This document shows, piece by piece, positions 1-64,000 of a stretch of DNA of 64,000 nucleotides. Location: the UHGV virus genome UHGV-0351052; one strand, written 5' to 3'. Under the pieces are notes generated by a model, which ran no database searches, was not told the origin of the DNA, and saw nothing but the letters and a program-made list of their open reading frames with translations. Origin of the DNA: a virus. How positions within the stretch are numbered: position 1 is the first letter of the stretch; each line of letters begins with the position of its first letter. The position numbers were made by a program, and so were the translations under genes.

Positions 1-1
1 A

Positions 2-136
2 AACCTTTCTTGGAAAGTTGCCGGGACAGTTGATTGGGACGTTGGTGGTGATTGGACAGAAAAAATGGCATCTATGAGTTCTATTTCATCTGGTCAATAC
101 ACAATTGATGGTAGCCGTGTGGATGTCGGGTTATAA
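2..136 (+). CDS. 5: Baseplate hub / tail lysozyme gp5, C-terminal end (partial, enters from upstream)
   Basis: Frame-2 translation ends ...MASMSSISSGQYTIDGSRVDVGL-stop, matching the C-terminal beta-helix tip of T4 gp5 as I recall it; position immediately upstream of gp5.4/gp6. Confidence 0.8.
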   Translation, partial: NLSWKVAGTVDWDVGGDWTEKMASMSSISSGQYTIDGSRVDVGL

Positions 137-154
137 ATAATTCAGAGGTAAATT

Positions 155-1018
155 ATGAAGAAATCCAAAACCATACAATTCCGTTACATTTATAAATCAA
201 CAGTAACCAACCCAAAGGGGTTGGTTCGAATATATATAGGAAAGCATGAATCCAGATATTTTAATCTAGAGGATGATAATTACGTAGGAAGCGGGGATTA
301 TATACAAAAGATTAAAAACAAACCAGGCTATGCTATAGATTTCGAAATTATCGAATTCGTTTCAACACTCGATGTTTTAAATGAAAGAGAAAAATTTTGG
401 ATATCTGAATATAGAAAAACAGGCCAGTGTGTTAATATAAAAGACGGTGGAGATGGATTTTCTTCAAACGATTTAAAACGAATGTGGTCTAATCCTGAGT
501 ATCGAGAAACTCAACTTAAAGCTTTGGCAAAAGGAAAATCTACAAAAGAATTTTCAGAGAAAATATCTAAAATAAACAAAGAAAGATGCGCATCGCCAGA
601 ATATCGAAAGAAAATGAGTAATGCGATGAAAACTGCTTTTGAAAATGATCCCACATTAAAAATTCGTATTTCTAATACTGTCAAATCTTTATGGAAATCC
701 GATGAATATAGAAACAAATTAATTAATCATCCAGGAAAAATAGAAGGAACGAAAAAATCCTGGAATAATCCTTTGATAAGAAAATCGAGATTAGATGCTA
801 GAAATAAAAAACTAAGATCAGTTGAACCTTGGATTAGTATAGAAAAAGTCAAAAAACTTTGGGAGGATTTGGGAAAACCTCATCCGCAGAAATATAAATG
901 GTTTAGAGAAAAAGCAATTGAACATAATCTACCGGATGTAAGTTATAACGCAATTTTAAAAGCATTGAAAAAATGTGATTATAAATTTACACCATTGGAG
1001 AATTCGATAATTGGCTAA
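155..1018 (+). CDS. GIY-YIG family endonuclease-like protein (free-standing homing-endonuclease-like gene) with C-terminal repeated W-x-N/S-P-E-Y-R modules
   Basis: N-terminus has YIY...YIGKH and NEREKFWISEY...N motifs typical of GIY-YIG nuclease domains; C-terminal half has about four degenerate repeats (WSNPEYRETQL, CASPEYRKKM, WKSDEYRNKL, WNNPLIRKSR) resembling DNA-binding modules of Seg-type endonucleases. Sits between gp5 and gp5.4. Confidence 0.6.
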   Translation: MKKSKTIQFRYIYKSTVTNPKGLVRIYIGKHESRYFNLEDDNYVGSGDYIQKIKNKPGYAIDFEIIEFVSTLDVLNEREKFWISEYRKTGQCVNIKDGGDGFSSNDLKRMWSNPEYRETQLKALAKGKSTKEFSEKISKINKERCASPEYRKKMSNAMKTAFENDPTLKIRISNTVKSLWKSDEYRNKLINHPGKIEGTKKSWNNPLIRKSRLDARNKKLRSVEPWISIEKVKKLWEDLGKPHPQKYKWFREKAIEHNLPDVSYNAILKALKKCDYKFTPLENSIIG

Positions 1019-1547
1019 TATACTTCCAATGAGCGCTGATTTAGGAGAATCCATGGAAGGTTCTTCTATCGACGTCACCTTTACCGCTCAATTAGAAACA
1101 GGTGAAACGTTAGTATCTATAAATATAACTAGTTACGAAGAAACTCCTGGGGTTTTAGTAGAAGAAAATCGCTTATATGGAACATATGAATCTGTATTTG
1201 GATTTGGAAATGACGCATTGAAATATCGTTTAGATGATGAATTTAAAACTGCTGCTTCATGGGAATACCTTCCAACTGATTCTAATACTCAGTTATATTT
1301 ATGGAAAGCTCCTCAAAACCTCCAGAAGACATTCACTTATGAAGTAACATTAATATATGACTACCAAGAGCAAAGTGAATCTGGGGGTTCTGGCAGTAAT
1401 TCTAGGTCATCTTCTGATACTACTGAACCAACCGATCCTCCAGCTCCAATAAGAAAAACTCTCGTTAAAAATTATACTAAAACTATAGTTGGAAATTGGA
1501 GCCGTTGGGCTAATAAATTAAGAAGCTACGTGTATGAGAGGCAATAA
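1011..1547 (+). CDS. Hypothetical protein (gene 5.1-like position), Ser/Gly/Thr-rich linker near C-terminus
   Basis: 178-aa ORF, overlaps upstream ORF by 8 nt and abuts gp5.4 start; no recognisable motif. Confidence 0.5.
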
Positions 1548-1841
1548 ATGTCAGGATTAAGTTATGATAAGTGTGTTACTGCTGGCCATGAAGCGTGGCC
1601 TCCAACAGTTGTGAATGCTACACAAAGTAAAGTATTCACTGGAGGAATTGCTGTTCTCGTGGCAGGTGATCCAATTACAGAACATACAGAAATTAAAAAG
1701 CCATATGAAACACATGGCGGAGTGACACAACCTAGAACTTCTAAGGTATATGTCACTGGAAAGAAAGCTGTTCAAATGGCTGATCCAATATCATGCGGTG
1801 ATACTGTGGCTCAGGCATCATCTAAAGTATTCATTAAATAG
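1548..1841 (+). CDS. 5.4: PAAR-repeat spike-tip protein gp5.4
   Basis: 97 aa, small beta-rich protein immediately upstream of gp6; matches recalled T4 gp5.4 size and position. Confidence 0.75.
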
Positions 1842-1849
1842 GATTTAAA

Positions 1850-3832
1850 ATGGCAAATACCCCTGTAAATTATCAATTAACAAGAACAGCAAATGCTATT
1901 CCCGAGATATTCGTCGGGGGTACGTTTGCTGAAATAAAACAAAACCTCATTGAATGGCTTAATGGCCAAAATGAATTTTTGGATTATGATTTTGAAGGCT
2001 CAAGATTAAACGTTCTGTGTGACCTTTTGGCTTATAATACGCTGTACATTCAGCAGTTTGGTAATGCTGCTGTATATGAAAGCTTTATGCGTACTGCTAA
2101 CTTACGAAGCTCAGTTGTTCAAGCTGCACAAGATAACGGATATTTACCTACTTCAAAATCCGCTGCGCAAACCGAAATTATGTTAACATGCACCGACGCA
2201 TTGAATAGGAATTACATTACAATTCCTCGCGGAACTCGCTTTTTAGCATATGCAAAAGATACTTCTGTTAATCCATATAACTTCGTTTCTACCGAAGATG
2301 TTATTGCTATTCGTGATAAAAATAACCAGTATTTTCCACGTTTAAAATTAGCCCAAGGACGTATAGTAAGAACTGAAATCATTTATGATAAATTAACACC
2401 TATTATCATTTATGACAAAAATATAGATAGAAACCAAGTTAAGCTGTATGTTGATGGAGCAGAATGGATTAACTGGACAAGAAAGTCAATGGTTCATGCT
2501 GGTTCTACATCAACAATTTACTACATGCGTGAAACTATTGATGGAAATACTGAATTTTATTTTGGTGAAGGTGAGATTTCTGTTAATGCTGCAGAAGGAG
2601 CATTGACTGCTAATTATATTGGAGGTCTTAAACCTACTCAGAACTCTACGATTGTTATTGAGTACATCAGTACTAACGGTGCAGATGCGAATGGCGCAGT
2701 CGGATTTTCATATGCAGATACATTGACAAATATAACTGTCATCAACATTAATGAAAACCCAAATGATGACCCAGATTTTGTTGGAGCAGACGGCGGCGGT
2801 GACCCAGAAGATATTGAGCGTATTCGCGAATTGGGTACTATTAAACGCGAAACCCAGCAACGCTGCGTAACTGCGACTGACTATGATACATTCGTTTCAG
2901 AGAGATTTGGTTCTATTATTCAGGCAGTTCAGACTTTCACTGATTCTACTAAACCTGGGTATGCATTTATTGCTGCTAAACCTAAATCAGGTCTGTATTT
3001 AACTACCGTACAGCGTGAAGATATTAAAAATTATCTCAAAGACTATAATTTAGCTCCTATTACACCATCAATTATTTCTCCTAATTACCTTTTTATTAAG
3101 ACTAATTTAAAAGTCACATATGCTTTAAATAAGCTGCAAGAATCCGAACAGTGGCTCGAAGGTCAAATAATTGATAAAATTGATCGTTATTATACCGAAG
3201 ATGTAGAAATTTTTAACTCATCTTTCGCTAAATCTAAGATGTTGACATATGTAGATGATGCAGATCATTCTATCATTGGCTCATCAGCGACAATTCAAAT
3301 TGTTCGTGAAGTACAAAACTTCTATAAAACGCCTGAAGCAGGTATTAAATACAATAATCAAATAAAAGACCGTTCTATGGAATCTAATACGTTTTCATTT
3401 AATTCTGGACGAAAGGTTGTAAATCCTGATACTGGTTTAGAAGAAGATGTATTATATGACGTTCGCATAGTATCAACAGACCGAAATTCTAAAGGAATTG
3501 GTAAAGTTATTATTGGTCCATTTGCTTCTGGCGATGTTACAGAAAATAAAAACATTCGTCCATATACAGGCAACGATTTTAATAAATTAGCAAATTCTAG
3601 TGGACGCGACAAATACTATGTTATCGGTGAAATAAATTATCCAGCTGATATGATTTATTGGAATATCGCTAAAATTAATTTAACATCCGATAAATTTGAG
3701 GTTCAGACTATTGAATTATATTCTGACCCAACCGATGATGTTATCTTTACCCGTGATGGTTCACTGATTGTATTTGAAAATGATTTACGTCCGCAATACT
3801 TAACTATCGATTTGGAGCCTATATCACAATGA
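1850..3832 (+). CDS. 6: Baseplate wedge subunit gp6
   Basis: 660 aa, size and position as in T4; starts MANTPVNYQLTRTANAIPEIFVGG. Confidence 0.9.
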   Translation: MANTPVNYQLTRTANAIPEIFVGGTFAEIKQNLIEWLNGQNEFLDYDFEGSRLNVLCDLLAYNTLYIQQFGNAAVYESFMRTANLRSSVVQAAQDNGYLPTSKSAAQTEIMLTCTDALNRNYITIPRGTRFLAYAKDTSVNPYNFVSTEDVIAIRDKNNQYFPRLKLAQGRIVRTEIIYDKLTPIIIYDKNIDRNQVKLYVDGAEWINWTRKSMVHAGSTSTIYYMRETIDGNTEFYFGEGEISVNAAEGALTANYIGGLKPTQNSTIVIEYISTNGADANGAVGFSYADTLTNITVININENPNDDPDFVGADGGGDPEDIERIRELGTIKRETQQRCVTATDYDTFVSERFGSIIQAVQTFTDSTKPGYAFIAAKPKSGLYLTTVQREDIKNYLKDYNLAPITPSIISPNYLFIKTNLKVTYALNKLQESEQWLEGQIIDKIDRYYTEDVEIFNSSFAKSKMLTYVDDADHSIIGSSATIQIVREVQNFYKTPEAGIKYNNQIKDRSMESNTFSFNSGRKVVNPDTGLEEDVLYDVRIVSTDRNSKGIGKVIIGPFASGDVTENKNIRPYTGNDFNKLANSSGRDKYYVIGEINYPADMIYWNIAKINLTSDKFEVQTIELYSDPTDDVIFTRDGSLIVFENDLRPQYLTIDLEPISQ

Positions 3833-6800
3833 CAGTAAAAGCACCTTCAGTCACTAGTCTCAGAATTTCCAAGTTATCCGCAAATCAGGTGCAAGTACGC
3901 TGGGATGACGTTGGTGCTAATTTCTACTATTTTGTAGAAATCGCTGAGACAAAAACAGACTCGGGGGAAAATCTCCCGAGTAATCAATACCGATGGATTA
4001 ATTTAGGATATACTGCAAATAACAGCTTCTTTTTTGATGATGCTGATCCATTAACAACATACATTATTAGAGTAGCTACAGCTGCGCAAGATTTTGAGCA
4101 GTCTGATTGGATTTATACCGAAGAGTTTGAAACTTTTGCTACGAATGCTTACACATTTCAAAATATGATTGAAATGCAATTAGCTAATAAATTCATTCAG
4201 GAAAAATTTACTCTTAACAATTCTAATTATGTCAATTTTAATAATGACACTATAATGGCTGCATTGATGAATGAATCGTTTCAATTCAGCCCATCATATG
4301 CTGATGTCTCATCAATCAGTAATTTTATTATTGGCGAAAATGAGTATCATGAAATACAAGGTTCCATTCAGCAAGTGTGTAAGGATATTAACCGAGTTTA
4401 TTTGATGGAATCAGAAGGGATTCTATATCTTTTTGAGCGCTATCAGCCTGTAGTTAAAGTATCTAATGATAAAGGACAAACCTGGAAAGCTGTGAAGCTC
4501 TTCAATGACCGTGTAGGATATCCTTTATCTAAGACAGTATATTACCAATCTGCGAACACAACATACGTTCTAGGATACGACAAGATTTTCTACGGCCGTA
4601 AATCAACTGATGTTAGATGGTCAGCTGATGATGTCAGATTTAGTTCGCAGGATATAACATTTGCTAAACTTGGTGATCAACTTCATTTGGGATTTGATGT
4701 TGAAATCTTTGGTACTTATGCTACATTACCTGCAAATGTATACCGCATTGCAGAAGCTATTACTTGCACCGATGATTACATTTACGTTGTCGCCAGAGAC
4801 AAAGTTAGATACATAAAAACGAGTAATGCACCTATAGATTCTGATCCATTGTCTCCAACATATTCGGAAAGACTTTTTGAACCTGATACAATGACTATAA
4901 CCGGAAATCCTAAAGCAGTATGCTATAAAATGGATTCTATCGGTGATAAAGTTTTTGCTCTTATTATTGGTGAAGTTGAAACATTAAATGCTAATCCTAG
5001 AACATCAAAAATAATTGATTCTGCTGATAAAGGAATATATGTTTTAAATCATGACACGAAAACATGGAAAAGAGTTTTTGGCAACACTGAAGAAGAAAGA
5101 AGACGTATTCAACCTGGATATGCGAATATGTCAACTGATGGTAAATTAGTTTCTCTGTCTTCGAGTAATTTTAAATTTTTAAGTGATAACGTTGTTAATG
5201 ACCCTGAAACTGCAGCGAAATATCAGTTAATCGGTGCTGTTAAATATGAATTTCCTCGTGAATGGCTAGCCGATAAGCATTATCATATGATGGCATTTAT
5301 AGCAGATGAAAAATCTGATTGGGAAACTTTTACGCCTCAACCGATGAAATATTATGCAGAACCATTCTTTAACTGGTCTAAAAAATCTAACACACGTTGT
5401 TGGATAAACAACTCTGACAGAGCTGTAGTAGTTTATGCTGATTTAAAATACACTAAAGTTATAGAAAATATTCCGGAAACATCGCCAGATAGATTAGTTC
5501 ATGAATACTGGGATGATGGTGATTGTACGATAGTAATGCCAAATGTTAAATTCACAGGATTTAAAAAATATGCGTCTGGGATGCTTTTTTATAAATCTTC
5601 TGGTGAAATAATTTCTTACTATGATTTTAACTATCGAGTGAGAGACACGGTTGAAATAATTTGGAAGCCAACTGGAATATTTTTAAAAGCATTTTTACAA
5701 AACCAAGAGCGTGAAACTCCTTGGTCACCAGAAGAAGAGCATGGATTAGCTGACCCTGATTTAAGACCATTGATTGGCACAATGATGCCTGATTCTTATT
5801 TACTACAAGATTCGAATTTTGAGGCATTTTGCGAAGCATATATTCAGTATCTTTCTGATGGATATGGAACTCAGTATAACAATTTACGAAATTTAATTCG
5901 TAATCAGTATCCACGAGAAGAGCATGCATGGGAATATTTGTGGTCAGAGATATATAAAAGAAACATTTATTTGAACGCGGATAAGCGAGATGCTGTAGCA
6001 AGATTTTTTGAATCACGTAGCTATGATTTTTATTCTACTAAAGGAATTGAAGCATCATACAAGTTTCTTTTTAAAGTTCTTTATAATGAAGAAGTTGAAA
6101 TTGAAATTGAATCTGGGGCTGGTACTGAATATGACATAATCGTTCAATCTGATTCTTTGACTGAAGATTTAGTAGGACAAACGATTTATACAGCCACAGG
6201 AAGATGTAATGTTACTTATATAGAAAGAAGCTATTCTAATGGTAAATTGCAATGGACCGTAACTATTCATAATCTTTTGGGAAGATTAATTGCTGGTCAA
6301 GAAGTTAAAGCAGAAAGACTCCCTAGTTTTGAAGGCGAAATTATTCGTGGAGTTAAAGGAAAGGATTTGCTTCAAAACAATATAGACTATATTAATAGAA
6401 GTAGATCATACTATGTAATGAAAATTAAATCCAATTTACCTTCTTCCCGCTGGAAATCTGACGTTATTCGTTTTGTTCATCCAGTAGGATTTGGATTTAT
6501 AGCAATTACCCTTTTAACGATGTTTATTAATGTTGGTTTAACTCTTAAACATACAGAGACTATAATTAATAAATACAAAAACTATAAATGGGATTCTGGA
6601 TTGCCTACTGAATATGCTGATAGAGTAGCTAAATTAACTCCAACCGGTGAAATTGAGCATGATTCAGTAACAGGCGAAGCAATTTATGAGCCTGGCCCAA
6701 TGGCTGGTGTAGAATATCCTCTTCCTAATGACTATAATGCTGAAAATAATAATTCAATATTTCAAGGTCAATTGCCTTCTGAACGACGCAAGTTAATGAG

Positions 6801-6927
6801 TCCCCTATTTGATGCTTCTGGAACAACATTTGCGCAATTTAGGGATTTAGTTAATAAACGTCTAAAAGATAATATAGGAAATCCGAGAGACCCTGAAAAT
6901 CCAACACAGGTTAAAATAGATGAATGA
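3829..6927 (+). CDS. 7: Baseplate wedge initiator gp7
   Basis: 1032 aa, size/order match T4 gp7; 4-nt overlap with gp6. Confidence 0.9.
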   Translation: MTVKAPSVTSLRISKLSANQVQVRWDDVGANFYYFVEIAETKTDSGENLPSNQYRWINLGYTANNSFFFDDADPLTTYIIRVATAAQDFEQSDWIYTEEFETFATNAYTFQNMIEMQLANKFIQEKFTLNNSNYVNFNNDTIMAALMNESFQFSPSYADVSSISNFIIGENEYHEIQGSIQQVCKDINRVYLMESEGILYLFERYQPVVKVSNDKGQTWKAVKLFNDRVGYPLSKTVYYQSANTTYVLGYDKIFYGRKSTDVRWSADDVRFSSQDITFAKLGDQLHLGFDVEIFGTYATLPANVYRIAEAITCTDDYIYVVARDKVRYIKTSNAPIDSDPLSPTYSERLFEPDTMTITGNPKAVCYKMDSIGDKVFALIIGEVETLNANPRTSKIIDSADKGIYVLNHDTKTWKRVFGNTEEERRRIQPGYANMSTDGKLVSLSSSNFKFLSDNVVNDPETAAKYQLIGAVKYEFPREWLADKHYHMMAFIADEKSDWETFTPQPMKYYAEPFFNWSKKSNTRCWINNSDRAVVVYADLKYTKVIENIPETSPDRLVHEYWDDGDCTIVMPNVKFTGFKKYASGMLFYKSSGEIISYYDFNYRVRDTVEIIWKPTGIFLKAFLQNQERETPWSPEEEHGLADPDLRPLIGTMMPDSYLLQDSNFEAFCEAYIQYLSDGYGTQYNNLRNLIRNQYPREEHAWEYLWSEIYKRNIYLNADKRDAVARFFESRSYDFYSTKGIEASYKFLFKVLYNEEVEIEIESGAGTEYDIIVQSDSLTEDLVGQTIYTATGRCNVTYIERSYSNGKLQWTVTIHNLLGRLIAGQEVKAERLPSFEGEIIRGVKGKDLLQNNIDYINRSRSYYVMKIKSNLPSSRWKSDVIRFVHPVGFGFIAITLLTMFINVGLTLKHTETIINKYKNYKWDSGLPTEYADRVAKLTPTGEIEHDSVTGEAIYEPGPMAGVEYPLPNDYNAENNNSIFQGQLPSERRKLMSPLFDASGTTFAQFRDLVNKRLKDNIGNPRDPENPTQVKIDE

Positions 6928-7924
6928 TTCAAGTGTTATCTATCGTGCGATAGTTACTTCAAAATTTAGAACAGAAAAAATGTTGAATTTTTATAATTCA
7001 ATTGGAAGTGGTCCGGATAAAAACACTATCTTTATTACATTTGGAAGATCAGAACCGTGGTCATCAAACGAAAATGAGGTGGGATTTGCTCCACCTTATC
7101 CCACCGATTCTGTGTTAGGTGTAACTGACATGTGGACTCATATGATGGGAACCGTGAAGGTTCTTCCATCTATGCTTGATGCAGTTATTCCTCGTCGAGA
7201 TTGGGGAGATACTAGATATCCGGATCCATACACATTTAGAATTAACGATATTGTAGTGTGTAACTCAGCTCCTTACAATGCTACTGAGTCAGGTGCAGGT
7301 TGGTTAGTATATCGTTGTTTAGATGTTCCTGATACCGGAATGTGTTCAATCGCATCTTTAACTGATAAGGATGAATGCCTTAAATTAGGCGGAAAATGGA
7401 CACCTTCTGTTAGGTCAATGACTCCTCCTGAAGGTCGAGGAGATGCTGAAGGAACAATTGAACCTGGGGACGGGTATGTATGGGAATATCTATTTGAGAT
7501 TCCACCCGATGTATCTATAAATAGATGCACGAATGAATATATCGTGGTTCCTTGGCCTGAGGAATTAAAAGAAGACCCGACTAGATGGGGATATGAAGAT
7601 AATCTCACTTGGCAGCAAGATGATTTTGGATTAATTTACCGGGTTAAGGCAAATACTATCCGTTTTAAAGCATATTTAGATTCAGTTTACTTTCCTGATG
7701 CTGCATTGCCAGGAAATAAAGGATTTAGACAAATATCAATAATCACGAATCCTCTTGAAGCTAAAGCTCATCCAAATGACCCAAACGTTAAAGCTGAAAA
7801 GGATTATTATGATCCAGAAGATTTAATGAGGCATTCGGGCGAAATGATTTATATGGAAAATAGGCCACCTATTATTATGGCAATGGATCAAACAGAAGAA
7901 ATCAATATTCTGTTTACATTTTAA
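6920..7924 (+). CDS. 8: Baseplate wedge subunit gp8
   Basis: 334 aa, order and size match T4 gp8. Confidence 0.9.
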   Translation: MNDSSVIYRAIVTSKFRTEKMLNFYNSIGSGPDKNTIFITFGRSEPWSSNENEVGFAPPYPTDSVLGVTDMWTHMMGTVKVLPSMLDAVIPRRDWGDTRYPDPYTFRINDIVVCNSAPYNATESGAGWLVYRCLDVPDTGMCSIASLTDKDECLKLGGKWTPSVRSMTPPEGRGDAEGTIEPGDGYVWEYLFEIPPDVSINRCTNEYIVVPWPEELKEDPTRWGYEDNLTWQQDDFGLIYRVKANTIRFKAYLDSVYFPDAALPGNKGFRQISIITNPLEAKAHPNDPNVKAEKDYYDPEDLMRHSGEMIYMENRPPIIMAMDQTEEINILFTF

Positions 7925-7929
7925 ATTAA

Positions 7930-7953
7930 GGGAGCCCATGGGCTCCCTTTTTT
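7930..7953 (+). terminator. Intrinsic terminator-like hairpin (GGGAGCCC / GGGCTCCC stem) followed by T6
   Basis: Perfect 8-bp inverted repeat followed by TTTTTT directly after gp8 stop. Confidence 0.7.
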
Positions 7954-7956
7954 CTT

Positions 7957-7964
7957 TATAAATA
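7957..7964 (+). promoter_or_regulatory. T4-type late promoter box TATAAATA
   Basis: Exact TATAAATA about 25 nt upstream of gp9 start. Confidence 0.7.
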
Positions 7965-7988
7965 TTATAAACTCATAAGGAAACCGCT

Positions 7989-8855
7989 ATGTTCATTCAA
8001 GAACCAAAGAAATTGATTGATACCGGCGAAATTGGTAACGCTTCTACTGGTGATATCTTATTCGACGGTGGTAATAAAATTAATAGTGATTTTAACGCAA
8101 TTTATAATGCGTTTGGCGATCAGCGTAAAATGGCAGTAGCAAATGGCACTGGAGCAGATGGTCAAATTATCCATGCTACTGGGTATTATCAAAAACACTC
8201 TATCGCGGAGTACGCAACTCCAGTGAAAGTTGGCACTAGACATGATATTGATACCTCTACTGTAGGTGTTAAAGTTATTATTGAAAGAGGCGAACTCGGC
8301 GATTGTGTTGAATTCATTAACTCTAATGGATCAATATCAGTTACTAATCCTTTAACAATTCAAGCTATTGATTCAATTAAAGGTGTTTCAGGTAATTTAG
8401 TAGTAACTAGCCCATATAGTAAAGTAACTTTACGCTGTATTTCATCTGATAATTCTACATCGGTTTGGAATTATTCTATTGAAAGTATGTTTGGACAAAA
8501 GGAATCACCAGCTGAAGGTACATGGAATATTTCTACATCCGGATCAGTTGATATTCCACTATTTCATCGCACTGAATACAATATGGCTAAATTGCTAGTT
8601 ACGTGCCAATCGGTAGATGGAAGAAAAATTAAAACGGCAGAAATAAATATTCTTGTAGATACTGTTAATTCAGAGGTTATTTCTTCTGAATATGCTGTCA
8701 TGCGGGTTGGGAATGAAACCGAAGAAGACGAAATCGCTAATATTGCATTTAGTATTAAAGAAAATTACGTAACGGCGACTATAAGTTCTTCAACTGTCGG
8801 TATGAGAGCAGCAGTTAAAGTTATCGCTACGCAGAAAATCGGGGTGGCCCAATAA
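7989..8855 (+). CDS. 9: Baseplate wedge / long tail fiber socket gp9
   Basis: 288 aa, order and size match T4 gp9. Confidence 0.9.
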   Translation: MFIQEPKKLIDTGEIGNASTGDILFDGGNKINSDFNAIYNAFGDQRKMAVANGTGADGQIIHATGYYQKHSIAEYATPVKVGTRHDIDTSTVGVKVIIERGELGDCVEFINSNGSISVTNPLTIQAIDSIKGVSGNLVVTSPYSKVTLRCISSDNSTSVWNYSIESMFGQKESPAEGTWNISTSGSVDIPLFHRTEYNMAKLLVTCQSVDGRKIKTAEINILVDTVNSEVISSEYAVMRVGNETEEDEIANIAFSIKENYVTATISSSTVGMRAAVKVIATQKIGVAQ

Positions 8856-10660
8856 TGAAACAAAATATTAATATCGGTAATGTTGTAGATGATGGTACCG
8901 GTGACTACCTGCGTAAAGGTGGTATAAAAATAAATGAAAACTTTGATGAGCTTTATTATGAACTCGGTGATGGTAATGTTCCATATTCAGCCGGTGCTTG
9001 GAAAACTTATAATGCTTCATCTGGACAAACATTAAAAGCTGAATGGGGAAAATCATACGCTATTAATACTTCGTCTGGAAGAGTAACACTGCAACTTCCT
9101 AAAGGAACTGTTAATGATTATAATAAAGTAATTAGAGCTAGGGATGTATTTGCAACATGGAATGTTAATCCAGTTACTTTAGTAGCCGCTTCTGGTGATA
9201 CTATCAAAGGATCATCGTCATCGGTTGAAATTAACGTTCAATTTAGTGATTTAGAGCTAGTTTATTGCGCTCCGGGCCGTTGGGAATATGTCAAAAATAA
9301 ACAAATTGACAAAATTATTAGTTCAGACATTAGCAATGTAGCTCGTAAAGAATTTTTAGTCGAAGTTCAAGGACAAACAGACTTTTTAGATATTTTCCGT
9401 GGAACTAGTTATAATGTTAATAACATCAGAGTAAAACACCGCGGTAATGAATTGTATTACGGCGATGTTTTTAGCGAAAACAGTGACTTTGGCTCTCCAG
9501 GGGAAAATGAAGGAGAATTGGTTCCTCTTGATGGATTTAATATTAGATTAAGACAGCCTTGTAATGTCGGTGACACTGTTCAAATTGAAACATTTATGGA
9601 TGGTGTATCACAATGGAGAAGTTCATATACAAGACGCCAAATAAAAGTACTGGATTCAAAACTAACATCAAAAACTTCTTTAGAAGGAAGTATTTACGTT
9701 ACTGATTTATCAACAATGAAATCAATTCCATTCTCTGCATTTGGATTAATTCCTGGAGAACCTATTAATCCTAACTCTCTTGAGGTTCGTTTTAATGGAA
9801 TTTTACAGCAGCAGGCTGGAACAGCTGGATATCCTCTGTTTTTGTGTGAAGGAGCTAGTTCAGATACACAAGAAGGTTGTATATCTCTTGGTGGTGAATG
9901 GAAAGAATCGAACACAGATTATTCTATAGAATATGAAGATGGAAAACCTGTCAGTCTTTTATTTGATAGAAAATTTGAATCAGGTGATATAATCGTTATA
10001 ACATGGTTCAATAATGATTTAGGAACTCTTTTAGAAAAAGATGACATTATTGAATTAACTGATGACCGTTATGTTAGTAAAGGATCATCTACTGAAGTTA
10101 CTGGTGATGTAGCCTTAACAGATTTTGATAAAATCGGTTGGCCAAATGTTGAAAAAGTTGATTCTTATACTAGAACGTATAATTCAATATCATCTATTTT
10201 CGATAGCATTTATCCTGTAGGTTCAATTTATGAAAATGCTATAAATCCAAATAATCCGGCGACTTATATGGGATTTGGTTCATGGAAATTATTTGGTAAA
10301 GGACGGGTTTTAGTAGGATGGAATGATGATGTTACGGATCCAAACTTTGCTTTAAACAATAATGATTTAGATTCTAGCGGAAATCCTTCACATACCGCCG
10401 GTGGAACAGTTGGTACAACATCAGTAACTCTTGAAAACGCAAATCTTCCTGCAACTAAAACCGACGAAAGAGTTTTAATTGAAGACGAAAATGGATCAGT
10501 TATTATTGGAGGATGTCAATATGACCCAGACGAAACTGGTCCTATATATACAAAATATCGTGAAGACTACGCAACAACAAACTCTTCACATACTCCTCCT
10601 GCTAATATTAGTAATATTCAACCGTCTATTACTGTATACCGTTGGATAAGGATTGCATAA
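8855..10660 (+). CDS. 10: Baseplate wedge subunit and tail pin gp10
   Basis: 601 aa, size/order match T4 gp10; stop overlaps gp11 start (TAATG). Confidence 0.9.
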
Positions 10661-11319
10661 TGAGTTTACTTAATAATAAAGCGGGAGTTATTTCCCGCTT
10701 AGCAGATTTTCTTGGTTTTAGAACTAAGAAAAATGATATTTCGGTTATGAATAATCAGCCGGTAGGCGCTGTAACAATTTCACAAATAGCAAAAGGTTTT
10801 TATGACCCAAACGTAGAATCTGCTATCAATGATGTTAGAAATATGGCAGAGCAACAGGTTGGAGCTGTATTAGTTAATATAAGTGGCGTATCTCCTACTG
10901 GCGTGCAGCAAACAGACTATTGGTCATTTGAAGGAACTGTTACTGATACTTCAGCCAAACCAGGTGACCCAGTTATTGTTAATATGTTTGGCATTCCTGT
11001 TAAAGCTACTAATGGAATGACTTCAATTGAATTTACTAGTGCTGTTAGAACAGCTCTACAGGAAATGGTTGTAAAATTTATTGCAATTGATTCATTTGAA
11101 GACCATCCTACTATAGGGAATAAAATACAAGTTAAGTATTTAGATAACCAAGAACATATCTTAGAGCAATACTCTGATAAAGGAATTACTTTCAAACAAG
11201 AAATAATTTCTCCTTCTAAACCCGGGTATGGAACTTGGCAATTATTAGGTGCGCAAACTGTTACGCTAGATAGTCATACACAACCTACAGTATTTTATTA
11301 TTTTGAGAGAATAGCATGA
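10660..11319 (+). CDS. 11: Baseplate wedge subunit and tail pin gp11
   Basis: Track ORF starts at 10642 but T4 gp11 begins [20 protein letters not shown] (219 aa), which is the ATG at 10660 overlapping the gp10 stop. Confidence 0.85.
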
Positions 11320-12866
11320 GTAACAATACATATCAGCACGTATCAAATGAATCAAAATATGTTAAATTCGATCCCACTGGATCGAATTTTCCTGGCACTG
11401 TTACGACAGTACAGTCTGCATTATCAAAAATAAGTAATATCGGCGTAAATGGTATTCCTGATGCAACTATGGAAGTTAAAGGAATAGCAATGATTGCATC
11501 AGAGCAAGAGGTTTTAGATGGAACAAATAATTCTAAAATCGTTACACCAGCTACATTAGCAACAAGATTATTGTATCCAAATGCTACTGAAACTAAATAT
11601 GGTTTAACGCGCTATTCAACAAATGAAGAAACATTAGAAGGCTCAGATAATAATTCATCAATAACGCCGCAAAAACTGAAATACCATACTGATGATGTGT
11701 TCCGAAATAGATATTCATCTGAGTCATCAAACGGGGTTATTAAAATATCATCTACGCCTGCAGCTTTGGCTGGTGTCGATGATACTACGGCGATGACTCC
11801 GTTGAAAACCCAAAAACTTGCAATAAAATTAATTTCACAAATAGCTCCTTCAGAAGACACTGCAACAGAATCTGTGAGAGGAGTAGTTCAATTATCTACT
11901 GTTGCACAAACTCGTCAAGGAACTCTCCGCGAAGGATATGCAATTTCCCCGTATACCTTTATGAATTCTGTTGCAACACAAGAATATAAGGGTGTTATAC
12001 GTCTAGGAACACAGACTGAAATTAATAATAATTTGGGGGATGTTGCAGTAACAGGTGAAACACTAAACGGTCGAGGAGCTACCGGTTCTATGCGTGGGGT
12101 AGTAAAATTAACGACGCAGGCCGGTATTGCCCCTGAAGGTGATAGCTCTGGAGCATTAGCATGGAACGCAGACGTAATTAATACTCGTGGTGGACAAACT
12201 ATTAATGGTTCTTTAAATTTAGATCATCTCACAGCAAATGGAATTTGGTCGCGCGGTGGAATGTGGAAAAATGGCGATCAGCCAGTTGCGACAGAACGTT
12301 ATGCATCAGAAAGAGTTCCGGTTGGGACTATTATGATGTTTGCAGGTGATTCAGCACCTCCAGGTTGGATTATGTGTCATGGTGGAACTGTGTCAGGAGA
12401 TCAATATCCTGATTATAGAAACACAGTTGGAGGAAGATTTGGTGGGGATTGGAATAATCCAGGGATTCCTGATATGCGAGGTCTTTTCGTCAGAGGAGCG
12501 GGCACAGGCGGTCATATTTTAAATCAACGGGGACAAGATGGTTATGGGAAGGATAGACTTGGCGTAGGATGTGACGGAATGCATGTTGGTGGTGTTCAAG
12601 CACAACAAATGTCATACCATAAACACGCCGGTGGTTGGGGGGAATATAACAGAAGTGAAGGCCCATTTGGCGCGTCTGTTTATCAAGGATATCTTGGAAC
12701 TAGAAAATATTCCGACTGGGATAACGCTTCATACTTCACCAATGATGGATTTGAATTAGGTGGACCAAGAGATGCCCTTGGTACACTTAATCGCGAAGGA
12801 TTAATTGGTTATGAAACTAGACCATGGAATATATCATTAAACTATATTATTAAAGTTCATTACTAA
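11316..12866 (+). CDS. 12: Short tail fiber protein gp12
   Basis: 516 aa with the Gly-rich C-terminal receptor-binding region; position after gp11. Confidence 0.85.
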
Positions 12867-14333
<1,467 letters not shown>

Positions 14334-14336
14334 CAT

Positions 14337-14352
14337 GGGGCCGCAAGGCCCC
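14337..14352 (+). terminator. GNRA-tetraloop hairpin (GGGGCC-GCAA-GGCCCC), weak terminator or RNA stability element
   Basis: Perfect 6-bp stem with GCAA loop just after wac stop; no strong T-run. Confidence 0.4.
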
Positions 14353-14364
14353 AAAGGATTTTAA

Positions 14365-16066
<1,702 letters not shown>

Positions 16067-16107
16067 TAAATATTATAAACTAATTAAAGCCCAGATTAGG
16101 AGAAATC

Positions 16108-19248
<3,141 letters not shown>

Positions 19249-19276
19249 TATTAAAGCATATTAAAGAGGATTAAAA

Positions 19277-21256
19277 ATGACTTTATTATCTCCGGGCATT
19301 GAGCTCAAAGAAACTACGGTTCAAAGCACCGTGGTTAATAACTCTACTGGTACAGCAGCTTTGGCCGGTAAATTCCAGTGGGGTCCTGCTTTTCAGATTA
19401 AACAGGTTACAAATGAAGTAGATTTAGTTAATACTTTTGGTCAACCAACCGCTGAAACTGCTGACTATTTTATGTCTGCGATGAATTTCTTGCAGTACGG
19501 AAATGACTTACGAGTAGTTCGTGCTGTTGATAGAGATACCGCTAAAAACTCATCTCCGATTGCCGGTAATATTGAATACACAATTTCTACCCCAGGTAGT
19601 AACTACGCAGTTGGAGATAAAATCACGGTCAAATATGTTTCAGATGCTATTGAAACTGAAGGTAAAATTACTGAAGTAGACGTAGATGGAAAAATTAAGA
19701 AAATTAATATTCCTACTGCAAAAATTATCGCTAAAGCTAAAGAAGTCGGTGAATATCCAGCACTAGGTTCTAACTGGACTGCGGAAATTTCTTCATCTTC
19801 CTCTGGTTTAGCTGCAGTAATAACTCTTGGAAAAATTATTACTGATTCTGGTATTTTATTAGCTGAAATTGAAAATGCTGAAGCTGCTATGACAGAGGTT
19901 GGCTTTCAAGCAAATCTCGAAAAATACGGAATTCCAGGAGTAGTAGCTCTTTATCCAGGCGAATTAGGCGATAAAATTGAAATTGAAATCGTATCTAAAG
20001 CTGACTACGCAAAAGGGGCTTCTGCATTACTGCCAATTTATCCAGGCGGTGGTACTCGTGCATCTACTGCTAAAGCTGTGTTTGGATATGGACCACAAAC
20101 TGATTCACAGTACGCTATTATAGTTCGTCGCAATGATGCTATTGTTCAAAGTGTTGTTCTTTCAACTAAGCGTGGTGAAAAAGATATTTACGATAGTAAC
20201 ATCTATATCGATGACTTTTTCGCAAAAGGTGGTTCAGAATATATTTTTGCAACTGCACAAAACTGGCCAGAAGGCTTCTCTGGAATTTTAACTCTGTCTG
20301 GTGGATTATCATCAAATGCTGAAGTATCAGCAGGAGATTTGATGGAAGCTTGGGACTTCTTTGCTGACCGTGAATCCGTTGATGTTCAACTGTTTATTGC
20401 AGGTTCTTGTGCCGGTGAATCTTTAGAAACAGCATCTACTGTCCAAAAACACGTCGTTTCAATTGGTGATGCTCGCCAGGATTGCTTAGTATTGTGCTCA
20501 CCACCGCGTGAAACTGTAGTTGGAATTCCTGTAACTCGTGCTGTTGATAACTTAGTCAACTGGAGAACTGCGGCAGGTTCATATACTGATAATAACTTTA
20601 ATATTAGTTCAACCTATGCAGCAATTGATGGTAACTACAAATATCAGTATGACAAATATAATGATGTGAATCGTTGGGTTCCATTAGCAGCTGATATTGC
20701 TGGTTTATGCGCGAGAACCGATAACGTTTCTCAGACTTGGATGTCTCCAGCTGGTTATAATCGTGGCCAGATTCTTAACGTTATTAAACTTGCTATTGAA
20801 ACTCGCCAGGCGCAGCGTGACCGTTTATATCAAGAAGCTATCAACCCAGTAACTGGTACAGGTGGTGATGGTTACGTATTGTATGGTGATAAAACAGCTA
20901 CTTCTGTTCCTTCTCCATTTGATCGTATTAACGTTCGTCGTCTGTTTAATATGTTGAAAACGAACATCGGACGTAGTTCAAAATATCGTTTGTTCGAATT
21001 AAACAACGCGTTTACTCGTTCATCATTCCGCACAGAAACTGCCCAGTACTTACAGGGAATTAAAGCTCTCGGTGGAATTTATGAATATCGTGTAGTTTGC
21101 GATACAACAAATAATACTCCATCAGTAATTGATAGAAATGAGTTTGTTGCAACATTCTACATTCAACCGGCGCGCAGTATAAATTATATCCAACTTAATT
21201 TCGTCGCAACTGCTACTGGTGCAGATTTCGATGAGTTAACTGGTCTTGCAGGTTAA
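19277..21256 (+). CDS. 18: Tail sheath protein gp18
   Basis: 659 aa; size/order match T4. Confidence 0.95.
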   Translation: MTLLSPGIELKETTVQSTVVNNSTGTAALAGKFQWGPAFQIKQVTNEVDLVNTFGQPTAETADYFMSAMNFLQYGNDLRVVRAVDRDTAKNSSPIAGNIEYTISTPGSNYAVGDKITVKYVSDAIETEGKITEVDVDGKIKKINIPTAKIIAKAKEVGEYPALGSNWTAEISSSSSGLAAVITLGKIITDSGILLAEIENAEAAMTEVGFQANLEKYGIPGVVALYPGELGDKIEIEIVSKADYAKGASALLPIYPGGGTRASTAKAVFGYGPQTDSQYAIIVRRNDAIVQSVVLSTKRGEKDIYDSNIYIDDFFAKGGSEYIFATAQNWPEGFSGILTLSGGLSSNAEVSAGDLMEAWDFFADRESVDVQLFIAGSCAGESLETASTVQKHVVSIGDARQDCLVLCSPPRETVVGIPVTRAVDNLVNWRTAAGSYTDNNFNISSTYAAIDGNYKYQYDKYNDVNRWVPLAADIAGLCARTDNVSQTWMSPAGYNRGQILNVIKLAIETRQAQRDRLYQEAINPVTGTGGDGYVLYGDKTATSVPSPFDRINVRRLFNMLKTNIGRSSKYRLFELNNAFTRSSFRTETAQYLQGIKALGGIYEYRVVCDTTNNTPSVIDRNEFVATFYIQPARSINYIQLNFVATATGADFDELTGLAG

Positions 21257-21272
21257 TACGGTGCATTCTAAA

Positions 21273-21290
21273 GGCCTGTTTCGGCAGGCC
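21273..21290 (+). terminator. UUCG-tetraloop hairpin after gp18
   Basis: GGCCTG(T)-TTCG-(G)CAGGCC inverted repeat; followed by late promoter box rather than a T-run. Confidence 0.4.
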
Positions 21291-21291
21291 A

Positions 21292-21299
21292 TATAAATA
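21292..21299 (+). promoter_or_regulatory. Late promoter box TATAAATA (first of two upstream of gp19)
   Basis: Exact TATAAATA. Confidence 0.55.
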
Positions 21300-21350
21300 C
21301 ACTATATCCTTAATTCTTTAATTCTATATGCCCTAGGTTAAACATAGGGA

Positions 21351-21358
21351 TATAAATA
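21351..21358 (+). promoter_or_regulatory. Late promoter box TATAAATA (proximal to gp19)
   Basis: Exact TATAAATA about 15 nt upstream of gp19 ATG. Confidence 0.65.
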
Positions 21359-21372
21359 CTACAGAGGCTAAT

Positions 21373-21864
21373 ATGTTTGTAGATGATGTAACACGAGCGT
21401 TTGAATCTGGTGATTTTGCTCGACCTAACTTATTCCAAGTAGAAATTTCTTATCTTGGACAAAATTTTACGTTTCAATGTAAAGCCACTGCTTTACCAGC
21501 TGGTATTGTAGAAAAAATTCCAGTCGGATTTATGAACCGTAAAATTAACGTAGCAGGCGATCGTACATTTGATGACTGGACTGTTACAGTAATGAACGAT
21601 GAGGCACATGATGCTCGCCAGAAGTTTGTTGATTGGCAAAGCATTGCTGCGGGACAAGGAAACGAAATTACTGGTGGAAAACCTGCAGAGTATAAAAAGA
21701 GCGCTATCGTTCGTCAATATGCTCGTGACGCTAAAACAGTAACAAAAGAAATTGAAATTAAAGGTCTGTGGCCTACTAACGTGGGTGAACTTCAATTAGA
21801 TTGGGATTCAAACAATGAAATCCAAACCTTTGAAGTAACTCTTGCTCTCGATTATTGGGAATAA
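21373..21864 (+). CDS. 19: Tail tube protein gp19
   Basis: 163 aa; size/order match T4. Confidence 0.95.
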   Translation: MFVDDVTRAFESGDFARPNLFQVEISYLGQNFTFQCKATALPAGIVEKIPVGFMNRKINVAGDRTFDDWTVTVMNDEAHDARQKFVDWQSIAAGQGNEITGGKPAEYKKSAIVRQYARDAKTVTKEIEIKGLWPTNVGELQLDWDSNNEIQTFEVTLALDYWE

Positions 21865-21896
21865 AATGAATGGGGAGAAATCCCCATCCTGCTTAA

Positions 21897-23521
<1,625 letters not shown>

Positions 23522-23522
<1 letters not shown>

Positions 23523-23761
23523 TGGAAGGTTTAATTGAAGCTATTAAATCAAACGACCTCGTAGCCGCTCGTAAATTATTTGCTGAAGCCATGGCTGCAA
23601 GAACGATTGATTTAATTAAAGAAGAAAAAATCGCTATCGCTCGTAATTTCTTAATCGAAGGTGAAGAACCTGAAGACGAGGATGATGACGAAGACGAAGA
23701 TAGTGATGATAAAGACGACAAAAAAGACAAAGACTCTGACGAAGACGAGGATGATGAATAA
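23522..23761 (+). CDS. 67: Prohead core protein gp67 (acidic C-terminal tail)
   Basis: 79 aa, C-terminus a run of D/E; follows portal as in T4. Confidence 0.85.
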
Positions 23762-24186
23762 TGCTTCTGATCCCTGAAACTCATGAATTAGTTCTCGAGA
23801 ATGTCGAAGCACTTATTCCTGAAGCACAGGGTCGCTTTGACGAATTGTCTTCTGCTTTAAATAAAGACGATATAAATACAATTGTCGAGAATATGCTTGA
23901 TGATGAAACTGATTTAGCGGTTGCATTAGCTTCTATTAATGAAAATATGCCGTTAAATGAATTTATCGTTAAACATGTTTCCGCCCGTGGTGAAATTACT
24001 CGCACTAAAGATCGCAAAACCCGCGAACGAAATGCATTTCAAACCACTGGGTTGTCTAAAGCAAAACGTAGACAAATTGCTCGTAAAGCTACCAAAACGA
24101 AGATTGCCAATCCAGCAGGTCAATCTCGTGCTCAGCGTAAGCGTAAAAAAGCTCTTAAACGCCGTAAAGCATTAGGATTAAGCTAA
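23761..24186 (+). CDS. 68: Prohead core protein gp68
   Basis: 141 aa, basic C-terminus; order as in T4. Confidence 0.85.
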
Positions 24187-24824
24187 TGAATGAACCCCAA
24201 TTACTAATTGAAACTTGGGGTCAACCTGGCGAAATTATTGATGGCGTACCAATGCTTGAATCTCATGATGGAAAAGACTTAGGTTTAAAACCGGGTTTAT
24301 ACATCGAAGGAATATTCATGCAAGCGGAAGTCGTCAATAGAAATAAACGTCTTTATCCAAAACGTATATTAGAAAAAGCGGTAAAAGACTATATTAATGA
24401 GCAAGTTTTAACTAAACAAGCTCTCGGAGAATTAAATCATCCTCCACGCGCTAATGTTGACCCGATGCAAGCCGCTATCATTATAGAAGATATGTGGTGG
24501 AAAGGAAATGACGTATACGGACGAGCTCGTGTTATTGAAGGTGACCATGGTCCTGGAGATAAATTAGCAGCTAATATTCGTGCCGGATGGATTCCAGGAG
24601 TTTCTTCTCGTGGATTAGGTTCATTGACTGACACAAATAAAGGTTATCGTATCGTAAACGAAGGATTCAAATTAACTGTAGGTGTTGATGCAGTATGGGG
24701 TCCAAGTGCTCCAGATGCATGGGTAACTCCTAAGGAAATTACCGAATCACAGACGGCGGAAGCCGATACAAGTGCCGATGACGCCTATATGGCTCTCGCA
24801 GAGGCCATGAAAAAAGCGTTATAA
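24186..24824 (+). CDS. 21: Prohead core protease gp21
   Basis: 212 aa; order/size as in T4. Confidence 0.9.
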   Translation: MNEPQLLIETWGQPGEIIDGVPMLESHDGKDLGLKPGLYIEGIFMQAEVVNRNKRLYPKRILEKAVKDYINEQVLTKQALGELNHPPRANVDPMQAAIIIEDMWWKGNDVYGRARVIEGDHGPGDKLAANIRAGWIPGVSSRGLGSLTDTNKGYRIVNEGFKLTVGVDAVWGPSAPDAWVTPKEITESQTAEADTSADDAYMALAEAMKKAL

Positions 24825-24827
24825 ATA
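24820..24827 (+). promoter_or_regulatory. Late promoter box TATAAATA upstream of gp22
   Basis: Exact TATAAATA overlapping gp21 stop. Confidence 0.6.
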
Positions 24828-24854
24828 TTATTATCTAAACAACAGGACTACAAA

Positions 24855-25664
24855 ATGCTTAAAGAACAACTGATTGCCGAAGCGCAGAAAATTGATGCTT
24901 CCGTTGCTCTTGATAGTATTTTCGAATCAGTTAATATTTCTCCGGAAGCAAAAGAAACTTTCGGCACTGTATTCGAAGCTACCGTCAAGCAGCACGCCGT
25001 TAAATTAGCTGAATCTCATATCGCTAAAATTGCTGAAAAAGCAGAAGAAGAAGTAGAAAAAAATAAAGAAGAAGCCGAAGAAAAAGCTGAGAAGAAAATC
25101 GCTGAGCAAGCTTCTAAATTCATTGACCATCTTGCAAAAGAATGGCTCGCTGAAAATAAATTAGCAGTTGATAAAGGCATCAAAGCCGAACTGTTTGAAT
25201 CCATGCTTGGTGGATTAAAAGAGCTCTTTGTTGAACACAACGTTGTTGTTCCAGAAGAATCAGTTGATATTGTAGCTGAAATGGAAGAAGAGCTGCAAGA
25301 ACATAAAGAAGAATCAGCTCGTCTGTTCGAAGAACTCAATAAGCGTGACGCATATATCAATTATGTGCAGCGTGAAGTGGCATTGAGCGAAAGTACTAAA
25401 GATCTGACTGAGTCTCAAAAAGAAAAAGTCTCTGCTCTGGTCGAAGGTATGGATTATTCAGATGCATTCTCAAGTAAATTGAGTGCAATCGTAGAAATGG
25501 TGAAGAAATCTAATAAAGATGAAAGCACTATTACTGAGAGTATAAATACTCCTGATACTGAAGCAGCCGGACTGAATTTCGTCACTGAAGCTGTAGAAGA
25601 TAAAGCTGCACAGGGTGCAGAAGATATTGTAAGTGTATATGCGAAAGTCGCATCTCGTTTCTAA
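24855..25664 (+). CDS. 22: Prohead core scaffold protein gp22
   Basis: 269 aa, E/K-rich helical; order as in T4. Confidence 0.9.
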   Translation: MLKEQLIAEAQKIDASVALDSIFESVNISPEAKETFGTVFEATVKQHAVKLAESHIAKIAEKAEEEVEKNKEEAEEKAEKKIAEQASKFIDHLAKEWLAENKLAVDKGIKAELFESMLGGLKELFVEHNVVVPEESVDIVAEMEEELQEHKEESARLFEELNKRDAYINYVQREVALSESTKDLTESQKEKVSALVEGMDYSDAFSSKLSAIVEMVKKSNKDESTITESINTPDTEAAGLNFVTEAVEDKAAQGAEDIVSVYAKVASRF

Positions 25665-25682
25665 TTTTAAAGGTTAACACAA

Positions 25683-27248
25683 ATGACTATCAAAACTAAA
25701 GCTGAACTTTTGAACAAATGGAAGCCATTACTGGAAGGTGAAGGTTTACCGGAAATTGCTAATAGCAAACAAGCGATTATCGCTAAAATCTTTGAAAACC
25801 AGGAAAAAGATTTCGAAGTATCCCCTGAATATAAAGACGAGAAAATCGCTCAGGCATTTGGTTCTTTCTTGACCGAAGCTGAAATTGGTGGTGACCACGG
25901 TTATAATGCTACCAACATCGCTGCAGGTCAGACTTCTGGCGCAGTAACTCAGATTGGCCCAGCTGTTATGGGTATGGTACGTCGTGCCATTCCTAACCTG
26001 ATTGCTTTCGATATTTGTGGTGTTCAGCCGATGAACAGCCCGACTGGCCAGGTATTCGCACTGCGTGCAGTATACGGTAAAGACCCGGTCGCTTCTGGTG
26101 CTAAAGAAGCATTCCACCCAATGTATGGTCCAGATGCAATGTTCTCTGGTCAGGGTGCTGCTAAGAAATTCACTGCTTTAACTGCTGGCGCTACTACTGT
26201 CAAAGGTGACATCTATACTTATTTCTTCCAGGACACTGGTACTGTATATCTGCAAGCTACAGAAGTTAAACAAATCGATGTCAGTGCTAGTGATGCAGCT
26301 AAATTAGATGCTGAAATTAAGAAACAAATGGAAGCTGGTGTACTGGTAGAAATCGCTGAAGGTATGGCTACTTCTATCGCTGAACTCCAGGAAAGTTTCA
26401 ACGGTTCTACCGATAACCCATGGAATGAAATGGGCTTCCGTATCGATAAACAAGTTATCGAAGCTAAATCTCGCCAGCTGAAAGCTGCTTACTCTATCGA
26501 ATTAGCACAAGACCTCCGCGCTGTTCACGGTATGGATGCTGACGCTGAACTGTCTGGTATTCTGGCTACAGAAATTATGCTGGAAATCAACCGTGAAGTT
26601 GTTGATTGGATTAACTACTCAGCCCAGGTTGGTAAATCTGGTATGACCCTGACTCCAGGTTCTAAAGCTGGTGTATTTGACTTCCAGGATCCAATTGATA
26701 TTCGTGGTGCTCGCTGGGCGGGTGAATCCTTTAAAGCTCTGTTGTTCCAGATTGACAAAGAAGCAGTTGAAATTGCTCGTCAGACTGGTCGTGGCGAAGG
26801 TAACTTCATTATCGCTTCCCGTAACGTAGTTAACGTTCTGGCTTCAGTTGATACTGGCATTTCTTATGCTGCACAGGGTCTGGCTACTGGCTTTAACACT
26901 GATACTACCAAGTCAGTATTTGCTGGTGTTCTGGGTGGTAAATACCGCGTATATATTGACCAGTATGCTAAACAAGATTATTTCACTGTAGGTTATAAAG
27001 GTCCGAACGAAATGGATGCTGGTATTTACTACGCTCCATATGTAGCTCTGACTCCGCTGCGTGGTTCCGATCCGAAGAACTTCCAACCGGTAATGGGATT
27101 CAAAACTCGTTACGGTATCGGTATCAACCCATTTGCAGAATCCGCTGCTCAGGCTCCGGCTTCTCGCATCCAGAGCGGTATGCCTTCTATTCTGAACAGC
27201 CTTGGTAAAAACGCTTACTTCCGCCGTGTATATGTTAAAGGTATCTAA
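25683..27248 (+). CDS. 23: Major capsid protein gp23
   Basis: 521 aa; begins MTIKTKAELLNKWKPLLEGEGLPEIANSK, matching T4 gp23 as I recall it. Confidence 0.97.
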   Translation: MTIKTKAELLNKWKPLLEGEGLPEIANSKQAIIAKIFENQEKDFEVSPEYKDEKIAQAFGSFLTEAEIGGDHGYNATNIAAGQTSGAVTQIGPAVMGMVRRAIPNLIAFDICGVQPMNSPTGQVFALRAVYGKDPVASGAKEAFHPMYGPDAMFSGQGAAKKFTALTAGATTVKGDIYTYFFQDTGTVYLQATEVKQIDVSASDAAKLDAEIKKQMEAGVLVEIAEGMATSIAELQESFNGSTDNPWNEMGFRIDKQVIEAKSRQLKAAYSIELAQDLRAVHGMDADAELSGILATEIMLEINREVVDWINYSAQVGKSGMTLTPGSKAGVFDFQDPIDIRGARWAGESFKALLFQIDKEAVEIARQTGRGEGNFIIASRNVVNVLASVDTGISYAAQGLATGFNTDTTKSVFAGVLGGKYRVYIDQYAKQDYFTVGYKGPNEMDAGIYYAPYVALTPLRGSDPKNFQPVMGFKTRYGIGINPFAESAAQAPASRIQSGMPSILNSLGKNAYFRRVYVKGI

Positions 27249-27262
27249 TCTTTGACGATTTA

Positions 27263-27295
27263 AGGGACCTTCGGGTCCCTTTAGTTGTTTTTATG
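27263..27295 (+). terminator. Intrinsic terminator (AGGGACC-TTCG-GGTCCCT + T-rich tail)
   Basis: Perfect 7-bp stem with UUCG loop then TTAGTTGTTTTTA, directly after gp23. Confidence 0.75.
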
Positions 27296-27296
27296 G

Positions 27297-27304
27297 TATA
27301 AATA
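27297..27304 (+). promoter_or_regulatory. Late promoter box TATAAATA upstream of gp24
   Basis: Exact TATAAATA. Confidence 0.65.
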
Positions 27305-27331
27305 AATCATATAAACCAAAAGGAAAGCGCA

Positions 27332-28615
27332 ATGGCTAAAATCAACGAACTTCTGCGCGAATCAACCACAACGAATAGCAACTCAATCGGTCGCCCAAAT
27401 CTCGTTGCTTTGACTCGCGCTACCACTAAATTAATATATTCTGACATTGTAGCAACACAAAGAACTAATCAACCTGTTGCTGCTTTTTATGGTATCAAAT
27501 ACCTTAACCCGGATAACGAATTTACATTTAAAACTGGTGCTACTTACGCTGGCGAAGCTGGATATGTAGACCGAGAACAAATCACAGAATTAACAGAAGA
27601 GTCTAAATTAACTCTCAATAAAGGCGATTTATTCAAATATAATAATATCGTTTATAAAGTATTAGAAGATACTCCATTTGCTACTATCGAAGAAAGTGAT
27701 TTAGAATTAGCTCTTCAGATTGCAATTGTTCTTTTAAAGGTTCGTCTATTTTCTGACGCAGCGTCAACAAGCAAATTTGAAAGCTCTGACAGCGAAATTG
27801 CGGATGCTAGATTCCAGATTAATAAATGGCAAACCGCGGTTAAATCTCGTAAACTTAAAACTGGCATCACAGTTGAATTAGCGCAAGATTTAGAAGCAAA
27901 TGGATTCGATGCTCCTAATTTCTTGGAAGATTTGCTTGCAACTGAAATGGCAGATGAAATCAATAAAGATATTCTGCAGTCTTTGATTACAGTGTCAAAA
28001 CGCTATAAAGTTACAGGAATTACTGATACTGGATTCATTGATTTGAGTTATGCATCTGCACCTGAAGCTGGTCGTTCATTATACCGAATGGTATGTGAAA
28101 TGGTTTCGCATATCCAAAAAGAATCAACTTATACAGCAACGTTCTGTGTTGCTTCAGCTCGTGCTGCTGCGATTCTTGCTGCATCAGGTTGGTTAAAACA
28201 TAAACCAGAAGATGACAAATATCTTTCACAAAATGCCTATGGGTTCTTAGCTAATGGTTTACCGCTTTATTGCGATACTAACAGCCCATTAGATTATGTA
28301 ATCGTTGGTGTAGTAGAAAATATCGGTGAAAAAGAAATTGTTGGATCAATTTTCTATGCTCCGTATACAGAAGGTCTCGACTTAGATGACCCTGAACATG
28401 TAGGCGCATTTAAAGTTGTTGTTGATCCAGAAAGCTTACAACCATCTATCAGTTTATTAGTTAGATATGCTTTATCAGCAAATCCTTATACCGTAGCAAA
28501 AGATGAAAAAGAAGCAAGAATAATTGATGGTGGAGACATGGATAAAATGGCGGGTCGTTCAGATTTGTCTGTTTTATTAGGTGTTAAGCTACCAAAAATT
28601 ATTGTTGATAAATAA
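27332..28615 (+). CDS. 24: Capsid vertex protein gp24
   Basis: 427 aa gp23 paralog; follows gp23 directly. Confidence 0.95.
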   Translation: MAKINELLRESTTTNSNSIGRPNLVALTRATTKLIYSDIVATQRTNQPVAAFYGIKYLNPDNEFTFKTGATYAGEAGYVDREQITELTEESKLTLNKGDLFKYNNIVYKVLEDTPFATIEESDLELALQIAIVLLKVRLFSDAASTSKFESSDSEIADARFQINKWQTAVKSRKLKTGITVELAQDLEANGFDAPNFLEDLLATEMADEINKDILQSLITVSKRYKVTGITDTGFIDLSYASAPEAGRSLYRMVCEMVSHIQKESTYTATFCVASARAAAILAASGWLKHKPEDDKYLSQNAYGFLANGLPLYCDTNSPLDYVIVGVVENIGEKEIVGSIFYAPYTEGLDLDDPEHVGAFKVVVDPESLQPSISLLVRYALSANPYTVAKDEKEARIIDGGDMDKMAGRSDLSVLLGVKLPKIIVDK

Positions 28616-28619
28616 AACA

Positions 28620-28641
28620 AAGGGACCTTTCGGTCCCTTTT
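28620..28641. terminator. Bidirectional terminator hairpin between convergent gp24 and rnlB
   Basis: AGGGACC-TTTC-GGTCCCT flanked by A-run upstream and T-run downstream, so T-rich tail on both strands. Confidence 0.75.
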
Positions 28642-28644
28642 TAT

Positions 28645-29649
28645 TTAGCTCACCAACTCAATCCAAGCTGGACGAAGTACATCTTGTACCATTTTAACTA
28701 ATTCCTTCTTAATCAAAGAAGGATTATCCGCTTGAGTTAGAGTAATACCTTCACGAGAAGTTTCTTCCAAAATATCTTGAACAGTTAGTCCCATCACCTT
28801 TCCAAAATCTTTAGGACCAATTTCGCCAATTTTAGAAATAACGTTATTTACCCGGTTCAGTGTAACGTAACAAGCTAAAATTCCAACCAATTTGTTATCA
28901 GCTTCTGATAGTTCAACTTTAGCTTTAATAGGCTTATCAGACTTTTTCTTTTCACTAAATTTAGAGTTCTTGCATTTAATCGCTACACGATTTCCATTAT
29001 GAAGCCAAGAAGGATAACAGGGTTTTAATACATATCCTTCAGCAGTAAATACTTCACCTTTTGCTTTGGCATTCCAAACGCATTTATTTGCATCAACTAA
29101 TCCAGCATGGTCTACTGTAAAATTATAATCTTGGACAACAGAATCTAAATCATTTGGCAATTTAATAAGTTCTTCAAATTTACCGCGACCTAAAAGTGGA
29201 GCCATTTTAAATTTAAATGTATTGCAGAATGATTCCATCATATAATCATCGACATAAGTCACATCACCACTTTCTGTAGTGACAATAATGTCAAATACAT
29301 AAAAATCTTTATCGCCATAATCGACATTCTTCTGAATGCCAGGTCCAGCGAATTCGCCAAAAACTTGATAAGATACAACCGCTGAAGTTTCCATAATATC
29401 TTGTACTGCTTTAATGGAATCAGCGTAATTCTTTAGAATAATTTCATACCCAAAGAAATCTTCAGCAGGAAGAATAGGACCAGTGCGTTTAGCGCAAGTT
29501 ACTTTATCACGCTCAATAATCAATGAGAAATTTGTGCCATGAATCTTTTCACGAGCTACCCACTCCCCACCAGTCAATCCCAAGCTATAAAGTTTTTCAA
29601 TAAATTTAGAGTTGTAATGATTTTCAAGACTGCTATATTTTTTAAACAT
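28645..29649 (-). CDS. rnlB: RNA ligase 2
   Basis: 334 aa beginning [24 protein letters not shown] with the nucleotidyltransferase lysine motif in EKIHGTN; matches T4 Rnl2. Confidence 0.95.
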
Positions 29650-29658
29650 AATTAATCC

Positions 29659-29937
29659 TCAAAATGTAATTTCTAACCAATCACCATCACGCTGATCACT
29701 ATTAACTTTAAAGCTGAATCCTTCTTTTCTCAGCCAATCACCAATTTCTTCAGTAATCAATTTATCACGAGCAGTACAATAATAACTAAAATATGTTTTA
29801 CCTTGTTCAGCTGCTTTATTAGCAAGTTCTGAAAAATCTTTAATAAAACACTCTAGCTTAAACTGTTTACTTTTGAATGCTTTTTCGCGTAATTGATTAG
29901 CAAAAGATTCATTTTCATAAAGATCATACTGTTCCAT
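29659..29937 (-). CDS. Hypothetical protein (24.2-like position)
   Basis: 92-aa ORF between rnlB and hoc region. Confidence 0.6.
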   Translation of the reverse strand: MEQYDLYENESFANQLREKAFKSKQFKLECFIKDFSELANKAAEQGKTYFSYYCTARDKLITEEIGDWLRKEGFSFKVNSDQRDGDWLEITF

Positions 29938-30139
29938 TTTTCACCTTTTTATTGATATGTCTTTTTCTATAGACAACTTTTTCTCGAGTCTCAAATTTAT
30001 TCTTAGCAGTCATAGCTCGAGCCCATAATACAGCCACTTCTTTTGCCTGTAAGTTTAATTCACGAGCAATTTCAATGAATGACTTTCCAGACTCATGAAG
30101 AGTAAACACCACAACCTCAGTTCTCATAATCAATCTCAT
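29924..30139 (-). CDS. Small helix-turn-helix-like protein (24.3-like position)
   Basis: 71 aa; segment SFIEIARELNLQAKEVAVLWARA resembles an HTH. Confidence 0.55.
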   Translation of the reverse strand: MRLIMRTEVVVFTLHESGKSFIEIARELNLQAKEVAVLWARAMTAKNKFETREKVVYRKRHINKKVKNGTV

Positions 30140-30195
30140 GTTATCGAGTTGGTGCCATTATATACATCATTTTCTGATTGTGTTTTGTGTGCTTT

Positions 30196-30222
30196 CAAAA
30201 TGAAGAAAGGGGCCGAAGCCCC
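30196..30222 (-). terminator. Terminator-like hairpin downstream of hoc (minus strand)
   Basis: GGGGC-UUCG-GCCCC on minus strand followed by T-rich tract. Confidence 0.55.
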
Positions 30223-30228
30223 TTATGA

Positions 30229-31359
30229 TTATGGATAGGTATAGATGATACCAGTTTCTAAAGCAGTTTTATGGATGATGTATCCATTACGCGATTCTTG
30301 GACATCAACTTCTGGATAATCTTTCATCATCTTCTGAAGAGTGTAACGATGCAAGTAGTACTTACTATCTGGATCGTCAGTTTTCCAATCTTTACCTTCT
30401 TCGGTCATTTTTTGGATTTCATCCATAACCCACCAACCGCACCAGATGTAAGCTGAAGTACGATGTGGAAGAGGATGGACATAAGGCAATTCACCTTCTG
30501 GTTCTGGAGCAACTTTATCAGTCACTTGAACTTGACCTGTTGTTTTAACTGTTTTGCTATCATAATCAGTTGCTGTAACGACAGCAGTAACTTCAATAGT
30601 TTGACTTCCAACAGATGAGGTATCAACGGTATATACATTAGTTGACCCTTCTACAGGAGAAGAATCTTTCTTCCATGAATAAGTAATTTGCGCTTCTTCT
30701 GGAGCATCAGTAACATTAGCGGTAAATGTAGCCGAAGCATCTTTCTGAACGTTAATAGAAGGAGGAGTCAATGTAACCTGTGGATTCATTGTCTTCTTAT
30801 TAACCGTTAATGACACTTCATTAGAAGTAACGCTTAGTGCATCATAATCTGTCGCGGTTACTTGAGCTACACACTTGATTTTTTTAACTCCGCTTGTAGT
30901 AGGAGTGTAATTGAATGTAGCGCTAGTCGCTTCGCTCACAGGAGAACCGTCAACGTACCATTGATACGTAGCAGATGCGCCCGATGGCTGCGAAGCTAAG
31001 GCAGCAGTAAATTCAACGGCTGTTCCGATTACTCCTTCTGGAGGACTATTAGGAGTTACAGCTAAGGTAGTTGTCTGTGTCTTATTTTGAACTGTGATAG
31101 TTGTACTAATTTCAGCTGTTTCAGCTTCAGAATCAGGAATAGTATTTGTTGCAACTACCTTAATAGTTTTTTGACCAGCAGGTCCTTTTAATACATAATC
31201 AAAAGTTGCTGCTGATCCTTCTTGGGGAGCATTATCTACGCTCCAAGCATAGGTAATAGTTCCACCTCCAGTTTCACCACTGGGTGTAGCAGTAAACTGC
31301 TTGGTTTCATCAATAACCCCTGTTGGTGTTTTAGGAGTTATATCAACTGTAAAAGCCAT
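30229..31359 (-). CDS. hoc: Highly immunogenic outer capsid protein Hoc (tandem Ig-like domains)
   Basis: 376 aa with repeated T/S/V-rich beta-sandwich-like segments; size and position match T4 Hoc. Confidence 0.9.
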   Translation of the reverse strand: MAFTVDITPKTPTGVIDETKQFTATPSGETGGGTITYAWSVDNAPQEGSAATFDYVLKGPAGQKTIKVVATNTIPDSEAETAEISTTITVQNKTQTTTLAVTPNSPPEGVIGTAVEFTAALASQPSGASATYQWYVDGSPVSEATSATFNYTPTTSGVKKIKCVAQVTATDYDALSVTSNEVSLTVNKKTMNPQVTLTPPSINVQKDASATFTANVTDAPEEAQITYSWKKDSSPVEGSTNVYTVDTSSVGSQTIEVTAVVTATDYDSKTVKTTGQVQVTDKVAPEPEGELPYVHPLPHRTSAYIWCGWWVMDEIQKMTEEGKDWKTDDPDSKYYLHRYTLQKMMKDYPEVDVQESRNGYIIHKTALETGIIYTYP

Positions 31360-31368
31360 AAGTTATCC

Positions 31369-32049
31369 TTATTTTAATGTTACGAAAGAAGAATTGCGTG
31401 TTTCACGAATTAGAACTGATCCATCACGATTAATGTAGTAAATTAAGCTAAATAAAGTTTGGTGTGCCGACGCGTGTTCAAAACTAGTTGGGTGAGATTT
31501 CCAATCCGGAGTTTCAGCGATCCATTGATAAATCCACCAAGGAACAGTACAGAATCCTGGATTTTTTCCAATCAGCTGAAGATTTGGACTAAAGTTTTCC
31601 GGAAGAGTAAATACAGACGGCTTTTCAGATTCAATAATCTCAGCTACAGCCTGTTCAAATTTTTCTTCAACAAAAGGAGTATCTTCAATCAAAACATCGG
31701 TATTTTCAGGAATTTTATCCATTTCTACTACTTCAATTTTAATGTCAGATTTAACCGGAGAATCAATCAGAAGTGCTGCTTCTGGATTGACTTCTTCATC
31801 GTCATATTTTAATCCCTCTGCGGCATCAGCAGCATCAATTAAGTCTTTAATAGATAACCCATCAGTCTCTGGCATAGGTTCACTAGCGAGCTTCTGGAGG
31901 GCTTCTTCAATATCAGCAACGATATTATCAAAAGATTTATTCTTTTTGACCTTTATACCAAACTGTTCAGCGTATTCAGCTAATTTAGCTTTAGCTTCTT
32001 TGTTATCATCAAGAGCCTTCAGCTCTGCAATATAATCTTTATCTATCAT
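31369..32049 (-). CDS. inh: Inhibitor of prohead protease Inh
   Basis: 226 aa; position next to hoc as in T4. Confidence 0.8.
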   Translation of the reverse strand: MIDKDYIAELKALDDNKEAKAKLAEYAEQFGIKVKKNKSFDNIVADIEEALQKLASEPMPETDGLSIKDLIDAADAAEGLKYDDEEVNPEAALLIDSPVKSDIKIEVVEMDKIPENTDVLIEDTPFVEEKFEQAVAEIIESEKPSVFTLPENFSPNLQLIGKNPGFCTVPWWIYQWIAETPDWKSHPTSFEHASAHQTLFSLIYYINRDGSVLIRETRNSSFVTLK

Positions 32050-32099
32050 AATATTTCCTCAGTATAAATATAGATATATTTATTACATGGTATTTAGAC

Positions 32100-33611
32100 A
32101 TGACTGACATTAAAGTACATTTTTATGATTTTAGTCACGTGAGAATTGATTGTGAAGAAAGTACATTTCATGAACTCCGTGATTTCTTTAGCTTTGAAGC
32201 TGATGGGTATCGTTTTAATCCGAAATACAGATATGGCCACTGGGATGGACGAATCCGTCTTTTAGATTATAATCGTCTTCTTCCATTCGGCTTAGTCGGG
32301 CAAATTAAAAAGTTCTGTGATAACTTTGGCTATAAAGCCTGGATTGACCCACAAATTAACGAAAAAGAAGAATTATCAAGAAAAGATTTTGATGAATGGC
32401 TTTCTAAGTTAGAAATCTATTCAGGAAATAAAAGAATTGAACCACACTGGTATCAAAAAGATGCAGTGTTCGAAGGATTAGTTAATCGTCGTAGAATTCT
32501 TAATCTTCCAACATCCGCTGGTAAATCGTTAATTCAAGCTTTGCTTGCGCGATATTATTTGGAAAATTATGAAGGTAAAATTCTTATCATTGTTCCAACA
32601 ACTGCTCTGACAACTCAGATGGCTGATGACTTTGTTGACTATCGTTTATTCAGTCATGCAATGATAAAGAAAATCGGTGGCGGAGCATCAAAAGATGATA
32701 AATATAAAAATGATGCACCAGTCGTTGTTGGTACATGGCAAACTGTAGTTAAACAACCGAAAGAATGGTTCTCACAGTTTGGAATGATGATGAATGATGA
32801 ATGTCATCTTGCTACAGGAAAAAGTATTTCATCTATCATATCAGGTTTAAATAACTGCATGTTTAAATTTGGTTTGTCTGGTTCATTACGTGATGGCAAA
32901 GCTAATATCATGCAGTATGTTGGAATGTTCGGTGAAATATTTAAGCCAGTAACGACTTCTAAATTAATGGAAGATGGACAAGTAACTGAGCTAAAAATTA
33001 ATAGTATTTTTCTTCGCTATCCAGATGAGTTCACTACTAAATTAAAGGGAAAAACTTATCAAGAAGAAATAAAAATTATTACTGGGCTCAGTAAAAGAAA
33101 TAAATGGATCGCTAAATTAGCTATTAAGCTTGCGCAAAAAGATGAAAACGCTTTTGTCATGTTTAAACATGTATCGCATGGTAAAGCTATTTTCGATTTA
33201 ATTAAAAATGAATACGATAAAGTTTATTACGTATCAGGGGAAGTTGATACCGAAACCCGCAACGTAATGAAAACCTTAGCTGAAAATGGTAAAGGAATAA
33301 TTATAGTAGCGAGTTATGGTGTATTTTCTACTGGTATTTCAGTTAAAAATCTGCATCATGTTGTTTTAGCGCACGGCGTTAAATCAAAAATCATTGTATT
33401 ACAAACAATCGGTCGTGTATTACGTAAGCATGGTTCTAAAACAGTCGCAACAGTCTGGGACCTCATAGATGATTGTGGCGTTAAGCCAAAATCTGCTAAT
33501 ACGAAAAAGAAATATGTCCATTTGAACTATCTTTTAAAACACGGCATTGATCGTATTCAGCGCTACGCAGATGAAAAATTTAATTACGTAATGAAAACAG
33601 TTAATTTATAA
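32100..33611 (+). CDS. uvsW: UvsW RNA-DNA / DNA helicase
   Basis: 503 aa with Walker A-like PTSAGKS and DECH box (MMNDECHL). Confidence 0.95.
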   Translation: MTDIKVHFYDFSHVRIDCEESTFHELRDFFSFEADGYRFNPKYRYGHWDGRIRLLDYNRLLPFGLVGQIKKFCDNFGYKAWIDPQINEKEELSRKDFDEWLSKLEIYSGNKRIEPHWYQKDAVFEGLVNRRRILNLPTSAGKSLIQALLARYYLENYEGKILIIVPTTALTTQMADDFVDYRLFSHAMIKKIGGGASKDDKYKNDAPVVVGTWQTVVKQPKEWFSQFGMMMNDECHLATGKSISSIISGLNNCMFKFGLSGSLRDGKANIMQYVGMFGEIFKPVTTSKLMEDGQVTELKINSIFLRYPDEFTTKLKGKTYQEEIKIITGLSKRNKWIAKLAIKLAQKDENAFVMFKHVSHGKAIFDLIKNEYDKVYYVSGEVDTETRNVMKTLAENGKGIIIVASYGVFSTGISVKNLHHVVLAHGVKSKIIVLQTIGRVLRKHGSKTVATVWDLIDDCGVKPKSANTKKKYVHLNYLLKHGIDRIQRYADEKFNYVMKTVNL

Positions 33612-33624
33612 GGGCTTCGGCCCT

Positions 33625-33867
33625 TTGGAGAAAAAGATGTTACTAGGATTTAAACAATTTCTTTATGAAGCTTCTATTGATGAATTTATGGGTAAAATTG
33701 CCTCTTGCCAAACATTAGAAGGTCTAGAAGAACTTGAAGCTTATTATAAGAAAAGAGTCAAAGAAACTGAATTAAAAGATACTGATGACATCTCTGTGAG
33801 AGATGCTTTGGCAGGAAAAAGAGCTGAATTAGAAGATTCAGACGATGAAGTAGAAGAAAGCTTTTAA
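33625..33867 (+). CDS. uvsW.1: UvsW.1 small acidic helical protein
   Basis: 80-aa ORF immediately downstream of uvsW. Confidence 0.75.
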   Translation: MEKKMLLGFKQFLYEASIDEFMGKIASCQTLEGLEELEAYYKKRVKETELKDTDDISVRDALAGKRAELEDSDDEVEESF

Positions 33868-33922
33868 ATTAAAAAAGGCCCAACCAAAAAGGAAGGGCCA
33901 AAACTATAGACTAAAGGTCACA

Positions 33923-34090
33923 CTATAGCAAAAGTTGTGTTTCATTTAATTGTTCTTCCGAACTTTCTGAAACTGGTAGTTCTTTAATGTAATTATAGCA
34001 AGGCCCAGGATGTACAGGACCTTTGTCTGTTTCAACAACCAATGCAGAATCGATTGGAGTTTTACAGACAACACAAATCTTATCTGACAT
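33923..34090 (-). CDS. Small Cys-containing ORF (55 aa), not in the supplied ORF track
   Basis: Minus-strand ATG at 34088-34090 preceded by GAGGAG; translation MSDKICVVCKTPIDSALVVETDKGPVHPGPCYNYIKELPVSESSEEQLNETQLLL; followed by hairpin plus T-run on minus strand. Confidence 0.5.
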   Translation of the reverse strand: MSDKICVVCKTPIDSALVVETDKGPVHPGPCYNYIKELPVSESSEEQLNETQLLL

Positions 34091-34118
34091 GATTGTCTCC
34101 TCTGAATTATATATCTAT

Positions 34119-34343
34119 TTATACAACTCTCATATGCATATCAATGCCCATATCTTTAGAATAAAAATATTCATCAAGATATCCAGCAAATTTTCCTTTA
34201 ACATAAAGTACATCTTCACCGCATGGGTGGTCGGCCAGGATACGAATATCCTGACGCTTGAGATTATACTTTTTCATTAAGAATTGAATTTCCGTTTCGA
34301 ATTCTTCTTCATAATTAAAAGCATCATCAATGCTATATCTCAT
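34119..34343 (-). CDS. Hypothetical small protein upstream-map neighbour of uvsY
   Basis: 74-aa ORF whose start overlaps the uvsY stop. Confidence 0.65.
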   Translation of the reverse strand: MRYSIDDAFNYEEEFETEIQFLMKKYNLKRQDIRILADHPCGEDVLYVKGKFAGYLDEYFYSKDMGIDMHMRVV

Positions 34344-34756
34344 TATTTTCCAGCCTCAAATGCTCGCATGTCTTGAATATGCTTAATGGCAAATCCACGT
34401 GATTTAATAGCATCAAGAGCTCCGCTACAGAAATCCAATAAAATCCCCCAATACTGTAACGAGGTATCAACCTTTAAAACATCCTTATCAGCTGATAGAA
34501 CTGTCTTCATTTCTGATTTCTCGTAACGATCCATACTAAATTCATCACCATCTCCTCGTCCCGAGTAGTAGTCTAATCTAGCTTTAAGAGCAACTTTTTT
34601 CTGTGCGTCAATTCTAAGCATTTCCTTTTTAATACTTGAATGCTTATTAAGCCATTTACTATATAACATCACATTATTAGCTGCTTCATACTGTAATTTA
34701 GTCGAATCTATAAACACATCTTTCTTCAATTCTTCTTGAAGATCTTCTAATCTCAT
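34343..34756 (-). CDS. uvsY: Recombination mediator UvsY
   Basis: 137 aa; size/position match T4 UvsY. Confidence 0.9.
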   Translation of the reverse strand: MRLEDLQEELKKDVFIDSTKLQYEAANNVMLYSKWLNKHSSIKKEMLRIDAQKKVALKARLDYYSGRGDGDEFSMDRYEKSEMKTVLSADKDVLKVDTSLQYWGILLDFCSGALDAIKSRGFAIKHIQDMRAFEAGK

Positions 34757-34822
34757 ATTGTTCTCTATTCAATTGTTATTGGATGGACTTAGATTCATTA
34801 TACCACGTTTTAACGTGAAGCA

Positions 34823-35221
34823 TTATACCCTATTACTCGAAGCCAGTTGCAGTTTTATCTGCTCAATATCATCAGGGTTATCGATGACCGAAAAGCGTAT
34901 TTCTACTATCAGAGTATAATCATCATAAACTGGTATCACATTAACTGATAATTTATCAATACGTGGCTCATAGTTTCTTACTGCGCTTTCAATATTGCGC
35001 TCAACTGTGTCAGCAGTAAGAGGAGTCATATTTTCAAAAAGCTGGTCTGATAAATCACATCCAAATTCAGGGTCAAACGGTCTTGAACCTTTTCTTGTTG
35101 TAATAATTCCCAAAAGACTGTTTTTAATTGACCTTAATCCAAGTGATCTGGAAACATCTTTGTTCCAATCCATTTTCATTTCCGGGTCAATATCAGAATA
35201 AAGCTTATTAATATTTGCCAT
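34823..35221 (-). CDS. 25: Baseplate wedge protein gp25
   Basis: 132 aa; size/position match T4 gp25. Confidence 0.9.
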   Translation of the reverse strand: MANINKLYSDIDPEMKMDWNKDVSRSLGLRSIKNSLLGIITTRKGSRPFDPEFGCDLSDQLFENMTPLTADTVERNIESAVRNYEPRIDKLSVNVIPVYDDYTLIVEIRFSVIDNPDDIEQIKLQLASSNRV

Positions 35222-35847
35222 TATAGTAACTCAAAGAACTCTTTGAGGCCTCTTATTACATGAGCATGGGTTTTTCCACACTCTGGACATTTAATTGGAA
35301 CAGCCAAATAAACGGTAGGTTTTAAAAGCATATCTTTTATAGCTACAATATCTGACTCTGTGATGATAGAATATAAATCTTCTAGTTCCTTTTCATTTAA
35401 GTCTTCAACTGGAATGCTTTCCCCGTTAGCATGAATCGTTTCTATGCATGATACTATCATGTGGGCTATATTTTTATCATCAAAAATTTTAGGGTATCGG
35501 AATTTAATTTTAATGTCACCCAGTGTATACCAGAGGTCTTCTGGTGCATCTATTTGTGTATGTAATAGATTTATATGGGTTGGTATTTCAGTTCCACAGG
35601 TGCACTTCCAGGAGTTTTCGTGATTAACTTCGCCGAGAGAATGTGCCCATAAATGAATCAGCAGTAGTTCTGATTCTTGGCGGTTTAAATCTTTTGCATT
35701 TGTGCAGTCTTTGATTAGCTTTTTAACAATTACTTCTACAGAACCATTATTTTTGGCAGTAATAAGTTCTAGATATTCTTTAAGCGTGAATGCGCGACAA
35801 TTGATTATTTTAGAACCAACTCTCACATCAAATTTGTATTCATACAT
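35221..35847 (-). CDS. 26: Baseplate hub subunit gp26
   Basis: 208 aa; overlaps gp25 start; order as in T4. Confidence 0.85.
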
Positions 35848-35868
35848 ATTTAGCTCCTTTATTTATCA

Positions 35869-35880
35869 TATTTATAAATA
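35869..35880. promoter_or_regulatory. Divergent overlapping late promoter boxes (TATAAATA on each strand) between gp26 and gp51
   Basis: Plus strand TATAAATA at 35873-35880; minus strand TATAAATA as complement of 35869-35876. Confidence 0.6.
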
Positions 35881-35897
35881 GAATAAAAGGAGCATCT

Positions 35898-36647
35898 ATG
35901 GCAAACATTATTCGTTGTAAATTACCAGATGGTGTTCATCGTTTTAAACCATTTACGGTAGAAGATTATCGAGATTTTTTGTTAGTTCGAAACGATATAG
36001 AACATCGGTCACCACAAGAACAAAAAGAAATAATTACTGATTTAATTGATGATTATTTTGGAGACTATCCGAAGACTTGGCAACCATTTATATTTTTGCA
36101 GGTATTTGTAGGGTCAATAGGTAAAACTAAAGTACCGGTCACATTTGTATGTCCAAAATGTAAAAAAGAAAAGACAGTTCCATTTGAAATATATCAAAAA
36201 GAATTAAAGGAACCTGTTTTTGATGTAGCTAATGTTAAAATTAAATTAAAGTTTCCTTCTGAGTTTTATGAAAATAAAGCAAAGATGATTACTGAAAATA
36301 TTCATTCTGTTCAAGTAGATGAAACTTGGTATGATTGGAAGGAAATTAGTGAATCAAGCCAAATAGAACTTGTTGATGCCATCGAGATAGAAACATTAGA
36401 AAAAATTCTCGATGCAATGAATCCTATTAATTTAACTCTACATATGTCATGCTGTAATAAGTACATTAAAAAATACACTGATATAGTAGACGTGTTTAAG
36501 CTATTAGTTAACCCAGATGAGATATTTACTTTTTATCAAATTAATCACACACTCGTAAAAAGTAATTATAGCTTAAATTCAATAATGAAAATGATTCCTG
36601 CTGAACGTGGATTCGTATTAAAACTGATTGAGAAGGATAAACAATAA
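35898..36647 (+). CDS. 51: Baseplate hub assembly catalyst gp51
   Basis: 249 aa; order as in T4. Confidence 0.85.
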
Positions 36648-37822
36648 TGAGTATGTTGCAACGCCCCGGATATCCAAATCTCAGCGTTAAATTATTTGAT
36701 AGCTACGACGCTTGGAGTAATAATAGATTTGTTGAATTAGCTGCTACTATTACCACATTAACTATGCGGGATTCTCTTTATGGACGAAATGAAGGAATGC
36801 TGCAGTTTTATGATTCTAAAAACATCCATACAAAAATGGATGGAAATGAAATAATTCAGATTTCTGTAGCTAATGCAAATGATATTAATAATGTTAAAAC
36901 ACGAATTTATGGATGTAAGCATTTTTCCGTGTCAGTAGATTCAAAAGGTGATAACATCATTGCTATTGAATTGGGAACTATTCATTCTATAGAAAATCTT
37001 AAATTTGGTAGACCATTTTTCCCTGATGCAGGTGAATCTATAAAAGAAATGCTTGGTGTCATTTATCAGGATCGCACATTATTAACTCCAGCAATAAATG
37101 CTATAAATGCTTATGTTCCTGATATTCCATGGACTAGCACATTTGAAAACTATTTGTCATATGTAAGAGAAGTTGCTCTAGCTGTAGGAAGCGACAAATT
37201 TGTATTTGTGTGGCAAGACATCATGGGAGTTAACATGATGGACTATGATATGATGATAAATCAAGAACCATATCCAATGATTGTCGGTGAGCCATCTTTA
37301 ATAGGTCAATTCATCCAAGAATTAAAATATCCATTAGCATATGATTTTGTTTGGTTGACTAAATCGAATCCTCACAAACGTGACCCAATGAAAAATGCTA
37401 CTATCTATGCTCATTCATTTTTAGATTCTTCATTGCCAATGATTACTACAGGAAAGGGCGAAAACTCTATTGTAGTGTCAAGGTCAGGTGCTTATTCTGA
37501 AATGACTTATAGGAATGGATATGAAGAAGCTATTCGTCTTCAAACTATGGCACAATATGACGGTTATGCTAAATGTTCTACTGTCGGTAATTTTAACTTG
37601 ACTCCTGGTGTTAAAATTATTTTTAATGATAGTAAAAACCAATTTAAAACAGAATTTTACGTTGATGAAGTTATCCATGAATTATCCAATAATAATTCAG
37701 TAACTCATCTATATATGTTCACTAATGCAACGAAACTGGAAACAATAGACCCAGTTAAGGTTAAAAATGAATTTAAATCTGATACTACCACTGAAGAAAG
37801 TAGTTCTTCCAATAAGCAATAA
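36647..37822 (+). CDS. 27: Baseplate hub subunit gp27
   Basis: 391 aa; order/size as in T4. Confidence 0.9.
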
Positions 37823-38300
37823 AGAAGTTTCTATTCCTAAAATGGGTCTTAAACATTATAACATTTTAAAGGATGTTAAAGGTCCTGATGAAAATTTAAA
37901 ACTTCTTATTGATTCTATTTGTCCGAATTTATCACCAGCAGAAGTTGATTTCGTTTCTATTCATTTATTGGAATTTAATGGAAAGATTAAATCTCGTAAA
38001 GAAATAGATGGCTATACTTATGACATTAACGATGTTTATGTATGCCAAAGATTAGAATTTCAATACCAAGGAAATACATTTTATTTTAGACCTCCTGGAA
38101 AATTTGAACAATTTTTAACAGTGAGCGATATGTTATCTAAATGCTTGCTTAAGGTCAACGATGAAGTTAAAGAAATTAATTTTCTTGAGATGCCAGCATT
38201 CGTTTTAAAATGGGCAAATGATATTTTTACAACTTTAGCAATTCCTGGCCCTAATGGTCCAATAACTGGAATTGGCAATATTATTGGATTATTTGAATGA
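37767..38300 (+). CDS. 28: Baseplate hub distal subunit gp28
   Basis: 177 aa; overlaps gp27 end by 56 nt in another frame. Confidence 0.8.
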
Positions 38301-40069
38301 AAAAGCCACAAGAAATGCAAACGATGCGTAGAAAAGTTATTTCAGATAATAAACCAACACAGGAAGCGGCTAAATCCGCTTCCAACACTTTATCTGGACT
38401 TAATGATATATCTACGAAATTGGATGATGCTCAAGCTGCTTCTGAATTAATTGCTCAAACTGTCGAAGAAAAATCGAATGAAATAGTTGGAGCAATTGGT
38501 AACGTAGAAAGCGCAGTGAGTGATACTACTGCCGGTTCTGAGTTAATTGCTGAAACTGTCGAAATTGGCAATAATATTAATAAAGAAATCGGTGAATCAC
38601 TCGGAAGCAAATTAGATAAATTAACGAGTTTATTAGAACAAAAAATTCAGACAGCTGGAATTCAACAAACAGGAACCAGTTTAGCCACAGTTGAAAGCGC
38701 TATTCCTGTTAAAGTCGTTGAGGATGATACTGCTGAATCTGTGGGTCCTTTATTACCGGCTCCCAAAGCAGTTAATAATGATCCTGACGCTGATTTTTTC
38801 CCTACCCCTCAGCCAGTTGAACCCAAACAAGAATCACCAGAAGAAAAACAGAAAAAAGAAGCATTTAACTTAAAATTATCTCAAGCTTTAGATAAATTAA
38901 CAAAGACTGTTGATTTTGGATTTAAGAAATCCATTTCAATTAGTGATAAAATATCAAGCATGCTATTTAAGTACACCGTCAGTGCTGCTATTGAAGCCGC
39001 TAAAATGACTGCAATGATATTGGCTGTTGTTGTTGGAATAGATCTTCTGATGGTTCACTTTAAATATTGGTCAGATAAATTTTCGCAGGCTTGGGATTTG
39101 TTTAATACTGACTTTACTAAATTCTCTAGCGAAACCGGAACATGGGGTCCTTTATTACAGAGCATCTTTAGTTCTATTGATGAAATTAAAAAGTTCTGGG
39201 AAGCAGGAGATTGGGGTGGATTAACAGTAGCTATTGTTGAAGGGCTTGGAAAGGTTCTTTTTAATTTAGGAGAGCTTATTCAATTAGGTATGGCTAAATT
39301 ATCTGCGGCAATTCTTCGAGTTATTCCTGGCATGAAGGATACTGCTGATGAAGTAGAAGGAAGAGCATTAGAAAATTTCCAAAATTCTACTGGAGCATCT
39401 CTCAATAAAGAAGACCAAGAAAAAGTAGCAAATTATCAAGATAAACGAATGAATGACGATCTTGGTCCAATAGCAAAAGGATTAGATAAAATTGCTAATT
39501 GGAAAACCCGTGCATCTAACTGGATTCGTGGTGTTGATAATAAAGAAGCATTGACAACCGATGAAGAACGCGCAGCAGAAGAAGAAAAATTAAAGCAACT
39601 TTCACCAGAAGAAAGAAAAAACGCTTTAATGAAGGCTAATGAAGCTCGTGCTGCGATGATTCGTTTTGAAAAATATGCCGATTCAGCTGATATGAGTAAA
39701 GACTCAACAGTTAAATCAATTGAAGCCGCTCATGAAGACCTTAAAAAACGGATGAATGACCCGGATTTAAATAATTCACCTGCAGTTAAAAAGGAGCTTG
39801 CTTCTAGATTTGCTAAAATTGATGCTACTTATCAAGAGCTTAAGAAAAATCAACCTGAGGCCAAACCTGAAACTTCTGCTAAATCGCCAGAAGCAAAACA
39901 AGTCCAGGTAATAGAAAAGAACAAAGCGCAACAAGCTCCTGTTCAACAAGCATCTCCTTCAATCAATAATACTAATAATGTTATTAAGAAAAATACTGTC
40001 GTTCATAATATGACACCTGTTACGAGTACAACTGCTCCTGGTGTATTTGGCGCGACTGGAGTTAATTAA
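38297..40069 (+). CDS. 29: Tail length tape-measure / baseplate hub protein gp29
   Basis: 590 aa, helical and Ala/Lys/Glu-rich; order as in T4. Confidence 0.9.
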   Translation: MKKPQEMQTMRRKVISDNKPTQEAAKSASNTLSGLNDISTKLDDAQAASELIAQTVEEKSNEIVGAIGNVESAVSDTTAGSELIAETVEIGNNINKEIGESLGSKLDKLTSLLEQKIQTAGIQQTGTSLATVESAIPVKVVEDDTAESVGPLLPAPKAVNNDPDADFFPTPQPVEPKQESPEEKQKKEAFNLKLSQALDKLTKTVDFGFKKSISISDKISSMLFKYTVSAAIEAAKMTAMILAVVVGIDLLMVHFKYWSDKFSQAWDLFNTDFTKFSSETGTWGPLLQSIFSSIDEIKKFWEAGDWGGLTVAIVEGLGKVLFNLGELIQLGMAKLSAAILRVIPGMKDTADEVEGRALENFQNSTGASLNKEDQEKVANYQDKRMNDDLGPIAKGLDKIANWKTRASNWIRGVDNKEALTTDEERAAEEEKLKQLSPEERKNALMKANEARAAMIRFEKYADSADMSKDSTVKSIEAAHEDLKKRMNDPDLNNSPAVKKELASRFAKIDATYQELKKNQPEAKPETSAKSPEAKQVQVIEKNKAQQAPVQQASPSINNTNNVIKKNTVVHNMTPVTSTTAPGVFGATGVN

Positions 40070-40077
40070 GGAATAAT

Positions 40078-41172
40078 ATGGCAATTGTTAAAGAAATAAC
40101 TGCTGATTTAATTAAAAAGTCTGGCGAGACAATTTCAGCTGGACAGAGTACTAAATCAGAAGTAGGAACTAAAACATACACAGCCCAGTTTCCAACTGGG
40201 CGTGCTAGTGGGAATGACACTACAGGGGACTTCCAGGTAACAGATCTATATAAGAATGGATTATTATTTACTGCATACAATATGTCATCTAGGGATTCTG
40301 GAAGTCTCAGAACGATGAGATCTAACTACTCTTCTTCATCTTCTAGTATTTTACGTACAGCCAGAAACACTATCAGTAATACAGTATCAAAACTGTCAAA
40401 TGGATTAATATCAGATAATAATTCAGGAACAATAAGTAAAGTTCCTGTTGCAAATATTCTTTTACCGAGATCTAAATCCGATGTTGATACATCATCACAT
40501 AGATTTAACGATGTTCAAGATAGTCTTATTACAAAAGGTGGAGGTACTGCTACTGGTGTGTTAAGCAATATGGCTTCAACTGCAGTATTTGGAGCACTGG
40601 AAAGTATAACACAAGGTATAATGGCTGATAATAATGAACAGATTTATACGACAGCCAGAAGTATGTATGGTGGTGCTGAGAATAGAACTAAAGTGTTCAC
40701 TTGGGATTTGACTCCGCGTTCCACGGAAGATTTAATGGCTATTATTAATATCTATCAATATTTTAACTATTTTTCTTATGGTGAAACGGGTAAATCTCAA
40801 TATGCTGCTGAAATAAAAGGATATCTAGATGAGTGGTATCGCTCTACTTTTATTGAGCCATTAACTCCAGAAGATGCAGTTAAAAATAAGACGTTATTTG
40901 AGAAAATGACATCGAGTTTAACTAACGTTCTTGTAGTTTCAAACCCGACAATTTGGATGGTTAAAAACTTTGGCGCAACTTCTAAATTTGACGGAAAAAC
41001 AGAAGTGTTTGGACCGTGTCAAATTCAAAGTATTAGATTTGATAAAACTCCGAATGGTAATTTTAACGGATTAGCTATTGCTCCTAACCTTCCAAGTTCT
41101 TTTACACTCGAGATTACTATGAGAGAGATTATCACGTTAAACCGTGCTTCTTTATATACGGGGACTTTCTAA
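40078..41172 (+). CDS. 48: Baseplate-tail tube junction protein gp48
   Basis: 364 aa; order/size as in T4. Confidence 0.9.
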   Translation: MAIVKEITADLIKKSGETISAGQSTKSEVGTKTYTAQFPTGRASGNDTTGDFQVTDLYKNGLLFTAYNMSSRDSGSLRTMRSNYSSSSSSILRTARNTISNTVSKLSNGLISDNNSGTISKVPVANILLPRSKSDVDTSSHRFNDVQDSLITKGGGTATGVLSNMASTAVFGALESITQGIMADNNEQIYTTARSMYGGAENRTKVFTWDLTPRSTEDLMAIINIYQYFNYFSYGETGKSQYAAEIKGYLDEWYRSTFIEPLTPEDAVKNKTLFEKMTSSLTNVLVVSNPTIWMVKNFGATSKFDGKTEVFGPCQIQSIRFDKTPNGNFNGLAIAPNLPSSFTLEITMREIITLNRASLYTGTF

Positions 41173-42137
41173 TGTATTCTTTAGAGGAATTTAATAACCA
41201 AGCAATAAACGCAGACTTCCAACGTAATAATATGTTTAGCTGCGTTTTTGCAACAACTCCATCAACTAAAAGCTCTTCGTTGATAAGTTCAATTAGCAAC
41301 TTTTCTTATAATAACTTGGGCCTAAATTCAAATTGGTTAGGATTAACTCAAGGTGATATTAATCAGGGAATTACCACGCTAATTACAGCTGGCACACAAA
41401 AACTGATAAGAAAATCAGGGGTTAGTAAATATCTTATTGGTGCCATGAGTCAACGTACAGTTCAAAGTTTATTAGGCTCATTCACAGTTGGTACATATTT
41501 AATTGACTTCTTTAACATGGCATATAACTCATCTGGATTGATGATATATTCTGTAAAAATGCCAGAGAACAGATTATCCTATGAAACTGACTGGAACTAT
41601 AATTCTCCTAATATTCGTATAACCGGAAGAGAATTAGATCCTTTGGTTATTTCATTTAGAATGGATTCAGAAGCTTGTAACTATCGTGCAATGCAAGACT
41701 GGGTTAACGCTGTTCAAGACCCAGTAACTGGACTGCGTGCTTTGCCACAAGATGTCGAGGCAGATATTCAGGTTAATCTTCATGCTCGTAATGGATTACC
41801 TCATACTGCAGTGATGTTCACCGGATGCATTCCAATGTCAGTGAGCGCTCCTGAGTTATCATATGATGGAGATAACCAAATAACTACGTTTGATGTTACT
41901 TTTGCGTATAGAGTCATGCAGGCTGGAGCAGTTGATAGACAAGCTGCGCTTGAGTGGCTTGAATCTGCTGCTATAAATGGCATTCAAAGCGTTCTCGGAA
42001 ATAGTGGAGGTGTTACTGGATTATCTAATTCGCTTTCACGACTTAGTAGATTAGGTGGAACTGCTGGAAGCATTTCAAACATTAATACTATGACGGGAAT
42101 TGTCAATTCGCAAAGTAAAATATTAGGAGCAATATAA
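41172..42137 (+). CDS. 54: Baseplate-tail tube initiator gp54
   Basis: 321 aa; order/size as in T4. Confidence 0.9.
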   Translation: MYSLEEFNNQAINADFQRNNMFSCVFATTPSTKSSSLISSISNFSYNNLGLNSNWLGLTQGDINQGITTLITAGTQKLIRKSGVSKYLIGAMSQRTVQSLLGSFTVGTYLIDFFNMAYNSSGLMIYSVKMPENRLSYETDWNYNSPNIRITGRELDPLVISFRMDSEACNYRAMQDWVNAVQDPVTGLRALPQDVEADIQVNLHARNGLPHTAVMFTGCIPMSVSAPELSYDGDNQITTFDVTFAYRVMQAGAVDRQAALEWLESAAINGIQSVLGNSGGVTGLSNSLSRLSRLGGTAGSISNINTMTGIVNSQSKILGAI

Positions 42138-42140
42138 CAA

Positions 42141-42171
42141 TGGGGACCGAAAGGTCCCCATATTTTTATTT
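42141..42171. terminator. Terminator hairpin after gp54 (TGGGGACC-GAAA-GGTCCCCA + T-rich tail)
   Basis: Perfect 8-bp stem with GNRA loop then TATTTTTATTT; marks end of the plus-strand late block. Confidence 0.8.
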
Positions 42172-42456
42172 GCGGAATGAAATGAAAGCAGAAACTGAAG
42201 CAACTAAACTATCTTCAATATAAACTTCAATTTTTACCGGAGCTTCTGACTCAAATTTACCTGTTACTACACCCTGAAAAATACTTTCAGTCTGTTCTGG
42301 CTTTGAAAAATTTTCAGAAGGAAAAATTCCAAACTTTTTATCTGTTCCGAAAATTTTGATAAATTCATCATAAACTGCTTCATTAAAAGCATTATCAGCA
42401 GGAATAACGCCTTCAACTACAAGTTCTTGACCTAAAAAGCGTAAAGAAGATTTCAT
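42166..42456 (-). CDS. Hypothetical protein (first gene of minus-strand block, downstream of promoter-like repeat)
   Basis: 96-aa ORF; GAGGA Shine-Dalgarno 8 nt upstream of ATG within the 54-bp repeat. Confidence 0.6.
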   Translation of the reverse strand: MKSSLRFLGQELVVEGVIPADNAFNEAVYDEFIKIFGTDKKFGIFPSENFSKPEQTESIFQGVVTGKFESEAPVKIEVYIEDSLVASVSAFISFRK

Positions 42457-42463
42457 TTTGTGT

Positions 42464-42517
42464 TCCTCATGTTATGTCAGTAAGACTACTATAACACAAC
42501 ACGAGGGACTTGTAAAC
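42464..42517 (-). promoter_or_regulatory. 54-bp element, copy 1: early-promoter-like (GTTTAC -35, TATAGT -10) plus leader with SD; identical to copy at 57900-57953
   Basis: Minus strand reads GTTTACAAGTCCCTCGTGTTGTGTTATAGTAGTCTTACTGACATAACATGAGGA. Confidence 0.6.
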
Positions 42518-44574
42518 TACATTTTGAACTTTTTAGACATTCCATTGATGTTAACCAAAGAAGCTAAGATTTGAGAAACTTCATTTTCCTCTTCTTTTGA
42601 TTCTTCTACAAGGAATTGATTAAATCCAGCCATTGGACGAACTTCACCAGTTTCCATTAGATGGTCGCCATCATATACTGATTCTTCTAATTGTTCAGAA
42701 GGAGGAACGATTGTACCTTCGATTAGATACTTGTTATAAGCAGTTTCTTTCATAAAGTACGTACTTACTTTATTAATCTTCAGTAAAATTCCACGCGGTA
42801 GAATAACTTCAGCTTCTGATGGAAATCCTGATAAATGACCTGGAACGATAACTTTGATTCGCTCAGCTCCTTTAATTACCATACCCACGCTAGTTTCAGC
42901 ATCTTCATTAGCATATGTAGAATGACTACCCATATGCATCAAATCTTCTGCATCAACAGAACCTTCTCCTTCGCCAGAAAATACTGCACCGGAATCATCT
43001 AGAGCCATATAGTTTTTACCATGCTCACCGAAGATATTTGGTTTAAGCGATGTGGATACGAAGTTCTTGAAATAGAACATTTTGTTTTCAATGTTATGAC
43101 GCAAAGTTTTAAAGGTAACTTCTTGTCCACGATAAAGCGTAGTTCCTGGAGGAAGAACTGAACCTTTAGCGAATGCAGAATCCAACGTCTCGATGTGCTT
43201 AATGGCACGTTCCATATATTCTTCACGGGTAGAATCTGGTTTACCCAAGAGGAACGAGTTCATTTCAACATATGAATCTGCACAATAATCTTCAATTACA
43301 TCAGACTCAGCCTGAGTCAGTCCTTTTGGAGTTACTTCGGTGCTTGCGTATTCATATGCCTGAGCAGCAGATTCATTAATCAATTTATAAATGCCATTCA
43401 TGACAAATTGAATAATAGCTACCTTTTCGTCTGGTGTGGCTTTAGAACCTTTAACTAAATCATTGATAATTTTCTTAATAACATCAAAGCTATTAGAAAT
43501 ATTAATGTCAGCGAGATCGCTTAAAATTTTATCGGTTTTATAATCAAAGAATTCTTTATTCTTTAAATATTCTTGAGAACCTTGATGTGTTATATCGCTC
43601 TGCAGCCTGATAGACGGATCACGTAAACGCGCATGGGCCAATGCAATATGATTTCGGAAGCTTTCTAGTTCATAATCGTTAGATTTAAAACGAGAGGCAC
43701 TTCTCATACCACCGATAGCTCCTTTGCCGAAGTTTGAACCAATCTGGATAACGCCAGAATTCATTGGTCCTTCTGCTTTATATACCGGAACTTTAGATTC
43801 AAACTCTTGATATTTCTTGGCAGCGAAGCTATCACCCTGAAGTGAAGCATCGACAGTAGAATATTGAGCTTGTGCTGCTAATCGACGACTAATTTTAGTT
43901 TTCTGAATAACCGCTTGGTCAGTACGTTTATCATTTTCTAAAGCAATAGAAGCAGCAACAGCGACAGCTTTAGGAACAGCATTACCTGTTTTAACGTCTA
44001 CATAAACATCACCGACCTTCGATTCAACTTTTGTGAATAACTCAGTTGAAATAGGAGGTACACCTGGAATGTCTTCTAAATTGGCATTTTTACGGTAAAC
44101 CATAATATATGCATACTTTTTATCATAGTCCCAGATTTCCTTTAAAAGAACATAACGACCTGCTCCTTTAGTACGTACTAAACGGTCAGCAATAACTTGC
44201 ATTTGACGAGCAGCTCCATTTGTTTTACTTTTTAGTACGCGGAATAAGCATGCGTCAATTTTATACTGTTTCATTGTTTGAAGAGCAGTATCAAAAACCG
44301 CATTAATGACACCAATTGGATTTCCACCCAAGTTTTTAAGTTTAACTAATGATAGTTTCTCATTAACACCTATCATTACGATATGCATCATTTTATCGCC
44401 TGGCTTAACGTTTTTATTTGTATCACCGCCAGAGGTGTATGTACAAAATCTAAATCCAGGAAGCACGCTTTCTTCACCGGCTTGAATAGCAAAAATTTGA
44501 GGTATTTTATGCTTAGGATTTAAGTTAACAACCGGCGCCGAAGCGCCGTCAAATAATTCTGTAATAAGTTCCAT
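42517..44574 (-). CDS. Alt-like ADP-ribosyltransferase, paralog A (downstream copy)
   Basis: 685 aa; C-terminal region has R (TTLYRGQ), S-T-S (FVSTSL) and E-x-E (SEAEVILPRG) motifs of R-S-E class ADP-ribosyltransferases; N-terminus homologous to paralog B. Confidence 0.85.
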   Translation of the reverse strand: MELITELFDGASAPVVNLNPKHKIPQIFAIQAGEESVLPGFRFCTYTSGGDTNKNVKPGDKMMHIVMIGVNEKLSLVKLKNLGGNPIGVINAVFDTALQTMKQYKIDACLFRVLKSKTNGAARQMQVIADRLVRTKGAGRYVLLKEIWDYDKKYAYIMVYRKNANLEDIPGVPPISTELFTKVESKVGDVYVDVKTGNAVPKAVAVAASIALENDKRTDQAVIQKTKISRRLAAQAQYSTVDASLQGDSFAAKKYQEFESKVPVYKAEGPMNSGVIQIGSNFGKGAIGGMRSASRFKSNDYELESFRNHIALAHARLRDPSIRLQSDITHQGSQEYLKNKEFFDYKTDKILSDLADINISNSFDVIKKIINDLVKGSKATPDEKVAIIQFVMNGIYKLINESAAQAYEYASTEVTPKGLTQAESDVIEDYCADSYVEMNSFLLGKPDSTREEYMERAIKHIETLDSAFAKGSVLPPGTTLYRGQEVTFKTLRHNIENKMFYFKNFVSTSLKPNIFGEHGKNYMALDDSGAVFSGEGEGSVDAEDLMHMGSHSTYANEDAETSVGMVIKGAERIKVIVPGHLSGFPSEAEVILPRGILLKINKVSTYFMKETAYNKYLIEGTIVPPSEQLEESVYDGDHLMETGEVRPMAGFNQFLVEESKEEENEVSQILASLVNINGMSKKFKM

Positions 44575-44577
44575 GAT

Positions 44578-46635
44578 TTATCCTTGAACGAACTTGTAAG
44601 GCATGTTTGCAATATCTATGCAAGATGCAATAATTCCAAGAGATGATTCTACTTTTTGTTTAACATTTGATGAAACAAATGATGCAAAATCAACTCTGTC
44701 TTCTATTTCAATATCACCTGTCATTGCAACTACTTCACCGGTTTCCATTAGACGGTCACCGTCATAAATTACTGATTCGGTGAGTTCTTCTGTAGTCATA
44801 ACTTCAGCTTGAATAAGCTTGTTGTTAGTTTTAGCTGTTCCATCATTGTAAGATGCGTCGGTTATTTTATTGACTTTGACCATCAATCCACGCGGCAAAA
44901 TGACTTCCATTTCATTTGAAGGCGCTAAACTTCCACCTGGTAAAACAACGTTGACTTTATCAGCCCCAGTAATAACCCATCCAATTCCAACTAAATTATC
45001 GCTAGAATTAACAAGTCCTTCATCGTTTTTATCGATAGAAATGTTTAGACGCTTTTCGTCTGGTAAAACACCCACAGCTGAATCAGTCATCCAAGTACCA
45101 AAAATGTTTGGATATAATGATGTTGATACAAAATTTCTAAAATAAAAAACTCGATTTTTTACCAATGCTTCATATATTGAAGGTAACATTCGCTGTGAAC
45201 GATATAAAGTAATACCTTTTGGCAGTCGATCACCATTTTTAAAGGCTGAATCTAAATTATCGATGGCTTGTTCTATTTCTGGTGCTGTTAAAATACTTGT
45301 ACGCTCATCTGGATTATATAATCCCAAAAGAGCATTATTCATGTCTACATATCCTGAACCTACGTATTCACGAATTCCGCGTTTTTGTGCCGGTGTGTAT
45401 TTAGATGAATCTTTATTTTCGACTATAGAATGCAATGACCATCCAACGGTAAGAGCATATCCACGTAATTCTCTTCGAATAATCTTTGTTTTTATTGCGT
45501 TCCAAGAATTTTGCACTAACTCATTCGCAGCATCTTGATTTAAATGCGAATGCTTGTTAATATTTCTTTCTAACCAAGCACCTTTATATTTTTCTAAAGT
45601 ATCATCAACTATAGAAGCAATAGTTTCTAAAGTTTTTATTGAAGTAATAGATTCTTTTCGTAATCTTTCTAAAGCTTTATTTTTTATTTCTGCATTAACA
45701 TCAGATTCTTTATCTTCAGGAATTATAGAAGCTTCTCTGAATGCCATTCCAGCTGTAACACTATTAAGAGCATTCTCTAATGCAAATCCTGAAGTAGAAA
45801 TAACAGTTAATTCGTTAGCATCAGAAATTAAAGGCGCGTCAGCGGGTTTATTTAATTCTGCTGCTGAAGCCTCAAATTTTTGAAACATTGGTGTTTCAAA
45901 TCTAGAAGATTCTAACGATTGACTTTGTGCAATTGCTCTACGGGAAATTTTAACTTTAACGATTACAGCTTGGTCAGAACGTTTATCATTTTCTTGCGCA
46001 ATAGATGCTGCAATTGCCTCGTTTTTAGTTACTTGAGCTCCAGTATCTTTATTGATATAAACATCACCGACCTTCGATTCAACCTTAGTAAAGAGCTCGG
46101 TACTAATTTCCGGAACTCCTGGAATGTCTTCTAGTGATACATTTTTGCGATGTATAAGAATATATGCATACTTTTTATCATAATCCCAGAGTTCCTTAAG
46201 AAGGACGTATCTGCCACCTGAACGACTACGGATAAGTCTATCAGCAATAACTTGAATCTGTCGAGCTTGACCAGCGGTTTTAGACTTAAGAATACGGAGC
46301 ATACAGGCATCAATTTTATACTGACGCATTGTTTGCATTGCAACAGTAAAAACTGAATTGATATAATTAATTGGGCTTGGACCGAGACCTTTTAATTTAG
46401 CAATTGAACCTTTAGCAGTTAATGTAAAAGGAACAATATGCATCATTTTATCGCCCATCTTTAAATCACGATTAGTATCACCTCCAGATGTATAGGTACA
46501 TAAACGAAAGCCTGGTTGTTCAATTGCGTCATCAACATGAACTGAAAAAATTTGCGGTATTTTCTTCTTTGGATTTAAGTTTGTAATTGGAAGAGTAGTA
46601 TCTTCGTCAAATAGTTCTGTAATTAGTTCCATCAT
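44578..46635 (-). CDS. alt: Alt-like ADP-ribosyltransferase, paralog B (upstream copy, behind late promoter)
   Basis: 685 aa; R (ITLYRSQ), FVSTSL and NEMEVILPRG motifs; N-terminus MMELITELFD... conserved with paralog A. Which copy corresponds to canonical alt is not certain. Confidence 0.85.
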   Translation of the reverse strand: MMELITELFDEDTTLPITNLNPKKKIPQIFSVHVDDAIEQPGFRLCTYTSGGDTNRDLKMGDKMMHIVPFTLTAKGSIAKLKGLGPSPINYINSVFTVAMQTMRQYKIDACMLRILKSKTAGQARQIQVIADRLIRSRSGGRYVLLKELWDYDKKYAYILIHRKNVSLEDIPGVPEISTELFTKVESKVGDVYINKDTGAQVTKNEAIAASIAQENDKRSDQAVIVKVKISRRAIAQSQSLESSRFETPMFQKFEASAAELNKPADAPLISDANELTVISTSGFALENALNSVTAGMAFREASIIPEDKESDVNAEIKNKALERLRKESITSIKTLETIASIVDDTLEKYKGAWLERNINKHSHLNQDAANELVQNSWNAIKTKIIRRELRGYALTVGWSLHSIVENKDSSKYTPAQKRGIREYVGSGYVDMNNALLGLYNPDERTSILTAPEIEQAIDNLDSAFKNGDRLPKGITLYRSQRMLPSIYEALVKNRVFYFRNFVSTSLYPNIFGTWMTDSAVGVLPDEKRLNISIDKNDEGLVNSSDNLVGIGWVITGADKVNVVLPGGSLAPSNEMEVILPRGLMVKVNKITDASYNDGTAKTNNKLIQAEVMTTEELTESVIYDGDRLMETGEVVAMTGDIEIEDRVDFASFVSSNVKQKVESSLGIIASCIDIANMPYKFVQG

Positions 46636-46655
46636 ATCCTCTCTAGTGTTTATTC

Positions 46656-46663
46656 TATTTATA
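46656..46663 (-). promoter_or_regulatory. Late promoter box TATAAATA (minus strand) upstream of Alt paralog B
   Basis: Complement of 46656-46663 reads TATAAATA about 20 nt upstream of the ATG. Confidence 0.6.
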
Positions 46664-46685
46664 AAATTAAAGGCCCGAAGGCCTT
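46661..46685 (-). terminator. Terminator hairpin downstream of the gene 30 unit (minus strand)
   Basis: AAGGCC-UUCG-GGCCUU followed by T-rich tract on minus strand. Confidence 0.6.
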
Positions 46686-46873
46686 TAGTAATCTAGTGGT
46701 AAGAGAGTACGATATATTTCAAACTTTGGACCTTTTTCATAGGCATCAAATGTTTCTGTGAATTTATTATAAGCATATGCATCTACAAATTCGAGAATGA
46801 CTTGTGATACAGAAGTAGAAACATCTCCACCTTCTTTTTGAGCAATGACAATTGTTTCTAAGTAAGCTTTCAT
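46685..46873 (-). CDS. Small hypothetical protein translationally coupled to DNA ligase gene
   Basis: 62-aa ORF; ATG overlaps gp30 stop (ATGA). Confidence 0.55.
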   Translation of the reverse strand: MKAYLETIVIAQKEGGDVSTSVSQVILEFVDAYAYNKFTETFDAYEKGPKFEIYRTLLPLDY

Positions 46874-48333
46874 AAACCAGTTACCTCATGAAAATCACCA
46901 AATACATCTTCGAACGTATTAGCTTTAGTTTTATCTTCGCGTAAACGAATCGCAATCGGAAGAAATAATTTAACGTAATCAGTGCGGCCATCAGATTTTA
47001 ACCAACCGTTGCATTCGCACTCTAGAATTTTTCCAATATAATAATTTTGGTTTTCCATAATGCGAGTACGGTCAAGTTCATGCGATTTTACACCGGCTTT
47101 ATCTTTTAAGCCTGAACCAGCATTTACTTTAATTTTTCCACATTCTGATTCAAGAATAAATCCACCCGCTTTAGTAGGGTCTTTGCGGTGAGGATAAATT
47201 CCTACAATTTTTAAATCAACATCAATTACTTCTTTAAATTTATAGAGATTTTTTGAACGAGCATTTTCCCATAATCCATCGATATTTTTGAGAATAATAC
47301 CTTCAAGACCTTGGTCAATATACTTTTTATAAATTACCTTAGCTTCATCTAGGTTATTTACTACCTGGTTTTCAATTAAAATTACTTTATCATATCCTGA
47401 TGTCATTTGTTCTAGTTTAGAAAAACGTACATCATATTTTAAACGAAACGCTGGAAGACCGTATATTTCTACCAACGGGACATAATCCCAGACCTGAAAC
47501 TTCATGCATTGAGCTTCTTTTTCAGAAATGGTTCCCTTTAAAGATTTATTGGCGATTCCATTAGAAGTAGTACGAGATTCCGCTACTTCGGCGAATTCTT
47601 TAGCTTTACTAATTTCAGGATAAGCATCAAAAAGAAAATCTAGGCCTTCTGGTTCCTTTTTAACTTGCTCATGGTATACCAATTCGCCATCAATTAACAC
47701 ACCTTCTGGATGAATCTGGCGGGCTTCAGCAGTCATTTTGATTAATTCTTCCTTAAGAAGATCTAATCCTAGATATTCATTACCAGCTCGTGATAAAAGA
47801 CGAACATCATCTAATTCATCGCCTCGGACTTCAGCAAAACACCGGGCTCCATCTGCTTTTAACTGTGCAAAGGCTGGAAATTTGATATTCTTACTAATGC
47901 CTTTTTCATCATAAGAACTTGCCAGCATTTGAGGTTGTTCAGGAATTAAACCTGGCCAAACTTTGTTTGCAATAGATACTGAAGCACCGCATTCAAGATC
48001 TCGCATCATCACTCGACGCAAAACTTCAACATCATCCTTTTTACCATCAGTGATATATCCAGTTAATTCCTCAATTGCAGCATTTCCAGTCAATTTCCGA
48101 GTAGCTAACGTGAATTCAATGAAGTCAAGCATATCGGTAATAGTCAGCATTCCAAAACTCTGGGTAGCAATACCAGGTTTAGGCCATTTCTTGATATAAT
48201 ACTGCAACCCACGAGAATAAGTTAGACGATATACTCGTTTAAGCAATTCATTATCTTTATTCTTTTCAAGAATTGCTTGCTTCTGCTTAGTTGAACCAAT
48301 AGATGCTATTTCGTTCAGAATTTTAAGAATCAT
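46870..48333 (-). CDS. 30: ATP-dependent DNA ligase gp30
   Basis: 487 aa; begins MILKILNEIASIGSTKQKQAILEKNKDNELLKRVY, adenylation motif in AQLKADGARC; matches T4 DNA ligase. Confidence 0.95.
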   Translation of the reverse strand: MILKILNEIASIGSTKQKQAILEKNKDNELLKRVYRLTYSRGLQYYIKKWPKPGIATQSFGMLTITDMLDFIEFTLATRKLTGNAAIEELTGYITDGKKDDVEVLRRVMMRDLECGASVSIANKVWPGLIPEQPQMLASSYDEKGISKNIKFPAFAQLKADGARCFAEVRGDELDDVRLLSRAGNEYLGLDLLKEELIKMTAEARQIHPEGVLIDGELVYHEQVKKEPEGLDFLFDAYPEISKAKEFAEVAESRTTSNGIANKSLKGTISEKEAQCMKFQVWDYVPLVEIYGLPAFRLKYDVRFSKLEQMTSGYDKVILIENQVVNNLDEAKVIYKKYIDQGLEGIILKNIDGLWENARSKNLYKFKEVIDVDLKIVGIYPHRKDPTKAGGFILESECGKIKVNAGSGLKDKAGVKSHELDRTRIMENQNYYIGKILECECNGWLKSDGRTDYVKLFLPIAIRLREDKTKANTFEDVFGDFHEVTGL

Positions 48334-48599
48334 TATTCATCCTTCAGAGTTTGGTTTACAGCTCTATTATAAATCAATTCATCATTAAGCTCAGTCAAAG
48401 ACTTATGATATGTGGTTCTAACTTTATTTCCTTGCATCCAGTGCTTGATATAAATGAAACCTTGCTCTACACATTTTTTAAAAATTCGTTCATCTTTTTG
48501 AGCTCGGAATTCTGGATTGCATCTAAAAAATTGATTTACGTGACCGTAATCACGTGTAGTATTACCTTCATTTTCATAAATAGTGTGAACGACAAACAT
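48333..48599 (-). CDS. Hypothetical protein (30.1-like position)
   Basis: 88-aa ORF immediately upstream of ligase. Confidence 0.6.
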   Translation of the reverse strand: MFVVHTIYENEGNTTRDYGHVNQFFRCNPEFRAQKDERIFKKCVEQGFIYIKHWMQGNKVRTTYHKSLTELNDELIYNRAVNQTLKDE

Positions 48600-49438
48600 T
48601 AGAATGCTCCTTGGAAAATATTATTAGCACCAGTAGGTCTATTATACAAATACTCTATGCCACCGGGTTTAATATAGTTCCATGTCTGAAACGGATGCGT
48701 CTGATATGGATGATATAGATGATTATAAGGATTAAATCCAGGAGTTCTCCAGGTAGTGTTCCAAGGAAAAGAATTGTTTTTGATCATCTTTTCAATTACA
48801 TCTTTTATAGCTTTTTCACTATCAAAACTTTCTTTATTTTCCTTCGATGGAAAAAGCTTATTCTCTACATCGTTCCATGTATAAACTCGCTGAGCAGTTT
48901 TTGGAATACTGTCACGTTCCCCTCGAGCCATCCAATAAACAGGAACACTTAATATTTCACTCGCGTGATCGCAGTGGTGAGCGAGATCGTCAATATAACA
49001 AATTACGTTATATTTCTCTTTTGCCTTTTTGAACAACTCTTCTTTTGAAGAATCATGACCACACATCATTACTTCTGAGAAGGCACCAGGAAAAAGAGCA
49101 TTCAAATTAAATTGACGATTCAACAGAGCGTCAATAGAATCACCCAATGCTGTAACAGCAACAAAATTATAATCTTCTTTTAATTTGTTAATTACACATA
49201 GAGCATCTTTATACGGAGACAAGTAACGAATAAAATCTGAACGATTGTATTTTTCAATTAACTTGACGCCAAGTTCTTCATCACAATTAAAGAGTTTACC
49301 AGGAGAAATAAATTTCTCATCTTGGATCATTTTTAAAATATGTTCTAATGGAAGATTATATTTCTGAGCAAAATAAGGAAGGCCTGATTGCCAGCTTAAA
49401 CATACTCCATCAATATCAGTTAAAATAGTAGGCTTCAT
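48599..49438 (-). CDS. HAD-superfamily-like hydrolase with aromatic/Pro-rich C-terminal extension (30.2-like position)
   Basis: 279 aa; N-terminal LTDIDGV (HAD motif I-like DxDGx) and later YIDD; C-terminal 80 aa rich in W/Y/P/N. Confidence 0.6.
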   Translation of the reverse strand: MKPTILTDIDGVCLSWQSGLPYFAQKYNLPLEHILKMIQDEKFISPGKLFNCDEELGVKLIEKYNRSDFIRYLSPYKDALCVINKLKEDYNFVAVTALGDSIDALLNRQFNLNALFPGAFSEVMMCGHDSSKEELFKKAKEKYNVICYIDDLAHHCDHASEILSVPVYWMARGERDSIPKTAQRVYTWNDVENKLFPSKENKESFDSEKAIKDVIEKMIKNNSFPWNTTWRTPGFNPYNHLYHPYQTHPFQTWNYIKPGGIEYLYNRPTGANNIFQGAF

Positions 49439-49899
49439 AGAGAGTCTCTTAATAGGTTTAACACATCAATAAATTCAGCTTCGGTTAGTATTGTATCATC
49501 TTTTGTTAGACCACTAGCCATGCTGTGCTTCAAAACTTTTCCTTTCGAGGCTTGTAATGCATCACGAAAGCCCTTGTTTTGGATCGCTGCTTCAAAATAT
49601 GCATTTGTGTATAATTCTTTCCACGCCGGGGAGTATCTTGAAAACGGAACTCCAAGCCAGAAGAGGGTCCCACGGTCCTGAGCTCTAGCATAAGACCTTC
49701 CAGCTTGTTGGGCGGCAATCCCGGATAACCCAAATATACGACGTTGTTGTTCAGCATTTTTCACCTTACATCCTTGAAGGAATCCTTCGAGACCTCCAAA
49801 TTGGATACCATCCATAACGAAAGGCCATTGGGCGAAATTGCTTAATGCACATGATGGCCATCTAAAATTGCTTCTTATTTCTAGCTCAGACATTTTCAA
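49435..49899 (-). CDS. NADAR / YbiA-like domain protein (30.3-like position)
   Basis: 154 aa; segment LSNFAQWPFVMDGIQFGGLEGFLQGCKV parallels the YbiA/NADAR core FSNFAAWPIKVDGKTWPTSEHYFQAQKF as I recall it. Confidence 0.6.
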   Translation of the reverse strand: MKMSELEIRSNFRWPSCALSNFAQWPFVMDGIQFGGLEGFLQGCKVKNAEQQRRIFGLSGIAAQQAGRSYARAQDRGTLFWLGVPFSRYSPAWKELYTNAYFEAAIQNKGFRDALQASKGKVLKHSMASGLTKDDTILTEAEFIDVLNLLRDSL

Positions 49900-50092
49900 T
49901 ACTTATAATTTCAACATCAGCCCAATGACCATAGCAAGGAAGACGAAATTCAACTGGCCAGTTAGGGTCCTTTTCTAATATAATAGACTTAACTTGTGGT
50001 TCTTCATGTTCATCGGTATATGGATTTTTATCTGTTACTTTATATGTGACCTTAATGTACTGAATTCCAAAAATCTTATTAATTATATTCAT
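49886..50092 (-). CDS. Hypothetical small protein
   Basis: 68-aa ORF in tightly packed overlapping minus-strand array. Confidence 0.5.
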   Translation of the reverse strand: MNIINKIFGIQYIKVTYKVTDKNPYTDEHEEPQVKSIILEKDPNWPVEFRLPCYGHWADVEIISIENV

Positions 50093-50286
50093 ACTAATTC
50101 CTTTAATCCGTAGATAGGAGATAATTCATCACCCATACGAAGGTCTTCATTTCCATCTACCCAGGAAACAATATAAGCCTCTTTTATTTGAATACCACTC
50201 CATTTAAATGGAGGTAGAACCTTAGAAATTAATCCAGGTATACCAACTCCCTTTAATTCAACAGTTTGACCTAAAAAGAATTTCAT
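50089..50286 (-). CDS. Hypothetical small protein
   Basis: 65-aa ORF, ATGA-type overlap with neighbours. Confidence 0.5.
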   Translation of the reverse strand: MKFFLGQTVELKGVGIPGLISKVLPPFKWSGIQIKEAYIVSWVDGNEDLRMGDELSPIYGLKELV

Positions 50287-50573
50287 TAGAACCTCATCTG
50301 AAAACCGTGCGATTTAACATTACCGCCGCCAATATCAGAAATGTTAATTTCACGCGCAATTGAAGGGTCAATGTCAATTTCGCGATTGAGTTTAGTGATA
50401 GCTAAAGTATCACGCCCATTTACAGTACGAAACTCTAAAGGACAAACCACATCAACGTAGTTTTTAATCGATTCGCTAGTAGGTTGCAAATGTGCAGGAA
50501 GGTCTTTAGGCGACTTTGAGAAAACTACTTCGCAGAAGTTTTTACGGGTATCAAAATAAGTAGTCATAAACAT
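50286..50573 (-). CDS. Hypothetical protein
   Basis: 95-aa ORF. Confidence 0.55.
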   Translation of the reverse strand: MFMTTYFDTRKNFCEVVFSKSPKDLPAHLQPTSESIKNYVDVVCPLEFRTVNGRDTLAITKLNREIDIDPSIAREINISDIGGGNVKSHGFQMRF

Positions 50574-50614
50574 AACATTTTCCTCAGTAAGGGGCCAAAG
50601 CCCCTCATTTTATT

Positions 50615-50980
50615 TTAAATATCAAATTCATTAAGAACTACATCAAAGATTGCTTCAAGATGCTCAGGTTTGGCTTTGTTACTCAGAATATGACGAATCC
50701 AAGTTTTAACTAAGAGTTTACGATTAACACCATTCCAGCAAGGATGAGTCCCTAAATCGCGTTGACGAAAATCATCATCCAGAGCGATTTTAAAGTTGGA
50801 ACCTTCCATCGTGATTGAAACCGTGATGCCATTTTCAAATCGCATATAAACGTAATTAGGAGTCATATACTGTTCAATTTCGCATACTGATCCATTTTGA
50901 TGTTTCCAAAGGCAAATAGTATCAATAGAACCTGCAATACCATTAGAAACATATTTACGTTCAAAGTTGATGTAGTTCAT
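50615..50980 (-). CDS. Hypothetical protein
   Basis: 121-aa ORF. Confidence 0.55.
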   Translation of the reverse strand: MNYINFERKYVSNGIAGSIDTICLWKHQNGSVCEIEQYMTPNYVYMRFENGITVSITMEGSNFKIALDDDFRQRDLGTHPCWNGVNRKLLVKTWIRHILSNKAKPEHLEAIFDVVLNEFDI

Positions 50981-51048
50981 TTTTATTCTCCGGGATGTTT
51001 AATTGCGGTACAGGTATATAATATCATATTCTGTACCAAAGTAAACAA

Positions 51049-51381
51049 TTATTTTACTACTTTCCAGTGCTTCATGTCAAGTTTACCAACTTTTTTCATC
51101 TTCTCAATTAAGCGTTCGGCACGTTGGCGAGCTGTAACATAATGCCATTCACCTAATTCATTTTGTTCAATTTTTCCAACGATTACTGTATTCAATTCAT
51201 AAATCCAACCAGTAAAGAAATTATGAACTTGAATTGTAAAGGTGAAATCTGTTCCCATACCTTCTGCTGTTTCTACTTCAATAATATCACCTTCAACTGC
51301 CATTAAGAACCACATAGTTTCATCATATTTACCATTGAAGCATTTAGTTTTAACTGTAGCGTTCAGATTAATCGTTTTCAT
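51049..51381 (-). CDS. Hypothetical protein
   Basis: 110-aa ORF. Confidence 0.55.
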   Translation of the reverse strand: MKTINLNATVKTKCFNGKYDETMWFLMAVEGDIIEVETAEGMGTDFTFTIQVHNFFTGWIYELNTVIVGKIEQNELGEWHYVTARQRAERLIEKMKKVGKLDMKHWKVVK

Positions 51382-51460
51382 TTTATTCTCCTTTGTTTGT
51401 GTAAGATAATACTATCACAAAGGAACCATACTGTAAACAACTTTGTGCAATCTTTGGAAA

Positions 51461-51486
51461 ATAAAAAAGGACTCCCGAAGGAGTCC
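51461..51486 (-). terminator. Strong intrinsic terminator (minus strand): GGACUCC-UUCG-GGAGUCC + U6
   Basis: Perfect 7-bp stem, UUCG loop, followed by TTTTTTAT on minus strand. Confidence 0.8.
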
Positions 51487-51491
51487 TCAAC

Positions 51492-51668
51492 TTATGCTTT
51501 CTGCTTACCAAAACGAGAAGCATCATCTCGAAGAACCGCACGTGCTCGGCGCATGATCTTCTCAACAGTTTGATTGATACGAGAGTTCGACCCACGCTTG
51601 TAACCAGCGCGTTTAGAATCACCAACTTTCTTTTCAACTGCTTTCTTTGCTTTAGCTTGTTTTGCCAT
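51492..51668 (-). CDS. Small highly basic protein (Lys/Arg-rich)
   Basis: Track ORF 72 aa; internal start gives MAKQAKAKKAVEKKVGDSKRAGYKRGSNSRINQTVEKIMRRARAVLRDDASRFGKQKA. Confidence 0.5.
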   Translation of the reverse strand: MAKQAKAKKAVEKKVGDSKRAGYKRGSNSRINQTVEKIMRRARAVLRDDASRFGKQKA

Positions 51669-51912
51669 TATAAATTCTCTTTTAAATGAAAATGCAGGAC
51701 TTATTGGCATTGCCTGCGCAAGCCCTCAAGGGGAACATAGGTTTTTGGATATTTAACGACCAGGATAACCATAAACCCGTCATCATTCACATTCAAGAGG
51801 TACACCGTAAAACTGCCGGGGTCTTAAAACTATAATGATTCGCAAATCATTAATCAGACAGTTCGACGGCTCCTCGATTTAGCTCACACTAAGGCAGTGA
51901 ATCTCCAATGAA

Positions 51913-52161
51913 TTACTTCAGTGTTACCACAAAGTGACGAACTGCTTTTCGTGCAGCAGAAGCCAGAGGCTTAGCATATTTAAGTTCATCTTTTTCCTGA
52001 AGCTCAGCAGCTAATGCAGTTTGAGCAGGATTCAGATGTTTGAAATAACGCAGGATTTCAAGAGCTTCGGCTTCAACATCAATAGATGCGCCATAGTTTT
52101 CGTGACCATTATTCCATGCGTTTCGTTGCAGTTCAAGAGCGTGTTGTAATTGTTTAATCAT
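51913..52161 (-). CDS. rIII: rIII lysis-inhibition accessory protein
   Basis: 82 aa; size and position between 30.x array and gene 31 as in T4. Confidence 0.8.
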   Translation of the reverse strand: MIKQLQHALELQRNAWNNGHENYGASIDVEAEALEILRYFKHLNPAQTALAAELQEKDELKYAKPLASAARKAVRHFVVTLK

Positions 52162-52308
52162 TTAAAAATTCTCGTTAGAGATTAAAACTCGGTAGTCACG
52201 TTCTTCTGAATTTCATCTTCTTTCGACAGATCTCTCAGTTGTAGACTACCACGTAGAATTGTTCGGTTAACTTATTATTCCGACACCCAATTCATATTAT
52301 TATTTATA

Positions 52309-52644
52309 TCACTTATAAAGACACGGAATAGCTTTATAGTGACAGGTAACAAATTTTTGTTTAATTTCTTTTGGCTGCTTAAGACCCAGAGCTACAAAAG
52401 GATGCGGAACGTTTCGAATTTGACCAACTGGAAGAGAAGTCAAATCACCAACTTCGCAAAAACCTTCAGGAACATCAGGACCGACAGAGTGAACTACACA
52501 CAGTTCAGGAACTTCACCTTGAACACGTTTACCGATAATAAGTCCTGATTCTGTGACTTCTTCATCACCAGCCTGTGCAGGTTCAGAAACTAAAATAACA
52601 TATTCACCGACAGCACGAATTGGTAGCTGTTGTACTTCAGACAT
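52309..52644 (-). CDS. 31: Co-chaperonin gp31 (GroES analogue)
   Basis: 111 aa; begins [22 protein letters not shown]; matches T4 gp31. Confidence 0.9.
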
Positions 52645-52700
52645 CGTTTTTCCTTTTTGTTAACAGATGAATTAATAATAACAAATAATTCTTAAAGCAT

Positions 52701-53009
52701 TTATTTACCAATAAATTGAAGCAAATGCTCAACTTTCATACCATTAACGGAAATCAATTTGTCAATAGAAAAACCTCGCCATGCACCAAGCTCAACATCA
52801 AATACTGGAATCATATCCGTAGATTCTTTCCGAGTAGATTCAGTCAATTTACCAGTTTGCATGGTTGGCATAAAGTCTGCATCACGAGTACCTTTCATAA
52901 CACGAATAGTACCATCAGACTTTTCAAAAACTACGTTTGAAACACCCATGGACAATTTAGTTTTCAAAATTTCGCGAATTGCTACTTTTTGTTCAGTCGT
53001 CAGTTTCAT
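52701..53009 (-). CDS. Hypothetical protein (31.1-like)
   Basis: 102-aa ORF. Confidence 0.6.
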   Translation of the reverse strand: MKLTTEQKVAIREILKTKLSMGVSNVVFEKSDGTIRVMKGTRDADFMPTMQTGKLTESTRKESTDMIPVFDVELGAWRGFSIDKLISVNGMKVEHLLQFIGK

Positions 53010-53246
53010 TTATTTACCTATTACAGTTTTAATATGAGTTGTTCCACGTTCTTTAAGGGTGGAAAGTAATTTTTGGCATTTTTCTAAATCAGATTTCCAA
53101 CTATATGGTCTATCAATACTAGTCCAACCAGTTTTATAATACTGTTTCCATTTAGAGAAAAAATATTTCTTATACTCTACAGCAAATGAGATGTTCTCGT
53201 TAGAATAAGAACTAATTGCTGTGAGCTTTACCAAACGAAATTTCAT
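53010..53246 (-). CDS. Hypothetical protein (31.2-like)
   Basis: 78-aa ORF. Confidence 0.55.
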   Translation of the reverse strand: MKFRLVKLTAISSYSNENISFAVEYKKYFFSKWKQYYKTGWTSIDRPYSWKSDLEKCQKLLSTLKERGTTHIKTVIGK

Positions 53247-53827
53247 TATTCACCGCAGAATTCGTTGATATTTTTCCAGTTTAACTTATTCAAGTTTTTC
53301 TTAGGAACATTAAACACTTCAATACCTGCATTTCGCAGAATATCATCCCAACCAGGTTTATTTTTGTCGTATGTTTCACAATAAACCAGCTTTTTAATAC
53401 CAGATTGAGCTATCGCTTTTGCACAATCTGGGCAAGGAGAAAGTGTTACATACATAGTAGCACCTTCAATAGAAGAACCATTTCGTGCAGCAAACAAAAT
53501 TGCATTTAGTTCAGCATGAATTTCATTTTTAGACGACCATTCAGAGTGAGCGCTCCGGTGTTCTTTTGCCAAGACAAAACGATCAGTTGAACCAAATGAT
53601 ATGCATTCAGGCTTATGACTTTGAATGATAGTATGTTTAGGCTTATTCAACAACCAACCTTGCTCAGCAGCATAATCACAACAGTTCACACCCCCTGCGG
53701 GTGAACCATTATACCCAGTAGAAATAATACGTCCATTCTTTTCAATTACTGCTCCTACCTTCCAGGAGCAACACTTTGATTCTTGTGATACTAAATACGC
53801 AATTTGAAGTACTGTACTCGCTTTCAT
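53246..53827 (-). CDS. cd: dCMP deaminase
   Basis: 193 aa; zinc-binding deaminase motifs HAELNA and PCPDCA. Confidence 0.95.
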   Translation of the reverse strand: MKASTVLQIAYLVSQESKCCSWKVGAVIEKNGRIISTGYNGSPAGGVNCCDYAAEQGWLLNKPKHTIIQSHKPECISFGSTDRFVLAKEHRSAHSEWSSKNEIHAELNAILFAARNGSSIEGATMYVTLSPCPDCAKAIAQSGIKKLVYCETYDKNKPGWDDILRNAGIEVFNVPKKNLNKLNWKNINEFCGE

Positions 53828-54162
53828 TTCATAATCACCAGATAAGCAGATTTAGCAGTTTCAACACGATAAATTTCGTGACGAAGTTTAGTTATACTTT
53901 TAACAACAGAAGTAATTATATTCAGCCCATCTTTAAAGCGGTTTTTCTTATCAATAAAAACTGCGCCAGTCATCTTTTTGTGAAGCTCAACTGGATACTT
54001 CGTCACAATAATAGCATCATACACAGAAGGATGAATACTATTCACCAGAGTATCATTCATTAAAGTTATTCTAATGAACTTTGCTGTTTCAGAGTCAAGC
54101 GCTCTATGATCACCAGTATCGTTTTCAAGACAATTATCAATTATATCAGTTAAATTCATCAT
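53824..54162 (-). CDS. Hypothetical protein (cd.1-like)
   Basis: 112-aa ORF overlapping cd start. Confidence 0.6.
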   Translation of the reverse strand: MMNLTDIIDNCLENDTGDHRALDSETAKFIRITLMNDTLVNSIHPSVYDAIIVTKYPVELHKKMTGAVFIDKKNRFKDGLNIITSVVKSITKLRHEIYRVETAKSAYLVIMK

Positions 54163-54395
54163 AGTACGCCATACACCCTTTGTGCTTCAACTAATCCATC
54201 AAAATCCAATTTGAGATGTGTTATTTGATCGCCATCACCTGGATTCACAATTACTAATACTGAACGAGAAGTTTCGGTAATAACACGAACCGATGTTTCA
54301 GGAAATCGTTCAGAAACCTTATTTACCAATTCCTGAGCAAATAGTTTAACTTTTTCTTGGAATTCTTTAACAGTAATTGGTTTTTCGCTTAGCAT
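54159..54395 (-). CDS. Hypothetical protein (cd.2-like)
   Basis: 78-aa ORF. Confidence 0.55.
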   Translation of the reverse strand: MLSEKPITVKEFQEKVKLFAQELVNKVSERFPETSVRVITETSRSVLVIVNPGDGDQITHLKLDFDGLVEAQRVYGVL

Positions 54396-54559
54396 GTTGA
54401 TCCTAGCTCCTTACTTTCAACATTTTTAACTAATTTGACAGAAACTAATTCAGCATCTTGAGTAATCATTACCGGACCTTCTTCATACTCTTCAAGATAT
54501 TCTAGAGCTTTCTTTTTAGCTTCTTCCTTCGTATCAGTTTGAGCATAGATATAAAACAT
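54389..54559 (-). CDS. Possible small acidic ORF (56 aa), below the supplied track length cut-off
   Basis: Hand translation MFYIYAQTDTKEEAKKKALEYLEEYEEGPVMITQDAELVSVKLVKNVESKELGSTC; no clear SD; end overlaps downstream gene start. Confidence 0.3.
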   Translation of the reverse strand: MFYIYAQTDTKEEAKKKALEYLEEYEEGPVMITQDAELVSVKLVKNVESKELGSTC

Positions 54560-54576
54560 ACAACCAGTAATACCTA

Positions 54577-54918
54577 CTACTTTCCACTTAATTTCTTTAT
54601 CAGTTTTAATTTCAAATTTACTGACAGAATCATCTTTTTGAACTTCTTCGAAAAAAGAATATATTCTAACATATAAGCAATTGAAAATAACGGGCTATCT
54701 TTATAGGATTCGCCCATTACATCAATAGCTTTATACCAGCAGTCATCAATTTCGCGTTTAATGCTAATAACATTTTTCGCAGGATCTATTTTTACTTTAA
54801 ATGAATTTTCCCCAATAAACTGGGTGATTCGTTTATTAGCCCCGCAAGTTTCATTAAAAATATCTTTATATCCAGTTTTAAAGCGATAAACCTTATCTTC
54901 TTCAAACCATTCGCTCAT
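54577..54918 (-). CDS. Hypothetical protein (cd.4-like)
   Basis: 113-aa ORF. Confidence 0.55.
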   Translation of the reverse strand: MSEWFEEDKVYRFKTGYKDIFNETCGANKRITQFIGENSFKVKIDPAKNVISIKREIDDCWYKAIDVMGESYKDSPLFSIAYMLEYILFSKKFKKMILSVNLKLKLIKKLSGK

Positions 54919-54980
54919 TTCAATTTCCTCACTTGTTTTGGTAGAGCTATAATATCACAACTCTACCGTAAAGTAAACTA

Positions 54981-55256
54981 TTAAATCGCTTTGAATTCCG
55001 CAGTTTGAGATTCAAAACGAATGTCGCCTTTGATAACTAGCTCAGCATCAAGACCGAATACGACAATGATATGCGCTGACCCAGGATACAGTTGAATAAC
55101 AACAGAATCCACCTGGTCTGGAAGCAAAGTGTTTAATACATGAGTCACTTGAGCATGGATTCGAAGTTCGGCTGCGTTATCAAGCTTTTCAAACATATTA
55201 TTAGCGATAATTTGACTAAACACTACTTCTACGATTTTAGAATAAGTCGGAAACAT
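54981..55256 (-). CDS. Hypothetical protein (cd.5-like)
   Basis: 91-aa ORF. Confidence 0.55.
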   Translation of the reverse strand: MFPTYSKIVEVVFSQIIANNMFEKLDNAAELRIHAQVTHVLNTLLPDQVDSVVIQLYPGSAHIIVVFGLDAELVIKGDIRFESQTAEFKAI

Positions 55257-55320
55257 ATTTACCTCACATAATTTTCTTCAAGCCAATTAATAATATCCCA
55301 AGTTTCATGATGCTACGCCA

Positions 55321-56521
<1,201 letters not shown>

Positions 56522-56525
<4 letters not shown>

Positions 56526-56752
56526 TTATTTTTCTCAACCAATGATTGAATATAATCATGCAAGTCTTTAGATGCTTTACCCCACTTATTTTGATATTCA
56601 TTTTTGAGATTAGCACGTGATTGAGCTAATAAAACATCATTAGTTGGAGGTAAAGATTCTAACCGCTGAATCTGGCGTCCATAAATCATTGCAGCCATCT
56701 CGGATTCATAAATCAATCCTTTGAGATGTTCAAATTGATGCCATGAAATCAT
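56522..56752 (-). CDS. Hypothetical protein
   Basis: 76-aa ORF. Confidence 0.5.
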
Positions 56753-57048
56753 TTACATTTATCCTCTTTTAACTCTTGACGATAATAACATATCATAGTT
56801 TTCTGGTCATGTACATATCGTTTTACATCATTAAGCCAAATACGAAATTCCTGGGAATCTTCAAATGGCATACCGACCCAAGCTTTACCATCGATAACTT
56901 TAACTTGCCAAGATAGTTTAGCTTCATCATATGACTTTATTTGTACAGGCCAATTAGGATGAACTGTTTCTTTCTTTACTTCTAGAGGCTTTGTCGAACA
57001 ACCAACTAAAAGACCAATAGATAATATTACTGCTGATAGTTTAATCAT
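56749..57048 (-). CDS. Outer-membrane spanin-like lipoprotein (o-spanin candidate)
   Basis: 99 aa; signal peptide ending in lipobox LLVGC; follows the i-spanin candidate (separate, non-embedded arrangement). Confidence 0.65.
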   Translation of the reverse strand: MIKLSAVILSIGLLVGCSTKPLEVKKETVHPNWPVQIKSYDEAKLSWQVKVIDGKAWVGMPFEDSQEFRIWLNDVKRYVHDQKTMICYYRQELKEDKCK

Positions 57049-57398
57049 TTAGAAAGGTCCTGGATGTCTTCTGCGAACTTGTTGAAGGAGTTGTTGATTT
57101 GTTTTTCAACCAATCCTGGCTTATGAGCCACCACATCCGCCTTCTTTGCATCTTTGCGCAGTTTTTCATTTTCACGCTCAATAGCAGCAATTGCCTCACG
57201 ATTTTTATTATTCATCGCATCAATATAATTATACTGAATTCGCAAATTATTTAATGCTAAAGCGTTTTCATTGGCTGTTTTTGTAATTTCAGTAACTGAT
57301 GTTTCTAGTCTTTCTACCTTATTTTTTAAAATAATAGATGTTCCGCCAAATGCTATTACAAGTAATAGCAATCCAGCTGTAAAATTACTTACATGCAT
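57045..57398 (-). CDS. Inner-membrane spanin-like protein (i-spanin candidate)
   Basis: 117 aa; N-terminal TM segment FTAGLLLLVIAFGGTSIIL followed by helical charged periplasmic region. Confidence 0.65.
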   Translation of the reverse strand: MHVSNFTAGLLLLVIAFGGTSIILKNKVERLETSVTEITKTANENALALNNLRIQYNYIDAMNNKNREAIAAIERENEKLRKDAKKADVVAHKPGLVEKQINNSFNKFAEDIQDLSK

Positions 57399-57895
57399 AA
57401 AGTTTTAATAACCTCTATAATATCGTCTTGAGAAAGACCGTTAATTAAAATATGATGTTCAGCTGGAGATTTAGAAATTTTAAAGCATGCCTCAACATCT
57501 TCTGCCATATCCGATGCACTACGATTTGGATTACTAATACCAAGGCGGTGTTTTCCCGTCAAAGGATTAACGATGATATAGCATTTGCAGCTATTGATAT
57601 GAACATTAGGTTGAGTCTGATTAATGAACACTTCACAATCATACTTAGCGAGTTGATTTTCTAAAAAGACTTTCATCTCTTCAACCGCATCAGGAAGCAT
57701 ATCACGGGCTTTCTCAAGACGACGATTTCGATATTCTTTAATGGTCGTTTTCCGCTTGACTTGCTTAGCTAAATCTTTCTTAAGATCGGTGATATATCCA
57801 ACTCGACGATTTCCTTTGAATACAGAAATCCCATCTGTAGTATCACCGTATGCTTCAACGACCATTTCAGTAGTAATAAGTTGTAAATCCATCAT
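57389..57895 (-). CDS. alc: Alc, inhibitor of host transcription on cytosine-containing DNA
   Basis: 168-aa track ORF (start may be second Met, 167 aa); begins MMDLQLITTEMVVEAYGDTTDGISVFKG; position upstream of pseT cluster as in T4. Confidence 0.8.
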   Translation of the reverse strand: MMDLQLITTEMVVEAYGDTTDGISVFKGNRRVGYITDLKKDLAKQVKRKTTIKEYRNRRLEKARDMLPDAVEEMKVFLENQLAKYDCEVFINQTQPNVHINSCKCYIIVNPLTGKHRLGISNPNRSASDMAEDVEACFKISKSPAEHHILINGLSQDDIIEVIKTLCM

Positions 57896-57899
57896 AAAG

Positions 57900-57953
57900 T
57901 CCTCATGTTATGTCAGTAAGACTACTATAACACAACACGAGGGACTTGTAAAC
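57900..57953 (-). promoter_or_regulatory. 54-bp element, copy 2: early-promoter-like plus leader, identical to 42464-42517; upstream of alc
   Basis: Exact 54-bp identity with copy 1. Confidence 0.6.
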
Positions 57954-57956
57954 AGC

Positions 57957-59544
<1,588 letters not shown>

Positions 59545-59552
59545 AATAAAAT

Positions 59553-59566
59553 GGGCCTTGCGGCCC
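59553..59566 (-). terminator. GNRA hairpin (GGGCC-GCAA-GGCCC) plus T-rich tract between nrdB and denA
   Basis: Minus strand GGGCCGCAAGGCCC followed by ATTTTATTATG (denA start). Confidence 0.55.
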
Positions 59567-59571
59567 ACTCC

Positions 59572-60074
59572 TTAAAAGTATTTTTTAAAACTCATCATAA
59601 CTTTATCATCAACATCATTATCAATCTGTGCAACAAGGTAAGATGACAGTTCTACTTCTTGTGGCGCGGATTGAACATTATCAGAATTAAGATATTCACG
59701 AATCCAAGGATACGGATGTTTAACCGGAGCATCGGTAATTGGGCATGGAAGACCACACTGTTTCATACGAGATACAGTTAAGTAATCAATAAAGCTCCAC
59801 ATGCTATTTGTATTTAATCCAGGAACATCGCCATCTTTAAATAAATGAACTGCCCAATCTTTTTCTTGGCGGTTAACTTCCATGAAAATATCAACTGCTT
59901 CTTGTTCACACTCTTGAGCAATTTTAACCCATTCATCACCATCAGTGCCAAGTTGAAGTTGACGAATAATATATTGAGTGCCTTTAAGGTGAAGCTGCTC
60001 ATCACGTGCAATGAACTTCATAATCTTGGCATTACCTTCCATGATTTCCATGTTCTTATGGAAGTTAAAGGTAC
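59572..60074 (-). CDS. nrdB: Ribonucleotide reductase small subunit NrdB, exon 2
   Basis: Encodes ...MEIMEGNAKIMKFIARDEQLH... (R2 conserved region) to C-terminus; boundary inferred by restoring the conserved YVSFAC-TFNF junction; uncertain by a few nt. Confidence 0.8.
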
Positions 60075-60668
60075 CGTTATGTTCAATTGAGCTCGCTAAT
60101 TCTCAACCCGTTCTCTTATGAACTGCTACATATTACTATGCAGACCAGACTATATCACAATCCCAGAGGGATTCTCCCCATTTCGAGTCGCTTGACCCTA
60201 CGTCCGAAGACTAGTCGTTGAACCTTGCTTTGCAATTGTCGCCGTGCCATCGTTTATATGTTGATGGTGATAAATCTTTCTTATCACAATATGGACAATT
60301 CAATTGAATTCTATTTGGATTTAATTTGCATCTGTCATTATGTTTTAAATAAAATCCAGGACCTTTACCAATGTGACCGCAGAAATCACATGTGATTTCT
60401 TTTTGTGCAGGATGGGTCCCGTTCTTAACCATTTCTAATGTTTTTGCTGATGTTCTTTTCTTATGGTCTTCCATCAGAATCTTTAGGTATAGGTCCGTTA
60501 GCATCTATCCAAATTTTTCTATAGTTCAATTGTGCATCCTCTTAAAAGTATAATCATATTATACTAATTAAAGGTGCAAGCAAAACCTTGGCTGCTAGTT
60601 TTCCTATAAAGGACTTTCCAGCAATTAAAGGAGTTTTCGATAAACGTTACCGTTTAAAGGCGCATTTT
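60075..60668 (-). mobile_element. Group I self-splicing intron in nrdB (about 594 nt) carrying a degenerate endonuclease ORF
   Basis: Interrupts nrdB between exon 1 (ending ...YVSFA + U) and exon 2; exon 1 ends in U and intron ends in G as expected for group I; boundaries inferred by protein alignment, not by structure modelling. Confidence 0.75.
60211..60504 (-). CDS. Intron-encoded truncated endonuclease-like ORF (I-TevIII-like remnant with Cys-rich zinc-finger-like segment)
   Basis: 97 aa with CDFCGH...CPYCDK; lies wholly within the intron. Confidence 0.65.
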   Translation of the reverse strand: MLTDLYLKILMEDHKKRTSAKTLEMVKNGTHPAQKEITCDFCGHIGKGPGFYLKHNDRCKLNPNRIQLNCPYCDKKDLSPSTYKRWHGDNCKARFND

Positions 60669-61344
60669 ACGCAAAAGATACATAAAAACGAATAGCTTCT
60701 AAGGCATTAATAACGTGCAAACAGAGGTAAAGAGATTTCATTAAAGCACGTTTAGCTTCGGCTTCTTGTTTAATAGCTCGGTTTAAACGAAAGACAGCAT
60801 CAGGAGATTCTTTAGCTAGTTCTACAAATTCTTTAGCATTTTCCCATTCACGGGTTTTAATCAGAACATCATCATAATAGCGTCCAATAGATTCGGCTCG
60901 TTTCATGATTGCTTCATCTAATACAATCTCATCAAATACCTTTGACGGATCAGTATAAAGATTTCGCATGATATGTGTATATGAACGGCTGTGAATAGTT
61001 TCACTAAAAGTCCACGTAGCAACCCATGTATCAAGGCTTGGGTCTGAAATTAATGACATAAGTACAGCAGACGGCGCACGACCCTGAATGCTATCCAAAA
61101 GTGATTGATACTTCAGATTATTAGTAAAAATATTTTGCTGATACTGAGGAAGCTTATTAAACTGTGCAGCATCCATCATTAAGTTTACTTCTTCGGGACG
61201 CCAGAAAAAACTGATCTGTCGCTCAATGAGTTCTTCAAATACTCGATGTCGTTGAATATCATATCGAGCTAAACCTAATCCAGAACCAAAGAACATCGGT
61301 TCATTCAAAACATCAACTGGATTTGTATTAAAAACTGTGCTCAT
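60669..61344 (-). CDS. nrdB: Ribonucleotide reductase small subunit NrdB, exon 1
   Basis: Begins MSTVFNTNPVDVLNEPMFFGSG...; ends at conserved EAIRFYVSFA. Confidence 0.85.
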
Positions 61345-61395
61345 AATTTTTCCTCTTAGTTAATAGATAGTGACTCGTCCGTGAGTCAAATTATA

Positions 61396-63660
61396 TCATA
61401 ATTTACAGGATGAACAGTCTTCAGCTTTTGGAGTTTCTATTTCATAATCATCAGTACCAGAACCATCACGGGTATTATGATAATAGAAATTTTTAATGCC
61501 ATAATACCATCCGTATAGCATGTCATCAATCATTATTGACATTGGAACCTTTCCTTTTGGAAAAATCTGCGGGTCATAATATGTATTCGCTGAAGCCGAT
61601 TGACATATCCATTTCAGCATAATAGCTACCTGCGTAAGATAAGGTTTATTACCTTTCTTAGCTAATTTCCATGTATAATCATAGAGGTCTATGTTATGCT
61701 CAATATTGGGCACGACTTGATTAAAGGAGCCCTCTTTTGATTCTTTAACAGAGACTGGTCCACGTGGAGGCTCGATACCGTTTGTACTGTTAGAAACTTG
61801 GGAAGATGACTCACACGGCATAAGTGCTGATAATGTGCTATTACGGATGCCAAAGAGCTTAAGGTCTTCCCGCAGCGACGACCAGTCACAAACGTATTTT
61901 GGAGCTGCGATTTGGTCAATCTTTTTATTGTACCAGTCGATAGGTAATTCGCCTCGAGACCAACGAGTGTCTGAATAATATTCGCAAGGTCCTTTTTCTT
62001 TGGCGAGCTTAATGGATGCTTTAATGAGTCCATACTGTAATCTCTCAAATAGTTCATGTGTTAAATCGTTAGCATCTTCATAAGAAGCAAAGTTACTTGC
62101 CAGCCAAGCTGCATAGTTAGTAACACCTACACCAAGGTTACGACGCTTTTTAGCTTTTTCTGCTTCAGGAACTGGATATCCTTGGTAATCCAAAAGATTA
62201 TCAAGAGCACGAACCTGGACTTCTGCCAATTCATTAATTTTATCTTGGTCTTGCCAGTCAAAATTATCCAGTACGAAGGCAGAGAGAGTACAGAGCCCAA
62301 TTTCAGCATCAGGACTATTCACATCATTTGTTGGAATAGCAATTTCACAGCACAAGTTACTCTGACGAATAGGTGCCTTTTCACGAATAAACGGAGTATA
62401 GTTATTCGTATTATCAATGAACTGCACATAAATCCTTGCTGTTCCTGAACGTTCAGTCATGAGCAATTCAAATAGTTCACGGGCTTTAATACGCTTTTTA
62501 CGAATATTAGGGTCTTTTTCTGCTGCTTCGTATAATTCACGGAAACGGTCTTGGTCTTTAAAATAAGAATAATAAAGCTCTCCGCCCATTTCATGGGGAC
62601 TGAACAAAGTAATGTAATCGTTCTTTCCAAAACGTTCCATCATCAAATCATTCAGTTGAACACCATAATCCATATGACGAATGCGGTTTTCTTCTACGCC
62701 TTTGTTATTTTTCAAAACAAGAAGATTTTCAACTTCCAAATGCCAAATAGGATAATAAGCAGTAGCAGCGCCGCCACGAATTCCACCCTGTGAGCATGAT
62801 TTAACAGCAGTCTGAAAATGTTTCCAAAAAGGAATAACACCAGTATGGCGTACTTCACCCATGCCAATCTTAGAACCTTCGGCACGAATCATACCAACGT
62901 TAATACCGATTCCAGCTCGTTTGGAAATATATTCAACAATTGAAGCAGAAGCCTTATTGATAGACTTCAGTGAATCGCCTGCCTCAATAACAACGCATGA
63001 ACTAAACTGCCGAGTTGGAGTACGGCAACCAGCCATAATAGGAGTTGGTAATGAAATCTGTCGAGTAGATACTGCTTCATAAAAACGGATAACATGTTTT
63101 AATCTATCAACAGGTTCATCTTGATGCAGTGCCATTCCAATAGCCATAAATGCAAACTGTGGAGTTTCATAAATTTGACCAGTGGTTTTATCTTTAACTA
63201 AATATTTTTCTTTTAATTGCATCGCCCCGGAATAAGTAAATTCCATATCCCGTTCGTGCTTAATTTTTGATTCTAAAAATGTAATTTCTTCTGCTGAATA
63301 TTTTGACAATAATTCAGGGTCATATTTACCTTCATTTACACAGTAAGAAATATGGTCAATAAATGAACGTGGTTCATACTGCCCATAAACATGCTTACGA
63401 AGAGCGAACATTAAACAGCGTGCAGCTACATATTGATAATCAGGTTCTTCAACCGAAATAGAATTCGCAGCGGCCTTAATGACAATAGTCTGAATATCAT
63501 CAGTTGTCATTCCATCACGGAGATAAGATTTAATATTTTCATATAATTCATAAGGATCTACTGATGTTCCTTCAGCTGCCCAAGATAAAACTTTAATAAT
63601 TTTTTGTGGGTCAAAGCTCTGAGAAACACCACTACTTTTGATAACATTAATTAATTGCAT
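61396..63660 (-). CDS. nrdA: Ribonucleotide reductase large subunit NrdA
   Basis: Start at MQLINVIKSSGVSQSFDPQKI gives 754 aa; track ORF has a 32-codon upstream extension that overlaps the divergent promoter region. Confidence 0.95.
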   Translation of the reverse strand: MQLINVIKSSGVSQSFDPQKIIKVLSWAAEGTSVDPYELYENIKSYLRDGMTTDDIQTIVIKAAANSISVEEPDYQYVAARCLMFALRKHVYGQYEPRSFIDHISYCVNEGKYDPELLSKYSAEEITFLESKIKHERDMEFTYSGAMQLKEKYLVKDKTTGQIYETPQFAFMAIGMALHQDEPVDRLKHVIRFYEAVSTRQISLPTPIMAGCRTPTRQFSSCVVIEAGDSLKSINKASASIVEYISKRAGIGINVGMIRAEGSKIGMGEVRHTGVIPFWKHFQTAVKSCSQGGIRGGAATAYYPIWHLEVENLLVLKNNKGVEENRIRHMDYGVQLNDLMMERFGKNDYITLFSPHEMGGELYYSYFKDQDRFRELYEAAEKDPNIRKKRIKARELFELLMTERSGTARIYVQFIDNTNNYTPFIREKAPIRQSNLCCEIAIPTNDVNSPDAEIGLCTLSAFVLDNFDWQDQDKINELAEVQVRALDNLLDYQGYPVPEAEKAKKRRNLGVGVTNYAAWLASNFASYEDANDLTHELFERLQYGLIKASIKLAKEKGPCEYYSDTRWSRGELPIDWYNKKIDQIAAPKYVCDWSSLREDLKLFGIRNSTLSALMPCESSSQVSNSTNGIEPPRGPVSVKESKEGSFNQVVPNIEHNIDLYDYTWKLAKKGNKPYLTQVAIMLKWICQSASANTYYDPQIFPKGKVPMSIMIDDMLYGWYYGIKNFYYHNTRDGSGTDDYEIETPKAEDCSSCKL

Positions 63661-63685
63661 AAGTCCTCTGTAGTAAGTTACCCCA

Positions 63686-63693
63686 TATAAATA
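63686..63693 (+). promoter_or_regulatory. Late promoter box TATAAATA upstream of the I-TevI-like gene
   Basis: Exact TATAAATA, followed by AGGAGA SD and ATG at 63716. Confidence 0.55.
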
Positions 63694-63715
63694 TAATTTT
63701 ATATAGGAGAATATA

Positions 63716-64000
63716 ATGAAATCTGGAATATATGCTATTATAAACACTAAAACCAATAAGCACTATATAGGAAGTGCAATTAATTTTGAAGAACGATGGA
63801 AACGACACTTTAAAGATTTAGATAATGGAAATCATCATTCAATAAAGCTGCAGCGTTCTTATAATAAGCATGGGAAAGATGCTTTCGTATGTAAAATCAT
63901 AGAAGAACTTCCATACGAAAAATCTATCATTATTGAACGTGAAAATTATTGGATACATGAATATGACTCAAAGGAAAATGGGTATAATATAGCAGACGCA
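63716..64000 (+). CDS. I-TevI-like GIY-YIG homing endonuclease, N-terminal part (partial, runs off window end)
   Basis: Hand translation MKSGIYAIINTKTNKHYIGSAINFEERWKRHFKDLDNGNHHSIKLQRSYNKHGKDAFVCKIIEELPYEKSIIIERENYWIHEYDSKENGYNIADA: GIY...YIG, R, H, E and N catalytic-domain landmarks, very similar to I-TevI as I recall it. Confidence 0.8.
   Translation, partial: MKSGIYAIINTKTNKHYIGSAINFEERWKRHFKDLDNGNHHSIKLQRSYNKHGKDAFVCKIIEELPYEKSIIIERENYWIHEYDSKENGYNIADA

Follow-up and report, generated by a model that had tools for sequence, protein, structure and literature searches.

Results and discussion

Organization of the nrdB locus

The window, i.e. the whole 64,000-nt stretch of virus genome UHGV-0351052 that was analysed, comes from a T4-like phage of the genus Tequatrovirus, and its last 25 kb are ~ 96% identical to phages MLP2 and HP3. 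The minus strand of this region carries nrdA, a split nrdB, denA and rnlA, in that order. The genes were taken from the ORF list, and their order was compared with the T4 and RB3 annotation.

63756-61396, minus strand: nrdA
60669-61344, minus strand: nrdB exon 1, codons 1-225 and the first base (T) of Cys226; last base U
60075-60668, minus strand: group I intron, IA-type, 594 nt; begins AAAAUGCGCC, ends ...CAUAACG, with a terminal G
59572-60074, minus strand: nrdB exon 2, the GT that completes Cys226, codons 227-392 and the stop
59568-59134, minus strand: denA, downstream of the split nrdB
59117-57957, minus strand: rnlA, after denA

The nrdA stop and the nrdB start are separated by 51 nt. In T4, nrdB.1 and mobE lie between nrdA and nrdB, whereas the window has neither; no mobE adjoins nrdB in the ORF list of the window.

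Intron boundaries and the spliced R2 product

The exon 1 ORF (61344-60667, minus strand) reads ...EAIRFYVSFA and then meets a stop. The sequence-only reading had split the R2 sequence after this peptide, with a gap of about 594 nt, and had placed the junctions at 60668/60669 and 60074/60075, perhaps off by a few nucleotides. We defined the intron span from the alignment of T4, RB3 and 215Ecol030PP, the T4 and RB3 annotation, Rfam, and the empty site in HP3. Compared with the intronless HP3 gene, neither junction (60669/60668 and 60075/60074) can be slid by one base. Because the boundaries are fixed to the base, the intervening sequence is exactly 60668-60075 (594 nt, minus strand); the proposed gap and, by collinearity with HP3, the proposed junctions proved to be exact. 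The insertion site follows the T of the Cys codon in YVSFA-C-TFNF. The final base of exon 1 is U (60669), and that of the intron is G (60075). The last four bases of the exon, GCGU, are able to form P1 with the internal guide GCGC at intron positions 6-9, with a U-G pair at the splice site. Once the interval is removed, the conserved frame is restored, and the relative HP3 has no insertion at this site.

The spliced nrdB (61344-60669 joined to 60074-59572) is a 1179-nt open frame with a 392-aa product. The predicted ligated exon junction (60669/60074) reads ...TTTTGCGT/GTACCTTT..., and exon 2, after the split Cys codon (T/GT) is joined, reads C-TFNFHKNMEIMEGNAKI.... The intronless HP3 nrdB, also 1179 nt long, is 94.8% identical to the spliced gene and collinear with it, with zero gaps. 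The product matched Pfam Ribonuc_red_sm over residues 33-335 (126 bits, cut-off 33.6, E = 1.9e-36) and E. coli R2 (1piy_A) over residues 3-388 (E = 3e-125). The R2 alignment is unbroken across the junction, where YVSFACTFNF faces YVSFACSFAF of E. coli R2. Agreement of this kind is well outside what chance would produce.

The iron/radical motifs of R2 in exon 1 are SETIHSRSY and NALEAIRF; exon 2 carries the iron-ligand motif MEGNAKIMKFIARDEQLH. The aligned R2 motifs in the product are SETIHSRSY, NALEAIRFYVSFAC and MEGNAKI..ARDE.LH, which, by analogy with E. coli R2, would hold the iron ligands and Tyr122. The intron is inserted between two of the most conserved R2 motifs, ALEAIRFYVSFA and MEGNAKI..ARDE.LH; therefore, one active site needs both halves of nrdB. 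The spliced gene is predicted to encode a full-length class Ia R2, with a ferritin-like sequence that includes the di-iron ligands and the radical tyrosine.

The ribozyme core

That the interruption of nrdB is a group I intron, as had been claimed from the letters alone, is supported by its boundaries, by the core helices and by homology to the introns of T4 and RB3. We located the 5' half of the core by complementarity and from the Rfam alignment of the identical sequence in Escherichia phage vB_vPM_PD112 (MH837626), and the 3' half from the Rfam alignment with a complementarity check.

60590-60663, minus strand: 5' half of the ribozyme core
60656-60651/60646-60641, minus strand: P2
60633-60628, minus strand: P3, 5' strand
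60623-60618/60598-60593, minus strand: P4
60613-60610/60605-60602, minus strand: P5
60592-60590, minus strand: P6, 5' strand
60075-60224, minus strand: 3' half of the ribozyme core
60224-60222, minus strand: P6, 3' strand
60216-60212/60152-60148, minus strand: P7
60211-60202, minus strand: P7.1, GUC-UUCG-GAC
60198-60185, minus strand: P7.2, GGGUC-AAGC-GACUC
60179-60174, minus strand: P3, 3' strand
60172-60160, minus strand: P8
60143-60126, minus strand: P9
60123-60110, minus strand: P9.1
60106-60087, minus strand: P9.2

All located helices from P2 to P9.2 are fully complementary, and the minimum-free-energy fold of the ORF-deleted intron recovers P2, P4, P5 and P6. In the Rfam alignment, P7.1 and P7.2 form an insertion between P7 and P3'. 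The presence of these two hairpins, which mark subgroup IA, places the intron in that subgroup; the T4 GenBank note for the nrdB intron likewise reads 'group 1A intron'.

Rfam at gathering thresholds gave no matches in the whole window. In a local scan, Intron_gpI (RF00028) matched 60362-60126 (minus strand). The score, 33 bits (E = 1.7e-6), falls short of the gathering cut-off of 50, as the model is split by the ORF inserted in the P6 loop. The covariance search thus recovered one half of the core: the P6 3' strand, P7, P3', P8 and P9 aligned well, but the 5' half aligned poorly, and it is recognised only by homology or with the ORF loop removed. The ORF-less PD112 allele, in contrast, matched the full model with 68.6 bits (E = 2e-17). 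Over the Rfam match, the window and PD112 are identical save for 4 nt in an unaligned hairpin loop; the window reaches the gathering score only by proxy, because the scored columns of PD112 are identical to its own.

The 3' core (intron positions ~ 440-594) matched, in blastn, group I introns of Twort, of other Staphylococcus and Bacillus phages, and of td-carrying phages. The td (I-TevI), nrdD/sunY (I-TevII) and Twort introns belong to the same ribozyme class, with the conserved P7-P3'-P8-P7' core. Other T-even group I introns, too, have endonuclease ORFs looped out of peripheral helices (PMC2988022).

Comparison with the T4 and RB3 introns

The intron is about 97-99% identical to the annotated nrdB introns of T4, RB3 and relatives. 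By the same anchors, the intron lengths are 598 nt in T4, 1091 nt in RB3 and 594 nt in the window. The nrdB region (exons and intron) matched 955 phage records; coverage reaches at least 80% in 118 of them, and for the intron alone it likewise reaches at least 80% in 118 records. In the T4 record (NC_000866), nrdB is annotated as a two-piece join (T4p230/T4p231).

T4 shares with the window the insertion site, the ribozyme (~ 97-98% identical) and a 491-nt deletion with its breakpoints. Relative to T4, the window lacks 6 nt in a hairpin loop and has one additional nucleotide in L5 and one near the 3' end. The 3' part of the window intron is of the RB3-type haplotype, including a compensated P9 stem, unlike T4. 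Between the T4 and window/RB3 haplotypes, P9 shows one compensated change, from G-C to A-U, and one change from G-C to G-U; the other helices are invariant among the compared alleles and are uninformative in this respect. Every difference between the window and T4 introns is either compensated or confined to loops or the ORF, and RB3 shares most of them. RB3 (KM606994) shares the insertion site and the ribozyme, and the window agrees with it at almost all positions that vary between RB3 and T4. Within its 1091 nt, the RB3 intron encodes an active HNH/zinc-finger endonuclease of 269 aa, annotated as full-length I-TevIII; 491 nt of the RB3 intron are missing from the window. One substitution, C to T at 60085, 3' of P9.2, is unique to the window.

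PD112 has a core and an insertion site identical to those of the window. Its whole ORF is gone via a deletion between ACAATTG direct repeats, which leaves a 304-nt intron, whereas the window keeps a zinc-finger remnant.

The I-TevIII remnant

Three features describe what is left of the endonuclease gene.

60211-60504, minus strand: 97-aa Cys-rich ORF, defective I-TevIII; its stop TAG lies inside the P7 5' strand
60464-60529, minus strand: stump of the original I-TevIII frame, with a TTG start as in RB3, then LNYRKIWIDANGPIPKDSDG
60467-60472, minus strand: junction of the 491-nt deletion relative to RB3, GATTCTGATG/GAAGACC

The 97-aa ORF consists of 11 out-of-frame leader residues (MLTDLYLKILM) and RB3 I-TevIII residues 183-269; its C-terminal 87 residues are identical to those of RB3. 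When aligned to the full-length intron endonuclease, its residues 9-97 correspond to residues 181-269 (of 269) of RB3 I-TevIII with 98% identity. This match and the T4-type deletion bear out the proposal that the ORF is the remnant of a homing endonuclease. The whole ORF (1-97/97) matched PHROG 27406 'endonuclease' with E = 5.5e-67; a second match was to positions 180-269/269 of PHROG 12324. The T4 ORF of the same length differs from it at two residues (E12D and T93A) and is labelled in GenBank 'defective DNA endonuclease encoded by group 1A intron in nrdB'.

The ORF keeps the dimerisation region and two zinc fingers, CDFC...HNDRC and CPYC...HGDNC, which fit the CX2C-X12-13-HX3C definition (PMC1865063). 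No HNH match was found in the 97-aa ORF with Pfam, whereas RB3 I-TevIII has HNH_3 at residues 4-48. A sub-threshold Pfam match of the ORF to the PyrI_C metal-binding domain (E = 0.048) was taken as generic resemblance of Cys clusters. The junction of the deletion falls inside GAAGA(A/C)C, a short direct repeat, and the breakpoints in the window are those in T4 according to the alignments. The deletion took RB3 I-TevIII residues ~ 21-182, and the HNH motif EIHHKDGNRENNDLDNLMCLSIQEHYDIH falls wholly inside it. Since 491 nt is not a multiple of three, the original I-TevIII frame is broken: the stump that starts with TTG at 60529 is frameshifted at the junction and stops two codons later. From its sequence, the ORF appears to be an I-TevIII remnant by descent and not a functional HNH endonuclease.

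As reported by Robbins et al. (PMC1865063), the N-terminal HNH domain of I-TevIII is catalytic, and the C-terminal zinc fingers are required for DNA binding. The smallest DNA-binding construct comprised residues 166-269, whereas residues 194-269 bound zinc and formed dimers but gave no DNA shift (PMC1865063). The remnant starts at residue 183; it should therefore be catalytically dead and is probably a poor DNA binder.

Hairpin and promoter motifs upstream of the ORF

The P6 loop holds a hairpin upstream of the ORF.

60535-60578, minus strand: P6-loop hairpin in which AAGAGGA, the ribosome-binding site of the endonuclease, pairs with sequence upstream of it

The predicted fold has -14.9 kcal/mol (z = -4.3). 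Its loop is 3 nt long in the window and 9 nt in T4 and RB3, where it holds TATAAATA, which by its letters would be the T4 late-promoter motif. The window thus has a 6-nt gap in the hairpin loop relative to T4, RB3 and Manna. A candidate MotA-box-like TTTGCTTGC, with TATAAT 12 bp after it, is located immediately upstream of the hairpin and inside it; the TATAAT is kept in the window despite the 6-nt loss of TATAAATA. We considered the gap as decay specific to deleted alleles and rejected this, because ESh24 shares the gap and has an intact, full-length I-TevIII; the gap is an independent polymorphism. Such endonuclease ORFs are known to have a late or middle promoter and a hairpin that hides the ribosome-binding site (PMC2988022). 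A scan for sigma-70 promoters and terminators, with T4 middle and late promoters outside its model, gave no excess over shuffled sequences (14 vs 10.1 ± 3.6) and was set aside. A match to rseX on the plus strand inside the ORF (22 bits, E = 4) was dismissed as chance.

Diversity of the deleted alleles

A search with the 60-mer of the deletion junction found the deletion allele in at least 18 single-piece records; the 60-mer counts are lower bounds, as BLAST joined both halves of the probe in full-length alleles. The whole-gene search added five one-piece alleles (F26, FL23, FL44, Lv5cm and G8). The 491-nt deletion occurs on two 3' haplotypes, one in T4, 215Ecol030PP and Manna, and the other, which is that of RB3, in the window, F26, FL23, Lv5cm and G8. 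This distribution points to recombination among alleles or, less likely, to recurrent deletion. The window allele is stranded in that it has no mobE neighbour, has lost the late-promoter motif and joins the T4-type deletion to a haplotype of the RB3 type. It is conceivable, if improbable, that it reflects recurrent deletion at the GAAGA repeat; recombination between existing alleles would be the more ordinary account.

Some deleted alleles have further indels: -2 nt in F26, FL23, G8 and Lv5cm, +3 nt in Lv5cm, and -1 nt in 215Ecol030PP. These three independent indels are all N-terminal to the zinc fingers, at repeats or a homopolymer. Because they fall upstream, the finger region is open in all eight deletion alleles compared.

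Alternative explanations

The insert could also stay in the RNA, with R2 assembled from two polypeptides of 225 aa and 159 aa (the latter starting at MEIMEGNAKI). The nrdA gene of Aeromonas phage Aeh1, split by mobE, is reportedly such a gene in pieces. An ATG at 60051 does open a 159-aa ORF, and many GenBank records annotate two separate nrdB CDSs; those annotations, however, look like the output of automatic gene callers that are blind to introns. There is no obvious Shine-Dalgarno sequence before 60051, and a start at this position would lose the eight conserved codons C-TFNFHKN, although they align to both E. coli R2 and the intronless HP3. Moreover, the insert has a group I core and ~ 97-98% identity to the self-splicing T4 intron (PMC2790892), which makes assembly from two polypeptides very unlikely. 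Scarcely credible is an nrdB pseudogene, produced by insertion or an assembly error, with the host reductase used instead. A linear reading of the nrdB frame is indeed broken by stops. Each exon is nevertheless intact, free of frameshifts and stops, and collinear with an intronless allele that looks functional; the group I boundaries of the insertion are precise, and the arrangement recurs in about 118 independent phage genomes. The same boundaries and the same ~ 118 genomes led us to reject a group II intron, a transposon and a sequencing error; an intein was rejected as the insert is not an in-frame ORF.

It is also conceivable, if improbable, that the 97-aa remnant is kept for a function as a small dimerising protein, for instance as a dominant-negative partner of co-infecting I-TevIII or as a DNA-binding regulator. 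The finger part is open from some ATG in 8/8 deletion alleles, which gives a faint hint of retention, and the three independent indels (-2, +3 and -1 nt) spare it. Zinc binding and dimerisation are retained by the last 76 residues of I-TevIII (PMC1865063); if the remnant were functional, it might poison full-length I-TevIII dimers from co-infecting RB3-type phages. On the other hand, at 97-99% identity the alleles are too similar for purifying selection to be seen, and the indels occurred at mutation hotspots (repeats and a homopolymer). The remnant, starting at residue 183, is shorter than the minimal binder (166C), and 194C showed no DNA binding. Its start codon and leader come from another frame, its ribosome-binding site is locked in the hairpin, the late-promoter motif is deleted in the window, and PD112 does without the entire ORF.

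Splicing and homing

The locus is almost certainly a T4-type nrdB group I intron with a defective I-TevIII, in a Tequatrovirus phage. This reading draws on features observed directly, namely the boundaries, the restored frame, the T4/RB3 homology, the group I core and the deletion. The nrdB gene would be transcribed through the intron as a precursor, in which the 594-nt intron would fold into an IA-type group I ribozyme and remove itself by two guanosine-initiated transesterifications. In the first step, cleavage would occur after the exon 1 U paired to the internal guide. In the second step, the exons would be ligated after the terminal G, with the split Cys codon joined, and the ligated mRNA would be translated into the 392-aa R2 subunit. 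The T4 nrdB intron is self-splicing (PMC2790892). We infer self-splicing of the window allele from its ~ 97-98% identity to the T4 intron, and inactivity of the remnant endonuclease from the T4 and RB3 experiments.

T4 I-TevIII is dead by internal deletion, whereas the RB3 enzyme is intact and mobile (PMC1865063, PMC2790892, PMC2988022). In homing experiments, the T4 intron, which has the same deletion as the window, reached < 0.1% vs 4.3% for RB3 (PMC1865063). By analogy, the window intron should not be self-homing: the frameshifting 491-nt deletion took the HNH domain, so the intron would be unable to home alone. In T4, the free-standing endonuclease MobE, encoded nearby, moves the defunct intron into genomes that lack it (PMC2790892). 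Because mobE is absent from the window, its intron copy appears to have no means of spreading besides ordinary recombination.

Implications

The intron with its defective I-TevIII is already known; it is a textbook T4 element in a T4 relative. From the late 1980s on, the T4 nrdB intron with the deleted I-TevIII has served as a model of self-splicing and homing (for the intron with defective I-TevIII, see Eddy & Gold 1991, cited in PMC2988022), and near-identical alleles are in GenBank. The sequence-only reading was silent on this long history.

The main value of the finding is for annotation. In many deposited relatives, nrdB is listed as two CDSs or under 'hypothetical proteins', and the intron, owing to the ORF in its loop, goes entirely undetected by Rfam at the default threshold. 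A proper annotation would be join(61344..60669, 60074..59572) on the minus strand, to which an intron feature and a pseudogene for the defective I-TevIII should be added. The alleles compared here also illustrate a decay series, from the full-length endonuclease gene through the 491-nt deletion and small indels to the ORF-less 304-nt intron. The window also shows the element persisting where mobE, the helper by which the T4 copy is mobilised, is absent.

Deletions within the nrdB intron

A natural nrdB intron lacking an ORF was found in phage vB_vPM_PD112 (MH837626; positions 1203-1506 of the PD112 locus, L004). It is 304 nt long and scored 68.6 bits against the Rfam Intron_gpI model. The whole I-TevIII gene is missing, the deletion lying between two ACAATTG direct repeats. 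The GenBank annotation of MH837626 records only two partial NrdB CDSs.

The T4-type 491-nt deletion is carried by two distinct 3′ intron haplotypes, with seven linked differences separating the window (60126-60228) from T4, 215Ecol030PP and Manna. The deletion junction also differs, reading GAAGAAC in T4 and GAAGACC in the window. Together, the two haplotypes and the junction difference imply that alleles have recombined or that deletion at the GAAGA repeat has happened more than once.

Compared to T4, RB3 and Manna, the window intron has a 6-nt gap at ~ 60561 (intron position 108/109), which leaves only 3 of the 9 nt in the loop of the RBS-hiding hairpin and eliminates the late-promoter motif TATAAATA. 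Since ESh24 combines the identical gap with a full-length I-TevIII, the gap is an independent polymorphism.

Variable region of exon 1

Just 5′ of the intron, the exon 1 patch KEFVELAKESPDAVFRLNRAIKQEAEAKRA (60720-60830, codons ~ 172-200) is RB3-like. Here the window diverges strongly from T4 and is four codons longer (KDMVEYYKDQGLILADKDVEQRAKRD), whereas the flanks are near-identical. The patch aligns poorly with E. coli R2, suggesting a variable surface loop. It is possibly a mosaic produced by recombination or co-conversion.

Flanking genes and the nrdA-nrdB spacer

The features flanking nrdB were as follows:
59134-59568, minus strand, denA mechanical ORF, 144 aa, GTG start
61396-63756, minus strand, nrdA mechanical ORF, 786 aa, TTG start
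61388-61371, terminator-like hairpin TGACTCACGGACGAGTCA, inside the 51-nt nrdA-nrdB spacer

At 411 nt (136 aa), the annotated denA homologues in RB3 and other phages are shorter than the window ORF, although the T4 RefSeq gene is 435 nt; the mechanical nrdA ORF likewise exceeds its annotated homologues (2265 nt). The true starts of denA and nrdA are probably internal ATGs, giving MKEIATEY... and MQLINVIK..., respectively.

Both mobE and nrdB.1 are absent from the interval that separates the nrdA stop codon from the start of nrdB (61345-61395). In contrast, T4 has both genes between nrdA and nrdB, RB3 has mobE there, and in Manna, F26, FL23, Lv5cm and G8 a CDS of > 1.5 kb, annotated as ‘hypothetical protein/endonuclease’, adjoins nrdB. 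The defunct intron of the window therefore has no adjacent helper endonuclease.

Intron distribution

Over 25 kb, the closest relatives of the window are HP3 and MLP2 (~ 96%). The RefSeq taxonomy line of HP3 reads ‘Rosemountvirus’, apparently at odds with its T4-like gene content. On inspection, HP3 nrdB (NC_041919; positions 1063-2241 of the HP3 locus, L011) was intronless. With a near relative lacking the nrdB intron, intron presence therefore does not track overall genome relatedness.

Follow-up and report, generated by a model that had tools for sequence, protein, structure and literature searches.

The right-hand end of the window (the whole 64,000-nucleotide stretch of viral DNA that was analyzed) probably, with a likelihood of about four in five, carries the 5′ third of a mobile cassette that encodes a free-standing homing endonuclease of the I-TevI lineage and replaces nrdA.1. 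Judged by its sequence, the gene is a GIY-YIG homing endonuclease of a known kind that belongs to the I-TevI lineage, with neither intron residence nor a zinc finger. I-TevI, the model enzyme among GIY-YIG homing endonucleases, supplies the nuclease module in engineered Tev-fusion genome editors. The element holds little surprise for a specialist, and public records already name the gene "homing endonuclease", "I-TevI-like" or "intron endonuclease"; a literature search for a paper describing it found nothing specific.

The window comes from a Tequatrovirus, a T4-like coliphage, and carries rnlA, denA, an intron-split nrdB, and nrdA on the minus strand, as in T4. The closest phage records are mosaic relative to the window, with only 96–97% identity over 8 kb. 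Nine records from the eight closest phages (Ozark, RPN226, ECO07P5, TB004, N2, LH2, CJY920, and sutha) match positions 63400–64000 end to end, with 97–98.5% DNA identity over 601 bp. All related records label the divergent neighbor of the endonuclease gene as nrdA, and the start codons of the two genes are separated by 55 bp. The window ends at codon 95 of 243, and the C-terminal part of the ORF was read from relatives. The features are listed in Table 1.

Table 1. Features at the right-hand end of the window and the basis for each assignment
Feature	Position	Strand	Basis or remark
nrdA, ribonucleotide reductase large subunit, 754 aa	61396–63660	-	ORF list; 99% identity to RB51 NrdA
Left junction, retained nrdA ribosome-binding region, GAGGACTT on minus strand	63661–63668	-	Same sequence in both genera
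Homing-endonuclease cassette (putative), left 332 bp of ~780 bp	63669–64000	+	Similarity break; cassette matches
T4-type late promoter motif TATAAATA, exact consensus	63686–63693	+	22 nt upstream of ATG; candidate
Shine-Dalgarno AGGAGA	63705–63710	+	5 nt before ATG; direct sequence reading
Endonuclease ORF, codons 1–95, GIY-YIG catalytic domain	63716–64000	+	Pfam, I-TevI, and Ozark/TB004 matches

The endonuclease gene and its product

The ORF is open from its ATG at 63716 to the window edge at 64000, with 95 codons visible. An earlier reading of the letters alone (the sequence-only reading) had assigned these to an I-TevI-type N-terminal catalytic domain, and database comparison agrees. The window peptide matches the Pfam GIY-YIG family (PF01541) at E=1.5e-15 and 57.7 bits (cut-off 22.6), and it is 71% identical to residues 1–94 of T4 I-TevI (E=9e-47). 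The residues aligned with I-TevI Y6, Y17, R27, H40, E75, and N90 are conserved. The full-length ORF has 243 codons and is intact in all eight closest Tequatrovirus phages. A frameshift just past the window edge is unlikely in the window's own copy because its 285 visible coding nucleotides are 100% identical to those of Ozark and TB004, both of which have intact copies.

The 243-residue protein of the relatives consists of the GIY-YIG domain, a linker, NUMOD3 (Pfam, E=2e-6), and a helix-turn-helix. The I-TevI_DNA-bd model also aligns, at E=2.3e-4 and 21.4 bits, which is under the Pfam cut-off of 27 bits. A full-length relative matches the I-TevI nuclease-domain structures 1MK0/1LN0 at E of ~4e-40 and the I-TevI DNA-binding structure 1I3J at E=2.8e-7, and it is 46% identical to I-TevI over 242 residues. 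The DNA-binding half is clearly less conserved with respect to I-TevI than the 71%-identical nuclease domain. In a 12-member alignment, the four intron-borne members all have the I-TevI zinc finger (CxC...CxxC) in the linker, whereas the eight free-standing ones all lack it.

Besides the nuclease domain and the catalytic residues, the gene here and I-TevI have in common NUMOD3 with a C-terminal helix-turn-helix, a conserved "FGDT..HP" at the start of the linker, a similar size (243 and 245 residues, respectively), a late-type promoter ~22–23 nt upstream of the ATG, and a genomic association with td. They differ in that the gene here is free-standing and runs antisense to td and nrdA, whereas I-TevI lies in the td group I intron, and in that the protein here lacks the zinc finger and has a DNA-binding half far more diverged than its nuclease domain. 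The promoter is TAATAAATA in I-TevI but the exact consensus TATAAATA here. The T4 SegA–G endonucleases (e.g., SegF and SegG) are likewise intergenic GIY-YIG enzymes with a patchy occurrence in T4-like phages, and spread by double-strand-break repair with co-conversion of the flanks would be expected for both (PMC2988022, PMC3984707). Unlike the seg genes, the gene here replaces nrdA.1 instead of lying in a spacer and is antisense to its neighbors. The endonuclease is much closer to I-TevI than would be expected of a generic Seg protein.

Four positions in helix 1 set the motif preference of I-TevI (PMC12774661), and two of them differ here, with I-TevI E36 and C39 being D and N. As a natural I-TevI variant with a different linker and DNA-binding module, the protein could serve the study of linker-length and cleavage-motif rules.

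The cassette and its promoter

The cassette consists of a late promoter motif, a ribosome site, and the 243-codon ORF, with ~50 bp of non-coding DNA. T4, RB51, and wV7, which lack the endonuclease, follow the window as far as ...TTGCAT AAGTCCTC at 63668, eight bases beyond the nrdA start codon, and then continue into nrdA.1. From 63669 on, the match is to the cassette found in Ozark and in Klebsiella phages. This left junction is nucleotide-identical in cassette-bearing Tequatrovirus and Jiaodavirus. On the right side of the cassette-bearing phages, similarity restarts within nrdA.2, ~20 nt from its 3′ end. The cassette occupies the place of nrdA.1 between nrdA and td, and nrdA.1 itself was sought throughout the window and is absent. 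In Tequatrovirus, nrdA.2 sits between the endonuclease gene and td. In Jiaodavirus, the cassette replaces nrdA.1 together with a small downstream ORF, and the endonuclease stop codon overlaps that of td by 4 nt. The sequence-only reading had described an insertion in the intergenic region upstream of nrdA; the position was correct, but a simple insertion into a spacer does not fit, as nrdA.1 has been replaced.

NrdA.1 is a DUF4326 protein with 64–71% identity across the T4-like subfamilies compared. Acinetobacter Lazarusvirus phages that lack the endonuclease have nrdA.1 and a small ORF as the alternative allele, and the same choice of nrdA.1 or an antisense endonuclease is seen in an IMG/VR contig (L035). 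Acinetobacter phage AB1I1M-1 has both a homologous endonuclease gene and nrdA.1, which counts against the overall reading and is a caveat on an nrdA.1 target. An extra, unrelated small ORF in KP179 and PKO111 was counted against the cassette model. It lies on the minus strand between nrdA and the cassette (KP179, locus L003, 4764–4994; PKO111, locus L004, 4740–4985), encodes 76 and 81 residues, respectively, and is unannotated. It has no PHROG match, and the other cassette-bearing phages have nothing there.

The sequence-only reading also gave the gene its own late promoter and an AGGAGA, and both motifs are present as it described. The presence of TATAAATA is by itself weak evidence for a promoter because the window holds 21 copies compared to 9.1 expected. 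However, the motif is kept in 13/13 full-length copies of the gene, and all homologues examined have it 22–26 nt before the ATG, even those with only 45–58% identity and diverged surroundings. This conservation amid diverged surroundings is the best evidence that the motif may function as a promoter.

The predicted leader of the late transcript has a minimum free energy of -2.6 kcal/mol (z=0.62). In I-TevI, an RNA structure masks the ribosome site, whereas no such structure was found in the predicted leader here. The gene is oriented in the direction of late transcription. Given this late-strand orientation (16 of the 21 TATAAATA copies are on the plus strand) and the unmasked ribosome site, the endonuclease should be expressed late and independently of the antisense early and middle transcripts of nrdA and td.

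In T4, segD is the sole homing-endonuclease gene oriented against its neighbors according to a 2010 review, and it has no identifiable promoter of its own (PMC2988022). Whereas segD lies between the late genes 23 and 24, the gene here lies among early and middle genes and runs in the direction of late transcription. Since only segD is antisense among the T4 endonuclease genes and it is promoterless, an antisense gene with a consensus late promoter to itself is mildly unusual.

Within the 5′ coding region of the endonuclease, the minus strand contains TGCTTAT-N13-TATAAT (63762–63737), which resembles a MotA-dependent middle promoter. It faces nrdA and lies ~75 nt upstream of the nrdA ATG. This loose middle-promoter pattern occurs 14 times on the minus strand of the window. 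As a lead only, the element could replace an nrdA-proximal promoter that was lost with nrdA.1.

Distribution, mobility, and target

The gene is present in 9 of ~500 Tequatrovirus records and in 18 of the 209 records that match the Klebsiella-phage (Jiaodavirus) locus, and a homologous endonuclease gene is found in 6 of 40 Acinetobacter records. Only a few percent of genomes carry the cassette, between conserved flanks and with sharp boundaries whose junctions were mapped to the nucleotide. The cassettes of E. coli Tequatrovirus and Klebsiella Jiaodavirus are 91–93% identical, while the flanking nrdA and td are only 71–73% identical. Between Ozark and Klebsiella phage KP179, identity is 92.8% for the cassette and 98.2% for the nuclease domain; the first 285 nt of the gene in the window are 98.2% identical to KP179. 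Copies are more diverse within Jiaodavirus (85–99% identity) than within Tequatrovirus (at least 98.9% over the coding region of the nuclease domain), which suggests that the cassette entered the coliphages recently. For recent genetic exchange between T4-like phages of E. coli and of Klebsiella, the cassette serves as a clear marker, a point that bears on genome mosaicism in therapeutic phages.

All 13 close copies have 243 codons, and dN/dS is 0.05–0.16, which indicates purifying selection. Patchiness, sharp boundaries, excess identity across lineages, and purifying selection together make up the signature that would be expected of an active homing endonuclease gene.

More distant homologues with 45–58% identity occupy the same site in T4-like phages of Erwinia and Acinetobacter, between nrdA and td, antisense and convergent with td. 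The homologue of Erwinia phage Gravdalen is frameshifted, while that of the IMG/VR contig L035 is intact. Acinetobacter Lazarusvirus phages (e.g., Kimel) and Acinetobacter phage AB1I1M-1 have a homologue in the same antisense position. In Acinetobacter phage Porter (locus L021, 3001–4815), the stretch from nrdA to td holds two tandem antisense I-TevI-like genes, and each of them has a TATAAATA of its own; the nrdA-proximal copy is frameshifted and the td-proximal copy is intact.

It is very unlikely that the gene is no longer mobile, being either a decaying remnant or a protein domesticated as a DNA-binding regulator or as a nuclease against competing phages. The frameshifts in Gravdalen and in one of the two Porter copies, which reflect the usual decay cycle, are in keeping with this view, and I-TevI itself doubles as a repressor (PMC2988022). 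However, 13/13 close copies are intact, dN/dS is low over the whole ORF, the catalytic residues are conserved, and the excess of identity across genera indicates recent transfer. Operator-like matches of the promoter and flanks, sought because I-TevI represses its own expression, are at chance level only: between the cassette promoter region and the cassette-less nrdA–td region, the best match is 16/22, no better than in shuffled sequences.

As a mobile cassette, the element would spread by intronless homing. The gp55-RNA polymerase would transcribe the endonuclease gene from its own promoter late in infection. The protein, by homology a monomeric two-domain enzyme, would use its C-terminal NUMOD3 and helix-turn-helix module to bind DNA, and its GIY-YIG domain would make a staggered double-strand break at a distance from the binding site in co-infecting genomes without the cassette. 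The cut would probably be at a CNNNG-like motif, as with I-TevI. Recombination-dependent repair from a cassette-bearing genome would then swap nrdA.1 for the cassette.

The favored guess, at somewhat less than even odds, places the cleavage target in the nrdA.1 segment that the cassette replaces, or at the border of that segment, because it is the only constant difference between carriers and non-carriers. Several blocks of nrdA.1 are identical at 22–23 of 24 nt between genera. Fixed substitutions linked to the endonuclease were sought in 900 nt of nrdA and in 600–1100 nt on the td side, and none were found in either genus (small samples: five carriers compared to four non-carriers in Jiaodavirus, two of the four being possibly the same phage, and 8–9 compared to eight in Tequatrovirus). 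Free-standing T4 endonucleases, as is known for SegF, can also cut their own genome. Flanks without protective polymorphisms are therefore still compatible with a target in nrdA or td.

Two other candidates were set aside. A haplotype at the 5′ end of nrdA that appeared linked to the endonuclease in eight copies is common to many phages without the gene, and the window has the RB51 haplotype. The I-TevI site of td was likewise rejected as an unsupported target, as it does not distinguish Jiaodavirus carriers of the endonuclease from non-carriers.

One block of nrdA.1, GAGCTATTATATCACCATG (RB51, locus L012, ~4320–4345, and the homologous site in Mineola, locus L018), is identical at 22/24 nt between genera. 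Read on the minus strand, it is TGATATAAT, which looks like an extended -10 promoter element and lies upstream of nrdA; the block also codes for the CHGD motif that is invariant in DUF4326. It could act as a promoter or be cut by the endonuclease, or its conservation could simply reflect coding constraint.

Relation to td, its introns, and neighboring elements

The sequence-only reading held that the gene is free-standing, on the opposite strand to nrdA, and not intron-borne, and a comparison of the region upstream of nrdA in relatives upholds this. In 13/13 full-length loci, minus-strand nrdA lies on one side and nrdA.2 or td on the other, and a plus-strand host gene for an intron was sought and is absent. 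The gene might otherwise be an intron-encoded I-TevI orthologue, residing in a group I intron of a plus-strand gene that starts beyond the window. The strong similarity to I-TevI and the intron-borne relatives in Citrobacter phage Ursula and Proteus phage phiP4-3 would suit such a residence. However, all 13 loci are flanked by minus-strand genes, and the ~50 bp of non-coding DNA in the cassette leaves no room for a group I intron. Rfam detects the td intron of N2 (locus L008, 5620–5869, 72.6 bits) but nothing around the endonuclease gene, a search of low power in that the ORF-containing td intron of RPN226, the positive control, was also missed. In addition, four cassette-bearing phages have I-TevI as well, as a distinct gene in a real td intron. 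Intron residence thus appears effectively refuted by the relatives and retains next to no probability.

The td gene varies among the eight Tequatrovirus carriers: four have an intron with a separate I-TevI, two have an ORF-less intron, and two are intronless. The two with the ORF-less td group I intron are N2 and CJY920 (locus L011), where the intron lies ~0.6 kb from the free-standing gene. By analogy, this layout would be the one expected for collaborative homing, as described for F-CphI/psbA and for the DNA polymerase gene of phage PhiI, in which a free-standing gene likewise lies beside an intron-capable gene (PMC3984707).

Under a collaborative (trans) homing model, the enzyme would cut the td intron-insertion site and mobilize td introns, including ORF-less ones, along with itself. 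The lineage is physically tied to td, with free-standing relatives at the td 3′ end in four phage groups, and the pairing in N2 and CJY920 resembles the published one (PMC3984707). Nonetheless, the 87 nt of td that surround the I-TevI site show at most a one-base difference between intronless-td Jiaodavirus with and without the endonuclease, which indicates no self-protection at this site; the td intron-insertion site here thus differs from those of the collaborative systems in having no endonuclease-linked polymorphism. The less conserved DNA-binding half without a zinc finger and the intervening nrdA.2 in Tequatrovirus also argue against this model, which is unlikely.

Intron-borne relatives are found in T4, Citrobacter phage Ursula, Proteus phage phiP4-3, and one IMG/VR contig. 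Neighbor-joining trees of the full length and of the C-terminal half separate the intron-borne and free-standing groups, while the N-terminal tree is unresolved. It is doubtful, though conceivable, that the free-standing lineage without a zinc finger represents the sister or ancestral state of I-TevI and that the enzyme of N2 and CJY920 may act in trans on td. In this scenario, a family already tied to the td neighborhood would have invaded the td intron once and gained a zinc finger, and in N2 and CJY920 the free-standing enzyme would act in trans on td and mobilize the ORF-less intron. If true, the best-studied intron system would offer a living example of the proposed route by which a free-standing endonuclease gives rise to a mobile group I intron. 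The td-site comparison, however, disfavors this pre-intron or trans-acting reading. The I-TevI family has two niches around td, one within the intron and one downstream and antisense, which bears on how mobile introns form.

Other endonuclease genes and their remnants are found nearby. In the window, nrdB (minus strand, 59572–61344) is split by a group I intron into exon 1 (60667–61344) and exon 2 (59572–60051). The intron has an Rfam Intron_gpI match at 60126–60362 that is sub-threshold at 33 bits, and it contains a truncated I-TevIII ORF of 97 residues (60211–60504), as in T4. In T4, mobE mobilizes the defunct nrdB intron; here mobE is absent. The gap between nrdA and nrdB had been read as ~50 bp without an endonuclease gene, and it measures 51 bp (61345–61395) and contains no ORF.

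In RPN226 (locus L005, 1093–4261), nrdA is annotated as two pieces with an HNH endonuclease ORF (2072–2782) between them. This looks like a split gene, resembling the insertion of mobE in nrdA of Aeromonas phage Aeh1 (T4 mobile-element review, PMC2988022). In two of the cassette-bearing phages, N2 (locus L008, 388–1980) and LH2 (locus L009, 388–1956), the nrdA–nrdB gap contains an ORF of ~520–530 residues annotated as "Hef-like homing endonuclease". The nrd–td region can thus hold up to three different endonuclease genes per genome.
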